64,000 nucleotides of DNA from Armatimonadota bacterium (GTDB lineage: Bacteria; Armatimonadota; SYMT01). The notes beneath the pieces are model-generated. The model was not told the origin of the DNA and did no database searches. It worked only from the letters and a program-made list of their open reading frames with translations. A program made the translations under genes and the position numbers. Shown here one piece after another: positions 1 through 64,000 of the stretch. Location: the NCBI GenBank assembly GCA_046292385.1, contig JBKBRF010000013.1:80663-144662 (forward strand), in the 5' to 3' direction. Within the stretch, counting starts at the first letter, position 1; each line of letters opens with the position of its first letter.

Positions 1-1629
1 GACCTCCACCCAGCCGTCCTTGGTCGGAATGCCGCCGTAGTTGCGCAGGTTCAGGCTCTGGCTCTTGCCGCCGGCCGTGGTGATGAACCGCACGCGGAGC
101 TGCTGCCCGCCGAGCTTGCCGCCGTGCATCACCAGCTTCAGCACGCTCTTGCCGGCAAGGGAGACGCCGCCGCCGCTCAGCTCCAGCTTGCCGTCGACCC
201 GCTTCACGGCCAGCCCGATCGAGCGGCTGCCCTCGTAGACCGGTGACTGCGCCGAGAGCGTCCCCTTGGCGCCGCGCATCCGGGCGCTCCAGCCGTTCTG
301 CAGGCTGTCGCGGTAGATCACGGTGGCGCTGCCCGGGTTCCCACCGGGGTTGCTCCCGCCGTTGTTACCGCCGCCGTCGTTGCCGCCGCCGCTATCGCCG
401 CCGCCGCTGCCTCCCCCGCCCGGGACGCCGTCCGCCTCGAAGCAGCCGAGGTCCGGGTTCGGACCCTGCGGTCGCAGCAGGCCATTCAGGTCGCCGGTCA
501 GGAGCAGTGTGCCGGCGTCCCGCGCCCGGGAGCTGGCGGAGAGCTTGTAGCCGGTGGTGAAGCCGGGATCGCCCTCGATCGAGTTCGCGTCGTTCCCGCT
601 GGCGCGGCGCCAGCTGGCGAGGTTGGAGCTGTTCACCGCCCCGCGGGGGGAGGAGAAGCAGTTGAAGTTCGACTGGATCGGCTCGGCCGCTTCCATCGCC
701 GGGCCGGAGCCGCAGGAGAGGATGTTGTTGAACAGCTTGTTGCCGGTGGCGCCCTCGGTGAACTGGATGCCGAACCGCCCCACCCCGCTCCGGAAGACGA
801 TGGTGTTGTGGTAGATCTGGTTGTTCTTGCAGCCGAAGCTCACCCCGCCGCCGCCGTGCCAGAGCGCCATGCCGCCCGCCAGATTCTCGCGCACCAGGTT
901 GTTCGAGATCGTGGAGTTCTGGACGCCCATCATGTTGATTGCGGCGCCGCCGACCTTCCCGTTCCCCCACAGCTCGTTCGCTTCGATCAGGCAGTTCTTG
1001 GAGACGCTGTCGAAGTCGGTGTTGCCCGGGTTGTAGCCGCCCTCTTCCACCGCGTTGATCTGCAGGCCCGCCTTCGTGTTGTTGTAGAGCTTGCAGCGCC
1101 GCACCGTGAGACGGTCGCCGGACTGGGAGAGGTAGATGCCGTGCTCGTCGCGGCTGCCGTAGGCGGAGCAGTCCTCGATCAGCACGTCGGAGGTGTTGCC
1201 GCTCAGCAGGCCGCTCCGGCCGTTGTTCTCCAGGACGCAGTTCCGCACCGTGAGGCCGCGGGAGAGCACCACGAAGATACCGAACCGGCGGGCGTTGCGG
1301 ATCTTCACGCCCTCGATCTTGATCCCGGAGCTCTGGTAGACGCTGATGCAGTCGTCGCGGGAGCCGTTGCTTCCGTCGATCACCGCGCCCGGCTCACCCT
1401 TGATGGTGATGTTGCGCTCCTCGATGTAGGCTCCGCCGTCGTAGACGCCGGCCTTCAGGAGGATCGTATCGCCGTCTCGGAGCGCCTTCTCGGCGCGCAG
1501 GAAGGTGCGAAAGGGGGCGGTGGTGCCGTTGTTGCTGTCGTTCCCGCTCGGGGAGACAGTGTAGGTGGCGGCAGCCGCAGGGCCGGCGACGAACAACGCC
1601 GCCACGGCCAGAGGCCATGTGTACTGCAT
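1..1629 (-). CDS. Secreted right-handed parallel beta-helix repeat protein with Gly-rich linker and probable C-terminal carbohydrate-binding-like domain (3' end runs off the window)
   Basis: Absent from the ORF track because it has no stop in the window. Manual translation from ATG 1629 gives MQYTWPLAVAALFVAGPAAAATYTVSPSGNDSNNGT (signal peptide plus YxVSPSGND motif), beta-helix repeats (LTVRNCVLENNG, LTVRRCKLYNN, IYHNTIV), GDPGF...PDLGCFE, then a GGGGSGGGDSGGGNDGG linker. Confidence 0.8.
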   Translation of the reverse strand, partial: MQYTWPLAVAALFVAGPAAAATYTVSPSGNDSNNGTTAPFRTFLRAEKALRDGDTILLKAGVYDGGAYIEERNITIKGEPGAVIDGSNGSRDDCISVYQSSGIKIEGVKIRNARRFGIFVVLSRGLTVRNCVLENNGRSGLLSGNTSDVLIEDCSAYGSRDEHGIYLSQSGDRLTVRRCKLYNNTKAGLQINAVEEGGYNPGNTDFDSVSKNCLIEANELWGNGKVGGAAINMMGVQNSTISNNLVRENLAGGMALWHGGGGVSFGCKNNQIYHNTIVFRSGVGRFGIQFTEGATGNKLFNNILSCGSGPAMEAAEPIQSNFNCFSSPRGAVNSSNLASWRRASGNDANSIEGDPGFTTGYKLSASSRARDAGTLLLTGDLNGLLRPQGPNPDLGCFEADGVPGGGGSGGGDSGGGNDGGGNNGGSNPGGNPGSATVIYRDSLQNGWSARMRGAKGTLSAQSPVYEGSRSIGLAVKRVDGKLELSGGGVSLAGKSVLKLVMHGGKLGGQQLRVRFITTAGGKSQSLNLRNYGGIPTKDGWVEV

Positions 1630-2190
1630 AGATTACTCCGCTCGATCAACCCAGTGGATGGCCTGCCTCTTTGGGCGGGCCTTATTTGTTCGGAGCCTTC
1701 TTACCGACCGCTGGAGGACTGGCCCCTCGCTCGCTGGCGATGCGATCTAACAATGGCTCCGGCTTCGTTCGGGTATGCGCCTGGATTACCAGACAAGCTG
1801 ATTATGGGCTCGCTACCAACCGAACTTGAGGATAGGAAGCGATCTTTTGTATTGGGGGGATTCAGCGGGAGGCTCAAGGGGCGACCGGGCAGGTGCCGGC
1901 AGAGCGATCCCTATGGGTCCTGGCGAGGCGGGGGTGGAGGGGCGAGGGGCACACCGGACGAAGCCAGTGTTCTTCCACGGGGGTTATCGGAAGCGGCGCG
2001 GCGGAGGGAGAGGGTGAGATTCTTCGAAATCTCGCTCCGCTTTCGAAGGGGCGGGTGCGGGACTGCCTGACGGAAGGCGGCGGCGGGTGTCGCGCTCTAA
2101 AGTTACGCCGCTGGCGGCGCAGGCGAGATTGGCCGCCGTCCGGCGTTCGGGAAGGGCAGGAAAAGCTCGGCCGCGTTCGATTTCCCACCC

Positions 2191-2350
2191 CAGTCACCCT
2201 GAATGAAATGAAGGGTCTACGTCGCCTACTTTGCGCCGGAGCGGGAGGCCTCGCGCGCGGAAGAGGACCGGCAGCGGAGTCCGCGTCACCCGCCTGCGTA
2301 CTCCGGACCAGCGCGGCTGCCGAGATCCTTCACTCCGTTCAGGATGACTG
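2191..2350. repeat. MITE/palindromic element with 28-bp imperfect terminal inverted repeats (GTCAYCCTGAA...TTCAGGATGAC type)
   Basis: CAGTCACCCTGAATGAAATGAAGGGTCT (2191-2218) matches the reverse complement of 2323-2350 (CAGTCATCCTGAACGGAGTGAAGGATCT) at 23/28 positions. Confidence 0.75.
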
Positions 2351-2514
2351 GGGTAGGGGCACGTGAGGGACCGCTCGTACTCACCGGCAGAACCTACGCT
2401 GCGCCGCGGGTGCACTGACCTTACAGCGGGTGACACACGCCCCGCCACTCCCGAGACGCAGCCGCGCCGGGTCCCGACCGGCGATCGGGAAGGTCCGCTC
2501 TCCGGGATGCGGAC

Positions 2515-4251
2515 TCAGTACCCGACGGACGCCGAGTCGGGGTTGCGCGGATCGGAGGCGCCGAAGCGGAGCCCCGTTTCGGGGTCGACCAGCACGCCCT
2601 CGGCATCCCCCATGTAGGCCGGCCGCTCGGCCAGCTCGTGCCCCCGCGCGCGCAGCGCCTCTTGCACGTCGCGGGAGAGACCGTACGGCTCGTGACGCAC
2701 CACGTCCGGCAGCCACTGGTGGTGGATGCGGGGAGCGGCGATCGCCTGCTGCAGGTTCATGTCGTGGTCGATCACGTTCAGCGTCACCTGCAGAACGGTG
2801 TTGATAATGGTGGGACCGCCGGGGCTGCCCACCACCATGAAGAGCTTGCCGTCCTTCAGCAGGATCGTCGGCGTCATGGAGGAGAGCGGGCGCTTGCGGG
2901 GGGCAATGGCGTTGCGCTCGCCCTGGATCAGGCCGAAGAGGTTGGGGGAGCCCGGCTTCGACGTGAAGTCGTCCATCTCGTTGTTGAGCAGGAACCCGGC
3001 CCCTTTCACCGTGACGCCGCTGCCGTAGGCGGCGTTGAGGGTGTAGGTGACGGACACGGCGTTTCCGGCGCGGTCGACGACGCTGTAGTGCGTCGTCTGC
3101 GGCGACTCGTACGGGGCGGGATTGCCGGGTTTCACCTGCGCGCTGGGGGTGGCGCGCCGGCGGTCGATCTGCTGGAACAGCCTCTCCGCGTAGCCGGGAG
3201 AGGTGAGGCCGCGGACCGGCACTCGGACGAAGTCCGGATCGCCCAGGTACTCGGAGCGGTCCGCAAAGGCGCGGCGCATCGTCTCGATCAGCAGGTGGTA
3301 CCGCTCGGACGACGAGTGACCGAGCGACCGGAGCTCGAACCGCTCCAGCACGTTCAGCATCTGCAGCAGCGCCACGCCGCCGGAGCTGGGCGGGGGCATC
3401 GTCAGGATCTCGTAGCCCCGGTAGCGCCCGCGCAGCGGCTCGCGTATCACCGGCCGGTACGCCTTCAGGTCTTCGGGCGTGATCAGTCCGCCGTGCGCCC
3501 GCATTTCGTCCGCCAGCAGGCGCGCCGTCCGGCCGGTGTAGAGCTCCTCCGGCCCTTCCTTCTGCAGGCGGCGGAGCGTGGCGGCGAGGTCCGGCTGCCG
3601 GAGCCGCTCGCCCGGCTCGTAGTAGTCGCCGTCCCGCTGGAAGATCCGGCGCGTCTCCGGGAAACGGGAGAGCAGCCGGGTCCGGCGCAGGTCGCCGGCC
3701 AGCTCGTAACTCACCGGAAAGCCCTCGGCGGCCAGCTTCCGGGCCGGCTCCACCATGTCGCTCCACCGGCGGGTACCGTACCGCTCCAGCGCCAGGGCGA
3801 GGCCGGCTACGGTGCCGGGGACGCCCACCGCCCGATAGCCGACCGTCGACGCCTCCGGGATCACGTCGCCTTTCGGATCGAGGTACATCTCGCGGCTTGC
3901 CGCCGCCGGCGCCGTCTCGCGGAAATCGACGACCGAAGCGGTGCCGTCCGCCATCCGGAGCACCATGAAGCCGCCGCCGCCGAGGTTGCCCGCGGCCGGA
4001 TAGGTCACCGCCAGCGCCAGGCCCACCGCTACCGCCGCGTCGACCGCGTTCCCGCCCTTCCGGAGCACCTCCGCGCCGACCCGGCTAGCGTGCGCGCTGG
4101 CAGAGGCGACCATCCCATGCCGGGCCGCCACCGGGTAGCCGACCTGTCCCCACGAGGGACGAGGCCGCGCCGGAGGAAGCTGCACCAGCGCGCCCGCGGC
4201 GAGTGCCAGGGCGGCGATCAACGGAAGGAGGCGGAGACGAGCGGCAGGCAT
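2515..4251 (-). CDS. ggt: Gamma-glutamyltransferase
   Basis: Signal peptide, GGNAVDAAVA, GNLGGGGF, DFRETAP, autocleavage nucleophile motif TTHYSVVD, NNEMDDF, PLSSMTP, GSPGG. Confidence 0.95.
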   Translation of the reverse strand: MPAARLRLLPLIAALALAAGALVQLPPARPRPSWGQVGYPVAARHGMVASASAHASRVGAEVLRKGGNAVDAAVAVGLALAVTYPAAGNLGGGGFMVLRMADGTASVVDFRETAPAAASREMYLDPKGDVIPEASTVGYRAVGVPGTVAGLALALERYGTRRWSDMVEPARKLAAEGFPVSYELAGDLRRTRLLSRFPETRRIFQRDGDYYEPGERLRQPDLAATLRRLQKEGPEELYTGRTARLLADEMRAHGGLITPEDLKAYRPVIREPLRGRYRGYEILTMPPPSSGGVALLQMLNVLERFELRSLGHSSSERYHLLIETMRRAFADRSEYLGDPDFVRVPVRGLTSPGYAERLFQQIDRRRATPSAQVKPGNPAPYESPQTTHYSVVDRAGNAVSVTYTLNAAYGSGVTVKGAGFLLNNEMDDFTSKPGSPNLFGLIQGERNAIAPRKRPLSSMTPTILLKDGKLFMVVGSPGGPTIINTVLQVTLNVIDHDMNLQQAIAAPRIHHQWLPDVVRHEPYGLSRDVQEALRARGHELAERPAYMGDAEGVLVDPETGLRFGASDPRNPDSASVGY

Positions 4252-4318
4252 GGAGAGCGGCTCCTCGGGCCGGCAGCAGTACCGGAGCTACCTTGAGAAT
4301 ACCGCAGCGTAGGGATGC

Positions 4319-4828
4319 CTACTGGACGGAGACCACTTCGCGCACCTTCTCCCGCAGCGCCCGCATGTGGTCTTCGCTGTAGCCTTCGAAGTTAGCGGCC
4401 TCCCCGTCGCGCGTGAGAAGGATCGTCCGGGGAATCGCCGAGACGCCGTACTGGTCCGAGACCGCTCCCCCGTCCGGCAAGATGGTGACCGGCGTGTCCG
4501 TCAGGTACTCCGCCGAGCGGAGGAGGTCGGCGCTCTCGTCGGAGATCAGCACCACGCTGAGCCCGCGCTCCCCGTATTCCTGCTGCAGCCGGACGAGGTG
4601 AGGAAACTCCTCACGGCAGCCCGGTCACGTGGTACTGAAGAAGCTGAGCAGCACCGGCCCGCGCTCCAGCCGCTCCGAGAGGCGAAATTGCGCACCCTGG
4701 AGGGTGGTGGCGGTGAAGTCCGGACCCGGCGCCCGGGAGTCGCCGAGCCGGCGAGCTCCCTCATAGAAGAAGAGGCCGCCCAGCAGCAGCGCAACCACCG
4801 CGATGACGACTTTTGCCCCCGTGCTCAC
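4319..4828 (-). CDS. Probable selenoprotein: membrane-anchored TlpA/AhpC-TSA-like thioredoxin-fold protein with UxxC active site (Sec at TGA 4625-4627)
   Basis: AGGAG RBS plus GTG at 4828, N-terminal TM helix, then PDFTATTLQG...PVLLSFFSTT-TGA-PGCREEFPHLVRLQQEY...VVLIS...YGVSAIPRTILL (cis-Pro loop). ORFs 4625-5119 and 4319-4555 lie in the same frame. Confidence 0.85.
4589..4627 (-). promoter_or_regulatory. Putative bacterial SECIS element
   Basis: UGA-CCGGGC-UGCC-GUGAGGA-GUU-UCCUCAC-CUC-GUCCGG gives a 6-bp lower stem, a 7-bp upper stem and a G-first apical loop 17 nt after the UGA. Confidence 0.7.
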
Positions 4829-4934
4829 CGGAACACTCCTTCCGCCCACTCCTCTTCCCAGTCTACCAGAAAGCAAGAGAGGCGCTCCGGTGGTTACCGG
4901 AGCGCCTCTCGATCTGAAGCGGGCCTGCGGCCGG

Positions 4935-5189
4935 TTAACCGGTCGCCCGGCGCTTCTTAACGCCCTTGTTGCGGGCGGCGATTTCCGAATAGAAGCGCAG
5001 GCCGTACTTCCGGATGACTGCTTGCGAGCCGCGGCGACCGATCTTCGCCATGTGCTCGGAACCATACTTGTCCACCACCGCGCGGCCGCCGGTTGCGGCC
5101 TGCTCGGGCAGGTGGGCATAGCGGTCCGTTTCTCCGGATTCGTTCAGTTGCTGCGCGTGCGTATCGTCTCGCTCCTCGACTTCCTTCAA
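4935..5189 (-). CDS. Small KGG-like / general stress (GsiB/YciG-like) protein
   Basis: AGGAGG RBS before TTG, two repeats GGRAVVDKYGSEHMAKIGRRG / SQAVIRKYGLRFYSEIAAR, hydrophilic and basic. Confidence 0.6.
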   Translation of the reverse strand: MKEVEERDDTHAQQLNESGETDRYAHLPEQAATGGRAVVDKYGSEHMAKIGRRGSQAVIRKYGLRFYSEIAARNKGVKKRRATG

Positions 5190-5266
5190 TCCATCCTCCT
5201 CATACTGGCCTTAGCCACCTTACTATAACGGTGGGCGGGCCAGAGGCGGATCGCCTTAGGGAGTTC

Positions 5267-6391
5267 TTAAGGCTGAGAGATTCCTGAGCCGCGGCGCAAC
5301 ACTTCCTCGTAGACGCGCACCGTCTCCCGGGCGGTCCGCCGCCAGTCGAACTCCCCGGCTCGCCGCAGCCCGGCGGCGCTGAGCCGCGCCCGCAGCGGTT
5401 CCTGCTCCAGCAGCCGGCGCATGCCGTCGGCAATCGCGTTCGTGTCGCGAGGATCGACCGTGATCGCCGCCTCCCCCACCACTTCCGGGAGCGACGAAGT
5501 ATTGCTGGTGAGCACCGGCGTTCCGCACGCCATCGCCTCCAGCGGCGGCAGGCCGAACCCCTCGTAGAGGCTGGGATACGCGAAGAGGTCGGCGCCGCGG
5601 TAGAGATCGGGGAGGTCGGCGTCCGCCACGTAGCCGGCAAAGATCGGATCCTTCCCCGGAGGCGCCTCGTCCACCGCCTCCCGCAGCTCGTCCGGCGCCC
5701 AGCCTTCCTTCCCGGCCAGCACCAGCCGGTGCGGGATGTGCCGGGCGATCCGGTTGTAGGCGCGCACCAGCCGGGGGAGGTTCTTGCGGGGCTGGAGCAC
5801 CCCCACCGCCAGGATGTACGGCACCGGGATGCGCAGCCGCCGCCGCACCGCCGCGCGGGCCGCCTCCCGGTCGCCCGGCGAGTAAACCGGATCGACTCCG
5901 TACGGCGTCACGAAGACCTGCTCCGGCGGGAGGTCGTAGAGCTCCAGGAGGTCGCGCCGGGTCGCCTCGCTTCCGGTAATCACCGCCGCCGCGTGGCGGG
6001 CCGAGCGGGGGATTAGGGCGTTCAGCAGCAGGCGGTGCTTGAGTGGGAACAGCTCCGGAAAGCGCCGGAACGCGATGTCGTGGATCGTGGTGACCACGGG
6101 GCAGTGCGTCACCGGCGGCACCAGGTACTGCACGTGCGCCAGACTCACTCGCCGGCGCCAGAGGTCGCGGGGAAAGACGAAGGGAGTCCAGGTCCACCGC
6201 GGCACCGCCGGGAGCACCACCGGACGGAAGTTCGGCTGCTCCAGCTTCGTGAGGGTGGTCGGCTCCCAGGTGTAGAGCAGGTACTCGTGCTCCGTATCGA
6301 CTTCCGCCAGCGCGCGGGAGAGGTTGAGCGCGTAGGTGCGGTCCCCCGTTTTGGGAGAGGTGACGGTGCGGCAGTCGAGGGCGACGAGCAT
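5267..6391 (-). CDS. Glycosyltransferase family 4 (group 1)
   Basis: [35 protein letters not shown] motifs. Confidence 0.93.
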
Positions 6392-6476
6392 GGCTCTTTA
6401 GCTGTATCGCGTCCGAGCAAGCTGGAAGAAGAAAGAGCGTAGAAGAAAGACCTGCCGCCGGTGGGCCGACCGCCGT

Positions 6477-7556
6477 TTACTTCGAGCCGAGCTCCGCGTA
6501 AAAGTCGGCGGTCTCTGCCGCCAGGGCGGCGTAGCTGTTCCGCTCGGCGTAGTCCGCCGCGGCGCGCTCCAGCGCCGCGCGGGCGGTGGGAGAAGCAAGC
6601 TCCCGCACCGCCTCTGCCAGCGCGGCCGGGTCGCCGCTCGGGAAGAGGCGGACGCAGGGCAGTCGGCGGTTCTCCGGCAGGTCGGAGGCGACAACCGCTT
6701 TCCGGCGCGCGAGTGCGTAGGACAGCGAGGCGGAGCCGCTCATCTCCCGGAACGGTGCCAGGATCACCTCCGCCAGGGCGGTCGCATGCTCCAGCTCCTC
6801 CGCACCCAGGTAGCCGGAGACGACGAACCGGTCCCCCATCCCCAGGCGCTGCGCTTCCTCGCGCAGCACCGCCTCCGTGCCGGAGCGATCCGCCACGTGC
6901 TCCCCGCCCGCCGCCAGGAGCACGTAGTCCGGCGGGAGCTGCCGCAGCGCCTCGAGCGCCACGTCGTACCCCTTCCGGCGCGCCAGGAAGCCGAGAATCG
7001 CCAGCACCCGCTTCCCCTCCAGGCCGAACCGCCGCCGCAGCGGGCTTGGATCGACCGGAGCCTCCGGCGCGGTCGGCACCGGCATCGGGCGGTATCGCAC
7101 CCGACCTTCCGGCGCGCCGAGCTCCAGCAGCGCGTCCCGGAGCGCGGCGGAATGGACCATCCAGCCGGAGACCGCCGGGTGGAGGAAGGTGGCGCGGTTG
7201 AACCTCCGCTTGTAGGCCACCTCCAGCGGCGGCGGAAGCCGGTAGGCGCCGGTCGGCTGAACATCCAACTCGTGCACCGTCAGGAGCAGCGGCACCCGCA
7301 CTTCCGCCGCCAGCGCGCCCCATCCGGAGCGCAGCGGGTGCATCCCCCCGAAGAAGGCGTAGGAGTGCTGCACGTGGGCCACGTCTCCCCCGTTCAGCGC
7401 CCGCCCCATGGAGGCGTAGACCACCCGCGAGCTGCGGCGGAAGGTCGCCGGCACCACCTCCACCCCCACCCGCTCCCGCAGCGCCGGCACCAGGCCGCGG
7501 CTGTACTCCGCGATCCCGCAGCGCTCGTCCCAGGAAGTAAGGAAAGTGACCTGCAT
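6477..7556 (-). CDS. Glycosyltransferase family 4
   Basis: CGIAEYS N-terminus, TVHE, GFLARRKG, SGSASLSYALA...VVASDLP. Confidence 0.85.
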   Translation of the reverse strand: MQVTFLTSWDERCGIAEYSRGLVPALRERVGVEVVPATFRRSSRVVYASMGRALNGGDVAHVQHSYAFFGGMHPLRSGWGALAAEVRVPLLLTVHELDVQPTGAYRLPPPLEVAYKRRFNRATFLHPAVSGWMVHSAALRDALLELGAPEGRVRYRPMPVPTAPEAPVDPSPLRRRFGLEGKRVLAILGFLARRKGYDVALEALRQLPPDYVLLAAGGEHVADRSGTEAVLREEAQRLGMGDRFVVSGYLGAEELEHATALAEVILAPFREMSGSASLSYALARRKAVVASDLPENRRLPCVRLFPSGDPAALAEAVRELASPTARAALERAAADYAERNSYAALAAETADFYAELGSK

Positions 7557-7682
7557 TCTTAGGGCCTAGGGTTCAGGGTATAGGGTTTAGATTGGCGCAT
7601 AGGACAGGCCTCCGTCCCCGTCGAAGAGGCGTGTCATCGGGATCCCCACACCCTCTACCCTATCCCCTAGACCCTAAGAATG
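7554..7682. repeat. Inverted heptamer (TAGGGNN / NNCCCTA) arrays bounding a divergent intergenic region
   Basis: CATTCTTAGGGCCTAGGGTTCAGGGTATAGGG compared with the reverse complement of the right end, CATTCTTAGGGTCTAGGGGATAGGGTAGAGGG. Confidence 0.8.
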
Positions 7683-8381
7683 AACGTTCTCGCCATCGGC
7701 GCGCATCCGGACGACCTGGAGATTCTCTGTGCGGGCACCCTCGCGCGCTGCGCGGAGCGGGAGGACCGCGTGACGATGCTGATCGTGACCGACGGCAGCG
7801 CGGGCCATGCGGAGATCCCGCCGGACCGCCTGGCGGGGATCCGGGAGGCGGAGGCGCGGGCGGCGGCGGGGGTGATCGGCGCGGAGCTGGTCTGGCTCGG
7901 CCTGCGCGACGAGTTCGTCTTCAACGACGAGCCGACCCGTCTCCTGCTCCTGAACGCGATCCGCGGCGCCAGCCCGGAGCTGATCCTGACCCACGCGCCG
8001 GAAGACTACCATCCGGACCACCGCGCCGTCAGCCGCGCGGTGTTCGACGCCAGCTTCATCATGGGACTGCCGAACGTGCGGACCGAGAACCCGGCGCAGC
8101 CCGGCGTCCCCGCGCTCTACTACTTCGACACGCTCGCCGGCCTCGGCTTCACTCCCGCGGAGTACGTCGACGTCACTCCCGCCTGGGAGACCAAGTGCGA
8201 GATGCTGCGCCGGCACTCCAGCCAGGTCGACTGGCTGCAGTACCACGACCAGATCGACATCCTCGGCTTCATGGAGACGGTCGCGAAGTTCCGTGGGCTC
8301 CAGTGCGGCGTGCCCTTCGCGGAGGCGTTCCGCCCCGCCGACGCCTGGCCCCGCCGCCGTCCCGCGCGTCTCCTGCCCTGA
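7680..8381 (+). CDS. PIG-L/LmbE family N-acetyl deacetylase
   Basis: AHPDD, R..EA..AA, DYHPDH motifs. Confidence 0.92.
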
Positions 8382-8398
8382 TCGGAACCGCTTACCTC

Positions 8399-11095
8399 AT
8401 GCTGCGCCCCCTGCTCCCCGCCCTCCTCGCCACGGCTGCCCTGACCGCGCTCTCTCCCGGCCCCGCCGCGCCGACCGCGACCTCCGAACCCATCACGCTG
8501 TTCCAGACGAACGGGGCTTACGATCCGCGCCTCGACCTGAAGACCGACCTCGTGGCGATCCACGCCCACGGCGCTGCGCCGGAGGCCGTCGCCCGCGCGA
8601 TCGAATCGTGGAAGGGCGCCGGGTATCGGGTCCACCGGATGTTCTTCATCGGCTCGGACGCCCGCGGCCGCTACACCCGCGGCGAGCTCGACGGCCGGCC
8701 GCACCTCGACGAGACGGAGACCGATGCGGAAGGCCGCGTCCTCGCCATCGGAAGCCGGCCGTACATGGTCCCCACCGCGGGGTGGCTCGCCTACCTGAAG
8801 GAGGAGATCCGCCGCTCGATCGACGCCGGCGCCGACGGGATCTGGCCGGAGGAGCCGCTGATGCACGCGGCGAGCGGCTACTCCGAGGCGTTCAAGGCGG
8901 CGTGGGGGCAGGCGTACGACACACCCTGGGAGCCTCCCCACGGGTCACCGTCCGCCTACTTCCGCGCCTCGCGATTGAAAGCGGACCTCTACCTGAACGC
9001 GGTGCAGGAGCTGCTGCAGGCGACCCGGGAGCACGCCCGGCGGAAGGGCCGGCCGGTGAAGTTCCTGCTGCCGGTCCACTCCCCCATCAGCTACGCGAGC
9101 TGGAACCTGATTTTTCCCCACGCGGCGGCCTCGAAGCTCCCGCTGGACGGCGTCATCGCGCAGGTCTGGACCGGCCCGGCGCGCTCGCCCGTCACCTACG
9201 AGGGCAGCTCCGGTCCGCAATTCTTCGAGAGCAGCTGGATGATGTACAGCTACTTCGCCACGCTGATGGAGAAGACCGGCAAGCCGCTCTACTTCCTGGC
9301 CGATCCGGTGGAAGACGACCTGAGCTACGGCTGGCCGGACTACGAGAAGTGGTACGAGTCGGTCCTCGCCGCGTCGCTGATGTTCCCGCAGGCGACCGGC
9401 TACGAGGTGATGCCCTGGCCGGAGCGGATCTACCTGCCGGGACGCACCACCGGCGGCGGCACCCCGGCGCCGACCGCGTACCGCACGGAGCTTTCCAACG
9501 TGATCGCCGCGCTGCAGGAGCTGCCCGCCGCGGGGCGGGCGCGCTGGGAAGGCGGGACGCGCGGGATCGGAGTGGTCACGCTCGACACCCTCATGTGGCA
9601 GCGCGGCGGGCCGCAGGGCAGCTCCATGCGCTCGCTGCACGGGCTGGTGCTCCCGCTCCTGAAGCGAGGGGTACCGGTCGAAATCGTCCCCGGCGAGCGC
9701 GCGGCGGATCCGGGCTTCCTCTCCCGGTTCAAGGTACTGCTCGTCTCCTACGACATGCAGAAGCCGCTCGCACCGGAGGTGAACGAGGCGCTTGCGCGGT
9801 GGGCACGCGCCGGCGGGAGCCTGGTGGTCCTCGGCGGCGAGGATGCCTACAACGGGGTCGACGGCTTCTGGCGCGAGCGCGGCTTCCCCGGCCCGACCGA
9901 GCACCTGCTCTCCGAGTGCGGCGCGCGGGTCGACCTGGCGCAGCGCTCCGCAGCCAACGCCCAGGGCCGGTTCCAGCCGGTGCTCCGTGCCGACGGCCCG
10001 CACCGCGACCTGAAGAACCGGCGCTTCTACACGGTCGACCTCTCCCCCCACCGCGGAAAGAGCGGCGCGGCGCTGGTGCGCCTCTCGGACCTCTACCCGC
10101 AGGACGGCTGGGGCGCCTGGATCGGACGGGTGCGGCTGCTGGATGGCAGCCGCGTGGCGGCGGAGTTCCAGGCCGGCACGCCGGAGGAGCGGCCGTTCGT
10201 AGCGCTCGACTCCGGCTCCACCGCCGCCGCGACCCACCGCTTCACCGACCGGGACGCGGAGGTGGTCTATCGCTTCGAGAAGCTGGGACCCGGCGCGCGG
10301 CTGGAGCTGGAGCTCGGCAACCAGTTTCTCGTGAGCGTCGCGCCCGCCGAGTCGCTGCCGACACTGGAGCCCGCCCGGAAGCCGCTCCCCTCCCTCACCG
10401 TCCCGGTCACCTACCCGCTGGTGCGGTTCCCGGCCACCGGCGCGAAGCCGCTCTACCACGGAAGCAAGAGCGAGCTGCCGGCTTGGACCTCGCCGGTCGG
10501 CAAGGGCAGCCTGCTCTACTGCGGTCTCCCCGCGGCGTTCATGGCGGACAGCGCGGACGGTGCGACTCTCCTCCGCGCCCTGACGCGGCTGGCCTGCGAG
10601 GAAGCCGGGCTGAAGTACGCCGAAGGCCCGCTCGTCACCCGGCGCGGCCCCTACGTCATCGCGCACGCGCAGGGGCGGCCGGTCCGGCTCCGCGGCCGTT
10701 ACCTCGACCTCTTCGACGCGGAGCTGAAGCTCCTGGAGAATCCGCTCCTGCCGCCGGACGAGCCGGTACTGCTGAAAGCGGTCCGCAGCAGCGGCAAGCT
10801 CCCCGCGCTGCTCCACGCCAGCCGGAAAACGCGAGTGGTCGAACGCACCGCCACCGCCCTGCGCCTGACCGCCTCCGGCCCCGAGGGCACGACGGGCGTC
10901 GTCCGCGTCGACCCCGCCGGAAGGCAGCTCCACTCCGCCCAGGCCACCAACCCCCAGGGCCGCCGCGTACCGGTGGAGGCCCTGGAAGAGAGCGGAACGG
11001 TGCTGGTGCGCTACCCCCTTTCGCCGCAGGAGCTGGCGATTACGCTGCGCTGGCAGTCCCGAACTGAGAAAGAGAAAGAGAAGGAGAACGAGTAA
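8399..11095 (+). CDS. Large secreted hypothetical protein, probable glycoside-hydrolase-like (TIM barrel plus GH42-trimerisation/GATase-like domain)
   Basis: True start is probably ATG 8399 (signal peptide MLRPLLPALLATAAL), inside ORF 7592-11095. Carries GADGIWPEEP and FKVLLVSY...LARWARAGGSLVVLGG, typical of GH42-type GATase-like domains. Confidence 0.6.
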   Translation: MLRPLLPALLATAALTALSPGPAAPTATSEPITLFQTNGAYDPRLDLKTDLVAIHAHGAAPEAVARAIESWKGAGYRVHRMFFIGSDARGRYTRGELDGRPHLDETETDAEGRVLAIGSRPYMVPTAGWLAYLKEEIRRSIDAGADGIWPEEPLMHAASGYSEAFKAAWGQAYDTPWEPPHGSPSAYFRASRLKADLYLNAVQELLQATREHARRKGRPVKFLLPVHSPISYASWNLIFPHAAASKLPLDGVIAQVWTGPARSPVTYEGSSGPQFFESSWMMYSYFATLMEKTGKPLYFLADPVEDDLSYGWPDYEKWYESVLAASLMFPQATGYEVMPWPERIYLPGRTTGGGTPAPTAYRTELSNVIAALQELPAAGRARWEGGTRGIGVVTLDTLMWQRGGPQGSSMRSLHGLVLPLLKRGVPVEIVPGERAADPGFLSRFKVLLVSYDMQKPLAPEVNEALARWARAGGSLVVLGGEDAYNGVDGFWRERGFPGPTEHLLSECGARVDLAQRSAANAQGRFQPVLRADGPHRDLKNRRFYTVDLSPHRGKSGAALVRLSDLYPQDGWGAWIGRVRLLDGSRVAAEFQAGTPEERPFVALDSGSTAAATHRFTDRDAEVVYRFEKLGPGARLELELGNQFLVSVAPAESLPTLEPARKPLPSLTVPVTYPLVRFPATGAKPLYHGSKSELPAWTSPVGKGSLLYCGLPAAFMADSADGATLLRALTRLACEEAGLKYAEGPLVTRRGPYVIAHAQGRPVRLRGRYLDLFDAELKLLENPLLPPDEPVLLKAVRSSGKLPALLHASRKTRVVERTATALRLTASGPEGTTGVVRVDPAGRQLHSAQATNPQGRRVPVEALEESGTVLVRYPLSPQELAITLRWQSRTEKEKEKENE

Positions 11096-11108
11096 GAGCT
11101 AAGTTCGG
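11059..11108. repeat. GAGAAN hexamer tract flanked by a CCGAACT/AGTTCGG inverted repeat
   Basis: ccgaactGAGAAAGAGAAAGAGAAGGAGAACGAGTAAGAGctaagttcgg, which encodes the EKEKEKENE tail of the upstream CDS. Confidence 0.65.
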
Positions 11109-11135
11109 TTGGCTGCCCATCCCCCTCATCCCCAC

Positions 11136-14100
11136 CTACTTCCCCTGCAGCGTCACCTTCGCTTCTCCGGTGGCGATCCGGACCGTCGGCACGTACATGT
11201 CGCTCGCTACCGCCGGGAGGGCGCGGAAGGTGCCGGCGGTCTCCGGGCGGACGTAGTACTCCAGCACGTGCGTGCCCTTCTCGACCGTGCGCATGAAGAA
11301 GCTCACGCGGTCGTCTCGCACGTCCTGGTGCGCCCACCAGTTGTCCCACGGGCCGACCTCCACGTCGCCGCGGTCCTGGACCTCCCACCCGGTGGGGCGG
11401 AAGTCTTCCAGCATCATGAACTCCAGCGGCCGGTCGGTCTTGAGCGTCAGGCGGACCAGGACGCGGTCGCCCACCTGGAAGCGGTCGGCCGGACGCGCAG
11501 CGGGGAGCACCTGCGGGCGGCCGTGGGCGTCGGCCCGCGTCTCCAGGCGGAAGTACTCGCGGGTCAGGGAGACCCCCGGCAGCGTGCTTTCTGCCTGGAA
11601 GCCCACCGCGGGGACCTGCTGCGTCACCTGCACCGTGTAGTAGACCGTTCCCTTTCCGGTCTTCTTCAGCTCCAGCCGGCTTCCGCCTCGCAGCCCCTTC
11701 AGCTCCACCACCGGCAGCCGGACCACCGTCTCGTCCCGCAGCGCGTCCTCGGGCGTGGCATCCTCCGCGTGGAGCTTCTTCCCGTTCAGGTAGACGTCGA
11801 GGTGGTAGTCCGGCCTCAGCTCGCCGGTCTGCTTCAGGTAGTCGGTCAGCGCGAAGAGGATCCAGGCGGTGTCCCGGGTGGAGACCCACCGGTTCCCCTG
11901 CCGCTGCAGCATGAGCCACTGCACCACACCCGGGATGCGGCGGTCGGCCGGGTCGACCGCCACCGCCGCCTTCAGCGCCACGGCGGTCGTCTCCACGCGC
12001 TGCGGGGTGCCGTACCGGTGCTCGCCGGAGGTCCCGTCGCTCCAGAACGCGAGGCCGCCGGAGCGCGTGGAGGCTTCCCACAGGTACTCCATCGCCGCCT
12101 TCGCCCGCTCGCGCTCGCCCAGCTCGTGCCAGCCGAGGACGCGGTAGCCGAGGGAGCGCAGCAGCAGCCGCTCGCGGCGGTCGCCCTGCTCCACGCGCTG
12201 CAGCAGGGTCCGCGCTTCCTTTTTCTTCCCGGCCTGGGCCAGGACGTACGCCATGAACATCTGGTCGTCCGGGCTCACCTTCGGGTTCTCCACCTCCTGC
12301 GCGAGCGCGTTGAGACCGTTCTCGTAGATCGCGTCGTTCAGCTCCAGCCCGGCGCGGCGGGCCTGGGTCATGCCGAAGAGCACGTAGGCGGTCATCCATG
12401 GATCGAGAGCGTCGTGGTCGAACCAGCCCCAGCCGCCCGCCGGCTGCTGGAAGCCGTAGAGCTTGAGCAGGCCGGAGCGCGCCATCTCCGGCACCCGCAG
12501 CTCCAGCTCGGGTCGCCGCAGATTCAGCTCCTTCAGCGCCTGCAGCAGCACCACGTCCGGCAGGAAGCCGCTCATCGTCTGCTCCGTGCAGCCGTACGGG
12601 TAGGTGGCGAGGTATTCCAGCGACCCGAGCAGCGCGCCCGCCAGGGTGGGCGAGAGGCGCACTTCGACTTCTCCGCCGACCGCTCCGGGCTCCACCTCGA
12701 ACTGCTCGACGACCGACTCGCCGGTGAGGGCGCCGGTGCGGTGATCCACGCTCTCCCGCGCGAACGGCTGCACCGGCGCGGTGATCTCCACGCCGTCCGA
12801 GAAGCCGCCTCCGGAAACCGTGGCGGTGACCTTCGCCGTGCCGCCCGTGCCGGCCACCGCGTCCCACGAGAGCGGCACCGCCTCACCCGGCTTCAGCCGG
12901 AGCTGGCGGCGGCTGTCTCCATTCACCGCGACACCTTCGGCGCGCAGATCCGCGGTCGCGTTCAGCTCGCGGTCGGAGTAGTTGTGCGCGACCGCGGTCA
13001 GCGTGAAGCGGTCCCCCTCCGTGAGGACGCGCGGGAGCTGGACCCGCAGCGTCAGCTCCTTCATCACCCGGATGTTGTGCCGCGCCTCGCCGACCTCCGT
13101 CTTCGCGGTGTGGCCGACCACGCTCGCGCGCCAGCTCGTCAGCGAATCGGGAAGGCGGATCTCGACCGTCGCGCGGCCGCCGGCGTCGGTGCGGAGCAGC
13201 GGGAGCCACTCCGCGGTGTCAGGGAACTCCTTCCGCACCTGCACGTCGGCGTCTTTGCTGGCGTCGCCCAGGTAGACGTCCGGGTAGGAGAACTGGGTCT
13301 CCACTTCGTTGCGACGGCGGGGGTAGAACGCCTCCCAGAGGCGGTCTTCCGGCTCCGCGCGGATCGCGTAGACCGACTCGTCGACCAGCCCGAACGAGAC
13401 CTCCGCCGGCACCGGACGGCCACTCGCGTCGCGCGTGGTGACGGTGAACCGCGCGGTGTCCCGCGGGTGGTAGACCTCGCGATCGCTCTCCACCGCCACC
13501 TGGAGGCGATGGCTGGAGGCGTCGATGTTCAGGCGGGCGCTGCTCTGTGCGAGCTCGCCGCGCCGGACGAAGCAGGCGCTGACGTAGACGTTTGGCTCGT
13601 AACCCTCGCGGATCGGGAAGCGGACCACCGTCGACTTCCGCTCCAGCTTCACCGTGCGGTACTCCAGCACGTCCTCCGCCTCGATCGCCACGAGCGCCGT
13701 GGAGCCCGGCCGGTCGGTGTTCAGCAGCACCTGGGCCGTCTGCCCGGCCCGGTACTGCTTGCGGTCCGGCAGCACCGCCAGGGTCGGGTAAGTGCGCTGC
13801 AGGTCGCCGCCCTCTTCCGTGCTCACCCAGAGGTCGGCGGTCGTCTCCACCCGGTTGCCGCGCGAGTCGGCGCCGCGAAAGCGCACCATCACCAGTCCCG
13901 GCTCCGGCAGGCGCACGGAGAGCCGGGCCATGCCGTCCGCGCCGGTGCGCAGCTCCTGCGTCAACAGCTCGCGCTCGGTCGACTTCGCGCCGTCCCACTG
14001 CTCCAGCACGGCGCTGGCGGTGATCGGCAGGTTCGCGACCGGGCGGTCTTCCATGTCGAGGACCCGCACCTGGACCGGGACCTGCTCGCCCGGCTGGCCG

Positions 14101-15821
14101 AACGAGCGCTCCGCCCGCGCGTCGAGCCGCACCGCGCCGGGACTCACCCGGACACTGCCGTTTCCATCCGCGTAGCGATTGCTCGCGTCGGAGACGCCGA
14201 CTTCGACGTTGTACTGGTACTCCGCCGAGGCATCCTGGTCCGCCGGCAGGGTGGTGTCGAACTCGAAGCGGGCGGTGCCGTCGGCATCGGTGCGCAGCGT
14301 CCCTTCCGTAACGAGATCGCCGTAGGTGTCGGCGTAGCCGTCCTCTTCCTCGGCGCCGGCTTCCTCACCGTCCCACCAGCTCCAGCGGCGGGCGCGGTAG
14401 ACGCTGTAGTTGACCTCCGCGTAGCCGACCGGCGCGCCGTAGTAGTACGACGCCTTCACGCTGACGGGGACCCGGTCGCCGCGGATGTAGTGGTCGCGCG
14501 GGAAGGTGACGTCGACCTGCCACTCCGGCTTGCGGTACGACGCCACCGCGAACCCGTCCGAGTAGACCTCCTCGCCCAGGCTCACGTTGAGCGTGTACCA
14601 GCCGCCGGCCGCCGCGGCGGGAAGCTGGAACGCGCCGGCGAACGAGCCGCTCTCGCCGAGGGGCACGTCGCCCTCCCAGATGGAGGTGCCCTGCCAGTCG
14701 GTCACGCCCACGCCGACCGTCTGCGAGGACGGCAGCGCGTACGTGGAGCCGCTCGGGCGGCGGACGATGCCCTTGAACTGAACCCGGTGCCCGGGGCGGT
14801 AGACGGGGCGGTCGGTGTAGGTGAGCACCCGGTGGGTGAGCGTCTCCTGGCCGCCGGTCCACGACTGCGTGAAAGCGAGCGAGTCGCCGCGGCGCGCGAC
14901 CACGTCGACCCGGCCGTTCGCGTTGATCGGGAAGTCGGCGAGCCCCCGCGCGTCGGTCTGCCGCCCGCCCAGGCGCGCGCTCTCCCCGATCAGGCTCACC
15001 TCGGCGCCGGGTACGGGGCTGCCGGTGCGGAGGTCGACCGCGTAGGTGAGCACCCGGCCGGGGCGCGACTTCGTGACCAGCGCGAGGTCGGTCACCATCA
15101 TCCAGCCGAGCGCCGCCTGCCGCTCCCCTTCCGCCTCCACCAGGTAGATCCCCGGGGAGAGCCGCTCCAGCCGCTCGTCCTCATAGAAGACCCCCTCCGC
15201 GTCCCGCTGCCGCACGGCGTGCACCCACTCCCGCACCCGGCGCACGTGCGGCCCCTTCAGGATCGGGAAGGAGCGCGGCTGCGCGGTGGCCGCGACCGGG
15301 CTCAGGAGCGCGCGGAGGTCCGAGCCGTGCTCCCGCACCAGCAGCGCGGTATCGACGGCGTAGAGGCGCATCGGGATGCGGTCGCCCTGGCGGAAGCCGT
15401 GCAGCGACACCTTGAGCCGTTCTTCCGGCAGGCAGGCGCGCTGGTGGATGTTCAGATTCAGGAACGGCGCCGCCGGCTTTAGCTTCAGCTCCGCTTGCGC
15501 GACCTTCCCCTCCGCCACGCTCACCTTCAGCGGCACGTTCTCGTGCACCTGGGCGTGCGTCTCGATCTCGTAGTCGCCCGTCGGGATCCGCGCCAGCTCG
15601 AAGGTGCCGTCGGACTTCGTGTCGAGGTACCGCGAGTCAGCGCCGTCCTTCGGAGTCTTCGGCCGGACCACCAGACCCAGCCCGCCGAGCGGCTGGCCAG
15701 TGTCGGTCGTGATACGGCCCCGCAGCGCGCCGACCGGCTGCTCCTCCGAAAAGGCGTAGGCATAGAGCCCGACGGCCGAGAGCAGCGTCAGAACCACGAC
15801 GAGAGAAGATCGGGAAAACAT
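11136..15821 (-). CDS. Bacterial alpha-2-macroglobulin family protein (N-terminal carboxypeptidase-regulatory-like domain, MG2, A2M domains)
   Basis: TDRPVYRPG, VRKEFPDTAEW, LPDSLTSWR, intact thioester motif YPYGCTEQ, WVSTRDTA, MYVP. Start assigned to ATG 15821 (signal peptide). Confidence 0.92.
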   Translation of the reverse strand: MFSRSSLVVVLTLLSAVGLYAYAFSEEQPVGALRGRITTDTGQPLGGLGLVVRPKTPKDGADSRYLDTKSDGTFELARIPTGDYEIETHAQVHENVPLKVSVAEGKVAQAELKLKPAAPFLNLNIHQRACLPEERLKVSLHGFRQGDRIPMRLYAVDTALLVREHGSDLRALLSPVAATAQPRSFPILKGPHVRRVREWVHAVRQRDAEGVFYEDERLERLSPGIYLVEAEGERQAALGWMMVTDLALVTKSRPGRVLTYAVDLRTGSPVPGAEVSLIGESARLGGRQTDARGLADFPINANGRVDVVARRGDSLAFTQSWTGGQETLTHRVLTYTDRPVYRPGHRVQFKGIVRRPSGSTYALPSSQTVGVGVTDWQGTSIWEGDVPLGESGSFAGAFQLPAAAAGGWYTLNVSLGEEVYSDGFAVASYRKPEWQVDVTFPRDHYIRGDRVPVSVKASYYYGAPVGYAEVNYSVYRARRWSWWDGEEAGAEEEDGYADTYGDLVTEGTLRTDADGTARFEFDTTLPADQDASAEYQYNVEVGVSDASNRYADGNGSVRVSPGAVRLDARAERSFGQPGEQVPVQVRVLDMEDRPVANLPITASAVLEQWDGAKSTERELLTQELRTGADGMARLSVRLPEPGLVMVRFRGADSRGNRVETTADLWVSTEEGGDLQRTYPTLAVLPDRKQYRAGQTAQVLLNTDRPGSTALVAIEAEDVLEYRTVKLERKSTVVRFPIREGYEPNVYVSACFVRRGELAQSSARLNIDASSHRLQVAVESDREVYHPRDTARFTVTTRDASGRPVPAEVSFGLVDESVYAIRAEPEDRLWEAFYPRRRNEVETQFSYPDVYLGDASKDADVQVRKEFPDTAEWLPLLRTDAGGRATVEIRLPDSLTSWRASVVGHTAKTEVGEARHNIRVMKELTLRVQLPRVLTEGDRFTLTAVAHNYSDRELNATADLRAEGVAVNGDSRRQLRLKPGEAVPLSWDAVAGTGGTAKVTATVSGGGFSDGVEITAPVQPFARESVDHRTGALTGESVVEQFEVEPGAVGGEVEVRLSPTLAGALLGSLEYLATYPYGCTEQTMSGFLPDVVLLQALKELNLRRPELELRVPEMARSGLLKLYGFQQPAGGWGWFDHDALDPWMTAYVLFGMTQARRAGLELNDAIYENGLNALAQEVENPKVSPDDQMFMAYVLAQAGKKKEARTLLQRVEQGDRRERLLLRSLGYRVLGWHELGERERAKAAMEYLWEASTRSGGLAFWSDGTSGEHRYGTPQRVETTAVALKAAVAVDPADRRIPGVVQWLMLQRQGNRWVSTRDTAWILFALTDYLKQTGELRPDYHLDVYLNGKKLHAEDATPEDALRDETVVRLPVVELKGLRGGSRLELKKTGKGTVYYTVQVTQQVPAVGFQAESTLPGVSLTREYFRLETRADAHGRPQVLPAARPADRFQVGDRVLVRLTLKTDRPLEFMMLEDFRPTGWEVQDRGDVEVGPWDNWWAHQDVRDDRVSFFMRTVEKGTHVLEYYVRPETAGTFRALPAVASDMYVPTVRIATGEAKVTLQGK

Positions 15822-15958
15822 CGGGGCACTCCGGAGCGGACCTGGGAGACGGCGACGGGCACGGAGCCCTGTATAAGTCTCTCCGGAATCATGGTGCCGC
15901 GCCACCCCCGGGAGTTCATCGAAGGCGGTACTCCCGGAGCTCTCAGTCTCAACCGAAT

Positions 15959-17254
15959 TCAGAGCTCCGCAGGCCTGGCGAGGAGCTCCAGGAAGCGGCT
16001 CCGGCTCAGCGCCAGCGTCAGGTCGAGCGTACGGGAATCCGGCGGGAGATTGAGGAAGAAGTCGCACTGCATCCCGCCAAGCTGCTGCCGGGCGCTGCTG
16101 CTGGTCCCGTAGCCGGCGAAGGTCCGCCCGTGCTCGTCGGTAGCGCGCAGCGTCAGGCGGTACCCCTTCCGTGGGTTGCGGACCTGCACTCGCACGCGCG
16201 GCTTGAGCCAGGCGTTATCCGGCCCGGTCAGCTCCTGGATCTGGATCTGTGTGCCCAGGAGCCGGGTGGTCGCGGTGGAGGAGATCACCTCGTTTCTCGC
16301 CGGGACTCTCAGACCCTGAACCGTCCACGTCTCCTGGGGAGCGAAGCGGGCGCGGGCGGTCCGGCAAAGCTCCACCCGCAGCTTCCAGGCGCTCTCGCGC
16401 GGCGACAGCGCCGCCGCAAACTGCAGCTCCTGCGCCTTGCCCCGGCGCACAATGAACCCGTCCCACGGGCTCAGGACGTTCCCGGTGGCGTCACTGACGG
16501 TGATTCCCACCGGCTGCCACTCGACGGTCGGCTTCCCCTCCTGCTCGAACCGGAACGTGGCTCGCGTGTAGGGGGACTCACCGGGCGCCGCGCGCGCGTC
16601 GAGCTGACGGTGCCCGAAACCGGTGACCAGCTTCTCCAGGATACAGGTGAGATCTCCGGCGTTCTTCCGGATCGGGTACGGCTCGGCCGTCCAGACCGGG
16701 TGCGGACCCGGCGTGGGATTGTCGACCGCGAACTCCGCCGCCGGCTCGGAGGATCCGGGACGGAAGTACTGGACCCGCACGATACGGCCACGGCGCGGAA
16801 ACGCATCCAGCCAGACCGTCAGCCACCGGTTCTGCCCCGGTATCGCAGCGGGCCACGAGCGGTGGAGAGGGCCGATGCGATCGCCATGCTCGTCCACCGC
16901 CTGGGCGGTCAGCGCCACGCCCAGCTCCCAGGGGTGGAACCCTCCGGGGACCACGGCGAGACCGCGGCCCCCCGTCCCGTCGGCTGCCGTGAACCAGAGG
17001 GCCATACCGTTCGCGCTGTGCTGCCGGTCGCGCGGCAGTAGGAGCTGGCGCGCCGGGGTCCACCACTTCCACCCGTCGCTAACGGTGAGCCAGTGCTTCT
17101 GATACGTAGACCCCTCCAGGGTGAGCACCGTCCCATCCGGAAAGCGCTGGGCCTGGCGCCACGGCCGGAAGATCAGGAGCCAAACTCCCCCCACGAGGAG
17201 CAATGCCACCAGTGCCGCGGCCCCGGCGGCGATCAGACGTCCTCGCTGGCGCAT
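15959..17254 (-). CDS. Hypothetical N-terminally anchored protein
   Basis: MRQRGRLIAAGAAALVALLLVGGVWLLIF TM segment with GGAG RBS. Internal repeated motifs AVDEHG / VSDATGN / ATDEHGR suggest repeated beta-sandwich modules. Confidence 0.65.
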   Translation of the reverse strand: MRQRGRLIAAGAAALVALLLVGGVWLLIFRPWRQAQRFPDGTVLTLEGSTYQKHWLTVSDGWKWWTPARQLLLPRDRQHSANGMALWFTAADGTGGRGLAVVPGGFHPWELGVALTAQAVDEHGDRIGPLHRSWPAAIPGQNRWLTVWLDAFPRRGRIVRVQYFRPGSSEPAAEFAVDNPTPGPHPVWTAEPYPIRKNAGDLTCILEKLVTGFGHRQLDARAAPGESPYTRATFRFEQEGKPTVEWQPVGITVSDATGNVLSPWDGFIVRRGKAQELQFAAALSPRESAWKLRVELCRTARARFAPQETWTVQGLRVPARNEVISSTATTRLLGTQIQIQELTGPDNAWLKPRVRVQVRNPRKGYRLTLRATDEHGRTFAGYGTSSSARQQLGGMQCDFFLNLPPDSRTLDLTLALSRSRFLELLARPAEL

Positions 17255-17508
17255 CTCCGTTCCTCCCACCCTGCCGGCACGCTGCCTACCCGCTGCGGCA
17301 TCCCCATCGCAGCAGAAATCGACCGGACTGTTTCCTGCAAAGCCCCTTCTATTAAAGACCGCCGGAGGGCCTATCAGTTGCGGGCAGAGGCGGGTGCGCT
17401 GCTGATTTCGAGCAGCGGCCGCAAGGCGGCGAGGCAGGAGCGTCTCCCGATCTGGTGCACCCGCCCGCCAGGTAACGAGGGTCCTACGTCCTCGCAGGCC
17501 GAAGGCCT

Positions 17509-17647
17509 TGGAGTGCGGAAGCTTGCTCCCGCTTTCGCCGCCGGCTGCGATCACGGCGCGTCGAAACCTGCGGCAGCTTGCTGTCGCCCGAGAGCAGACT
17601 ACGGGAACGGCCGGCACCCCAAAGCGACAGCGAGCTGCCGCACTCCA
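17509..17647. repeat. REP/REPIN-like element (TGGAGTGCGG...CCGCACTCCA)
   Basis: 27-bp inverted arms at 17509-17535 and 17621-17647 match at 23/27. A partial third unit lies at ~17569-17587 and another copy at 63069-63095. Confidence 0.75.
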
Positions 17648-17896
17648 CAGTCCGGCCCGAAAGCTGGTCCTGCCTCACCCCAGGGCGTAAATCCGGTCCG
17701 CAGCTCTCCGCCCGAGCCTGCGTTCAGAGCCACGCTGCCCGGCGAGTGAATCGCACCCGGGCCGAGGCGTCTGCGGGTCTCCGCGCCGCCGTTTCAACGA
17801 AGAAGATGGCAACGAGCTGCCAAAACGCAGCCGGCCCGCGAAGGCGTGCTTCGCGGGCCGGGGAGCTTAACTTCCGAGCGGGAGGTCTGCCCGACG

Positions 17897-19240
17897 CTAG
17901 ATCCCGGCGAGGCGGGTGTCGGCGTCGCCGAAGTGCTGCAGCTTTACGTCCATCCGGTCCATCAGGGAGAGATAGAGGCTGCAGAGCTTGCGGTTCTCGT
18001 CGCCGTTCTGCCGGTAGTCGAGCACGCGGCCGGTAGCCAGGGTGCCGCCGAGGCCGCCGACCGTGAGGACCGGCAGGTGGGTATTGTCGTGCCGGGAGCC
18101 GGACCACATGTTGGAGAGCCAGAGGAGGCAGGTGTTGTCCAGCACCGTCCCCTCGCCTTCCGGAATGGCGTCCAGCTTCTCCGCCAGGTAGGCGAGCTGG
18201 CTCACGTAGAAGCGGGAGACGCGCTCGTAACCGTCGGAGGTGTCGCTGTGGGAGGCCGGATGGTGGGCGTCCCGCACGTCGAGGAACGGATAGAAGAGGC
18301 CGGAAAGGTCGCGGCACATCAGCATGGAGGCGATGCGCGTCTTGTCGGTCTGCAGCGCGAGGGCGACGATGTCGCACATCAGCTTCATGTGCTCGCGCAG
18401 GTCCTCCGGCAGGCCGTTGTCCGGCCGCTTCATCGCCGCGAGCGGCTTGCCCTGCGTCTTCGCCTTGTCGGCCGCCTTGGAGGCGTCGGCACGCATCCGC
18501 TGTGCCCGCTGCTCCACCTCGCGCACGCTGTTGAAGTACTCATCCAGCTTGGCGCGGTCGGTGGTGCTGATCTTGCCCCGCAGGGTGGCGGCTTCTTCGC
18601 GGACGCGGTCGAGGATGCTCTCGGTCCGCCGGCTGCCGCTGTTCTCGAAGAGGCTGTCGAAGGCGAGGGACGGATAGACCTCCGTCGGCACCGGCGACTC
18701 CTCGCTCTGCCAGGAGATGTGCGAGCTGTAGGCCATCGAGAAGTTGGTCTCGTGGTAGCCGGTGAGCGGCTGCTCGCAGGCAAGCACCAGGCTCGGCTGC
18801 ACCGTCTCCTGCCCGATGTGGTTCGCCAGCACCTGGTCGACGCTGATGCCGCCGCGCAGCACGGCGCCCCGCTGCAGCGGCATCCCGGAGAGGATGTTGC
18901 CGGTCATGCCGGGGTGGATGCCGACGCCGGTCGACGGCTTGTTGAAGAGGCCGTTGATGACGTTCAGCCTGGTCTTGAACGGCTCCAAGGGCTGGAGGCT
19001 CTTGCTGAGCTCCATCGCCGCGCCCTCGCCCTTCGCCCACCAGTGGTTCGGGCTGATGCCGTTCCCCATGAACTGCACCACGAACCGCTTCGGGAACGCC
19101 TGGGCGGCCTTGGCCCCCGCGGCGGGCGCGCCCCACACCGGGACCGACTCGAGCCACGGCAGGGCCATCACTACGCCCGCGCCATGAAGGAAGACCCGGC
19201 GCGAGAGCGGCCGGCGATTGTGCTTGTTGACGTCGCGCAT
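17897..19240 (-). CDS. DUF1552 domain protein (Tat-like signal)
   Basis: SRRVFLHGAGVVMALPWLES, GISVDQVLA, YPSLAFDSLF, DLREHMKLMCD, EGEGTVLDNT, HDNTHLP. Confidence 0.9.
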   Translation of the reverse strand: MRDVNKHNRRPLSRRVFLHGAGVVMALPWLESVPVWGAPAAGAKAAQAFPKRFVVQFMGNGISPNHWWAKGEGAAMELSKSLQPLEPFKTRLNVINGLFNKPSTGVGIHPGMTGNILSGMPLQRGAVLRGGISVDQVLANHIGQETVQPSLVLACEQPLTGYHETNFSMAYSSHISWQSEESPVPTEVYPSLAFDSLFENSGSRRTESILDRVREEAATLRGKISTTDRAKLDEYFNSVREVEQRAQRMRADASKAADKAKTQGKPLAAMKRPDNGLPEDLREHMKLMCDIVALALQTDKTRIASMLMCRDLSGLFYPFLDVRDAHHPASHSDTSDGYERVSRFYVSQLAYLAEKLDAIPEGEGTVLDNTCLLWLSNMWSGSRHDNTHLPVLTVGGLGGTLATGRVLDYRQNGDENRKLCSLYLSLMDRMDVKLQHFGDADTRLAGI

Positions 19241-19244
19241 GGTG

Positions 19245-22200
19245 CTAGTTTTCCACGGATTTCACAGAGGCTACCGGTCCGCGGCGGTACCGGAACTGCC
19301 GGCTGGTGACGATGCTCTCCACCAGCGTATCGAAGCGGTAGTCGTTCGCGGCCAGCCGCGCCCGCATCTGCCGGAGCAGCGGGTCGTCGGACGGCTGCAG
19401 GGTGCGTCCCAGGGAATAGGACAACAGCTTGCGGCAGAGGTTGTCGACAAAATCGTTCTGCCGCTGTTCGCGAATGAAGGCGATCAAGCCGGCGAGCCCC
19501 TTCCGGTCCCCGCCGGGGAACGGCGCGGCGGTATCGACCGGCTTGCCGCCCAGGTCGCGGGCTCGCACGTCTCCCACCGGCCCGTAGCCCTCGAAAACGA
19601 GGCCGTACGAGTCGAAGCGCGCGTGGCAGGGGGAGCAGGCGGGACTCTCCCGGTGCTTCTCAAGAAGCTGGCGCAGCGTCAGGTCGCCCAGCTTCTCTTC
19701 ATCCCCCGGCAGCTCCGGCACGGTGGGCGGCGGCGGGGGGATGTGCTCGCCGAGGACCCGGCGGACCACCCAGTAGCCGCGCTTCACGGGGCTGGTGCGG
19801 AGACCGGGCGAGTTCGCGGTCATGAAGACCGCCATCGGGAGCAGCCCGCCGCGGGAGTAGCGGTCGGCGTTCTCCACCCGCACCCAGCCGTTCTCCGGCA
19901 CCTTCACGTCGTCCATGCCGTAGTGACGCGCCAGCGGGGCGTTCACGAAGGTGTGCTTCCCGAAGAGCAGGTCGAGTACCGAGCGGTTCTGCTGGAACGT
20001 ATCGGTCAGGAACCGGACCGGCTCCTCGAACATCGCCGTCCGCAGCTCGTCGTTGAAGCTCTTGAACCGCTCGCGGTCGACGGCGTTGTGCTCCTCGAAC
20101 CGGCGGAAGTCGAGCCAGTTGCCGCCGAACTCCACCGCGAGGCGGCGGACGCGCGGATCGCTCAGCATGCGCCTTGCCTCCGACGCCAGCACTTCCGGCT
20201 GGTGCAGGTCGCCCGCTTTCGCGCGCGCCAGCAGCAGCGCGTCCGGGGCGCTGGACCAGAGGAAGTAGCTCAGCCGGCTCGCCAGCGCGTAGTCGGAGAG
20301 CGGCTGCAGCTTCTGGCCGCTCGGCAGCGTCACCGGGGCGGGGGCGGCCGCGGCGGCGCTCGCCGTGCGAACCTTCGCGCCGGAAGCGGCGGGGGCCGCC
20401 GGCCGCGCCGCGGGCGCGGAGGCTTCCAGGTCGACCCGGAAGAGGAAGTGGGGCGACATGAGCACGCTCACCACGCCGTCGCGGATCGCATCCTCGTGGC
20501 TCAGGCCGTCCTGCTCACGCATGGAGCGGTAGAACCCGGCCAGGCTCTCCCGCTCCGCCGTGGTGAGCGGGCGGCGGTAAGCGCGCTGGGCGAAGTCGAG
20601 CAGCGCCGTGACGTGAGACGGCTCCGCATCCTTGCGGGCCTTCTCGATGGCGCGGATGCTGCTGTTGACGATCCGGAAGTGCTCCTCGATCGCCTGGATC
20701 GTCACCGGCGAGGCGTTGTTCCGCTCCTGGCTGCGGCGCGCCTTCGCCAGGTAGAGCTCCGCCAGCTTCTTGATCTTCGCCTCGGAGGTGGCGTCGGCGT
20801 CTTCCGCCTTGGCGAAGTCGAACATCGGGTCATTGAGCGTATCGGTCTCCGCGCGCTCGTAGTGGAAGAACTCCAGGTGCATCCGCTCCGGGATGAAGGC
20901 GACGAAGTCGAAGTCGAGCCAGAGCCGGTCGAGCTTTCGGCGCCCCTCCTCGTCCAGGACCAGCTCCATCAGCGGAGTGTCGTCCCGGAAGTAGCCCATC
21001 GCGTTGTGCAGCCCGGCGCTCAGCAGGCGGCCCTTGTCGTTCGGGTCGTCGATGAACATCCGGCCGCGCTCGGAGATGTAAAACGCGTCCGGGAAGACGC
21101 TGCAGAACCGGGTGAAGGAGTCGACGAAGACGGCACGCTCTTTCTCGTCCCCCGGCACGAACAGCTCCGGATCGACCGGGTCGACGATGGTCCGCGTCCC
21201 CTCCGCCCGCGCGCCGAAGGTGCTGCTGCGGGTAACGGTGCGCGGCTTCGGCACTCCGTTCACCTGCAGCGCCTCGACGTTCAGCTTCCGCCGGTGAGAG
21301 GCGTACTGGCGGTTCTTCCACATCACGAAGCACTGCCCGCCCGGGGAGAAACCCGGGAGCCAGAGGTTGTCGAACTTGAACGCCACCTTCTTGCGCAGGC
21401 CGGTCACCCAATCGCGGATCGCCGCGCTCATCCCCCGCGCGGTCTCTTCCGATTTCCCCTGCGGGGCCGGCATCGCGCTCCACATCTGTTGGAGCTTGGC
21501 GATCGGGCCAACTTTCTCGCCGGGAGCGGTGAGCGTCTTCCAGACCGTCTCGAGATAACGCGGGCTGACGCGCGACTGCGCCGCCACGTCGGCCAGACTC
21601 GCCTGCGGCATGCCGAGCGCGGCACGGTGGCGGTAGCGCCACGCCGCGAGGAAGTAGTCCGCCAGGTCGGTCGGCTGCTGCTTGTAGAAGTCGACGATCC
21701 GCAGGATGCTGTACTTGTCCCGGTCGGTCGGCGCGAGCGTGGGGTGCGGCGCGAAGTCGAACCCTTCCGGCTTCAGGACCAGGTGATCGGCCACCGTCCG
21801 CGCCGCCTGAACGTACTTCCGGGTCAGCGCGGGGGAGACGGTGAGCGACTCGCCGGAGTTGTCGAAGCCCTCCTGGTTGGCGGGGTCGACCGGGAACTCC
21901 TTCGTCGGCCGGATGTCGACGCCGGTCAGGTCGCGGACGGTGTAGTCGTACTCCGCGTTGCTCAAGCGCCGCGCCAGCACCAGGCCGGGATCGCCCGCGT
22001 TCCGGTTCGCCTCGTACTCCCGGAGCGCCTGGATCCAGCCGATCACCGCCTTCCGCTGCGCCGCGCTCGGCTGCTTGGCGTTGGGCGGCGGCATCTGCTC
22101 CACCGCCATCCGCTCCAGCACCAGCGACCAGTGGCCGAAGTCGCTCGCCACCGAGGCCATGGTGGTGTAGCCGCTCAGGTCGAGCTGGGCCTGCGGCTTG

Positions 22201-22439
22201 TTCGCCCCGTGGCAGCCGATGCAGTAGCTCTGCATGAACGGCCGCACCACCCGGGTAAAGCGCTGCTCCAGCTCCTGCTTCGTCGGCGCGGCGGGCTTCG
22301 CGGCCGGCTTTGCGGGAGGCTTAGGCTTTGCCGGCGCAGCGCCGGAGGCAGCGACGCCGGTCACCACGGCGGCGAGCATGGCGGCCGCCGAGGCGAACAA
22401 CCCCAGCGCGGGAGGACGGGATTTCAAGCGGTCGGTCAT
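19245..22439 (-). CDS. DUF1592/DUF1587/DUF1588/DUF1595/DUF1585 (PSD) protein with c-type heme motifs
   Basis: CIGCH and CSPCH, RRLSNAEYDYTVRDL, RAYRRP, LASRLSYFLWSS, TSPVKRGYWV. Confidence 0.9.
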   Translation of the reverse strand: MTDRLKSRPPALGLFASAAAMLAAVVTGVAASGAAPAKPKPPAKPAAKPAAPTKQELEQRFTRVVRPFMQSYCIGCHGANKPQAQLDLSGYTTMASVASDFGHWSLVLERMAVEQMPPPNAKQPSAAQRKAVIGWIQALREYEANRNAGDPGLVLARRLSNAEYDYTVRDLTGVDIRPTKEFPVDPANQEGFDNSGESLTVSPALTRKYVQAARTVADHLVLKPEGFDFAPHPTLAPTDRDKYSILRIVDFYKQQPTDLADYFLAAWRYRHRAALGMPQASLADVAAQSRVSPRYLETVWKTLTAPGEKVGPIAKLQQMWSAMPAPQGKSEETARGMSAAIRDWVTGLRKKVAFKFDNLWLPGFSPGGQCFVMWKNRQYASHRRKLNVEALQVNGVPKPRTVTRSSTFGARAEGTRTIVDPVDPELFVPGDEKERAVFVDSFTRFCSVFPDAFYISERGRMFIDDPNDKGRLLSAGLHNAMGYFRDDTPLMELVLDEEGRRKLDRLWLDFDFVAFIPERMHLEFFHYERAETDTLNDPMFDFAKAEDADATSEAKIKKLAELYLAKARRSQERNNASPVTIQAIEEHFRIVNSSIRAIEKARKDAEPSHVTALLDFAQRAYRRPLTTAERESLAGFYRSMREQDGLSHEDAIRDGVVSVLMSPHFLFRVDLEASAPAARPAAPAASGAKVRTASAAAAAPAPVTLPSGQKLQPLSDYALASRLSYFLWSSAPDALLLARAKAGDLHQPEVLASEARRMLSDPRVRRLAVEFGGNWLDFRRFEEHNAVDRERFKSFNDELRTAMFEEPVRFLTDTFQQNRSVLDLLFGKHTFVNAPLARHYGMDDVKVPENGWVRVENADRYSRGGLLPMAVFMTANSPGLRTSPVKRGYWVVRRVLGEHIPPPPPTVPELPGDEEKLGDLTLRQLLEKHRESPACSPCHARFDSYGLVFEGYGPVGDVRARDLGGKPVDTAAPFPGGDRKGLAGLIAFIREQRQNDFVDNLCRKLLSYSLGRTLQPSDDPLLRQMRARLAANDYRFDTLVESIVTSRQFRYRRGPVASVKSVEN

Positions 22440-22842
22440 AAACTTCTATCGTTCCCCACCGGTGCCGCACGGAGCTTGCCCCTGCGGACGGCTGGAAGCG
22501 GCTCCAGTAATAAAGCGGCTGTAGTAATAAGGATAGCCGAGAGGCAGGCCGGGTTTCAGGCTTCCCCTCCCCCGGGGGCGAAGCTCCCAGAGAACTCCAA
22601 GACTGCACCCCGGAACGGCGGCCGCCCGGATGTAGATACGCCCGCGGGCGCGGGCGATGTCACCGAGGAGCCAACCTCTCGCATGCAGGCGCGGGCGGCG
22701 GGGCTCGCCGCCTCGGAGCGGGAGACCCTGCCGCTTGCCGTGGAGCTACTCCAGGTCGGTCTGCCTTCTGAGTTAAGAGTTGTCGATGACCCTCCAGGTC
22801 ACCCGCGACCAGGAAAGTGCGGCGGCGGTTCCTGCTCACGGG

Positions 22843-22886
22843 GCCTCATCCTCGATCCTTCTCAGGGAAGGGGGTTGGGGGTTAGG
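22843..22886. repeat. Degenerate CCTCACCCCC...GGGGGTGAGG palindromic repeat
   Basis: CCTCATCCTCGATCCTTCTCAGGGAAGGGGTTGGGGGTTAGG resembles the perfect copy at 54399-54447. Confidence 0.45.
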
Positions 22887-22937
22887 CCGCGCCGGAGTGC
22901 TGACCCGCCGTGCTACAGCTCAACGGCTGTTTTCAGA

Positions 22938-23056
22938 GCAGTAGGAGTAGGAGAACGAGTAGGAGAAGGAGCCATTCTAAGGACGGAATGCAGAGGACCG
23001 AACCTTCGTTTGCAGGGTTTGAATTCCGAGCTCCGCCCTCTGCACTCCGCCCTTAG
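22938..23056. repeat. GGAGTA/GGAGAA hexamer tract followed by an inverted heptamer-type repeat
   Basis: GCAGTAGGAGTAGGAGAACGAGTAGGAGAAGGAG, then CTAAGGACGGAATGCAGAGG...CCTCTGCACTCCGCCCTTAG. Confidence 0.6.
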
Positions 23057-23082
23057 GAGATCCCCTTACTACGGAGAGAACG

Positions 23083-23526
23083 ATGTACGATCCGGAGCGG
23101 CCGTATAGCCAGCGGGACGTGATGAACATGCTGACGGAGCGGCTGCCGGCCGGGAAGTACACCTGGATTCGGGATCCGGAAGGCAACCCGTCCGTGCAGG
23201 CGTACGGCGCGAGCTTCCTGCCGTCGCAGCCGGTCTACGTGCAGTACCGCCCCAGCGTGGTCAAGATGCAGCTGCGCTTCACGCCGCGGCGGATCTCACC
23301 CTCCCGCGAGGAGGAGCTCTGGCAGGCGGCGGAGGCGGCGCGGGGCGCGCTGCGGCAGGCGGGGGTCTCCGCGCGGCGGCAGCCGGGGCGGACGCAGGAG
23401 ACGGAGCGGGACGAGCAGTGGGTGCTCACCATTCCGGAGCGCCTCTCCGAGGCCGGATACGACGCGCTGGGGGACTGGGTGGCGCTGGCGGCCGGCTGCA
23501 TGGGGATAGAGGCCGCCCGGGAGTGA
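23083..23526 (+). CDS. Hypothetical protein
   Basis: GGAGAG RBS plus ATG, GC3-rich codon usage, followed by a hairpin. Confidence 0.7.
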   Translation: MYDPERPYSQRDVMNMLTERLPAGKYTWIRDPEGNPSVQAYGASFLPSQPVYVQYRPSVVKMQLRFTPRRISPSREEELWQAAEAARGALRQAGVSARRQPGRTQETERDEQWVLTIPERLSEAGYDALGDWVALAAGCMGIEAARE

Positions 23527-23530
23527 AGCG

Positions 23531-23556
23531 GCCGGGCGGGAGCGCTCCCGCCCGGC
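23531..23556. terminator. Hairpin between convergent genes (putative bidirectional terminator)
   Basis: Perfect palindrome GCCGGGCGGGAGC|GCTCCCGCCCGGC. No U-tract. Confidence 0.5.
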
Positions 23557-23564
23557 CCGGAACA

Positions 23565-24107
23565 TCAGGCGGCGTGGGCGAGCACCCGGCGCTCCTGCTC
23601 CACACGGTCGACGTCCGCCGCGTCGATCTCCACGCTGACCGCCTGGTTGACGTAGTCGATTGACAGGACCAGCCGGTGCCGGCTCTCGGCAACCCGCAGG
23701 AGCTGACCCTCCGCGCCGATGAGCGGTCCGCGGATCACCCGCACCCGCTCGCCGGCCTTCAGGTACGGGTGCCCCTCCGCGTTGACGGCGGCGGCGAGGG
23801 CGGTGCGGAGCGACTCCACCTGCGCCTCCGGGATGACGGCAGGCTTGCCCACGCTGTCCACCAGGTGGATCACGCCGGCAGAGCGCTTCAGCAGCGCCCG
23901 TGTCTCCGCATAGAGGACGCACTTCACGAAGAGGTAACCCGGGAGCGCCGGCACCTCGATCGTCAGCTTCCGGTCCTTGCGGCTGCTCCAGGTGCGCCGG
24001 AGGGGAAGGTAGACTTCCAGCCCCTGGCGAGCCAGGAACGTAGCAACCTGCTTTTCGTGACGGCTTCGGGTGTATACGGCATACCACGCCGCTTGATGAC
24101 TGGACAT
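23565..24107 (-). CDS. NusG-paralog transcription antiterminator (UpxY/RfaH-like)
   Basis: WYAVYTRSRHEKQV, YLP, LPGYLFV (NGN domain) and GERVRVIRGPLIGAEG (KOW domain). Confidence 0.9.
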   Translation of the reverse strand: MSSHQAAWYAVYTRSRHEKQVATFLARQGLEVYLPLRRTWSSRKDRKLTIEVPALPGYLFVKCVLYAETRALLKRSAGVIHLVDSVGKPAVIPEAQVESLRTALAAAVNAEGHPYLKAGERVRVIRGPLIGAEGQLLRVAESRHRLVLSIDYVNQAVSVEIDAADVDRVEQERRVLAHAA

Positions 24108-24663
24108 CAGGGATACTGCTTCCTGTTCAAACGCTCGAGCGGAGAAATGGTCGGGGAGACGGATGTCGGCGCCACACTGGAAAGGTAGCCCGGCTGCCGG
24201 CCCGCTTCAATCCCCCGGCCCCTAAATAACCGCTAAGGATGGGCCGGACACCGTACGTTCGCATGTCGGACGCAGATGGCAAACGAGCTACCTTACTGCG
24301 TACGAATTTAGAGACATGTGCTTGCCGGCACATGGGCCGGAGATTTCGCAGTTACTCCTATAGCCGCACCTCGGTTGCTCTGCAAGCCCTAACGGTACAG
24401 AGCGGCTCGCGCCCGGAAAACTTCCCCTTTTCCCCCTCAAGTAAAGTCCGTTTGGCACCCATAATCGCCCTTGAGCGCGGTCGAATTGCAACAGCACGGT
24501 CCGCGCCGCCGGCCAGGAGCGTTTCTCCCCGCAACGTCCTGTACGCCCCGGAAGTCGGCGCCAGCAAAGAAACGGCTGCCCGTCAGCCGAGATAGCCCGG
24601 AAGTCGCTCTCCCCACGGCGCGGCTCCGGAAGACCACTGGTCCGATCAGAAGGAGTAACCCCT

Positions 24664-26742
24664 ATGTTGCGGCAGAGCTCTCTGCTGCGCGCCGGTCTCG
24701 CGGCCCTGGCCGCTTCCGGCACGCTGCTCAGTTCCGGCGCGTTCGCCGTGCCGACCGAAGTCCCCGCTGCTCCCGCGGCCTACGCGCGCGGCCGTATCCT
24801 GGTCCGGTTCCGGCAGAACGTGCCGGCTGCCCGGGGGGCAGCGCTCGCTTCCGCGCTGGGCGGGCGCTCGGTCGCGGCCCTCCGCGCCAGCGGCATGCAG
24901 GTGGTGCAGCTTCCGCAGGGGGTGGACGAGCAGACGGCGGTGCGGGCCTTCGCGGCCCGGCCGGAGGTGGAGTCGGCGCAGCTCGACCGCGCGTTCCCGC
25001 CGGAGCGGCTGCCGAACGACCCCTACTACGCCTCCGCCTGGCACCTCGCCAAGATCGGCGGGCCGTCGGCCTGGGACGTCACTACCGGTGACGCCGGCGT
25101 GACGATCGCGATCCTCGACTCCGGCGTGGACGGGACGCATCCGGACCTCGCCGGCCGGATGGTGCCGGGGTGGAACTTCTACGATAACAACTCCAACACC
25201 TCGGACGTGCAGGGGCACGGGACCAACGTGGCGGGCGCGGCGGCGGCGGCCACCAACAACGGCGCCGGCGTGGCGGCGGTGGCGTGGAACTGCCGCCTGA
25301 TGCCGGTCCGCGTTACCGACACGGGCGGCTATGCCTACGAGTCGACCCTTTCCAAGGGCCTGGAGTTCGCCGCGAACAACGGCGCCCGGGTGGCGAACCT
25401 GAGCTTCGCCGTGAGCAGCAGCGTCATCGTCAAGAGCGCGGCGCAGTACTTCCAGAGCAAGGGCGGCGTGGTCACCGTCTCCGCGGGGAACGCGAGCACC
25501 TTCGACAGCTCCGCCGACAACCCGTACGTGCTGACGGTGAGCGCCACCGACTCCTCGGACAACAAGGCGTCCTGGTCGAACACCGGCAACAACGTCGACC
25601 TCGCCGCACCCGGCGTCAGCATCTACACCACGGCCCGGGGCGGCGGCTACCTGATGAAGTCCGGCACCTCGTTCTCCGCGCCGGTCGTCGCCGGCGTCGC
25701 CGCGCTGATGCTCTCCGCCAACCCCGCGCTCACGCCGGCGGAGGTGGAGCAGGCGCTGGAGCAGGGCGCGCTGGACCGCGGCACCGCGGGCTGGGACACC
25801 GACTTCGGCTGGGGCCGCGTCAACGCCGCCGAAGCGCTCCGCCTGAGCGGCGGCAGCACCCCCGGGGACCAGGAGCCGCCGACGGTGAGCCTCACCGCAC
25901 CCGCGGCCGGCGCCACCGTGGCGGGACTGGCGACGGTCTCCGTCTCCGCGGCGGACAACACCGGGGTGACCGGCGTCGACTTCTACGTCAACGGCGTGAA
26001 GCAGGCGACCGACACCACCGCCCCGTACAGCTTCGGCTGGAGCACCATCTCCCTCGCGAACGGCAGCTACGCGCTTAGCGCGGTGGCGGCGGACGCCGCG
26101 GGTAACACCGCTTCCGCCCAGATCAGCGTCAACGTGAGCAACGCCGTCACCGATACGCAGGCGCCCAGCGTGAGCATCAGCAGCCCCGGCAGCGGCGCCA
26201 CCGTCCTCGGTAACACGGTGATCGGCGCGAGCGCCACCGATAACGTGGGCGTCTCTTACGTCGACTTCTACGTCGATGGCGTGAAGCTGGCGACCGACAC
26301 GGCGGCGCCCTACAGCTACACCTGGAACACCACCACGCTGGCGAACGGCAGCCACACGGTGAAGGTGGTCGCGGTCGACGCGGCCGGCAATGCCGGCTCG
26401 GCGCAGATCGGCGTCACGGTGAGCAACTCCACCGCCGACACTACCAGGCCGACCGTCTCCGTCACCTCCCCCACCGCGGGCGCAGGCGTCGACCGGCATC
26501 TCTACGTCTACGTGTCGGCCAGCGACAACGTCGGCGTGAAGCGGGTGGAGCTGTTCGTGGACGGCAGGTACGTCGCCGCGCAGACGGCGGCGCCGTTCAC
26601 TACCTACGTAGACACCAAGAAGTGGAGCAAAGGCGGCCACACCCTCCAGGTGCGGGCGTACGACGCCGCCGGCAACTCGGGGAGCTCCGCCCTCGTTACC
26701 GTCTACCAGGGCATCGCCGGATCCGGGAAGCGCGGGAAATAA
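24664..26742 (+). CDS. S8 subtilisin-like serine protease with prodomain and three Ig-like (Big_7-type) domains
   Basis: Catalytic triad ILDSG, HGT, SGTSFSAP. Three D..PTVS.T.P...APY.F.W.T repeats. AAGGAG RBS. Confidence 0.93.
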   Translation: MLRQSSLLRAGLAALAASGTLLSSGAFAVPTEVPAAPAAYARGRILVRFRQNVPAARGAALASALGGRSVAALRASGMQVVQLPQGVDEQTAVRAFAARPEVESAQLDRAFPPERLPNDPYYASAWHLAKIGGPSAWDVTTGDAGVTIAILDSGVDGTHPDLAGRMVPGWNFYDNNSNTSDVQGHGTNVAGAAAAATNNGAGVAAVAWNCRLMPVRVTDTGGYAYESTLSKGLEFAANNGARVANLSFAVSSSVIVKSAAQYFQSKGGVVTVSAGNASTFDSSADNPYVLTVSATDSSDNKASWSNTGNNVDLAAPGVSIYTTARGGGYLMKSGTSFSAPVVAGVAALMLSANPALTPAEVEQALEQGALDRGTAGWDTDFGWGRVNAAEALRLSGGSTPGDQEPPTVSLTAPAAGATVAGLATVSVSAADNTGVTGVDFYVNGVKQATDTTAPYSFGWSTISLANGSYALSAVAADAAGNTASAQISVNVSNAVTDTQAPSVSISSPGSGATVLGNTVIGASATDNVGVSYVDFYVDGVKLATDTAAPYSYTWNTTTLANGSHTVKVVAVDAAGNAGSAQIGVTVSNSTADTTRPTVSVTSPTAGAGVDRHLYVYVSASDNVGVKRVELFVDGRYVAAQTAAPFTTYVDTKKWSKGGHTLQVRAYDAAGNSGSSALVTVYQGIAGSGKRGK

Positions 26743-26767
26743 GGCGCGTCCGGGGTTCGTGAGACGT

Positions 26768-26794
26768 CGGGCCGGAGGGAAGCCCTCCGGCCCG
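26768..26794. terminator. Hairpin between convergent genes
   Basis: CGGGCCGGAGGG-AAG-CCCTCCGGCCCG, a 12-bp perfect stem. Confidence 0.55.
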
Positions 26795-26802
26795 TCCTCG
26801 CG

Positions 26803-27114
26803 TCAGGAGCCGGCGCCGCCCTTGAACATCTCGGAGGCCTGCTGCGCCACGTGCCGGATCTCGTCCATCCCGCCGTGCCGCTGGAACTCCTCGGCGGCGC
26901 GCTGCAGCTCCATCGCCTTGCGCTGCAGGTAGGTGCGGTGACGCAGGCCAATAACGAGCAGCGTGATTCCGGCCGCCGCGACAAGCACCCCCTCCGGCCA
27001 CAGCGGAATGGGCCGGTCGGTCGGATCGGTGGGACGGATCGACGCCGAAGTCGGCGTGGAGATCGGCTCGGTAGGCGGCGCCACCCCGGCGCTGCTGCCT
27101 GTCGTATCGCTCAT
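26803..27114 (-). CDS. Small single-TM hypothetical protein
   Basis: GAGGGG RBS, one hydrophobic helix followed by an amphipathic tail. Confidence 0.65.
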   Translation of the reverse strand: MSDTTGSSAGVAPPTEPISTPTSASIRPTDPTDRPIPLWPEGVLVAAAGITLLVIGLRHRTYLQRKAMELQRAAEEFQRHGGMDEIRHVAQQASEMFKGGAGS

Positions 27115-27340
27115 GCTCTTCCCCTCGGGCTCCCGTGACGTCCCGGCACCTTCCGGTAGTCATGCGGACGCTAATCTATACCCTGCCCGGGCGGCCGCAA
27201 ACCACCCACCCGCCCGCTCTCTTATGATACAGGCAGGCGAAACACCCGAGAGGGCACTGCAGGCCGGGATAGGTGAACCGCGGTCGAAGGCCGAACATCC
27301 CCCCGACGGCGAGGCCGGGCGTGGGGCGGGCGAGAACGCG

Positions 27341-28375
27341 ATGCTGGAGCGATACCTGTCTGGAAGCGAGGCGGAAAGCACCGCCAGCGGGCGAGGGGCG
27401 CCGCGAGTAACGGCGCGGCTCTGCCGGCCGGGCTCCGACCGCTGCGAGCAGATCCCGCCGGAACGGATCAGCGAGCTGCTCCAGCAGCCTGGAGCGCTGC
27501 TCTGGGTCGACGTGGCCTACCCCACCGCGGCGGAGCTGGAGATGCTCCGCGGAGAGTTCGGCTTCCACCGCCTGGCGCTGGAAGATATCTCGCGGCAGCG
27601 GCAGCGGCCGAAGGTGGACGAGTACCCCAGTTACTTCTTCGTGGTGATGCACGCGCCGCTGCCTGCGAACGGCGGGCTCAAGCTGGAGATGGCGGAGCTG
27701 GACGTCTTCGTCGGCGGCAACTACGTGGTCACCTCCCGCCACTGCGAGATCCCGGCGCTCGACGACGCCATCCAGCGCTGGGAGCGCACGGAGCCGGAGC
27801 TGCGGGGGCACGTCGGCTTCCTGCTCCACGTGATTGCGGACTCGGTGATCGACGCCTACTTCCCGATCGTCGACTCGATCGAAGACCGCCTCGACCGGAT
27901 CGAATTTGCGATGTTCAGCCTCGACCCGACCTACAACCCGGAGGAGCTGCTGGGGGTGAAGCGGGCGCTCTACACGCTGCGGAAGGCGATCTACCCCTTG
28001 CGGGAGGTCTTCAACGTCTTCCTGCGGCGGGACCAGATGATCTTCAGCGCGGAGACCTATCCGTACTTCCAGGACGTCTACGACCACGTGCTGCGCCTGC
28101 TCGACCTGATCGACATCGAGCGAGACATGGCGACCGGCGCCCTCGAGTCGCAGATCAGCGTCGCCTCCCACCGGCTGAACGAGACGATGAAGCGGCTGAC
28201 GGTGGTCGCCGTCTGTGTGGCGGTGATGGGCGCCGTCTTCGGCGCGTGGGGCATGAACTTCACCGCCGTGCCGCTCGCGCACGAAGGGCTGGCCGGATTC
28301 GCAATCGTCACCGGCGGTACCTTCGCCCTGGTCGGCCTCGTCCTGGCGTGGGCGCGTCGCATTGGTCTCTGGTAA
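27341..28375 (+). CDS. corA: CorA family Mg2+/Co2+ transporter
   Basis: LWVDV, FHRLALED, QRPKVDEY, YFQDVYDH, NETMKRLT, GMN motif and two C-terminal TMs. Start codon uncertain. Confidence 0.92.
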   Translation: MLERYLSGSEAESTASGRGAPRVTARLCRPGSDRCEQIPPERISELLQQPGALLWVDVAYPTAAELEMLRGEFGFHRLALEDISRQRQRPKVDEYPSYFFVVMHAPLPANGGLKLEMAELDVFVGGNYVVTSRHCEIPALDDAIQRWERTEPELRGHVGFLLHVIADSVIDAYFPIVDSIEDRLDRIEFAMFSLDPTYNPEELLGVKRALYTLRKAIYPLREVFNVFLRRDQMIFSAETYPYFQDVYDHVLRLLDLIDIERDMATGALESQISVASHRLNETMKRLTVVAVCVAVMGAVFGAWGMNFTAVPLAHEGLAGFAIVTGGTFALVGLVLAWARRIGLW

Positions 28376-28441
28376 CCGGCGGGAGCCGATCCGCAGATCC
28401 AGGGTCTATCTCCACAGAGAATTTCGGCAGCGGAGGCAAGT

Positions 28442-28828
28442 ATGCGAAGGTGGCTCGGGTTGATCGGGGTGTTGGCGACCGTGGCGGCGCTTCCGGCGCC
28501 GGCGGCGGACCTGGGGCCGGGGACGGTGGTCGGCAAGGTGACGGAGGTCTCGTCTTCCTCTTCCGGCCGCAAGATCTGGGTCACGGCGGGTAAGGAGAGG
28601 TGGACCCTCCACCTGAGCCGCACCAACAAGGTCTTTCACGCCGGCCGCCGTTACTCGCTGCACGACGTGGACGAAGGGATGTACGTCAAGGCGCGAGGAA
28701 AGCGGATCGGAGAGCGGCGGCTGGAGGTGGAGCGGCTCGACGTAGCGGGCGATCGCGCCGCCTTCCGCAAGGCGCAGTGCTACCGGCCCTCCGCGCCGGA
28801 AGGCTACTTCGTGCCGCGGCACTTCTGA
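28442..28828 (+). CDS. Small secreted OB-fold-like (DUF5666-like) protein
   Basis: GGAGG RBS, signal peptide, GKVTEV...DVDEGMYVKARG...LEVERLDV pattern. Confidence 0.6.
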   Translation: MRRWLGLIGVLATVAALPAPAADLGPGTVVGKVTEVSSSSSGRKIWVTAGKERWTLHLSRTNKVFHAGRRYSLHDVDEGMYVKARGKRIGERRLEVERLDVAGDRAAFRKAQCYRPSAPEGYFVPRHF

Positions 28829-29059
28829 GGCCGTCCGTGGGACAGCAGGGCAGAGAGACCCGGCATGCGGACGTGACCCCTCGGAGCGCCGTTCAGGGTG
28901 CTTTAGAGTTGAGACAGCCGGGTCCTTCAGGGCCCGGAGTCCGAACCGGTAACCACCCGCCGCTCTGATCGCCAGGACGTGCCGGAGCCCGGAGGTCGCC
29001 AGCGAGCAGGAGCAGGAGTAAGAGCAGGAGCAGGACCTCCCGCTAACGGACGGTTCGGA

Positions 29060-29104
29060 CTTTAGCCTTTAGCCTTTAGCCTTTAGCCTTTAGCCTTTAG
29101 CCTT
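29060..29104. repeat. Perfect heptanucleotide tandem repeat (CTTTAGC)6
   Basis: Six exact units plus CTT, directly before the AGGAGG RBS of the DUF72 gene. Confidence 0.95.
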
Positions 29105-29123
29105 CAAAGGAGGCTTCCGGTCG

Positions 29124-29933
29124 ATGAGTGCGTTTCTGCAAGTGCTTTGCGGCACCTCGAGCTGGACTTCGCCCTCGTGGGTGGGGCCGTTCTACCCGGC
29201 GGGGACCGCTTCCAGCGACTTCCTGCCCCACTACTCCGCGCGCTTTCGCACGGTGGAGATCGACGCGACCTGGTACCGCTGTCCCACGGCGAAGACGGTC
29301 GACGGCTGGGCGGAGAAGACGCCGGACGACTTCGTCTTCGCCGCCAAGGTGCCGCGCTCGATCACCCACGAGCAGGTGCTGCTCGACTGCGAGGGGGAGC
29401 TGGAGGAGTTCGTCGGGGTGATGCGGCGGCTCGGACCGAAGCTGGGGCCGCTCCTGCTGCAGTTTCCCTACTTCAACCAGCAGACGTTCCCCGGCGTGGA
29501 GCCCTTCCTGGCCCGGCTCCGCCCGTTCCTGAAGCGGCTTCCGGAAGACGTCCGGTTCGCCGTGGAGATCCGCAACAAGCCATGGCTGGGGACGCGCCTC
29601 TTCGACACGCTGCAGGCGGCCGGCGTCGCCCTCGCCTGGATCGATCATCCCTGGATGCCGACTGCCCGATACTACGCCCGCGGCGCGGGGCTCACGACCG
29701 ACTTCGCCTACGTACGCTGGCTGGGTGACCGGCACGGCATCGAGCGTGTCACCACGAGCTGGGACCGCCTGGTCTACGACCGCACTCGCCAGCTCGAGCT
29801 CTGGGCGGATACGACCCGCCGCGCTCTCGGTCGCGTGGCGAAGGTCTACGCCTACGCCAACAACCACTACGCCGGCTGCGGCTACCAGACCGCGGAGCAG
29901 TTCCAGCGCTTTTTCTCCCCTCCGGAGGACTGA
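29124..29933 (+). CDS. DUF72 domain protein
   Basis: GTSSW...W.GPFYP, TVEIDATWY, FAAKVPRSITH, LLQFP, AVEIRN, YVRWLG, YANNHYAG. Confidence 0.92.
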   Translation: MSAFLQVLCGTSSWTSPSWVGPFYPAGTASSDFLPHYSARFRTVEIDATWYRCPTAKTVDGWAEKTPDDFVFAAKVPRSITHEQVLLDCEGELEEFVGVMRRLGPKLGPLLLQFPYFNQQTFPGVEPFLARLRPFLKRLPEDVRFAVEIRNKPWLGTRLFDTLQAAGVALAWIDHPWMPTARYYARGAGLTTDFAYVRWLGDRHGIERVTTSWDRLVYDRTRQLELWADTTRRALGRVAKVYAYANNHYAGCGYQTAEQFQRFFSPPED

Positions 29934-30012
29934 CCGCGCCGGCCGTAGCAGCCCGAAAAAATCTTAGTTACGTTTTGTCCTCGTGCGACGTCATGTCTTC
30001 ATAGGAAGACAG

Positions 30013-30432
30013 ATGGAGCACGGGATGAGACGAGCCTCGCTGGGAGAACAGGAGCTGGCGGTCCTCCGCTACATTGCGGAGCACGCGCCGGTTGCCGCGC
30101 GGGACGTGGTGGAGAAGTTCGCGGGAGAGCAGGAGCTGTCGCGCAGCACGATCCTTACCAAGATCGAGCGGCTCCTGAAGAAGGGATACCTCACCCGCCG
30201 CCGGCGCGGGGGGATCTTCTACTACTCGCCGCGGGTGGCCCAGTCGGAGGTGGTCGGCAGCCTGGTGCGCGACTTCGTGGAGAAGACGCTCGGCGGCTCC
30301 GTCTCCCCGATGGTCGCCTACCTGCTGAACACCCGGTCCCTCTCGCCGGAGGACGCGGCAGTGCTGCAGCGGCTGGCGGCGGAGCTGGACGACTCCGCGG
30401 CTCCCGAGGACGAGGAGGCCGCGGATGCCTGA
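30013..30432 (+). CDS. BlaI/MecI/CopY family transcriptional repressor
   Basis: LGEQELAVL, STILTKIERLLKKGYL, FVEKTLGGSVSPMVAYL. Overlaps the M56 gene. Start is 30013 or 30025. Confidence 0.9.
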   Translation: MEHGMRRASLGEQELAVLRYIAEHAPVAARDVVEKFAGEQELSRSTILTKIERLLKKGYLTRRRRGGIFYYSPRVAQSEVVGSLVRDFVEKTLGGSVSPMVAYLLNTRSLSPEDAAVLQRLAAELDDSAAPEDEEAADA

Positions 30433-32416
30433 GACTTTCGAAGCGCTCGCCGGCGCCTGGTCCGCGGCGATGCTCCGGGTGCTCGGCGAGGGCGCGCTGG
30501 TGCTCGGCGGCGCGTGGGCGCTTTCCCTCGCGCTGCGGCAGCTTCCTTCCGCCGCGCGGAGCTGGCTCTGGCGCGCGGCCTACCTGCGGCTGCTCCTGGC
30601 GGCGCTCTGCCTGCCGCCCCTGCTGCTGCCAATCCTGCCGGCGCCGGATCCCGAGCCGCCGGTCGCCGTCCCCGCGGTGCGGCTCCCAGAGTCGGCCGCC
30701 GCGCCTCCGCCGGTCCGGCCGCACTCGATCCCTCCCGCAGCCGACGCGGCCGAGACGATCGGCAGTGCCCCCTCGCCGAAGCCGCTCCCCGTGGCGACCT
30801 GGCTCTTCGCCGCCTGGCTGGCAGGCGTCTGCTGGTGTGCCCTGCGGCTGTGGGGCGACTGGGTGCAGGCACGTCGCCTGGCGCGGAGCAGCCGGCCGGC
30901 CGGCGACGCGGTGACGCGGATCTGGGCGGAGCTCTGCGCGCGGAACGGGGTCGGCAGCGCTCCCCCGGTGCGCGAGGTGCCCGGGCTCCCGAGCCCGCTG
31001 CTCCTCCACGGCCTGCGCCCGGTGGTGCTGGTCCCCGCCGGGCTGGCCGCGGAGTGGCCGGAGGGAGAGATCCGCCTGATGCTGGCGCACGAGCTGGCGC
31101 ACCTGCGGCGGCGCGACCTCTGGTGGAGCTGGCTCCCGGCCGCGGCCCACTGCCTGTTCTACTTCCATCCCATCCTGTGGCTCGCCAACCGCGAGTGGCG
31201 GCTCGCCCAGGAGATCGCCTGCGACGAGCTGGCCCTGCAGATGACTTCCAGTCCCGCGGCTCCGTACGGCGCCATGCTCGTGAAGCTGGCGCTCCGGCCC
31301 ACCTCCTCCCGGAGGCTCGGGCTGGCCGCGGTGGATGCCGATTCCCCCAAGACGCTTGAAAGGAGACTGATTGCAATGCGTAGGATGAACTCGACCGGCA
31401 AGCGCCGGCTGCTCCTCTCCGCCGGCCTGGCGGCGCTGGCCGGCACGGCAATCCTGCTGCCGATCCGCGTGACCGCCCAGACCCCCGCGGAGCCGGGCGA
31501 GCCGGCCGAGCCGACCGTTACCGTGAGGGCGGTCCCGGCTCCGGAGGCTCCGGAGAAATCCCCGGCGGCGCCCCGCCGGTCAGAGAGTGACGACGAGTCG
31601 TTCGAGCGCCGGCAGCAGCGGCTCCAGGAGATCCGCGACGAGCTGGAGCGCCGGATGCGGGATCGCCAGCGGGAGAGCGCCGCCGCCGCGGGCCGCGCGG
31701 AAAATGCCCGGCGGGCGGCGGAGCGGCTGCGCGCGGCGCATGGCGATCACGCGGGCCATCCGGGGCATCCCGACCCGGAGCGCGCGCGGGAGCTCCGCGA
31801 GGCGGCCGAGGCGGTGCGCCGGCAGGCGCTGGAAGCGCTGGAGCGGGCCCAGGCGGAGACGGAGCGGCTCTTCCGCGACGGTCAGCTCCGCGAGTCGCAC
31901 TCCGAAGCGCTGAAGCGGGCGCGGGAGCAGGTGGAGCGCTCGCTGCGGGAGCCCAGGGGCGAGGGAGGGGAGCGGTTCGTGGTGCCGCCGTTCCCGAAGG
32001 AAGAAGTGGAGCGAGCGCTCCGCGAGGCGGAAGTCCACTCCTCCCGCGCGCTGGAGCACGCCCGCCGGGCGCTCACCGAGGCGCAGCGGACGCTGCCGGA
32101 GAAGCTCAAGGAGCTGGGCCCCGACCAGCGAAAGCAGCTTCACGAGGAGCTGGAGCGCGAGCTGAAGCGCCTTCCGCAGGAGCTCGAACGGGCGATGGCG
32201 GAGGTGCGGTCCCAGCTCCAGCGGGAGCGCGGCAGCCTCGCCGTCCCGCCGCGCCCCGAGCGCCCCGAGCGTCCGGTCCGGCCCGCGCGACCTCCGCGCC
32301 CCGAGGGCTCTGAGCTCCGCGAGTCGAGCCGCGCCGAGCTGGAGGCGCGAATCCGCGCGCTGGAAGAGCAGATCCGCGCCCTCCGCAGCGAGCTGGAAAA
32401 GCGTCCGAACCGGTAG
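30425..32416 (+). CDS. M56 (BlaR1-like) metallopeptidase sensor with charged coiled-coil C-terminus
   Basis: TM helices, LAHELAHLRRRD, FHPILW, EIACD, LERRL. E/R-rich helical tail. Confidence 0.9.
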   Translation: MPETFEALAGAWSAAMLRVLGEGALVLGGAWALSLALRQLPSAARSWLWRAAYLRLLLAALCLPPLLLPILPAPDPEPPVAVPAVRLPESAAAPPPVRPHSIPPAADAAETIGSAPSPKPLPVATWLFAAWLAGVCWCALRLWGDWVQARRLARSSRPAGDAVTRIWAELCARNGVGSAPPVREVPGLPSPLLLHGLRPVVLVPAGLAAEWPEGEIRLMLAHELAHLRRRDLWWSWLPAAAHCLFYFHPILWLANREWRLAQEIACDELALQMTSSPAAPYGAMLVKLALRPTSSRRLGLAAVDADSPKTLERRLIAMRRMNSTGKRRLLLSAGLAALAGTAILLPIRVTAQTPAEPGEPAEPTVTVRAVPAPEAPEKSPAAPRRSESDDESFERRQQRLQEIRDELERRMRDRQRESAAAAGRAENARRAAERLRAAHGDHAGHPGHPDPERARELREAAEAVRRQALEALERAQAETERLFRDGQLRESHSEALKRAREQVERSLREPRGEGGERFVVPPFPKEEVERALREAEVHSSRALEHARRALTEAQRTLPEKLKELGPDQRKQLHEELERELKRLPQELERAMAEVRSQLQRERGSLAVPPRPERPERPVRPARPPRPEGSELRESSRAELEARIRALEEQIRALRSELEKRPNR

Positions 32417-32654
32417 GGGGTTTAACTCACCACAGAGCGCACCGAGGGCACAGAGAGGAACCCGAACCAGACTTGAACCCCCAAGACGCCAAGAACGCAA
32501 AGAGGAACCGGAAGATCCCGACACCGGGGTCGCTGTACGGGACTCGAGACGCGCAGCAGGCCTATTCCTCTTGGCGAGCTTGGCGTTCTTGGCGGTGAAT
32601 CAGGTTCGGGTTCTCTCCGCGCTCTCTGCGTCTCTGCGGTGAATCCGGTTCGGA
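32404..32654. repeat. Nested long-hairpin element (CACAGAGNN / GCCAAGANN 9-mer arms), copy A
   Basis: TCCGAACCGG/CCGGTTCGGA outer IR, TCACCACAGAG.../...CTCTGCGGTGA arms, CCAAGACGCCAAG/CTTGGCGTTCTTGG inner arms. Confidence 0.8.
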
Positions 32655-32663
32655 AACCTCGCG

Positions 32664-34355
32664 CTACTCCGCCAGGCGGAGGGACGCGCGCACTACGCCC
32701 GCGCGGTCGTGGCGGGCGGTGAGCTGCAGGACGGTGCCGGCGGGGGCGCGGACCACCCACTCGAACCTGGCGCGGTCGTGGGTGGGGTCGGCATTCCAGC
32801 CGAACGCGCCCACCGGCTTGTACGCGCGGCCCTCGAGCTGCGGCCCCTCCTCGCGGCGTTGGCCGGTCACCAGCTCCGCGCCTTCCGGCAGCTCGATTTC
32901 CGCCACCACGCCGCGGGTGATCTTCCGCTCCAGCGCCTTCTTGGTGACGTAAGAGGGCAGCCAGCCGGTGTTGTGGACCACCAGCCGCACTCGGTAGGTG
33001 TCGTCCCCCAGCGGCTGCGCGTCCGCCTGGAACAGCTCCAGCCGCGGCGAGATGAGCGCGTGCCAGACCAGCCACTCCGCGTGCGGCTTCACCTCCGCCT
33101 CCAGGTACTCCGGCGGCGGGTTGCGGAAGGCGTAGATCGGGTCCCAGCCGCCGATCTCCACCGGTCCGAGCTGCGGGTGGTCGAACGGCCGCCAGCTCTC
33201 GAAGCCGCGTCCGCCCAGCTTCTCGTCGTTCCAGCGCAGCATGGCGAGGTCGTCTTCCACCGGGTGCTCGCGGAACCAGTCGATCGGCTTCGGCGCGTCG
33301 ATCCCGGCCTGTCGCGGGGGCGACCAGAGCTCCGTCGTCCAGCCGAAGATGCCGAGGTGGTCGTAGAGCCAGTCGTCGAAGACGCCGGTGATCACTTCCT
33401 TCGGGTGGTACTTGAAGTCGGCGAAGACGTTCAGCACCGGGTAGCCGGTGAGCTCCGTCCCCTTGGCGCCGATCTTCTGGTAGGTCCAGAGGTCTTCCGC
33501 CGGAAAAGCGTCGTCCGACTCGGTGCCGTACGGGCGCAGCAGCACGCCGGAATAGGTGTGGAAGGTGACCCCGCCGGTGATGTTCGGGTGCGAGGTGATG
33601 AAGGCGACGACCGCCCGCACCTCCGGCTCCGAAGTGGGGAACGGCCCCGCCCCGAACTGCTCGTGCTCCTGCCGCCAGTGCGCGGGGAAGTTGCGGTTCA
33701 GGTCGAGCCCTTCCTTGATCCGCTGCAGCTCGATGGTGACGCCGTCGTACCCCTCCAGCACCCCTTCCGGCAGGATCCGGTAGTACTCCCCGCCGGTCTC
33801 CGCCGGCTCCCGCCGGACCATCAGCCGCGGCTCCTCCGGGTGGATCTTCCACGCCCCGTTCGGATCCGGGAGGCGCATGGAGAGGACGCGCCCGTCTCCG
33901 TCGACGTCTTCCCGCCGCAGGCCGCCGAGCGGCTCCTCATCCCAAGGATAGGGGCGGGTGGAGCTGCGGATGTAGCGGGGCCGGTCGCAGAGGAACAGCT
34001 CCGCGCCGTCCGGGTTGACGCGCGGGCAGACGTAGAAGACGCGCGTGTCCAGCACCCGCGTCACCTCCGCGCTCTCGCCGTCCTCCGCCAGCAGCTTGCG
34101 GATCAGCGTGAGGCAGGCGGTGGTGGGAGAGACCTCCGTCGCGTGGATGTTGCCGTCGACCCAGAACCCCGGCTTCTCCGCGTCCGGGCCGGTCTCGAAG
34201 CGGGTCACCACGGCGAGCAGGATGTCCCGCCCCTCGTGGCTCTTGCCGATCACCTCGAGCCGGAGCAGGTCCGGCCGCGCCGCGGCGAAGCCGTTCAGCA
34301 GCTCCACCAGCTCGGAGTAGGGCAGGTAGTGGTCGTAGGGAACGGTGGGAAGCAT
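32664..34355 (-). CDS. M14 zinc carboxypeptidase family protein
   Basis: IGKSHEGR, GNIHATE (HxxE), NPDG, DLNRNF, SEPEV, TFHTYSG. Start assigned to ATG 34355. Confidence 0.92.
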   Translation of the reverse strand: MLPTVPYDHYLPYSELVELLNGFAAARPDLLRLEVIGKSHEGRDILLAVVTRFETGPDAEKPGFWVDGNIHATEVSPTTACLTLIRKLLAEDGESAEVTRVLDTRVFYVCPRVNPDGAELFLCDRPRYIRSSTRPYPWDEEPLGGLRREDVDGDGRVLSMRLPDPNGAWKIHPEEPRLMVRREPAETGGEYYRILPEGVLEGYDGVTIELQRIKEGLDLNRNFPAHWRQEHEQFGAGPFPTSEPEVRAVVAFITSHPNITGGVTFHTYSGVLLRPYGTESDDAFPAEDLWTYQKIGAKGTELTGYPVLNVFADFKYHPKEVITGVFDDWLYDHLGIFGWTTELWSPPRQAGIDAPKPIDWFREHPVEDDLAMLRWNDEKLGGRGFESWRPFDHPQLGPVEIGGWDPIYAFRNPPPEYLEAEVKPHAEWLVWHALISPRLELFQADAQPLGDDTYRVRLVVHNTGWLPSYVTKKALERKITRGVVAEIELPEGAELVTGQRREEGPQLEGRAYKPVGAFGWNADPTHDRARFEWVVRAPAGTVLQLTARHDRAGVVRASLRLAE

Positions 34356-34361
34356 GTTACC

Positions 34362-34398
34362 TAGGGTCGAGGGGACAGGGTATAGGGGCCAGGGTCCC
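34362..34398. repeat. TAGGGNN heptamer tract upstream of the M14 start codon
   Basis: TAGGGTCGAGGGGACAGGGTATAGGGGCCAGGGTCCC, same family as 7554-7682. Confidence 0.65.
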
Positions 34399-34719
34399 CG
34401 GAGCAGAGTGCGCCATGCGTGGGCGGTATCTCCTGCTCTCACGCCGGCTTTCGCAGCGGTGAATTCCCGACTCCCTTGTACGGAAACTCCTACTCCCACT
34501 CGTCGGGCTACTCCTGCATGGAAAGAGCGTGGAACGCGGTCCGGCTCTCGCGACGGCCCTCGGAAAGCCGCGGGAGCCCGAAGCCGCCTACGGGGCTGTC
34601 CGGACAGTACTATTCGGGCACTTTCCGTGGCTGCACCGGGCTAAAGCTAGTATGCTATACCCGGGCCGCCGCGCGTGCGGGGGTCCGTCTTCTCCCTACC
34701 TATAGACCAGGAGCTTCAG

Positions 34720-35667
34720 GTGAAGCAGTTTTTCCCTGCTCCCAGCCAGAGGCGGCCCGCGCGGACGCTCGTCCTGCTCGGAATCGCCGGCCTCGGCTCC
34801 GCGCTGGTGGCCATGCCCCAGGCGGAGGCGCAGCGCGACGCCACGCGTCCGGGTGACGTGCGCGCGTACGCTTACCAGTTGGGGATCGGCGCGCAGGGCG
34901 CGCGGATCGTCGTGCAGTGGGACCGGCCGAGCCGCGTGCCCAGCAGCTATGTCCTCGGACACGTAATCCACCGCACCAGCGACCTCGGGATCACGGAGGT
35001 GGTGGGCGGCATCGACAGCGACTCCAGCCGCCGCTTCCTCGATACGGAAGCGACCCGCACCTTCCGGGCGTGGGACGGCGCGCCGAACGGCGAGGATGCC
35101 GGCTCGCGGACCGAGTTTACCGACGTCCCCGGCATCGTGCCCGGACAGCAGTACGTCTATCGAGTCTCCACCGCCTACATCAACGGCCTGCAGGACCGCG
35201 ACCTGGACGGGGTGCCGGACGACGCGCAGTACATGTCGCCGACTTCCATGCCCAGCCCGCGGGTGACCGCCCTGGCCCCGCCGACGGTCGCCGCCATCAA
35301 CGGCCTGCCCTCCGGCAGCCTGCCGAACGTCGACCTCCGCGCGGTGGAGGTGGAGTGGGCCCAGACGCCGGGCGCGGATACCTACGTGATCTGGGCCAGC
35401 GCCGACTCCCGGTTCAAGAAGAAGAACACGGTCAAGCTGAAGCCGGTGCGCTCCGTCCCCGTGGACCAGGGCGGCCCCAGCTCCATGACTCGCACGCTGA
35501 ACCTCCGCAGCGGCGTCGCCGGCCGCAAGCTCCGGAAGGCGAAGCGGATCTTCATCACGGTCGGCGCCCGCAACTCCGCGGACGCGATCAAGCCGAAGCC
35601 GTTCGGCGCCATCTTCAGCGCCCCGGTGCAGGTGCGGCCGGAAGCCGGTCCCCCACCGCCTCCGTAA
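34720..35667 (+). CDS. Secreted hypothetical protein (FN3-like modules, Pro-rich C-terminus)
   Basis: AGGAG RBS plus GTG, signal peptide, IVVQW..P, PGQQYVYRVS, VEWAQTPGADTYVI. Confidence 0.65.
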   Translation: MKQFFPAPSQRRPARTLVLLGIAGLGSALVAMPQAEAQRDATRPGDVRAYAYQLGIGAQGARIVVQWDRPSRVPSSYVLGHVIHRTSDLGITEVVGGIDSDSSRRFLDTEATRTFRAWDGAPNGEDAGSRTEFTDVPGIVPGQQYVYRVSTAYINGLQDRDLDGVPDDAQYMSPTSMPSPRVTALAPPTVAAINGLPSGSLPNVDLRAVEVEWAQTPGADTYVIWASADSRFKKKNTVKLKPVRSVPVDQGGPSSMTRTLNLRSGVAGRKLRKAKRIFITVGARNSADAIKPKPFGAIFSAPVQVRPEAGPPPPP

Positions 35668-35693
35668 GCCGCCGGTCCCGGCACTCACGCAAG

Positions 35694-35741
35694 ACGGGGC
35701 TGCGCTTCCGGTGGAACTCCCACCCGGGGGCGCAGCCCCGT
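35694..35741 (+). terminator. Putative terminator hairpin
   Basis: ACGGGGCTGCGC...GCGCAGCCCCGT 12-bp stem plus an inner GGTGG/CCACC stem, downstream of the stop at 35667. Confidence 0.5.
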
Positions 35742-35825
35742 TCCGCGTTGATGGTCACCTTTCTCTGGACGATGCATCCTTGTGGGATTCCTCTCGGTCG
35801 GCTAGACTGGCTCTCTTTCGCCCGC

Positions 35826-35854
35826 TTAGCAAAGGGGCGCCTCGCTACTATAAA
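35826..35854 (+). promoter_or_regulatory. Putative sigma70-type promoter of the MoxR/VWA operon
   Basis: TTAGCA-17 nt-TATAAA about 20 nt upstream of ATG 35874. Confidence 0.4.
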
Positions 35855-35873
35855 GGGCGGGAGAACACGGGAG

Positions 35874-36938
35874 ATGCACACGGTTACGCCGCGGGAGCTG
35901 AGTAAGCTCCTGCTGAACGTCGCGATGACGCGGCCGGTCTTTATCTGGGGGCCGCCGGGGATCGGAAAGTCGGCCCTGGTGGAGCAGTTTGCCCACGATG
36001 TGGGGCTCGATTGCGTCTCGCTGCTCGGCTCCCAACTCGCGCCGGAGGACCTGATCGGCGTCCCCCGCATCATCGAGGACCGCTCCGTCTTCTGCCCGCC
36101 GCGCATGATCGCGCGGGACGAGCCGTACCTGCTCTTCGTGGACGAGCTGAACGCGTGCTCGTTTGAAGTCCAGAAGGCGTTCTACAGCCTGATCAACGAC
36201 CGCCGTCTGGGCGAGTACCGGCTGCCGGCCGGATCCGTCGTGGCGGGCGCGGGGAACCGGGCCCAGGACCAGGCGATCGTGAAGCCGATGTCGTCCGCGC
36301 TGATGAACCGGATGCTCCACGTGGAGCTGAAGCCGAGCGCGCGGGAGTGGCTCGACTGGGCCTACCTGCAGGGGATCCACGAGTGGATCATCGCCTACGT
36401 GGAGACGCGGCCGGACCACCTCTACGTGCAGCCGCCGAAGACGGAGGAGACGTTCACCACTCCCCGCTCCTGGCACATCCTGAGCGACGCACTGCGGGCC
36501 TACGGGCCGCAGGTGAGCCTGGGAGAGCTGGAGATGCTCGCCTCCGGCTGCCTGAGCCCCAACCACGCGCGCAGCTTCCTGGCGTTCGTGAAGCAGCTCA
36601 ACGGGAGCCTGCGCGTCGACCTGATCCTGAAGGGGGAGCAGCCGCTGCCGCGCGCGGCGGAGGACCGGGACGTGCTCTACTTCGTGGTCCAGAGCGTGCG
36701 CGCGCAGCTCGCCAAGGAGCTGCCGCCGGAGCGCGAGGGGCTGAAGCCGCAGCACCGGACGCTGGTGCAGCAGGCGAAGCGGATCCTGATGGAGCTCTGC
36801 GAGATGAGCGTGGAGATGGCGACCGTGATGGTGGCCGAAGAGCAGGGGGAGAGCGCCCGCAACCTGCCGCCCTGGTTCCTGGTGGAGGTGGTGCGCGACC
36901 TGCCGCGCCTGGCGCAGTCGGTCGCCGTACGAAAGTAA
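35874..36938 (+). CDS. MoxR-like AAA+ ATPase
   Basis: Walker A WGPPGIGKS, Walker B LFVDELN, AGN, LMNR, TPRSW. Real start ATG 35874 lies inside ORF 34917-36938. Confidence 0.92.
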   Translation: MHTVTPRELSKLLLNVAMTRPVFIWGPPGIGKSALVEQFAHDVGLDCVSLLGSQLAPEDLIGVPRIIEDRSVFCPPRMIARDEPYLLFVDELNACSFEVQKAFYSLINDRRLGEYRLPAGSVVAGAGNRAQDQAIVKPMSSALMNRMLHVELKPSAREWLDWAYLQGIHEWIIAYVETRPDHLYVQPPKTEETFTTPRSWHILSDALRAYGPQVSLGELEMLASGCLSPNHARSFLAFVKQLNGSLRVDLILKGEQPLPRAAEDRDVLYFVVQSVRAQLAKELPPEREGLKPQHRTLVQQAKRILMELCEMSVEMATVMVAEEQGESARNLPPWFLVEVVRDLPRLAQSVAVRK

Positions 36939-36947
36939 GCCCTTCGT

Positions 36948-37059
36948 AGTTGGCAGGTTAATAGGTTAACAGGTTGCAGGTTACGCCCCCGGCTCCCGGC
37001 AACCCAACCTGGAACCTGGAACCTGCAGCCTGCAACCTGCCAACCTGCCAACCTGTAAC
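36948..37059. repeat. Inverted AGGTT / AACCT 7-8-mer arrays
   Basis: GGCAGGTTAATAGGTTAACAGGTTGCAGGTT ... AACCTGGAACCTGGAACCTGCAGCCTGCAACCTGCCAACCTGCCAACCTG. Confidence 0.75.
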
Positions 37060-37067
37060 AGAGAGCT

Positions 37068-38921
37068 ATGGCGCGGAAGAACCGGAAGTCGGACGAGCAG
37101 GAGCGGCGAGCGCGCAACCGGCACGCTGTCTGGGAAGCGCAGCGCATCCTGGGACGCTCCGCGCTGTCCGGCCTCTTGCGGGAGGTGACGGTGCAGGAGT
37201 GCCCCGGGGAGCCGGGCGATCCGGAGACGGCGGCGGTCGATCCCACCACCGGCACCGTCTGGGTCAACCTCTACCGCCGGGCGATGGAGCCGGAGGCCTG
37301 GGCAGCCGTGCTGGGCCACATGCTGCTGCACCTGGGGCTGAATCACGCCGCCCGGCGCGAGGAGCGGGAGCCGCTGCTCTGGAACCTCGCCTGCGACGAG
37401 GCGGCAGACCGCCTGCTGCCGTTCTTCGGGATCGGCCGCGCCTCCCCGCAGTACGCCTCCGCGGACCAGCGGGAAGAAGAGCTGTACGAGGAGCTGCTGG
37501 ACGAGCAGGAGCGGCGGAAGCTGCTGCGGAGCAACAGCGCCTACCGCTGCGTGCCGGAGACCTACGCGGGAAAGAACCGGCCCGACCTCCTCGGCATCGG
37601 CCGCTTCCACGCCTGGAGCCGCAAGTGGGAGGAGCTGCTGGGCGAGGGAATCCAGATCGCGGTGGAGGGCGCCGTCCGCACCGCCGCGCAGGCGCTGGGC
37701 GACGAGCCGGCCGCGAAGGAGTGGGGACCCGCCGCCCGCGCTCGCCGCTGGGTGATGAACGAGTTTCCGCTCCTCGGCGCCATCGCCACTCAGATCCGGA
37801 TCATCGCGGACGCGCAGCTCTGCGACCGCATGGATATCTCCATCGCCGCGGTCGACGGCTACCTGGGCGAGATGTACGTTCACCCGGAGTGGCGGTTCAC
37901 CCACGAGGAATGGATCTTCATCTACGTGCACGAGCTGCTGCACGTGGCGCTGCTGCATCACAGCCGAGGCCGTGGGCGCGACCCCTGGCTCTACAACGTC
38001 GCCGCCGACTTCGTCATCAACGGCTGGCTGGTGGAGATGGGCGTGGGGCAGGTGCCGTCGGTCGGCGCGCTCTACGATCCGCGGCTGCAGGGGATGTCGA
38101 CGGAGGAGGTCTACGACCTGCTGGTGCGGGACCCGAAGCGCTGCAAGGGCCTGCGCGGCTTCCGCGGCAAGCTGGGGGACGTGCTCTGGGACAGCCCCGG
38201 CCGGCGGATCTGCCGCGGCGACGTGACGACGCTGGACGACGTCTACCGCCGCTGCCTGCAGGCGGGACTCTCCCTCCAGGGCCGCGGCACCGTGCCCGCC
38301 GGCCTGGTGGAGGAGATCCGCGCGCTCGTCGCGCCGGCCGTGCCGTGGGACGTGGAGCTGGCCCGGTGGATGGACGCGCACGTGCCGACCCTACGGGACC
38401 CGCGCCGCACCTACGCCCGCGCCAGCCGGCGCCAGGCTTCCACGCCGGAGATCCCCCGGCCGGCCCGCTACGTGCCGCAGGAATGGCTCGACGCCTGTAC
38501 CTTCGGGGTGGTGCTCGACACCTCCGGCTCTATGGACCGCGAGCTGCTCGGCCGCGCCCTCGGCGCCATTGCCTCCTATTCGGAGGCGCGGGACGTGCCG
38601 AAGGTCCGCCTGGTGCTCTGCGACGCCGCGCCCTACGACCAGGGCTTCGTCTCCCCCACCGACCTCCGCGGGGTCTATCCGGTGAAGGGCCGCGGCGGCA
38701 CCGTCCTCCAGCCCACCGTCAACCACCTGATCAGCCGTCCGGACTTTCCACCCTCCGCCCCGGTGATGATCATCACCGACGGCTGGTGCGAGGAGCAGGT
38801 GACGGTGCCCCGGGAGCACTGCTTCGTGGTCCCGCGGAAGCGCGGTAAGGAGAGCTGGTTCCCCCTCCGCACCAGCGCTCCGGTCTTCCGGGTGCTGAAG
38901 GAAGAGTACTACGGAGACTGA
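37068..38921 (+). CDS. DUF2201-type protein: duplicated metallopeptidase-like domain plus VWA domain
   Basis: GHMLLH...WNLACD and VHELLH...YNVAADFVIN, with VWA motifs LDTSGSM, GRGGT, ITDG. Confidence 0.88.
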   Translation: MARKNRKSDEQERRARNRHAVWEAQRILGRSALSGLLREVTVQECPGEPGDPETAAVDPTTGTVWVNLYRRAMEPEAWAAVLGHMLLHLGLNHAARREEREPLLWNLACDEAADRLLPFFGIGRASPQYASADQREEELYEELLDEQERRKLLRSNSAYRCVPETYAGKNRPDLLGIGRFHAWSRKWEELLGEGIQIAVEGAVRTAAQALGDEPAAKEWGPAARARRWVMNEFPLLGAIATQIRIIADAQLCDRMDISIAAVDGYLGEMYVHPEWRFTHEEWIFIYVHELLHVALLHHSRGRGRDPWLYNVAADFVINGWLVEMGVGQVPSVGALYDPRLQGMSTEEVYDLLVRDPKRCKGLRGFRGKLGDVLWDSPGRRICRGDVTTLDDVYRRCLQAGLSLQGRGTVPAGLVEEIRALVAPAVPWDVELARWMDAHVPTLRDPRRTYARASRRQASTPEIPRPARYVPQEWLDACTFGVVLDTSGSMDRELLGRALGAIASYSEARDVPKVRLVLCDAAPYDQGFVSPTDLRGVYPVKGRGGTVLQPTVNHLISRPDFPPSAPVMIITDGWCEEQVTVPREHCFVVPRKRGKESWFPLRTSAPVFRVLKEEYYGD

Positions 38922-38977
38922 CGGTTCTCTCGCGGGGGTCGCTCCCTCCGGCAGGGATTCGGCGCGCCCGCGTGTGA

Positions 38978-40195
38978 ATGACGCCAGAGGAGAACCGTAC
39001 CTCTCGCGCCCCTCCCCGGATCACCCCGATGACCACCTACCGCATCCCCCTGGAGCTCGACCTCGCCTCCATCCCGGCCCTCTCGACCGAGAGCCTGATC
39101 GACGTCGATCTCGCGCTGGTCGCAGCCCACGCCGGGTACTCCGGCCGCCTCGCCCCGGAGGTGGTGTCGGTCACGCTGCCGGACGGCCGGCCGCTGCCCT
39201 GCCAGCCCCTGCCGGAAGGACGGCTGCTGCTCTCGCTCGGCGCGCTCACCGCGGCGGAGGGGCGCCTCCCGCTGAGCGTGCTGATCGGCGGCGCGCCGCG
39301 CCAGCCGGGAGGGGCGCCGCGGGTCGTCTTCAGCCAGGGAACCGACGACGTGGAGCTCTTGATCGACGGCCTCCTCATCGCGCGCTACCGCTACAACACC
39401 GCGGATCCGGACCTCCCGCGCCCCTACTTCCACCCGATCCTCGGCCCCACCGGCGTGCCGATCACGCAGGACGGCGAGATCCCCGGCAAGCGGGAGGCGC
39501 ACTTCCACCACACGGGGGTGGTGGTGGCGCACCAGAACTTCACCGACGGCAACAACTGGCAGATCGGCCCCAACCACAGCCGGATGCGCCACCTCGGCTT
39601 TACCGTCATGCAGAGCGGCCCGCTCTTCGGCCGGTTCGTGCAGCGGCTGGAGTGGCCGAGCGTGCAGGGAGACCGCGTCGTCTTTACGGAGGTGCGCACG
39701 GTGACCGTCCCCGCCCGCGAGCCGGCGCGGCGGTGCCTCGACGTGGAGACCGTGATCACCTGCGGCGAGCGCCCGGCCGTCTGGAACGCGACGCCGTACC
39801 ACCTCCTCGCGCTCCGCGTGCCGGACGCGATGACGGTGGCGAGCGGCGGGGTGATCACCAACTCGGAGGGGAAGAAGAATTCGGAGACGGCCGGCGCGCG
39901 CGCGAAGTGGCTCGACTTCAGCGGGAACCTGAACGGCGCCTGCGGCGCGGCGATCTTCGACCACCCGGAGAACCTGCGGCACCCTATCCCGTGGCTCAAC
40001 TTTGAGAACGAGACGGTCGGCGCCGCTCCCACCTACCACGAGCCGTACGCCTGGCAGCCGGAAGAGAGCCGCCGGTTCCGCTACCGCGTCTACTTCCATG
40101 CGGGTGACGTGCAGAGCGGGCGGGTCGCGGAGGAGTACGCCGCCTGGACCGCCGCCCCGAGCGTGCGGGTCGGGCCGCCCGCCCGGATCGCCTGA
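38978..40195 (+). CDS. DUF6807 (so-called 'PmoA') family protein with N-terminal extension
   Basis: RPYFHPILGPTG, HFHHTG, LALRVP, NSEG, ARAKWLDFSG, AIFDHPEN, FRYRVYFH. Start is 38978 or 39029. Confidence 0.7.
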   Translation: MTPEENRTSRAPPRITPMTTYRIPLELDLASIPALSTESLIDVDLALVAAHAGYSGRLAPEVVSVTLPDGRPLPCQPLPEGRLLLSLGALTAAEGRLPLSVLIGGAPRQPGGAPRVVFSQGTDDVELLIDGLLIARYRYNTADPDLPRPYFHPILGPTGVPITQDGEIPGKREAHFHHTGVVVAHQNFTDGNNWQIGPNHSRMRHLGFTVMQSGPLFGRFVQRLEWPSVQGDRVVFTEVRTVTVPAREPARRCLDVETVITCGERPAVWNATPYHLLALRVPDAMTVASGGVITNSEGKKNSETAGARAKWLDFSGNLNGACGAAIFDHPENLRHPIPWLNFENETVGAAPTYHEPYAWQPEESRRFRYRVYFHAGDVQSGRVAEEYAAWTAAPSVRVGPPARIA

Positions 40196-40215
40196 CCACC
40201 GCGGAGCAGTACCGA

Positions 40216-40437
40216 ATGAGCCATCCCAGTGAAGAGCCCCTGCCAGAGCCCCGGGAAGAGCCGGAAGAGGAGCCGTGGGTCGACCCGGTCGTGGAGTACT
40301 ACAAGCAGGGAGTCGACCGCACCCTGCTGCGAGAGAACCTGAAGCTGACGCCCACCGAGCGCCTCCAGAAGCTGCAGGCACTGCAAGAGTGGGCGGAAGA
40401 GCTGCGCCGCGCCGGCCGGAGGCTTCGCGGTGAATAG
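40216..40437 (+). CDS. Small putative antitoxin-like protein
   Basis: GVDRTLLRENLKLTPTERL, with an 8-nt overlap into the nucleotidyltransferase gene. Confidence 0.65.
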   Translation: MSHPSEEPLPEPREEPEEEPWVDPVVEYYKQGVDRTLLRENLKLTPTERLQKLQALQEWAEELRRAGRRLRGE

Positions 40438-40900
40438 CTTCGAGTCACTCCTGCGGGTGCTGGTGGACGGTGGTGTGGAGTTCATCCTGGTCGGCGGGGT
40501 CGCTGCCACGGTCCACGGGGCGGTACGCCTCACGGAGGACCTCGACATCGTCTACCGGCGCACCCCCGAGAACCTGGAGCGCCTGGCTGCAGCGGTGGGT
40601 GGTCTGCACCCCTACCTGCGCGGAATGCCCCCCGGTCTTCCGTTCACGCTGGACGTCCGCACTCTCCGTCACGGCCTCAACTTCACCTTGACGACGGACC
40701 TCGGCGCCCTGGACTTGCTGGGAGAGATCACCGGCGGAGGCGGCTACGAGTCACTCTTCCCGACCACGCACGAGATCACGCTCTACGGCCTGCCATGCCG
40801 CGTCCTGAGTCTGCCGCGCTTGATCGAAGTGAAGCGCGCCGCGGGACGCCCGAAGGATCTCGAAGCCCTGGCAGAGTTGGAAGCGCTGGAGGACGAGTAA
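40430..40900 (+). CDS. Minimal nucleotidyltransferase (DUF6036/AbiEii-like)
   Basis: LVGGVAATVHGAVRLTEDLD (GG...R.T.D.D), LDLL, K.AAGRPKD. Confidence 0.8.
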   Translation: MNSFESLLRVLVDGGVEFILVGGVAATVHGAVRLTEDLDIVYRRTPENLERLAAAVGGLHPYLRGMPPGLPFTLDVRTLRHGLNFTLTTDLGALDLLGEITGGGGYESLFPTTHEITLYGLPCRVLSLPRLIEVKRAAGRPKDLEALAELEALEDE

Positions 40901-40999
40901 TGCCGCTGCTGCCTCCCGCGTAACCTGCGGGAGATCGGACGCATCGTAACGACAGCCTGAAGGGCCGTGCTTTCGGTCCCGTCACCGCTGGAGTTTCCG

Positions 41000-42781
41000 A
41001 TGCGCGCCTGCTCTCCGCTCTTGCTGCTTCCTCTTCTCGCCGCCGTGCCGCTCTCCGCGGCGCAGCCGCCGGCCGCTCCCGCGCCTCCGCTCGGCGCCAT
41101 GGCGCGGCTGCCGGTGAAGGAAGTGACCGTCTTCAAGGACGGCCACGCGTTCGTCCTGCACGAGGGCGCGATGCCGACCAACGCGCAGGGCGACGTGGTG
41201 ATGGACTACCTTCCGACGCCGGTGGTTGGCACCTTCTGGCCGTACGCCAGCGACCCGAACGCCCGCCTGACCGCCGTCACCGCCAGCCAGCGGCGGGTGC
41301 GGGTGGAGCGGACCGCCCTGAACCTGCGGGAGCTGCTGGAGGCGAACGTCGGCAAGCAGGTGACGGTCCAGGAGCTGCCGGTGACGGCGGACGCGCCCGG
41401 GCCGAAGTATCAGGCGACGATCCTCGGCTTCCCGCAGCGCGACTCCGCGGAGCTGGAGGCGACCAGCCCCGCCAACTCGCCGGAGATGCTGCCGCAGAAG
41501 GGGGAGCTGATCTTGCTGCGGACCGGGAGCGGCGTGAAAGCGCTGCCGATCGCCCGGATCCAGGACGTCACTTTCAAGGACGCTCCGGAGCGCAAGGCGG
41601 CGAATGAAGAGCTCCGAAACCTGCTCACCCTCGACCTGAACTGGACCGGCGAGCGCCGGCCGCAGGCGCAGGTCGGCATGGTCTACCTGCAGAAAGGGCT
41701 GCGCTGGATCCCGAGCTACAAGATCGACCTCGACGGCCGGGGCGGCGCGGTGGTCCGCCTTCAGGGCACGCTGATCAACGAGCTGACCGACCTGACCGGC
41801 GCCACCGCCAACCTGGTGGTCGGCGTCCCTACCTTCGCCTTCGAGGGGGTGCTCGATCCGATCGCGCTGGAGAACACCGTCGCCCGTCTCTCGGAGCACT
41901 TCGAGAGCAACTCCCGCACCGCCGGCGCCTTCTCCAACTCGATCATGACGCAGGTGATGGAGACGCGCGGCCGCGCCGGCGGCCCCGCCCCCGCGCCGGA
42001 GCCGGCCGACCTGGGGCCGGAAGTTGCCGGCACGGAGCGCGCGGAAGACCTCTACGTCTTCACCGTCCGCAACGTGACGCTCCGCAGGGGACAGCGGATG
42101 GTGCTGCCGGTCGCGGAGACGAAGATCACTTACAAAGACGTCTACACGCTCGACCTCCCGTTCGCTCCGCCGCCGGAGATCCGGCAACTGAACGCCGGCA
42201 GCGAACGCGAGGCGGCGCTCGAGGCGCTGCTGCGGCGTCCGAAGGCGATGCACGTGCTGCGGCTGCAGAACCCCGGCCCGCACCCGCTTACCACCGCGCC
42301 CGCGCTCATCACCCGGGACAACCGCCTGCTGGCACAGGGGCTGATGACCCACACGCCGAAGGGCGCCTCCACTGACCTGCCGGTCACCGCCGCGGTCGAT
42401 ATTCGCATCCGGAAGAACGACGTCGAGACGAAGCGCACGCCCAACGCCGCCCGCGCGCAGGGGACCGACCTGCAGAAGGTGGAGCTGACCGGCACCATCC
42501 ACCTGCACAACCTGCGCGGGGAGCCGGTGGAGCTGGAAGTGACCCGGTACGTCCTGGGGAACGTGGACCAGGTCTCCGACGACGGCAAGGCGGAAAAGAT
42601 CAACCTCTTCGAGGACGGCAGCTTCCTCCCCGCCGGCCGCTACCCGGACTGGTGGGGCTGGTACCGCTGGCCAAGCTGGTGGCACAGCTTCAACGGCATC
42701 GGCCGCATCCAGTGGACCGTCCGCCTCGCCCCCGACGCGGAGGAGGAGCTGGAGTACCGCTGGCACTACTTCGCGCCGTAG
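41000..42781 (+). CDS. DUF4139-like secreted protein
   Basis: Signal peptide, VKEVTVFKDGHAFV, YLQKGLRWIPSY, NLVVGVP. Confidence 0.7.
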   Translation: MRACSPLLLLPLLAAVPLSAAQPPAAPAPPLGAMARLPVKEVTVFKDGHAFVLHEGAMPTNAQGDVVMDYLPTPVVGTFWPYASDPNARLTAVTASQRRVRVERTALNLRELLEANVGKQVTVQELPVTADAPGPKYQATILGFPQRDSAELEATSPANSPEMLPQKGELILLRTGSGVKALPIARIQDVTFKDAPERKAANEELRNLLTLDLNWTGERRPQAQVGMVYLQKGLRWIPSYKIDLDGRGGAVVRLQGTLINELTDLTGATANLVVGVPTFAFEGVLDPIALENTVARLSEHFESNSRTAGAFSNSIMTQVMETRGRAGGPAPAPEPADLGPEVAGTERAEDLYVFTVRNVTLRRGQRMVLPVAETKITYKDVYTLDLPFAPPPEIRQLNAGSEREAALEALLRRPKAMHVLRLQNPGPHPLTTAPALITRDNRLLAQGLMTHTPKGASTDLPVTAAVDIRIRKNDVETKRTPNAARAQGTDLQKVELTGTIHLHNLRGEPVELEVTRYVLGNVDQVSDDGKAEKINLFEDGSFLPAGRYPDWWGWYRWPSWWHSFNGIGRIQWTVRLAPDAEEELEYRWHYFAP

Positions 42782-42798
42782 AGCGCTGGGAACCTGTT

Positions 42799-43164
42799 TC
42801 CGAACCGTGTTTCACCACAGAGCGCACAGAGGGCACAGAGGCGGCACGGAGAGGGAACAGAGAGCTTGGGCTTGGCCCGCTTCCCGAGTGATTCAGCGGC
42901 CCCGGTCCGAACCTGATTCACCGTAGAGGCCGCTGAGGACGCAGAGGGAACGCAGAGGGAACGCAGAGGGGAACCAGAGTTTTGGGCCTGTTTCGCTTCA
43001 CGAACGCCGTACTGCGGCCCCGCAGTTTCTCGCTCTGGTTCCCCCCTCTGCGTCCTTTGCGCTCTCCGCGGTGAATTCCCGTTCTGGTTCCTCTCTGTGT
43101 CCTCTGTGCGCTCCGTGGTGAACAGGTCCGGAGGGCCTGCGTCTCTGCGGTGAATCCCGGTTCG
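42799..43164. repeat. Nested long-hairpin element (9-mer arms), copy B
   Basis: CCGAACC..TTCACCACAGAGCGCACAGAGGGCACAGAG ... CTCTGTGTCCTCTGTGCGCTCCGTGGTGAA, with core GGCCTG...CCGTACTGCGG. Confidence 0.8.
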
Positions 43165-43258
43165 TCTCACTTCCGGAAGGGCTCTCCGACCCTGTCGCGG
43201 AAAGCTCCTCGTGGCAGGCCGGCTTCTTCCGGCTGCCGGGAGACTCGTGAGACCCGCC

Positions 43259-45625
43259 ATGCGCCGCCCTCTCTTCGTCCTTTCCACCCTGCTGCTCGGA
43301 GCCGCGCTCGCCCTTCACGCGCAGGCGCAGCCGTCCGGCTTTACCGTCTCGGAGAGCGCGGACGAGATCCGGATCGCGTCTCAGGAGCTCGAGGCGGTGG
43401 TGAAGAAGCGCGGCTACGTGAGCGGGGTGGCGGGCGGGTCGTTCGTCGATCGCAAGACCGGCGCTCGCGACGCCGGGTTCGGGCTCGACATCGTCGACTG
43501 GATCATGGAGCCGGGCAGCGACGCCGCCTACCGGGACCAGCTCCAGGGCGACCTGGCGTACGACTTCAACAACGCCTATCACGGCAAGATTCCGAAGCGC
43601 AGCATCGAGGGGCCGCAGATCTGCACGCAGGCGAAGGAGGTCCGGCCGGAGGTGATCCGCGGGCGCGACTTCGTGGCGGTGAAGACGAGCCACCGCTACA
43701 CGCTGGCGGCGCCGGGGAAGAAGCCGGGCTCGCTCTGGGAGCAGACCCTCGTCTTTCCAAAGGGGAAGCGGTACTTCCTCTCCAGCGACCGGATCACCAC
43801 GGCGAACCCGGGCCAGGACATGTTCCTGCGCCTCGACATGCCGGGCCACATCAAGCACCAGGACGGCGACACCTTCAGCGAGGTCTACCTGAGCTACGCG
43901 GGCCGCATCCCCGCGAGCGAGTTCAAGAAGGACTTCGCGCCGGACGAGAAGCTGCTCTACCGACGGGGTCCGGGCCTGGTGCCGCAGCGGTTCATCCGCG
44001 CCTACCACCTGCGCGACCCGAAAACCGGGAAGGACGGCCCCTGGCTGGCGGGGATGACGCTCGATCCCTCGGTGGTCCACGAGGCGTGGTGCCACCAGCG
44101 CGGCTATGTCTGCATGATCCAGGAGTTCGGTCTCCCGATGGGCCACCCGCCGCTGAAAGCGGGCGACACCTTCAGCGCGGCGTTCCTGGTCGGCTACTTC
44201 GACTCGATCGACGAGATGCACCGCGTCTACGACCAGTACGCCGGCCACTCTGACCTGCGCGCCAACGCCCGCGGCTGGAAGCTGGTGAAGGGCTGGCAGC
44301 CGGAGCGCCCGACCCTGGAACAGCGGCTCTCGGACCGTCTGGAGTGGTTCCAGGACCAGAAGCTCGGCTTCTTCGTCCACTGGGGCGCCTACAGCCAGTG
44401 GGGCTGCATCGAGTCCTGGCCGCTGGTGGAGGTCGACAAGTGGGCGCGGCCGGACGACCTCCCCGCGTGGGTAGAGCGCGGGAAGGACATGGAGCGGTTC
44501 AAGCGCGACTACTGGGCGCTGCCCCGGACCTTCAACCCGACCCGCTTCGATCCGCAGAAGTGGGCCGACGCCGCAAAGGGCGCGGGGATGAAGTACTTCG
44601 TCTTCACCACCAAGCACCACGACGGCTTCAGCATGTGGGACACGCGACAGACCGACTACCGCATCACCGGCCCGGAGACGCCGTTCCGCACCCACCCCCG
44701 CGCCGACGTGGTGCGCCACCTCTTCGATACCTTCCGGAAAGAAGGGTTCGGGATCGGCGCCTACTTCTCCAAGGCGGACTGGCACCACCCGGATTACTGG
44801 AGCCCGCACGCGCCGGCCCCCACCCGGCACCCGAACTACGACACCCACGCGCGGCCGGACAAGTGGAGCCGCTTCACGCGCTTCGTCCACAACCAGATCG
44901 AAGAGCTGATGAGCGGCTATGGGCCGATCGACATCCTCTGGCTCGACGCGGGGCAGGTGCGCCCGCCGGACCAGGATATCCGGATGGACGACCTGGTCCG
45001 CATGGCCCGCGGCTACCAGCCGAACCTGATCGTGGTAGACCGCACCGTCGGCGGCCCGCACGAGAACTACCACACGCCGGAGCAGACCGTCCCGGACCGG
45101 CCGCTGCCGTACGTGTGGGAGAGCTGCATCACGATGGGCGACCAGTGGTCGTACAAGCCGGACGATAGGTACAAGTCGCCCCGCGAGCTGGTGCACCTGC
45201 TGGTCGACGTGGTGGCGAAAGGCGGCAACCTGCTGCTGAACGTCGGCCCCCAGCCGGACGGCGAGCTGCCGCCGCCCGCGTTGGAGCGGATGCGGGCCAT
45301 GGGCGACTGGCTGCGGGTCAACGGCAAGGCGATCTACGGCACCCGGCCGGTGGCGCCGTATAAGGAAGGCCGCGTCGCGTTCACCCGCAAGGGCGACCGC
45401 GTCTACGGCATCTACCTCGCCGCGGAAGGAGAGACGGCGCCGCCCGCGGAGATCACCCTGCGCGCGCTGCGCCCCCGCCCCGGCAGCCCGATCCGCATGC
45501 TCGGCGGCGGGACGCTGGAGTGGACCCCCACCCCGGAAGGCGCCACGATCCGCATCCCGGAGCGCCTCCGCCGCCAGCCGCCCTGCGAGCACGCCTTCGC
45601 GTTCGAGCTCACCCCGGAAGGCTGA
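43259..45625 (+). CDS. Alpha-L-fucosidase (GH29) fused to an N-terminal ~350-aa domain of unknown function
   Basis: WFQDQKLGFFVHWG, FNPTRFDP, TTKHHDGF, ILWLDAG, WESCITM, GGNLLLNVGP, WLRVNGKAIYGTRP. Confidence 0.9.
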   Translation: MRRPLFVLSTLLLGAALALHAQAQPSGFTVSESADEIRIASQELEAVVKKRGYVSGVAGGSFVDRKTGARDAGFGLDIVDWIMEPGSDAAYRDQLQGDLAYDFNNAYHGKIPKRSIEGPQICTQAKEVRPEVIRGRDFVAVKTSHRYTLAAPGKKPGSLWEQTLVFPKGKRYFLSSDRITTANPGQDMFLRLDMPGHIKHQDGDTFSEVYLSYAGRIPASEFKKDFAPDEKLLYRRGPGLVPQRFIRAYHLRDPKTGKDGPWLAGMTLDPSVVHEAWCHQRGYVCMIQEFGLPMGHPPLKAGDTFSAAFLVGYFDSIDEMHRVYDQYAGHSDLRANARGWKLVKGWQPERPTLEQRLSDRLEWFQDQKLGFFVHWGAYSQWGCIESWPLVEVDKWARPDDLPAWVERGKDMERFKRDYWALPRTFNPTRFDPQKWADAAKGAGMKYFVFTTKHHDGFSMWDTRQTDYRITGPETPFRTHPRADVVRHLFDTFRKEGFGIGAYFSKADWHHPDYWSPHAPAPTRHPNYDTHARPDKWSRFTRFVHNQIEELMSGYGPIDILWLDAGQVRPPDQDIRMDDLVRMARGYQPNLIVVDRTVGGPHENYHTPEQTVPDRPLPYVWESCITMGDQWSYKPDDRYKSPRELVHLLVDVVAKGGNLLLNVGPQPDGELPPPALERMRAMGDWLRVNGKAIYGTRPVAPYKEGRVAFTRKGDRVYGIYLAAEGETAPPAEITLRALRPRPGSPIRMLGGGTLEWTPTPEGATIRIPERLRRQPPCEHAFAFELTPEG

Positions 45626-45888
45626 CGGACCGGGGAAATTCACCACAGAGCGAACAGAGGACACCGAGATTTCGAACCGGATTCACCGCAGAGGACGCGG
45701 AGAGCGCAGAGGGAACGCAGAGGGGGGACCAGAGTTTGGGCCTGCAGCGCCTCTCGAGTTCCGTACTGCGGCCCCGAAGTTTCCCCTTCCGGTTTCCCTC
45801 TCTGCGTCCTCTGCGCTCTCTGCGGTGAATTCCTGTTCCGGTTCCTCTCTGTGCCCTCTGTGCGCTCTGTGGTGAGCTACGGTTCGGG
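45626..45888. repeat. Nested long-hairpin element (9-mer arms), copy C
   Basis: TTCACCACAGAG.../TTCACCGCAGAGGACGCGGAGAGCGCAGAG arms with their inverted partners. Same orientation as copy B. Confidence 0.8.
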
Positions 45889-45894
45889 AAGCCC

Positions 45895-46098
45895 CTACGG
45901 CGCGCCTTTGTGGATGAGGTAGGACGAGACGAAGAGGATCGCCATACAGCCGAGCGCCAGGTAGGCGGCCAGCGCGGCGAAGAGGACCACGGTCAGGGGC
46001 CCGTCCGGAAGGTAGAGCCCGCCGGGTCTCGGCTCCTCGGCTTTCTCAGTAACCCGCTTCTCGATCGTAAGCGCGGGGCGCGCTGCCATCTGTGCCAT
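45895..46098 (-). CDS. Small membrane protein
   Basis: AGGAG RBS region and a C-terminal hydrophobic helix LTVVLFAALAAYLALGCMAILFVSSYLI. Confidence 0.5.
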   Translation of the reverse strand: MAQMAARPALTIEKRVTEKAEEPRPGGLYLPDGPLTVVLFAALAAYLALGCMAILFVSSYLIHKGAP

Positions 46099-46340
46099 CA
46101 TCCTGCTCCTGCCGCCAATTGTTTCCACTACTGCCCGCGGGACTTCTGGGCGGCCTCTCCGCGTGCATCCTCAGGGTGCCCGGCTCGCACCACCATGCCT
46201 CGGCCATGCGGTGTGTTTTTTGTGGGGTGCCGGCAGCCAGCACTGCTGCTCGATAACCGCGGGTTTCATCCCGCGAGGAGCGGGTAACTCCCCGTCGTGC
46301 CGGTCCCCAGGCGATTCCCGACCGGCAGGAAGAGGAGACG

Positions 46341-47867
46341 ATGCGACGCTACCTCGGAATCGCCGGCGTGGTGCTGGCCCTGGTCCTTCTGGCGGCGCTG
46401 GCGGGATGGCGCTGGCTGGGTGGCCCGACACCCACGGTCTTCGCAGAGGCGCCGTGGAGCCGGCCGGTCGAGCGGGACCTCCCCCAGATCCGAGAGGGAA
46501 AGGTCCTGCGGGTCCTCGCCCCCTACAACTCCACCAGCTACTTCATCTACCGCGGCGAGCCGATGGGCTTCGAGTACGAGCTGCTGCGGAAGTTCGCTAA
46601 GGACCACGACCTGGAGCTGCGGATGGTGGTGGTGCCGGACGGCGAGGGGCTGGCGCGGCGCCTCCGGCGCGGAGACGGCGACGTGATCGCGGCGCGCCTG
46701 AACCCCATTCCCGGAGAGGAAGCCGAGCGGCAGGGAATCGCCTTCACCCACGCGCTTTACCGCACGGCGCCCACGGTGGTGCAGCAGGAGCCGGTGCCGC
46801 TGGGGACGGTGCTGCCGGAGCCGGTGGAGCGCACGCTGGAGCAGGGCCCGGGCGCCGAGATGCTGGACCGGACGCGGCTCGACGCGCGCCTCATCACCCG
46901 GCCGGCACAGCTTGCCGGCAAGCAGGTTCACCTGCCGCGCGGGCATCCGTACCAGAAGACGCTGATCGAGATCGAGGATGAGATCTCCGGCGACATCCAC
47001 GTGGTGGAAGTGCGAGGGGACTCCGGGATCGAGGGGTTGATCGACCGGGTGGCGAAGGGCGAGATCTCGCTGACGGTCGCGCCGAAGAACGTGGCGCTGC
47101 TCAAGGAGTCGGTCTACTCCAATATCGAGGTGCTGCCGACCCTCTCTCAACCACAGAAGGTATCCTGGGCGGTCCGCGCCAACGCGCCGGAGCTGCGAGA
47201 GGCGCTGAACGCCTGGATCGACGAGCAGCGCCAGGGAGAGCTGCTCGGTCAGCTCTACCGGAAGTACTTCGTCGACCGCCGCGGCTACAAGGAGCGCGTG
47301 GAGAGCGAGTACCTGACCTCCAGCACCGGCCGCCTCTCCCCGTTTGACGCTCTCCTCCGGCAGCACGCGCCGGCGATCGGCTGGGACTGGCGGCTCCTGG
47401 CCTCGCTCGCGTACCAGGAATCGCGGTTCAAGCCGGCGGTCCGCTCCTGGGCCGGGGCGGCTGGCCTGCTCCAGCTCATGCCGGCGACGGCGCGGGAATT
47501 CGGGTGCCGCGACCGGAACGATCCGGTCCAGAACGTCCAGGGGGGAGTCCGCTTCCTCCAGTGGCTCCAGGAGTTCTGGGAGAACCGGATCCACGACGAG
47601 GAAGAGCGGCTCAAGTTCATCATCGCCTCCTACAACGCGGGCCCGGGGCACGTGGAAGACGCGCGGAGACTGACGAAGAAGTACGGCGACGACCCCGACC
47701 GCTGGGCGGACGTGGCCTACTGGATGCTCCAACTCTCGCAGAAGAAGTACTACGCGGACCCGGTGGTCCGCCACGGTTACGTGCGCGGCCTGGAGCCGGT
47801 CACCTACGTGGCGCAGATCCTCGACCGCTTCGAGCACTACCGGCAATTCGTCGTTACGGAGGCGTAA
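46341..47867 (+). CDS. mltF: MltF-type lytic murein transglycosylase (PBPb plus SLT domains)
   Basis: YFIYRGEPMGFEYEL, DWRLLASLAYQESRF, GLLQLMP, ASYNAGPGHVEDAR, YVRGLEPVTYV. Confidence 0.9.
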   Translation: MRRYLGIAGVVLALVLLAALAGWRWLGGPTPTVFAEAPWSRPVERDLPQIREGKVLRVLAPYNSTSYFIYRGEPMGFEYELLRKFAKDHDLELRMVVVPDGEGLARRLRRGDGDVIAARLNPIPGEEAERQGIAFTHALYRTAPTVVQQEPVPLGTVLPEPVERTLEQGPGAEMLDRTRLDARLITRPAQLAGKQVHLPRGHPYQKTLIEIEDEISGDIHVVEVRGDSGIEGLIDRVAKGEISLTVAPKNVALLKESVYSNIEVLPTLSQPQKVSWAVRANAPELREALNAWIDEQRQGELLGQLYRKYFVDRRGYKERVESEYLTSSTGRLSPFDALLRQHAPAIGWDWRLLASLAYQESRFKPAVRSWAGAAGLLQLMPATAREFGCRDRNDPVQNVQGGVRFLQWLQEFWENRIHDEEERLKFIIASYNAGPGHVEDARRLTKKYGDDPDRWADVAYWMLQLSQKKYYADPVVRHGYVRGLEPVTYVAQILDRFEHYRQFVVTEA

Positions 47868-49434
47868 TGCGGGGAAGCTCCGCGGCCCAGGGGTGTGCTG
47901 CTTTCAGGGCGGCGGTGCGGGTGCGGGAGGGGCGGTCGAGGCACTCCAGGATCGCGGCGCCGCGGACCGCGCTGTGGCGGCTGCGGAGCAACTCTGCGAC
48001 TTCGGCGGAGGAGAGCCGGTGGCGGAAGAGGGCGCGGGTCGCCTCTTCCCACATCGGCGGCCCCAGCTCCCGGGCAGCGGCTTCGTCCATCCGGACGTAC
48101 TCCAGCAGGAAGCGGCGTCCGGCCTCGCTGCGGAGCTCTCCGAGCGCCGGGACGATCGTCATCCGGGCGCGGAAGTCGGTCCAGGCGAGGGGGTACTGCC
48201 CGAACTCCGGGTTGGCGACCTTCTTCAGCGCGGGATCAACCCGCCGGAACGCGTCGACCAGCGTGGGGACCGCCTCGACGGCCCCCAGCTCCCCCAGCGT
48301 GCGGGCGGCGGCGGCGCCGTCGAGGCCGTGGTACATCCAGTCGCGGTGGAGGCTGCGGCCGCGGACCTCCTGCTCCAGGGCGCGGACGATCTCCGGCGTC
48401 TTCTTCCCCAGCTCTCCCAGCCGCTGCGCGGCCCAGGCGCGGGCGACGATCCGCTCCGTTCGGGCGCACGCGTACTCCGGGCTGCCGTCGACCTCCGTCC
48501 GCTCCGCCGCGGAAGCTTCGGAGAGGACGCGCAGGAGCGCCGCGGGCGAGGCAGGGTCCACCCTCGCAGCGAGCTGCCGCAGGAAGGCGGAAGGGCCGAA
48601 CGCGTCGGTCGGCACCGCAGCTCGGTTGACCTCCCACCGCTGCGTCAAGTCCCGGGGCAGCGGCTGGAGCGCCGCGGGCTTGCGGCCCAGCTCACGGGCG
48701 ACCAGCCGGGGATCGTCGACCATCACCATCGCGCCCGGCCGGGCGAGCTGCGCCCGGACCGCTTCCGGGTCGAGATCGCGCCGTCCCTCGAAGAGCCCCG
48801 GCCCCTTGTAGGCGAGCGGCTTCACCCGGGGATCCCGGGCCAGGTCCGGGGCGGTGGCGACGTTCACCCCCACCACGTGCTCCCAGGCCCGGGCCTGGTC
48901 CAGCATTCGAGCGATCTCCGCGTCGAGCCCCGGCTCCTTCACGTCGAGGTGGAGCAGCATGGCGCGGCGGCGGGCCAGCTCCAGCAGCGCGGCGAAGGTG
49001 GGGACGCGGTAGCCGCGCCCGGCGCCGTAGCCGAGCCGCGGCTTCAGGGAGAGCAGCTCGTAATAGGTGAGCTGCGGCACCGTCCCGAAGCCGTTCGTGA
49101 GGCGGTCGAGCATGTCGTCGTGGAACAGCACCAGCACGCCGTCGGCGGTGCGCCGCACGTCGACCTCGCAGCCGTCGGCGCCGAGGTCGAGCGCCGCGGA
49201 GTAAGCCTCCAGCGAGTTCTCCGGCGCGGCGGCGGAGGCGCCCCGGTGCACCATCACCACCACCGGGCCGGCCCGCCGCTCCGCCACGCGCCGCAGCCGC
49301 TCCGCGCGTGCCGCCTCGCTCTCCGGCGGCACCTCTCGCAGGTAGCCGGTCACCGCGCGGGACGCGCTCCCGGGCCCGGGCAGCGCACCGCTCAGCGCCG
49401 CGGCGAGGAGGGGGATCAGGACGACGCTTCGCAC
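47854..49434 (-). CDS. Glycerophosphodiester phosphodiesterase (GDPD) domain fused to HEAT-like repeats
   Basis: HRGASAAAPENS, EVDVRRTADG.LVLFHD, HLDVK, then LGELG-type helical repeats. GGAGG plus GTG at 49434. Confidence 0.82.
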   Translation of the reverse strand: MRSVVLIPLLAAALSGALPGPGSASRAVTGYLREVPPESEAARAERLRRVAERRAGPVVVMVHRGASAAAPENSLEAYSAALDLGADGCEVDVRRTADGVLVLFHDDMLDRLTNGFGTVPQLTYYELLSLKPRLGYGAGRGYRVPTFAALLELARRRAMLLHLDVKEPGLDAEIARMLDQARAWEHVVGVNVATAPDLARDPRVKPLAYKGPGLFEGRRDLDPEAVRAQLARPGAMVMVDDPRLVARELGRKPAALQPLPRDLTQRWEVNRAAVPTDAFGPSAFLRQLAARVDPASPAALLRVLSEASAAERTEVDGSPEYACARTERIVARAWAAQRLGELGKKTPEIVRALEQEVRGRSLHRDWMYHGLDGAAAARTLGELGAVEAVPTLVDAFRRVDPALKKVANPEFGQYPLAWTDFRARMTIVPALGELRSEAGRRFLLEYVRMDEAAARELGPPMWEEATRALFRHRLSSAEVAELLRSRHSAVRGAAILECLDRPSRTRTAALKAAHPWAAELPRITPP

Positions 49435-52400
49435 GGCGAGCCTCCCCCGTCGCGCCGGTGCAGCGCCTTCTCCAGCAGCTCGCGGAGGCGGACCGGGTCG
49501 ACCGGTTTGGCGAGATGCAGGTCGAACCCGGCTTCTTCGGCCTGCCGGCGGTCGGCATCCTGGCTGTAGCCGCTCACCGCGAAGAGCGGCGTTGCGGCGG
49601 TGGCCGGCTCCGCGCGGAGAGCGCGGGCGACCCCATAGCCGTCGAGCCCCGGCAGGCCGATGTCGCACAGGATCACGCCGTAGGCCCCGCGGCGGGCCGC
49701 CTCGAGCCCCGCGGGGCCGGTGGCGGCGATCTCTACCTCGTAGCCCCACAGCTCCAGGACGTCGCGCAGCGTGGCGGCGACGTCGGCATTGTCCTCGATC
49801 AGGAGCACCCGCCGCGGGCCGAAGCGGCTCGAGGACCGCGCCTCGCCCGCCGCGTCCGCGCTGTCCGGCAGCTCTTCGTCGGCGGCTTGAGGAGAGAGCG
49901 GGAGGCAGACGACGAGCTCGCTGCCGCGCCGGTCGCCCTCGCTCCGGGCGTGGGCGGTCCCGCCGTGGAGCTCCGCGATCCCTCGCACCAGCGCCAGCCC
50001 CAGGCCGAGGCCGCCGCGGCTGCGGTCCAGCGTCTGCTCCGCCTGCGTGAAGCTCTGAAAGATGCGCGGCAGCAGCTCCGGCGCGATCCCCACGCCGGTA
50101 TCACGGACCCGCAGCACTGCGTCTGCGTCCTCCCGCTCCAGCCGCACCTCGATGCGGCCGCCGGGATCGGTGAACTTCACCGCGTTGCTCAACAGGTTCA
50201 CCAGGATCTGCCCGAGGCGCACCGGGTCGCCCTCCACCAGGAGCGGGCCTTCCGGCAGCTCGACCGAGAGGGTCAGCCCCGCCGCTTCGATGCCGCTGCG
50301 GGCGTCCTCGGCCGTGTCCCGCACCACCGCGGCGAGATCGACCGGCTCCCGGACGATCTGCAAGCGGCCGCGCGTGATGCGGGAGACGTCGAGCAGGTCT
50401 TCCACCATACGCGTCTGCTGCTGGAGCTGCCGGCCGGCCACCGCCAGCGCGCGCTGGAACGCGGCCTGCTCCGGAGAGGAGAGACGGAGCACCTGGAGCG
50501 CGCTCCGGAGCGCTCCGAGCGGGTTTCGCAGCTCGTGCGCCAGCATCGCGAGGAACTCGTTCTTGCGCCGGTCCGCCTCCGCCAGCTGCTCCGCCCGCTC
50601 GCGGAGGTCGGCTTCCAGCCGCTTCTGGTGCGTGATGTCGTGGACGGAGGCGAGCCAGCCGGTGATCTCGCCCGCCGGATTTCGGAGCGCGGAGGGCAGC
50701 ACCAGCACGTCGACCCGCTCCTCGTCCGCCCGCCGGAAGCGCAGCTCGAACCCGGTGGGCGGCACCTGCCCCGCCAGCGTGTCCCGGAAGGTGGCTTCGA
50801 TCCGCTCCAATTCTTCCGGCGGCCAGTAGCGATAGGGGGCGCGGCAGCCGAGCAGCTCTTCCTCGCTCCAGCCGAGCATCCGGCAGAACGCCGGGTTTAC
50901 GTAGGTCTGCACGCCCTCCAGGTCGGTGGCGGCCACCCCCGCGAGCATGGAAGCCTCGATCGTCTTGCGGAGGGCGTGCTCGCGGCGCAGCGTCTCGTCG
51001 GTCTGCCGGCGCTCCGTAATATCGGTGGCCGCACCGGTGACGCGGGTCACGCGCCCCTCCGCGTCCCGGATCGGAAAGGCCCGGTCCAGGAGCCACCGGA
51101 TCTCGCCGTCGGGACGCACGATCCGGTACTCCGCCTCCGTCCGCTCCCCGCTCCGCAGCCGCGCCAGCAGACCGGCGACAGAGCGATGGTCTTCCGGGTG
51201 GATCGCCTCCAGCAGCGAGCCGGGCGTCTCGTAGAGCGTCTCCCACGGACGACCCCACACCGCCTCGAAAGCGGGGCTCACGTACAGCACCCGCGGCTCC
51301 CACGGGTCGAGAACGTAGAAGACCTCGTGGATGCTCTCGGCGATCTGGCGGAACCGCTCCTCCGAGTCGCGCAGCGCGTCCGCCGCGCGCTTCCGCTCCG
51401 TGACGTCTTCCTGCACGCAGATCCAGTAGCGCCGGCCGGCGAGCTCCAGCGCCGTGATCCGCGCGTAGGTGAAAAAGGTGCTCCCGTCCTTCCGCCGGTT
51501 CAGCCACTCCCCAAACCAGGAGTGCCCGCGCTTCAGCTCGTCGATCACGGCGGCGACCCGACGCTCGTTCTCCTCCGGCGGATAGGCGTTCTGGACCGTG
51601 ACGCGCTGCCCGATCAGCTCCCCGCGCTCGTAGCCGAACATCACGTCCTCGGCGGGGTTGGTGTAGAGGATCACGCCGCTCTCGTCGGTGACGCTCACCC
51701 CCTCCGTCATCGACTCCAGCACCTGCGCCTGCATCCGCAGCTCTTCGTCCGCGCGGACGCGCTCGCTGATGTCCTCGACGATGCGGAGGCAGCGAGTGCT
51801 GCCGTCGGCGTCGGTGAGCGCGACCCACCAGACGGAGACGTCGAGCGGCGACCCGTCTTTCCGCTGGTTGCGCGTCACGAGGCCGATGATCTGCTCCCCG
51901 TCGAAGATGCGCCGGAGACTCTCCCGGAACTCGTCCTGCCGGTCCTCCGGGATGGTCGGAAGCACCTGGCCGAGTACTTCCTCCGGAGACCACCCGTACA
52001 GGCGCTGGGCGGCGGGATTCCAGAGCTCCACCCGGCCCTGCTCGTCCAGAATCATCAGGGCGAGCGGCGAGCCGTTGATCAGCGCCTGGAGCGTGCTGTT
52101 CGTCCGCCGCAAGTCTTCGCTGCGCTGCTGCGCCGTCCGGTAGAGGCGCGCGTTCTCGATGGCGATCCCTGCCCGCGCCCCCAGCTCTTCGACCAGCGCG
52201 ATATCGGTCTCCGAATAGCGATAGCCCGATTCCGCCGCGATCAGGGTGATGACGCCGAGCGTGCGGTCGCCGCTGCGGAGCGGCACGATCAGGACGGACG
52301 AGAAGCCGACTTCCCGCAGGAGCTGCAGGTGCTCCGGGCTCTGCGCCGCCGCGACCAGCATCTCGTCCGTAATCTCGGGATAGCTCTCCGTCTTGCCGGT

Positions 52401-53144
52401 CCGCAGGACATTGGCGACCCCGGTGGAGGCCTCCGGATCGTAGGGGTAGCGCGCCTGGATCTCCTGCGCCCAGCGCACCTTCTCCGGATCGGCGTGCGCC
52501 ACCGCCGCCTGCAGGACGGTGCCGTCCTCCTCCAGCACGTGCACGGTGCACCAGTCCGCCAGGTGCGGCACGATCAGGTCTGCCACGTGGCTCAGCGTGG
52601 TGCGGTAGTCGATCGAAGAGGAGAGGATCTGAGAAGCCTGGGAGAGGTACCGCACCTGGTCCGCCGCGCGGCGCTGCTCCGTGATGTCGTAAGAGGTCAC
52701 GATGCCCGCGACGATCCGCCCGTCGGCATCGCGCACCGGAGAGGCGTCCACGCGGACGATCCGGCGCGCGCCGCCGCTCAGGATCTCGATCTCCTCTCCG
52801 GCCACCGTCTCACCGTGGAGTATGGCGCGCGCCAGCGGCCACTCTTCCGCGGAGTAGCGGCGTCCGTCCCGGTGAAAGCCCGGATAGTCGCCGTAGTCCT
52901 GCACGGACCCCGACCCGGAGGGCGCCACGGTCACCCCCCAGATCTCCGTGGCCCGGCGGTTGGCGTAGAGCACGCGCCCGGTGGGCGCTTCCGCGATGAA
53001 GATGGCGGCCGGCGTCTGGTCGAGCAGCCCTTCGAGCGACAGCTCGCTGCCGGAGAGGCGCAGGACAAGGCTGAGGGCGCCGCTCTCCGTCTCCGGAGCC
53101 GCATCCTTGGTTCCCAACCCCTCGCTGCTGCGCCGGGTCTTCAT
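49416..53144 (-). CDS. Cytoplasmic hybrid sensor histidine kinase (about 5 PAS, GAF, HisKA, HATPase, REC)
   Basis: LAHELRNPL, NLLSNAVKFT, DTGVGI, GGLGLGL, REC motif LCDIGLPGLDG...KP, multiple PAC DITE/DVTE motifs. Confidence 0.93.
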   Translation of the reverse strand: MKTRRSSEGLGTKDAAPETESGALSLVLRLSGSELSLEGLLDQTPAAIFIAEAPTGRVLYANRRATEIWGVTVAPSGSGSVQDYGDYPGFHRDGRRYSAEEWPLARAILHGETVAGEEIEILSGGARRIVRVDASPVRDADGRIVAGIVTSYDITEQRRAADQVRYLSQASQILSSSIDYRTTLSHVADLIVPHLADWCTVHVLEEDGTVLQAAVAHADPEKVRWAQEIQARYPYDPEASTGVANVLRTGKTESYPEITDEMLVAAAQSPEHLQLLREVGFSSVLIVPLRSGDRTLGVITLIAAESGYRYSETDIALVEELGARAGIAIENARLYRTAQQRSEDLRRTNSTLQALINGSPLALMILDEQGRVELWNPAAQRLYGWSPEEVLGQVLPTIPEDRQDEFRESLRRIFDGEQIIGLVTRNQRKDGSPLDVSVWWVALTDADGSTRCLRIVEDISERVRADEELRMQAQVLESMTEGVSVTDESGVILYTNPAEDVMFGYERGELIGQRVTVQNAYPPEENERRVAAVIDELKRGHSWFGEWLNRRKDGSTFFTYARITALELAGRRYWICVQEDVTERKRAADALRDSEERFRQIAESIHEVFYVLDPWEPRVLYVSPAFEAVWGRPWETLYETPGSLLEAIHPEDHRSVAGLLARLRSGERTEAEYRIVRPDGEIRWLLDRAFPIRDAEGRVTRVTGAATDITERRQTDETLRREHALRKTIEASMLAGVAATDLEGVQTYVNPAFCRMLGWSEEELLGCRAPYRYWPPEELERIEATFRDTLAGQVPPTGFELRFRRADEERVDVLVLPSALRNPAGEITGWLASVHDITHQKRLEADLRERAEQLAEADRRKNEFLAMLAHELRNPLGALRSALQVLRLSSPEQAAFQRALAVAGRQLQQQTRMVEDLLDVSRITRGRLQIVREPVDLAAVVRDTAEDARSGIEAAGLTLSVELPEGPLLVEGDPVRLGQILVNLLSNAVKFTDPGGRIEVRLEREDADAVLRVRDTGVGIAPELLPRIFQSFTQAEQTLDRSRGGLGLGLALVRGIAELHGGTAHARSEGDRRGSELVVCLPLSPQAADEELPDSADAAGEARSSSRFGPRRVLLIEDNADVAATLRDVLELWGYEVEIAATGPAGLEAARRGAYGVILCDIGLPGLDGYGVARALRAEPATAATPLFAVSGYSQDADRRQAEEAGFDLHLAKPVDPVRLRELLEKALHRRDGGGSPCEASS

Positions 53145-53154
53145 CGTTCAGCGT

Positions 53155-54282
53155 CTACGCCGGGCCGGAAGCAAGGTGCTCCGGGTTGAGCCCTACCAGG
53201 TCATCGGTCACAAAGAGACCGTCCCGCCGGACCAGCTCGCCATCGAAGTAAATCTCGCCGCCGCCGTACTCCGGCCGCTGGATCAGCACCAGGTCCCAGT
53301 GCACCTGGCTGCGGTTGCCGTTGTCCGCGATCTCATAGGCGTTGCCGGGCGTGAAGTGGATGCTGCCGGCGATCTTCTCGTCGAAGAGCGTGTCGCGCAT
53401 CGGATGCAGCACGTGCGGATGGAAGCCGAGGCTGAACTCGCCGATGTAGCGCGCGCCTTCGTCCGAGTCGAGGATCTGGTTCAGCGCGCCGGTGTCGGAA
53501 GCGGTCGCTTCCACGATCTTTCCGTCCTTCAGCGTGAACCGGATGTTCTCGAACGTCTTGCCCTGGTAGACGGAGACGGTGTTGAAGCTGATCGTGCCGT
53601 TCACCCGCTCCTTCTGCGGCGCGGTGAAGCACTCGCCGTCCGGGATGTTCCGGCGGCCGGTGCACGGGATGACGTCGATCTCGCCCTTGTCCATCGTCAG
53701 GTCGGTGCCGGGACCCACCAGCCGGATCTCCCGCGTGCGCCGCAGCCGCTCCACCAGTGGCTGGACCGCCTGGTCCATGCGGGCATAGTCGAAGCAGCAG
53801 GCGCGGAAGTAGAAGTCCTCGAAGGCGTCGGTGCTCATCCCCGCGGACTGTGCCATGGAGGGAGACGGCCACCGCAGCACCACCCACCGGGTATGGCTGC
53901 AGCGCTGGTCGCTGTGGACCGGCTGCCACCAGTGCCGCTGGTAGAGCGAAAGGCGCTCCGCCGGCACGTCGGCCAGCTCGGTGGCGTTGGCGCCGCCGCG
54001 GAGGCCGATGTAGCAGTCCATCTTCCGCATCCGCGCCAGCTCCAGCTCGCCGATCAGCCGCATCTGCTCTTCCGTAGCGCCCCGGTAGAGCTCCCGCAGC
54101 ACCCGGTTGTGACGCGTCTCCACCACCGGCACCGCCCCCGCCGCCGCCAGGGAGCGGACCACCGCCGCGGTCGCTTCCGGCGGGATGTCGAACGCCTCCA
54201 GAAACACCCTGTCGCCGGGCTGGATGGCAAGCGAGTGGCGGATCAATACGTCGGCGAGCTGCTGAATGCGAGGGTCGAGCAT
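53155..54282 (-). CDS. M29 family aminopeptidase (PepS/AmpS-like)
   Basis: MLDPRIQQLA start, NIPDGECFTAP, GARYIGEFSLG, LFDEKIAGSIH, NRSQVHWD. Confidence 0.92.
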   Translation of the reverse strand: MLDPRIQQLADVLIRHSLAIQPGDRVFLEAFDIPPEATAAVVRSLAAAGAVPVVETRHNRVLRELYRGATEEQMRLIGELELARMRKMDCYIGLRGGANATELADVPAERLSLYQRHWWQPVHSDQRCSHTRWVVLRWPSPSMAQSAGMSTDAFEDFYFRACCFDYARMDQAVQPLVERLRRTREIRLVGPGTDLTMDKGEIDVIPCTGRRNIPDGECFTAPQKERVNGTISFNTVSVYQGKTFENIRFTLKDGKIVEATASDTGALNQILDSDEGARYIGEFSLGFHPHVLHPMRDTLFDEKIAGSIHFTPGNAYEIADNGNRSQVHWDLVLIQRPEYGGGEIYFDGELVRRDGLFVTDDLVGLNPEHLASGPA

Positions 54283-54398
54283 CGATTCTTTCCTGGTCCC
54301 CAAGGGAGCGCGAATGAGGAAAGTATACCGTGCCGCGGAGGCAAGCTGCTCTTTGCCGGGAGGCGAGAAAAGGGCGGCAGGCTGGTCACTTCGGCGCG

Positions 54399-54447
54399 GC
54401 CTCACCCCCGGCCCCTCTCCTCGCAGGAGAGGGGCCGGGGGTGAGGC
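54399..54447. repeat. Perfect 23-bp stem palindrome (CCTCACCCCCGGCCCCTCTCC family)
   Basis: GCCTCACCCCCGGCCCCTCTCCT-CGC-AGGAGAGGGGCCGGGGGTGAGGC. Nearby are a hexamer tract (54498-54533) and a CCCTA tract (54570-54600). Confidence 0.8.
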
Positions 54448-54597
54448 GGCGTGAGCAGGTTCGCCCTTCGCTGGGGTCTCCGGACTCGATCAGCCTCAGA
54501 GAAAGAGAACGAGAAGGAGAAGGAGTAGGAGTGGCTGTACAGGCCGGGAGCATCCTGGCACGCACAGACCTACACCCTACCCCCTAGACGCCACCCC

Positions 54598-55971
54598 CTA
54601 GCGAGACGCTTTCCACGTCAGGAACAGGCCCACCAGCAGCCCGATGGCGTTGCAGCCCCAGGCGGCGTGGAGCGGCTCCATGCGGCCGTTCTCGCCGAGC
54701 ACGCCGAAGAAGCTCATCCCGACGTAGTAGAGGATAATGATCAGCAGGCTGAGACCGATGCCGACGCCGGCGGTGGAGCGCTGGCGGCGGATGCCGAGGG
54801 GTGCGCCGATCAGGGCGAAGACCATCGCGGCGAACGGGATGGCGAGCTTCCGCTCCAGCTCCACGCGCAGCTCCCGGAGCACCTTCGGCTTCACCTTGTC
54901 GCCCTTGAGCTGCTCGATGTAGGCCTTCAGCTCGCGGTACGACATGCTGTCCGCGTCCTTCTGCTCCTCCACCACCTGCTCCGGCTTCTTGTTCAGCTCC
55001 AGGGTCATCTCCCCGCGGGCGCGCCAGGTGACGCGCTGGTCGCTCACCACGGTGTGGCGGAACTGCGTCTCCGCGTTGATGAACTTCCACTCCGACTCAC
55101 CGATGTACTCGGCCCGCTCGGCGGCGACGATGGTGTTCCAGATGCCGTCCTCGTCGTACTGGATGTAGGTAACGTCCCGCATGTAGGCGGGGCGGCCGTC
55201 CTGCTCCGGCACGAACTTCTTGGCGGCGACCAGGCGGGTGAGCTTCTTGTTCTCGATGTCCTGGATGATGAACGCCTTGTCGCCGGCGAGATCTTCCACG
55301 ATCTGGCCCTTCAGCAGCGCCTTCACCTGCGTCTCGACCATGTGGAGGCGCTGCCCGGCCGGCGGGATGACGTACTCGTTCATCGCCAGCCCGGCGAAGC
55401 TTAGCACCAGCCCGAGCAGGAACGCGTTGCGCACGATCCGCAGGTTGTTGATGCCTCCCGCCTGCATGGCGATCAGCTCGCTGTCCCCGGAAAGGCGCCC
55501 GAACGCCATCAGACCGGAGAGGAGCATCGACATCGGGATGCAGTAGACGGCGGAGGTGACCACCCGCAGCCAGAGCATCTCCCCCACCATCTCGATCGGC
55601 GCCCCGCGCGCGGCGAACTGCGCCAGCCGGAAGAGGTTGAGCGAGAAGACGAACAGGATGATGAAGAGGGTCCACCCGAAGAGCAGCGGCCCCAGCAGCT
55701 CCCCCATCACGTACCGGTCGACCAGCTTCGGGAAGAAGAGCCGCATGATCATGCGGACCGGAAAGAAGAGCACGTCGGTGACGCCGAACGACAGCCCGCC
55801 CTGGCGCTCCGGCGCGGCCTCGCGGCGGCGGGACGCGCGAGCGGGCTCCGCCGGCGGCTCGGGCGCGGCCGCCTCGGGGAGGGTTTCCGCCGGCGACGGC
55901 GCGGGCTCGGGCGCACCGGGGGGCGGCAGGGTGGCGGTGCCGCTCTCGTTCTTCTCGCGATCAGTACTCAT
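54598..55971 (-). CDS. lptF: LptF/LptG family permease
   Basis: DRYVMGEL, FGRLSGDSELIAMQAGG, NEYVIP, KLAIPFAAMVFALIGAPLG. Adjacent to lptB. Confidence 0.88.
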   Translation of the reverse strand: MSTDREKNESGTATLPPPGAPEPAPSPAETLPEAAAPEPPAEPARASRRREAAPERQGGLSFGVTDVLFFPVRMIMRLFFPKLVDRYVMGELLGPLLFGWTLFIILFVFSLNLFRLAQFAARGAPIEMVGEMLWLRVVTSAVYCIPMSMLLSGLMAFGRLSGDSELIAMQAGGINNLRIVRNAFLLGLVLSFAGLAMNEYVIPPAGQRLHMVETQVKALLKGQIVEDLAGDKAFIIQDIENKKLTRLVAAKKFVPEQDGRPAYMRDVTYIQYDEDGIWNTIVAAERAEYIGESEWKFINAETQFRHTVVSDQRVTWRARGEMTLELNKKPEQVVEEQKDADSMSYRELKAYIEQLKGDKVKPKVLRELRVELERKLAIPFAAMVFALIGAPLGIRRQRSTAGVGIGLSLLIIILYYVGMSFFGVLGENGRMEPLHAAWGCNAIGLLVGLFLTWKASR

Positions 55972-56004
55972 CGATGCGCCGCTGTGTTTCCGTGGGGGAG
56001 AGCC

Positions 56005-56730
56005 CTAAAGTGAGAAATGCGCGCCGAGATAGTGCTCGCGCGCCTGGCGATCCTGGGCGATCTCCTGCGAGGTTCCCGAGGCGATAATCCTACCATCTTT
56101 TACGATGTAGCTGCGGTCCGTGATCGCCAGCGTCTCTCGCACGTTGTGATCGGTGATCAGCACGCCGATGTTCCGCGTCTTCAGGTCCGCGACCATCTCC
56201 TGGATCGCGTGGACTTCGATCGGGTCGACCCCGGTGAACGGCTCGTCCAGCAGGATGAAGCGCGGCTGGGTGGAGAGCGCCCGCGCCAGCTCCACGCGCC
56301 GCCGCTCGCCGCCGGAGAGGGTGGCGCCGCGGCTCTTGCGGAGGTGGGTCAGGTTGAACTCTTCCAGGAGCTGGTCCACCCGGCTGCGGCGCTCCTTCCA
56401 GGAGAGCCGGTGCATCTGGAGGATCAGGTAGAGGTTCTCCTCTACGGTGAGCTTCCGAAACACCGAGGGCTCCTGCGGCAGGTAGCCGATGCCGGCGCGC
56501 GCGCGGCGGTACATCGGCAGCCGGCTGATGTTCTTGTCTCCCAGCCACACCTTGCCGCCGTCCGGCGAGAGCAGGCCGACCACCATGTAGAAGGTGGTCG
56601 TCTTCCCCGCGCCGTTCTGTCCCAGCAGCCCCACCACCTCGCCCTGGCGGACCTCCAGCGAGATCCCATCGACCACGCGGCGGCGGCGGAAGCTCTTGAC
56701 CAACCCCTCGGTCCGGATCACGTCGCTCAC
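56005..56730 (-). CDS. lptB: LPS export ABC transporter ATP-binding protein
   Basis: GQNGAGKTTTFYM, GYLPQEPSVF, LSGGERRRVE, LDEPF, ITDHNVRETL. Confidence 0.95.
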   Translation of the reverse strand: MSDVIRTEGLVKSFRRRRVVDGISLEVRQGEVVGLLGQNGAGKTTTFYMVVGLLSPDGGKVWLGDKNISRLPMYRRARAGIGYLPQEPSVFRKLTVEENLYLILQMHRLSWKERRSRVDQLLEEFNLTHLRKSRGATLSGGERRRVELARALSTQPRFILLDEPFTGVDPIEVHAIQEMVADLKTRNIGVLITDHNVRETLAITDRSYIVKDGRIIASGTSQEIAQDRQAREHYLGAHFSL

Positions 56731-57839
56731 TTCGCGTCCGCGCCTCCGGCCGGCTTCGTCTCCGCGGGCTTGGCTTCACCCGGCTTGGTCTCGCCCGGCT
56801 TCTTCTCTTCCTGCGGCACGGTGATCTGCGCGATGGCGGCCGTGGGGCCGGCGGAGAGGGTGCGGCGCCCGGTCTTGTTGTTGAAGACGAACTTGTGCCC
56901 CAGGTAGACCGTCGGCTTCTCCTTCGCCGGGTCCTTCACGGTGGCGTTCGCGTGGCCTTCCAGGACCATCAGGTCCTGCTCGGCGTCGAAGGTGCCGTTG
57001 TCGCCGGTGGCGTGGACGATCGACCCGTTGCTGCTCTTACCGTCGTAGACCACGTTCTCGTCGGCAAATGCCTGCTTCAGCTCGTTCGTCTTCTCGTCGA
57101 TCTGGAAGCGGATCGTCTTCGCGGTCAGCTTGGAGGAGGGCCGCACGATCGACGGCTTGCCGGTGGCGACGTAGAGCTGCTTGATGCCGTCCATGTCGAT
57201 CTTGTCGCCCTGCAGATCTACCGGCTCCGGATCCGGCTTGGCCGGCATCCCCGCCTGCGCTTCGGCGCCCTTCGGCTCCAGGTGGACCTTCGCCTGCTCG
57301 CTCGGCTTGCGATGGACCACGTTCTCCTTCGTCTTCAGGTTCATGTCGACGCGGGAGCCGGTGATGACGGCGGGCTCCTTCAGGCGCGGGGACGACTGGT
57401 GCACGATCACGTCGCCGCCGGCGAGGTTCGCCGTCTGCTGGATCTCATGGTAGTCCAGGGTCTTGCCCCAGCCCTTCATGAAGCTACCGTCCTCCGGGTC
57501 CTTCTTCTCCACGAAGACGTTGCCGACGCACTTGGCCCACTCCAGCTCGTTCTTGTCGGTCATCTGGACCGTCATCTCGTCCGCCGTCATGTGGCTGTTG
57601 CGGGAGACGAGATCGACCTTGCCGGTGAGGAGGTACTGGCGCTTGTCGAGATCGTAGTCGATCGTGTCCGACTTGACGATCGTGTCACCGAGCTGGACCG
57701 CCTGCGGCTGTGCCGGCTGCGCCTGGGCCGGGGGCTGCGCGCCGGCGCCGCCGGTGAGGCCGGGGGCGGCCACGGCGGCCAGCACTCCGGCGGCGAGGAA
57801 ACGGATCGGCAGAGAAGAATGGAGACGACTTCGGAACAT
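56727..57839 (-). CDS. lptA: LptA/OstA-like periplasmic beta-jellyroll protein (tandem domains)
   Basis: Signal peptide, SDTIDYD...LTGKV...ADEM, GDKIDMD, directly upstream of lptB. Confidence 0.7.
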   Translation of the reverse strand: MFRSRLHSSLPIRFLAAGVLAAVAAPGLTGGAGAQPPAQAQPAQPQAVQLGDTIVKSDTIDYDLDKRQYLLTGKVDLVSRNSHMTADEMTVQMTDKNELEWAKCVGNVFVEKKDPEDGSFMKGWGKTLDYHEIQQTANLAGGDVIVHQSSPRLKEPAVITGSRVDMNLKTKENVVHRKPSEQAKVHLEPKGAEAQAGMPAKPDPEPVDLQGDKIDMDGIKQLYVATGKPSIVRPSSKLTAKTIRFQIDEKTNELKQAFADENVVYDGKSSNGSIVHATGDNGTFDAEQDLMVLEGHANATVKDPAKEKPTVYLGHKFVFNNKTGRRTLSAGPTAAIAQITVPQEEKKPGETKPGEAKPAETKPAGGADAK

Positions 57840-57911
57840 GGCAGCCTCTAGCGAAGTTTATCGGCGCTCCGGGGGAGCAGCTCTGGTGATTGAAATGCGG
57901 GATTCTGCGGG

Positions 57912-58739
57912 CTAGCGGTTCTTTCGCTTCGCCATCTTGGGGCCGGACTTGCCGACCGGTGCGCGGGCCATGTGCACCCGCGTGCCGCCGGAGATCTTGC
58001 CCCGCTTCAGACGGGTGTTGGAGCGGAGGTGTTCCCCGGTGACGCGGGTCTGCTGGTCCAGGATTACAACATCGCCGTCCGCGTGCAGGATCCCGGTGTC
58101 CAGCCACCACTTCGCCCGCCGAGAGGTTAGCTGCTGGCCCTGCGGGTTGTACGCCTTCGCGCCGGAGTTGAGGGTGGCGACCCGGTTATGGACCTCCGCG
58201 TGCGGGCCCTCGGCCGTGAAGTCGACCTTCTTGCCCTTCATCGCCTGGAGCTTGGCGGTCTTGAGGTCCAGGTGGCCCGTCTCGGCGGTCCAGACGGCGC
58301 GCTGGCCATCGACGATCATCTTGCCGTCGGTGGTGACGCCGTGCGCCGGCGCCTGGGTGCTGAGCTGCTTTCCGTCCCAGGTCGCCTCGTCCGACTCCAT
58401 GTCCATGTGCGGCTTGCCGTCTTCATAGAGCCGGCACTTCGCCTTGTACATCTTGACCGGACCTTCGAGACCCTGGCCCTGCGCCACGGCGCCGGCGACC
58501 CGCTCCACCTTGGCGGAGAGGATCATCTTGCCGCGCTTGTCCTGGACCGTAAACTCGTTGTCGGTCCCCTTCACGATGAGCGGCGGCGAGTCGTTGAGCT
58601 TCTCCCGGGCCTCCGAGCGGACTTTCTGTGCGAGCTGGTTCTTGTCCCGCTTGCTGCGGCAGCCCGCTCCCACGGAGACCAGGGCCACCACCAGCAGGCC
58701 GGCGCTCAACTTTTGAAGCGGTACTTTAGCAGCGTCCAC
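57912..58739 (-). CDS. lptC: LptC-like beta-jellyroll lipoprotein
   Basis: Lipobox VGAGC, jellyroll-like strands (ADGDVVI, TGEHLRSN), position upstream of lptA. Start GTG 58739 is inferred. Confidence 0.55.
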   Translation of the reverse strand: MDAAKVPLQKLSAGLLVVALVSVGAGCRSKRDKNQLAQKVRSEAREKLNDSPPLIVKGTDNEFTVQDKRGKMILSAKVERVAGAVAQGQGLEGPVKMYKAKCRLYEDGKPHMDMESDEATWDGKQLSTQAPAHGVTTDGKMIVDGQRAVWTAETGHLDLKTAKLQAMKGKKVDFTAEGPHAEVHNRVATLNSGAKAYNPQGQQLTSRRAKWWLDTGILHADGDVVILDQQTRVTGEHLRSNTRLKRGKISGGTRVHMARAPVGKSGPKMAKRKNR

Positions 58740-59449
58740 AGCGCCTCTACTCCATCCCACCAGCGGATCTTCTTGCCCGAGTCGTACGATCTCGGAGAAT
58801 AGCTGATCGGCATCTCGGCGATCGGCTCGCCGCGCTTCAACACCTTCGCGGTCACTTCCGGACAGAACTCGAACCGGCGGCACTCCAGCGGGATCGACCG
58901 CAGCAGCTTCGCCTCGAACACCTTGTAGCAGGTCGCCTCGTCAGTCAGGCACGCGCCGTAGAGCAGGTTGGCGCTCCACGCCAGCAGCCGGTTGCAAACG
59001 TAGTTCGGCCACTCCATCGGCGGCCGGCCCGCGAGGAACCGCGAGCCGTACACCACCTTCACTTCGCCCCGCTCGATAGGCTCCATCAACCGCAGCAGGT
59101 CCTGCGGATCATATTCCAGGTCCGCGTCCTGAATCGCCACCACGTCTCCGGTCACCCGCGCCAGCGCGGAGCGGATCGCCGCCCCCTTGCCCTGGTTCGT
59201 CTCGTGCTCGATCAAGACCAGGCCCGGCTCGTCCCGCAGCAGCTCCCGCGTGCCGTCGGTGGAGCAGTCGTCTACCACGATCAGCTCCAGGTCGACGTCG
59301 AGCGCGCGCAGCCGGGCGAGAGTTTCCCGGATTGTATCGCGCTCGTTGAAAGCCGGGATTACCACCGAAAGCGCCAGCCGGGGCCGCGGCCGCTTCGCTC
59401 CGAGCGGAGCCGGTGTGATTGTCGGCTGATCGGTCGACTTTACCGCCAT
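58706..59449 (-). CDS. Glycosyltransferase family 2 (polyprenol-phosphate sugar synthase, DPM1-like)
   Basis: VVIPAFNE, VDDCSTDGT, NQGKGAA, QDADLEYDP, GSRF, TDEATCYK. Start codon ambiguous. Confidence 0.92.
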   Translation of the reverse strand: MAVKSTDQPTITPAPLGAKRPRPRLALSVVIPAFNERDTIRETLARLRALDVDLELIVVDDCSTDGTRELLRDEPGLVLIEHETNQGKGAAIRSALARVTGDVVAIQDADLEYDPQDLLRLMEPIERGEVKVVYGSRFLAGRPPMEWPNYVCNRLLAWSANLLYGACLTDEATCYKVFEAKLLRSIPLECRRFEFCPEVTAKVLKRGEPIAEMPISYSPRSYDSGKKIRWWDGVEALWTLLKYRFKS

Positions 59450-59459
59450 CGCGCTGCCC

Positions 59460-59490
59460 GAAGGATGAGGGATGAAGGATGAGGGATGAA
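59460..59490. repeat. GGATGAR heptamer tandem repeat (about 4 units)
   Basis: GAAGGATGAGGGATGAAGGATGAGGGATGAA. Confidence 0.8.
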
Positions 59491-59602
59491 CTCCCGGACC
59501 CACCTTCGTAAGGGCTGTCGCGCTCCGCTCTCGTGAGTTATGGCCAGAGTTGCCATCCGTCATCCCTCCTAATGCGGCGGGGGCGCGGAGAGTTGGCCTA
59601 TT

Positions 59603-60994
59603 CTACAGGCTCTGCAGCGCCGGCAGCACCCAGAAGAGTGCGTACACCGCCAGAATCAACATCGCCGCTACAACGAGCCACGCGCCCGCCAGCTCCGCGC
59701 GGGAGGAGCCGGGGACCGGCCTCCCCCACCGTGTCCACTCGAGCCAGCCGCCCGAGAGGGCGAGCGCGAGGGCGCCGATAGCGGGGAAGAGATAGCGGCC
59801 CTGTGCCTGGAAATACGTAGCGTTGAAGCGGAAGAACGCCGCGACCACGAAAATGGCGTGCGCCCCCAGCACCCAGACCGCCGGACGAGTGCCCGGAGTC
59901 GTCGGCGGCTCCACGCGCCGGGACCGCCAGGCGTAGACCAGCCCGCCCGCCGCGGAGAGGAGCGTGGCGAGCGCCAGCCAGGGATAGACGGTGGAAGGCG
60001 GCGGGTAGCCGCGGCCGTATCCGCCGAGGAACAGCTCCGGATGCTCCGGGCTCAGATGGCCGAAAGCTCCCCAGAAGGTCGCGAAGGTGGTGGGGAGCAC
60101 CAGCTCGCCGAGGTAGCGTCCGAACGAGTAGCCGGCGTCGCGGAAGTCGACCCAGCGCGGCGTGTCGGCGAAGTACCAGTCGAACGCGCCCTGGCCGATC
60201 GGGTCGCCGTAGAGCAGGGTATTCCGCACCAGCCACCAGCCGGTCAGGAGCAGCAGCACGCCGCCGGCCGCCGCGCTCGTCCGCAGGAACCAGCCGCCGA
60301 TCTCCCGCTGGAGCGCCGCCTCTTCCTCGTCCGTCGCGGGCGCGGCGCGGTCGCCCAGCACCTCCCGGCGCGTCGCCAGGTAGATGGCGAGCAGCGCGGG
60401 CGGGAAGAGCATGATGCTGCTCTGCTTGGCGAGGAAGGCGAGCCCGAGCGCCCCGCCCAGCAGCGCGGCCCGGCGCAGATCCCATTTGCCGAGGACGGCG
60501 CGCACCATCACCAGCAGCGCCAGGCTGCTGGTCGCTTCCGCCAGGGCGTCGTTGCTGACGGAGGCGATGACGTGCAGGCGCATCGGCAGGAACGCCGTGA
60601 AGCCGGCGGCGGCGATCCAGAGAGCGGGGCGGTCCGGCGCGACCTCCCGCGCCAGCAGCCAGACCAGCGCCACGCCTGCCAGGCCGAGCAGGATGGAGAG
60701 CACCCGGCACGCCTGTCCTGCGGCCGGCTCGCCCCCGATCAGCCGCCCCACGTGGTAGAACGGCACCGCCAGCGCGTAGTAGAGCGGCGGCTGGTGCGCC
60801 TCGTAGTGCGGATCGCGGTCCCGGTCCCGCCGCCGGGTAATGTTCAGGGCGGGGAGGCGGCCCTCCGTCGCCAGGACCCGCACGTACTGCAGGTGCGCGC
60901 CCTCGTCCGGCGCGGAGCCGAGCGGAGCCGTCCAGGCGAAGCCGAGGCCGAGCAGCGCGCAGAGCGCCAGGATGAGCCAGAGGGTGCGGTTCAT
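59603..60994 (-). CDS. GT-C fold (PMT/ArnT/DUF2142-like) membrane glycosyltransferase
   Basis: APDEGAHLQY, YEAHQPPLYY, SVSNDAL, QGRYLFP, many TMs. ATG 60994 overlaps the upstream stop. Confidence 0.82.
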   Translation of the reverse strand: MNRTLWLILALCALLGLGFAWTAPLGSAPDEGAHLQYVRVLATEGRLPALNITRRRDRDRDPHYEAHQPPLYYALAVPFYHVGRLIGGEPAAGQACRVLSILLGLAGVALVWLLAREVAPDRPALWIAAAGFTAFLPMRLHVIASVSNDALAEATSSLALLVMVRAVLGKWDLRRAALLGGALGLAFLAKQSSIMLFPPALLAIYLATRREVLGDRAAPATDEEEAALQREIGGWFLRTSAAAGGVLLLLTGWWLVRNTLLYGDPIGQGAFDWYFADTPRWVDFRDAGYSFGRYLGELVLPTTFATFWGAFGHLSPEHPELFLGGYGRGYPPPSTVYPWLALATLLSAAGGLVYAWRSRRVEPPTTPGTRPAVWVLGAHAIFVVAAFFRFNATYFQAQGRYLFPAIGALALALSGGWLEWTRWGRPVPGSSRAELAGAWLVVAAMLILAVYALFWVLPALQSL

Positions 60995-62931
60995 CGGATA
61001 TCGAGCACCATCACGCCGCGGCGTCCCGGCACGGCGCCGCGGGAAGCGAAGACCGGCACCATGCGCCCCTTCGCCATCGCGTCCCGGAGCAGCCGGAAGT
61101 AGCTGGCGTTCTCCTTGTCTTCCGCGAAGTCGAAGTTGATCAGCACGTGGGTGATGCCCCACCGCCGGTAGGCCTGGGCCAGCTCATGACCGTCCCGCAT
61201 CTCGGCGTACCGGAAGTGATTGTGCTGCCCGGGATTGGCCCAGAAGTAGTCGCGGTCGAAGTAGTAGCCGCGGGTCTCCTCGATCAGCGCCACCTTGCTC
61301 TCCGGCGGCAGGCTGTTCACGAAGGCGGACGCCTCGTAGAGCCCCGGGAGCGACTGGTCGAGATACTCCGCCTCCGTGTACTCCCCGCGCAGGAGGTCGA
61401 TCGCGATCTGCGCCTGCGGCTGGTACACCCAGAGGCTGAGCGCGGCGGCGGCGGCGACGAACACTCCCGCCGCGCCGCGGAGCCAGCGAGACGGCAGCCC
61501 GGCGATCCCGGCGGTCAGGACGAGCGCGAGCGGAGCGAAGACGGGGATCAGGTAGCGGACCTGGTGGGTGAGCAGGAACCAGAGCAGGACGGAGCCGAGC
61601 ACGTAGGCGAGGCACGCCCACGCGCGCCAGCCGAGGCCGCGCGCAAAGAGCAGGAGCGGCGTGAGCCCCGCCCAGACCGGCCCGGCGCTGCCGATCTGAT
61701 CGCCCAGCAGCGCCTTCTGGTTGACGTAGAACTCCCGGCCGTGCATCCCCAGGTTCCAGAAGGAGCGGAGCAGATCCAGCGGACCGCGTCCCATCCCGAA
61801 CCGGGTCTGCTCCCCCGCGTACCCCTCCGCCATGCCGCTCGTCCAGCTGTACTGACCGGGGAAGAGGCTGTAGAAGAACGGGTAGACCGGGTTGCCGACC
61901 CACAGCCAGCTCTTGACGTACCAGGGCGAGCCGACCAGCAGCGCCAGGAAGCCGAAGCCGAGAGTCGCCTTCAGCACCGCTACCCGCGCCGGGCCGGCGG
62001 AGCGCCAGGCGAGCCAGAGGAGCCCCAGCCCGAGCAGCCCGAACTGCAGGAGCGCCGTCATCTTGGTCCCGAGCGCGAAGCCGGTCAGCACCGCCGCCAG
62101 GAGCGCGCCGCGGAGATCGAGCCGCGGGCCGCCGGTCTCCCACTTCACCGCGTCGAGTAGGGCCGCCAGCGCCAGGAACTGGAAGAGCGCCGTGCCGAGC
62201 TCCACGTAGGCGGTGCCGAGCTCCCAGAGCACCACCGGCATGCTGGCGAAGAGGATCGCCGCCACCGGCCCGCCCCACTGCGGCATCCGGCGGCCGTTCA
62301 CCAGCAGCCGGTCGGTCCAGACGCCGACCGCCGCCGCGGTGAGCCAGCCCGCCGCCCAGTGGAAGAGCTTTCCGCCCGCCGCGCCGCCGAACGCCAGCCC
62401 CAGCGTGTAGAGCATCTCCATGGTGAACGGGAAATGCGTGTGGGAGTCGTACGGGATGAACGGGATGCGCCCCTCGCGCAGGAAGATCTTCGGCGCCGCC
62501 AGGTGGTAGCTCAGGCTGTCCCAGTCGAGCCCGTCGGGCGGCTTCAGCGCCGACGCCAGCGTGAGCAGCGCCATCAGCCCCGCCGCCACCAGGGCGAAGA
62601 GCGCCAGCCCCCGTTCCACGCTGCCCGGCGCAGGCGCCGGCACGGTCTCCGGCGCGGCCTCGCCGTCGACTCCCTTGCGGGGACGGAACAGCACGACCGC
62701 CGGCCAGCCCGCGGCGACCATCGCACCGAGCACTACGGTGTTCAAGGCGCCCAGCAGGCCCGCCGCCAGGATCAGGTAGGCCAGGATGCCCATCCCGAGG
62801 GCGGTGGCGTGGAGCAGCGTCCGCGGCTCCGGCGAGGCGGGCAGGCGCAAGAGACGGAGACAGGCGCCGCCATAGCCGAGGCAGGCGACGAGTGAGAGCG
62901 CGAGCGTGAGGAGCGCGAGAAGCGAGGCCAT
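60991..62931 (-). CDS. GT-C fold (GT39/ArnT-like) multi-pass membrane glycosyltransferase
   Basis: DSLSYHL, PWYVKSW..GNPVYPF, RYLIP, about 13 TMs. Confidence 0.78.
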   Translation of the reverse strand: MASLLALLTLALSLVACLGYGGACLRLLRLPASPEPRTLLHATALGMGILAYLILAAGLLGALNTVVLGAMVAAGWPAVVLFRPRKGVDGEAAPETVPAPAPGSVERGLALFALVAAGLMALLTLASALKPPDGLDWDSLSYHLAAPKIFLREGRIPFIPYDSHTHFPFTMEMLYTLGLAFGGAAGGKLFHWAAGWLTAAAVGVWTDRLLVNGRRMPQWGGPVAAILFASMPVVLWELGTAYVELGTALFQFLALAALLDAVKWETGGPRLDLRGALLAAVLTGFALGTKMTALLQFGLLGLGLLWLAWRSAGPARVAVLKATLGFGFLALLVGSPWYVKSWLWVGNPVYPFFYSLFPGQYSWTSGMAEGYAGEQTRFGMGRGPLDLLRSFWNLGMHGREFYVNQKALLGDQIGSAGPVWAGLTPLLLFARGLGWRAWACLAYVLGSVLLWFLLTHQVRYLIPVFAPLALVLTAGIAGLPSRWLRGAAGVFVAAAAALSLWVYQPQAQIAIDLLRGEYTEAEYLDQSLPGLYEASAFVNSLPPESKVALIEETRGYYFDRDYFWANPGQHNHFRYAEMRDGHELAQAYRRWGITHVLINFDFAEDKENASYFRLLRDAMAKGRMVPVFASRGAVPGRRGVMVLDIR

Positions 62932-63068
62932 GGGGGTATCCACGCCTATCTACGCATTCCGCGCGGCTGGGCTCTCACGAATTCAGGCTCCTACTTCGAT
63001 TCTCGTTCATGCTCCGGACGTGAGCGCCGGCGATTGGCAAAGGGGACTCGATGTACCGGTGCAGTCTA

Positions 63069-63095
63069 TGGAGTGCGGTAGCTTGCTTCCGCCTT
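63069..63095. repeat. Single REP-like unit (TGGAGTGCGG family)
   Basis: TGGAGTGCGGTAGCTTGCTTCCGCCTT matches 17509-17535. Confidence 0.7.
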
Positions 63096-63172
63096 CCAGA
63101 GTCTGTCCCGCAGTATTCATCCCGATCGGCGGGAGGCGAACGTGCGACCTTGAATCGAGGCCGCGTCCCTGG

Positions 63173-63925
63173 TCACTTCGCCGCGTAGTCCTTCCGCAGC
63201 ACGCGCTTCTCCCAGTGGACCAGCCGCGCGGTCCCCTCCTCGACTTCCAGACGGGCGAGGCCCGCGTAGAAGCCGAAGGCGCGGGCCTGGATGACGGGGA
63301 CGTGACCGACCCAGTCGGGCGCTTGCAGGTCGGTGTGGCTGTGGCCGCCGATGACGAGGTCGAGCTCCGGACACTGCTCCGCGAGCTGCAGGTCCTGGGC
63401 GTGTCCGATGTGCGTGAGGGCGATCAGGAGGTCGACCTCCGGCCGGAGCAGCTCCACCTGCTCCCGCGCGCACTTGAGCGGGTTGTCGAACCAGTAGTCG
63501 CAGAGCGGCTGCGACCACTGCTTCTTCGTGAACATCGGGACGGTGACGCCGAAGAGGCCGATCCGGACCCCTTCCCGTTCGAGCCGAAGGTGCGGCTGGA
63601 GCGGGAGCGGGGCGTCTCCCTTGGCGACCGCGTTCGCGCAGAGGATCGGGAACCGGGCGCAGTCGATCTTGCGCGGGAAGATCTCCTTGCGCGGGTGTGT
63701 CTCCCGGTTACCGAGGCACATGGCGGTGTAGCCGAGCTGGCTCATCGTCTCCAGCACCGGCTCGCCGCCGATGCGGAAGCCGAGGTTGCCGGCGGTGATC
63801 GAGTCGCCGGCGTCGAGCAGCAGGTCCGGCTGCAGCTCGGCGGTGAGCGCCGCGATCGCGTCGGAAACCGGGGGCACGATGCGGCCGTGCGTGTCGTTGG
63901 TGTGGATCAGGGTGAGCGAGGGCAT
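63173..63925 (-). CDS. Calcineurin-like metallophosphoesterase (5'-nucleotidase N-terminal domain only)
   Basis: HTNDTHG, DAGD, GNRE, LTH.G, GGHSH. Confidence 0.88.
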   Translation of the reverse strand: MPSLTLIHTNDTHGRIVPPVSDAIAALTAELQPDLLLDAGDSITAGNLGFRIGGEPVLETMSQLGYTAMCLGNRETHPRKEIFPRKIDCARFPILCANAVAKGDAPLPLQPHLRLEREGVRIGLFGVTVPMFTKKQWSQPLCDYWFDNPLKCAREQVELLRPEVDLLIALTHIGHAQDLQLAEQCPELDLVIGGHSHTDLQAPDWVGHVPVIQARAFGFYAGLARLEVEEGTARLVHWEKRVLRKDYAAK

Positions 63926-64000
63926 CGGCACCTGGTTCGCAGCCGTCCGCCGCGGCTCCTCCCCCGTACGCGCAGGGGCCGTGGGCGCAGAGACTGCGCC

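Follow-up and report, generated by a model that had tools for sequence, protein, structure and literature searches.

A predicted selenocysteine-containing TlpA/ResA-like oxidoreductase encoded across an in-frame UGA codon in an Armatimonadota genome

TlpA and DsbD form a textbook pair. The CcmG/ResA/TlpA family, as described in the consulted part of a published account (PMC5909903), comprises outward-facing reductases that are kept reduced by DsbD or CcdA; a Glu residue at the +3 position and the cis-Pro loop shape substrate binding, and the fingerprint GVxGxPETF of CcmG has been linked to DsbD binding. Relatives with selenocysteine (Sec) have been catalogued as well: Table 1 of a recent review (PMC13188914, consulted in part) lists, for PF00578, PF08534 and cd02966, selenoproteins with UxxC, all of them predicted. 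According to a metagenomic survey (PMC2398784), surface-ocean microbes are rich in UxxC proteins, the ocean samples containing 225 UxxC sequences of 'Prx-like 1' and 68 of 'Prx-like 3'. Selenoproteins located outside the bacterial cytoplasm are also known, namely SaoB and SaoC (bioRxiv 10.1101/2022.07.06.499078, partial text).

Here we analyse a locus in a 64,000-nucleotide stretch of DNA from an Armatimonadota bacterium, referred to below as the window. A frame on the minus strand runs from a GTG at 4828 to a TAG at 4321-4319, comprises 169 codons and is interrupted by a single internal stop; one RBS-preceded frame of this extent, passing through the TGA at 4625-4627, had been postulated in the original prediction, and the sequence bears it out. 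Taking together the evidence presented below, we estimate at roughly 97% the probability that 4828-4319 (-) is one intact selenoprotein gene in which UGA68 is read as Sec. Its features are as follows.

4319..4828, minus strand: coding sequence of a predicted thiol(selenol)-disulfide oxidoreductase of 169 aa, TlpA/ResA-like and containing Sec68 (from sequence, Pfam, structure matches and a model)
4836..4841, minus strand: Shine-Dalgarno sequence AAGGAG, 7 nt before the GTG start, seen in the sequence
4763..4810, minus strand: N-terminal hydrophobic helix, residues 7-22, a predicted membrane anchor with Lys6 before and Glu23 after it (from hydropathy, model and orthologs)
4625..4627, minus strand: in-frame UGA, codon 68, putatively read as Sec, position 1 of UxxC, aligned with the first Cys of CxxC
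4616..4618, minus strand: Cys71, the resolving cysteine of UxxC, an invariant column
4607..4609, minus strand: Glu74, three residues past the resolving Cys, at the position of Glu80 in ResA, at least 90% conserved
4430..4432, minus strand: Pro133 of the cis-proline loop, an invariant column aligned with the Pro that is conserved in relatives of solved structure

That standard gene calling would split this gene can be seen in public protein sets, since a collection of 15 billion proteins contains exact copies of a 67-aa fragment (NCBI, Logan) and of a 78-aa fragment (Logan). The full-length 169-aa form is absent from that collection as queried with C in place of U, a query blind to U-bearing records.

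The 169-aa read-through protein scores 60.5 bits against PF00578 (AhpC-TSA; cut-off 26, residues 35-142) and 54.7 bits against PF08534 (Redoxin; cut-off 26.6), and neither the 67-aa nor the 78-aa fragment, scanned separately, gives a Pfam match above cut-off. An AlphaFold2 model computed from a 33-sequence alignment, with U read as C, has a pLDDT of 91.7; it replaced a poor single-sequence model with a pLDDT of 47. The claim of a complete thioredoxin fold is borne out by the Pfam scores and the model. The active site reads FFSTT-U-PG-C-REEFP (U68-P-G-C71), and four columns of the 33-sequence alignment are invariant: C68(U), C71, P76 and P133, the last belonging to the AIPRT loop, whose cis-Pro had rightly been described as intact. 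The label of a WCxxC-type motif proved correct in one half, in that the TGA occupies the place of the attacking Cys, but Thr rather than the usual Trp precedes U. By sequence, the nearest solved structures are 3kcm, a 'thioredoxin family protein' (E 1.6e-12), and ResA, in both of which the first Cys of CxxC is aligned with U68.

The N-terminal helix, which spans residues 4-28 in the AlphaFold2 model, has Kyte-Doolittle means of 1.7-2.2 for 19-residue segments starting at residues 1-8, and the N-termini of aligned orthologs likewise show a basic start, then a hydrophobic run, then mostly D/E. Two Arg residues that follow the helix in the 169-aa protein count against an outward topology. Judging from these features, it is probable that the helix anchors the protein in the cytoplasmic membrane and that the TlpA/ResA-type thioredoxin domain lies outside. 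A different view of a genuine selenoprotein would be that it acts mainly as a peroxidase, with Sec reducing peroxides directly, or that its domain faces the cytoplasm. The second variant is left room by the topology being assigned from hydropathy and charge alone, while the first could draw on AhpC/TSA as the best Pfam family and on the consulted part of PMC13188914, where the class is named 'Prx-like' and Sec is said to favour peroxide chemistry. However, the PxxxTxxU motif given in the same part of that source is absent, as there is neither Pro nor Thr at those offsets before U68, the resolving Cys is retained at two-residue spacing, and sequence as well as structure matches are led by ResA/DsbE: the top Foldseek matches to the model are DsbE/ResA-type structures, and peroxiredoxins score far lower. 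We consider this view improbable and treat the protein as a putative anchored, outward-facing disulfide reductase.

Directly behind the UGA the following element was found.

4589..4624, minus strand: putative bacterial SECIS with a lower stem, a 7-bp upper stem (4614-4608 with 4604-4598) and the apical loop GUU (4607-4605)

For bacterial SECIS elements, the consulted part of PMC13188914 lists a loop of 3-9 nt that has G as its first or second nucleotide, an upper stem of 4-16 bp, a location 16-37 nt from the UGA and an energy of -7.5 kcal/mol or lower; the hairpin, whose GUU loop begins ~17-18 nt past the UGA and whose upper stem has -8.6 kcal/mol (-18.9 kcal/mol for the whole hairpin), lies within all four of these limits. 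The 36 nt past the UGA, a segment picked after the hairpin had been seen, fold with -18.9 kcal/mol at a z of -3.5; for wider segments of 60-100 nt z is near 0, and those of hairpin size alone stand out. The element uses the codons CGT, TTT and CCT, which are rare in the genome: among synonymous codons they account for 3.6, 7.2 and 3.1%, respectively, as counted over 2533 training ORFs. Under the codon usage of this genome a full 7-pair stem would arise for the peptide REEFPH with a probability of 7e-5.

Conservation of the stem was assessed in homologs chosen by protein similarity and not by the hairpin, in which 68 active sites could be read (four further profile matches lack the motif). Six or all seven stem pairs are present at the same position in 26 of the 30 TGA homologs versus 0 of the 38 Cys homologs, in a set whose extra matches were mostly stop-flagged and which is therefore TGA-enriched and not a census; the remaining four TGA homologs fit the hairpin poorly (3-5 pairs). 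G is the first loop residue in 30/30 TGA homologs versus 23/38 Cys homologs. Across the TGA homologs 94.3% of cells are paired, 30 cells are changed on both sides, and the stem occurs in about ten different complementary versions around a near-fixed tip GGA-G(U/G)N-UCC. Its covariation amounts to 0.401, as compared to 0.121 for shuffled alignments (0/500 as high) and at most 0.135 when the structure is slid along the alignment, the counts coming from related and hence not independent sequences and the structure from the 169-aa gene itself. Of 401 genomes of the phylum, 14 contain an exact match to the pattern of UGA plus hairpin: all seven family members, the single other member of the order and six from outside it. 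A control with the pattern reversed gave 0/401. As far as sequence data go, this SECIS, absent from the original prediction, is the strongest single piece of evidence for a selenoprotein. In the same 68-site alignment Trp precedes the attacking residue in 27/38 Cys forms and 5/30 Sec forms; its loss in Sec forms may stem from a constraint either on the codon that precedes the UGA or on Sec chemistry.

The source genome (7.04 Mb, 69% GC, 98% complete) encodes the machinery for Sec insertion. One copy each was found of selA (577.9 bits, curated cut-off 267.9), selB (367.5 bits, cut-off 242.25), selD (362.3 bits, cut-off 125) and the tRNA-Sec gene selC (66.6, cut-off 47); on contig C11 selA, selD and selC lie side by side, and a further in-frame TGA, in the context C-G-G-U, is found within selD. 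All four genes for which the original prediction had proposed a search are thereby present above curated cut-offs, and selA exceeds its cut-off in all seven genomes of the family. Recoding at single sites could be mistaken for a genome-wide reassignment of UGA to Trp or Gly, a reading for which one might invoke a second tRNA with a UCA anticodon called by ARAGORN at C77:16947-17029. That tRNA is poorly paired, is not among the nine RF01852 matches and is probably spurious. Moreover, the homologs have Cys and not Trp or Gly at this column, TGA ends ordinary ORFs (e.g. at loci L043 and L046), and read-through candidates are not commoner for TGA than for TAG (36 vs 51), so that reassignment is hardly credible, and UGA68 is best regarded as a Sec codon.

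A tree was computed from 51 domains, the site being masked. The 169-aa protein falls there into a clade (100/98) to which every one of the seven family genomes contributes a single sequence, with Sec in the source genome (G000) and in G004 and Cys in G001, G002, G003, G005 and G006. When 15 motif residues were masked and 13 long or distant rows were dropped (38 left), the ortholog clade was kept with an SH-aLRT of 98, and the sister relation of G000 and G004 seen in the 51-domain tree (94/85) was lost. The G004 ortholog, 44-46% identical, retains both the TGA and the same hairpin and follows the same two upstream genes (a glycosyltransferase and a small ORF); the Cys ortholog of G001 likewise lies downstream of that glycosyltransferase. 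Searches further afield gave only distant relatives: a protein search recovered 16 among 340 candidates, with 27-49% identity over parts and none from the ortholog group (the best named match, from Armatimonadota, has 32% identity), and pattern-seeded scans yielded 8 loci from 156 stretches of genome contigs and 4 loci from 235 stretches of metagenome contigs, all distant, with no same-genus ortholog beyond short contigs.

A gene disrupted by a single Cys-to-stop substitution (TGC to TGA), or an assembly error, would be the simplest non-functional account of the internal stop, and Cys in 5/7 orthologs agrees with the former. Nevertheless, a divergent syntenic ortholog has TGA at the corresponding column, homologs with TGA there number 30 overall, the TGA homologs share a covarying hairpin that the Cys homologs lack, and downstream of the TGA 101 codons remain open and the fold is retained. 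As to the assembly, one contig, possibly the source of this DNA itself, shows 0 differences over the stretch, and another, from a different study, covers 4598-4748, codon included, with 0 differences, but has only 27 letters on one side, where 31 are called for; a third covers 4434-4708 with 3 differences, two of which, among those listed, lie away from the codon. The divergent TGA ortholog makes an assembly error very unlikely, and we regard the whole account of a pseudogene or misassembly as very improbable. The original prediction had named three observations that would speak against Sec, namely a genome devoid of Sec machinery, TGC or TGT at the site, and relatives that all have Cys with decay downstream. 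The first is contradicted by the four genes described above, no TGC or TGT occurs at the site in the assembled contigs where differences could be read, and the relatives are a mixture of Cys and TGA forms conserved on both sides with no downstream decay, which supports the Sec reading of the gene.

Monophyly of the 17 Sec forms was rejected (AU p=0.0009, quick LG+G4, 38 rows), and therefore Sec was gained or lost more than once. Among the five Cys orthologs, the Trp of the consensus is kept in four and the number of stem pairs never exceeds 5 of 7, so the direction leans toward a gain of Sec; a tree built from SelA did not resolve the branching of the seven genomes and gives no direction of gain or loss. 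Sec is dispensable in this family, as five of the seven orthologs manage with Cys in genomes that do encode selA. In the source genome, 8 of 16 TlpA-like matches contain one TGA, always at the column of the attacking Cys, and distant paralogs have near-identical SECIS elements in common. Repeated switching between Cys and Sec is supported by these sequence comparisons, and it may be cheap because the residues of the post-motif helix, x-E/A-E-F/Y-P-H, can be encoded as a SECIS. We put forward only tentatively a wider scheme in which exported TlpA-type reductases of the family switch repeatedly between the two residues, the helix being encodable as a SECIS, and a cassette of ~30 nt, comprising UGA and SECIS, is perhaps copied between paralogs; the route may be short-tract gene conversion, and under that scheme, equally doubtful in this respect, the 169-aa gene would be a recent convert within a mostly Cys ortholog group, in a bacterium that encodes an oxidase and whose selenoproteome would be directed to the envelope. 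The tract that it has in common with one paralog comprises constrained positions only and fits copying or convergence. In both trees, a Cys clade with CGPC (L098, L099 and L040; 4-5 of 7 stem pairs) is situated amid Sec forms. A Sec-to-Cys reversion is possible there; such reversions are described as rare in bacteria in the consulted part of PMC13188914.

The gene is one of many of its kind in this genome. After a codon-model scan with a SECIS filter, 22/70 TGA, 7/76 TAG and 5/38 TAA read-through candidates passed, and for 16 of 20 hand-picked TGA candidates a Pfam match (E <=0.001) spans the TGA, no such match being found for L065, L066, L070 and L081. With the 169-aa gene and selD added to these 16, the genome has at least 18 well-supported selenoprotein genes. 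The candidates are located as follows.

C18:43539-44036, C4:278354-280774, C17:7063-7479, C14:76271-77380, C14:77453-78562, C22:72549-73142, C6:130668-132119: seven more TlpA-like genes in which UGA takes the place of the attacking Cys codon (loci L062, L069, L072, L073, L078-L080)
Loci L063-L068, L070, L071, L074-L077 and L081: other read-through candidates

Most of the seven further TlpA-like genes have a very similar SECIS, and most have export signals. Three of them, including two in tandem, carry an N-terminal region of ~220-340 residues without a Pfam match, which we take to resemble LolA. The other candidates include three AhpD/CMD proteins with CxxU, a Trx7/PDZ selenoprotein (NF041199 above cut-off), an ArsC/Spx-like UxxC protein, a deiodinase-like protein, two proteins of AhpC/TSA type and a Trx7-like UxxC protein; a rhodanese-like read-through candidate was also noted at C5:150206. 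The genome also encodes COX1, a heme-copper oxidase. This oxidase, found together with at least 18 selenoprotein genes, many with export signals, is in modest tension with the statement in the consulted part of PMC13188914 that aerobes rarely retain selenoproteins; the wealth of UxxC proteins among surface-ocean microbes (PMC2398784) lessens this tension.

The surroundings of the gene comprise two GT4 glycosyltransferases and the following elements, none of which names a substrate.

4935-5189, minus strand: hydrophilic ORF of 84 aa in which the unit G-G/S-x-A-V-x-x-K-Y-G recurs, weakly matching LEA_5 (E 0.021)
4877..4910, minus strand: 15-pair terminator-like hairpin between the 84-aa ORF and the 169-aa gene (consensus match only)
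2515-4251, minus strand: gamma-glutamyltranspeptidase with a signal-like N-terminus (PF01019, E 2.9e-181)

The 84-aa ORF, presumably akin to KGG-type general stress proteins, is 62% identical to its counterpart in the same place in G004. The gamma-glutamyltranspeptidase gene starts 67 nt past the selenoprotein stop and is possibly co-transcribed with it; it was not found beside any of the six orthologs, and no sigma-70-like promoter was found at 4200-5400. Farther along the window, at 11136-16067 (-), an ORF of 1643 aa was noted, which resembles a bacterial alpha-2-macroglobulin.

With regard to function, it must be asked whether the selenoprotein could instead be a CcmG-type reductant of apocytochrome c, or serve cytochrome oxidase assembly in the manner of B. 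japonicum TlpA. On contig C7 there is a ccmA/B/C/E/F-like run (named from the sequences and PF01578 matches) with no adjoining thioredoxin gene, which suggests that an unlinked TlpA-like protein should fill the role; Glu74, the Pro within the motif and the Ile-cis-Pro loop fit CcmG-type features, and COX1 is present. Against this, there is no linkage to ccm or cox genes in the source genome or at the six ortholog loci (some on short contigs), the fingerprint is incomplete (GVSAIPRTI vs GVxGxPETF), the NCBIfam DsbE model (TIGR00385) gives 33 bits with a cut-off of 123.15, and 15 other TlpA-like matches in the genome could serve. We hold a dedicated role of this kind to be unlikely. No match to ResB was found in the genome. 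General disulfide reduction or repair in the envelope would be the more likely role, as judged from the sequence evidence, over dedicated cytochrome c maturation.

The following course of events can be proposed. SelB, acting on the in-frame SECIS, would bring Sec-tRNA(Sec) to UGA68, giving the 169-aa protein. The Sec68 selenolate would attack a disulfide or an oxidised thiol of an envelope protein, and Cys71 would resolve the mixed bond, leaving a Sec68-Cys71 selenenylsulfide. The latter would most likely be re-reduced by DsbD, fed by cytoplasmic thioredoxin, as suggested by knowledge of the family and by a full-length DsbD gene in the genome (661 aa, E 3.9e-49 to the DsbD model, score under cut-off). 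The CcmG fingerprint is only partial, with Arg replacing Glu in GVSAIPRTI, which weakens the link to DsbD. As a whole, the mechanism of an anchored extracytoplasmic Sec disulfide reductase recharged by DsbD appears probable. Because five of seven orthologs use Cys, Sec would improve the catalysis of what is otherwise an ordinary Cys reductase and not bring in a new chemistry. What Sec adds to such a reductase is a question left open by the 2026 review (PMC13188914, in its consulted part), and a direct test of its benefit to an extracytoplasmic reductase is offered by Sec and Cys orthologs that are syntenic and whose genomes, without exception, contain selA. Likewise, the 30-member covarying alignment would provide an unusually clean definition of a SECIS that binds SelB. 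A search of the open literature, covering articles apart from their supplements, returned nothing about Sec-TlpA proteins having expanded in the lineage, about a Sec reductase fed by DsbD or about a SECIS passing from one bacterial paralog to another.

How, then, does this protein compare with the systems described to date? No NCBIfam model is matched at its cut-off by the 169-aa protein; the ResA model NF002854 gives 55.9 bits (cut-off 170). The ResA-like WAxxUGC protein of NF041054 has a ResA/TlpA-like domain and Sec at the active site as well, but our protein is not a member (22.7 vs 300 bits, a 354-position model, FSTTUPGC vs WAxxUGC). ResA and StoA of B. subtilis, CcmG/DsbE of E. coli and TlpA of B. 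japonicum are structurally similar to the model (Foldseek TM about 0.7 by query, rmsd 2-2.8 A) and have in common with it the N-terminal anchor, predicted in our protein, the Pro in the dipeptide, the Glu at +3 and the cis-Pro loop. They are, however, Cys reductases, whereas the 169-aa protein has Sec for the attacking Cys and Thr for the preceding Trp, and it differs further in having no link to cytochrome c genes and an incomplete CcmG fingerprint. With the Prx-like/redoxin UxxC class of PMC13188914, consulted in part, it shares the same Pfam domains above cut-off, Sec in the first position of UxxC, an in-frame bacterial SECIS and widespread Cys homologs, and it differs in the predicted N-terminal anchor, which is not recorded in the table; the assignment was made by Pfam domains and motif, the catalogue entries overlapping and their representative sequences being outside the comparison. 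Since the UxxC class has been catalogued and SaoB and SaoC are extracytoplasmic, motif and location are both of a known kind. In terms of annotation, two fragments are replaced by what is most probably one 169-aa selenoenzyme of a catalogued, predicted class.
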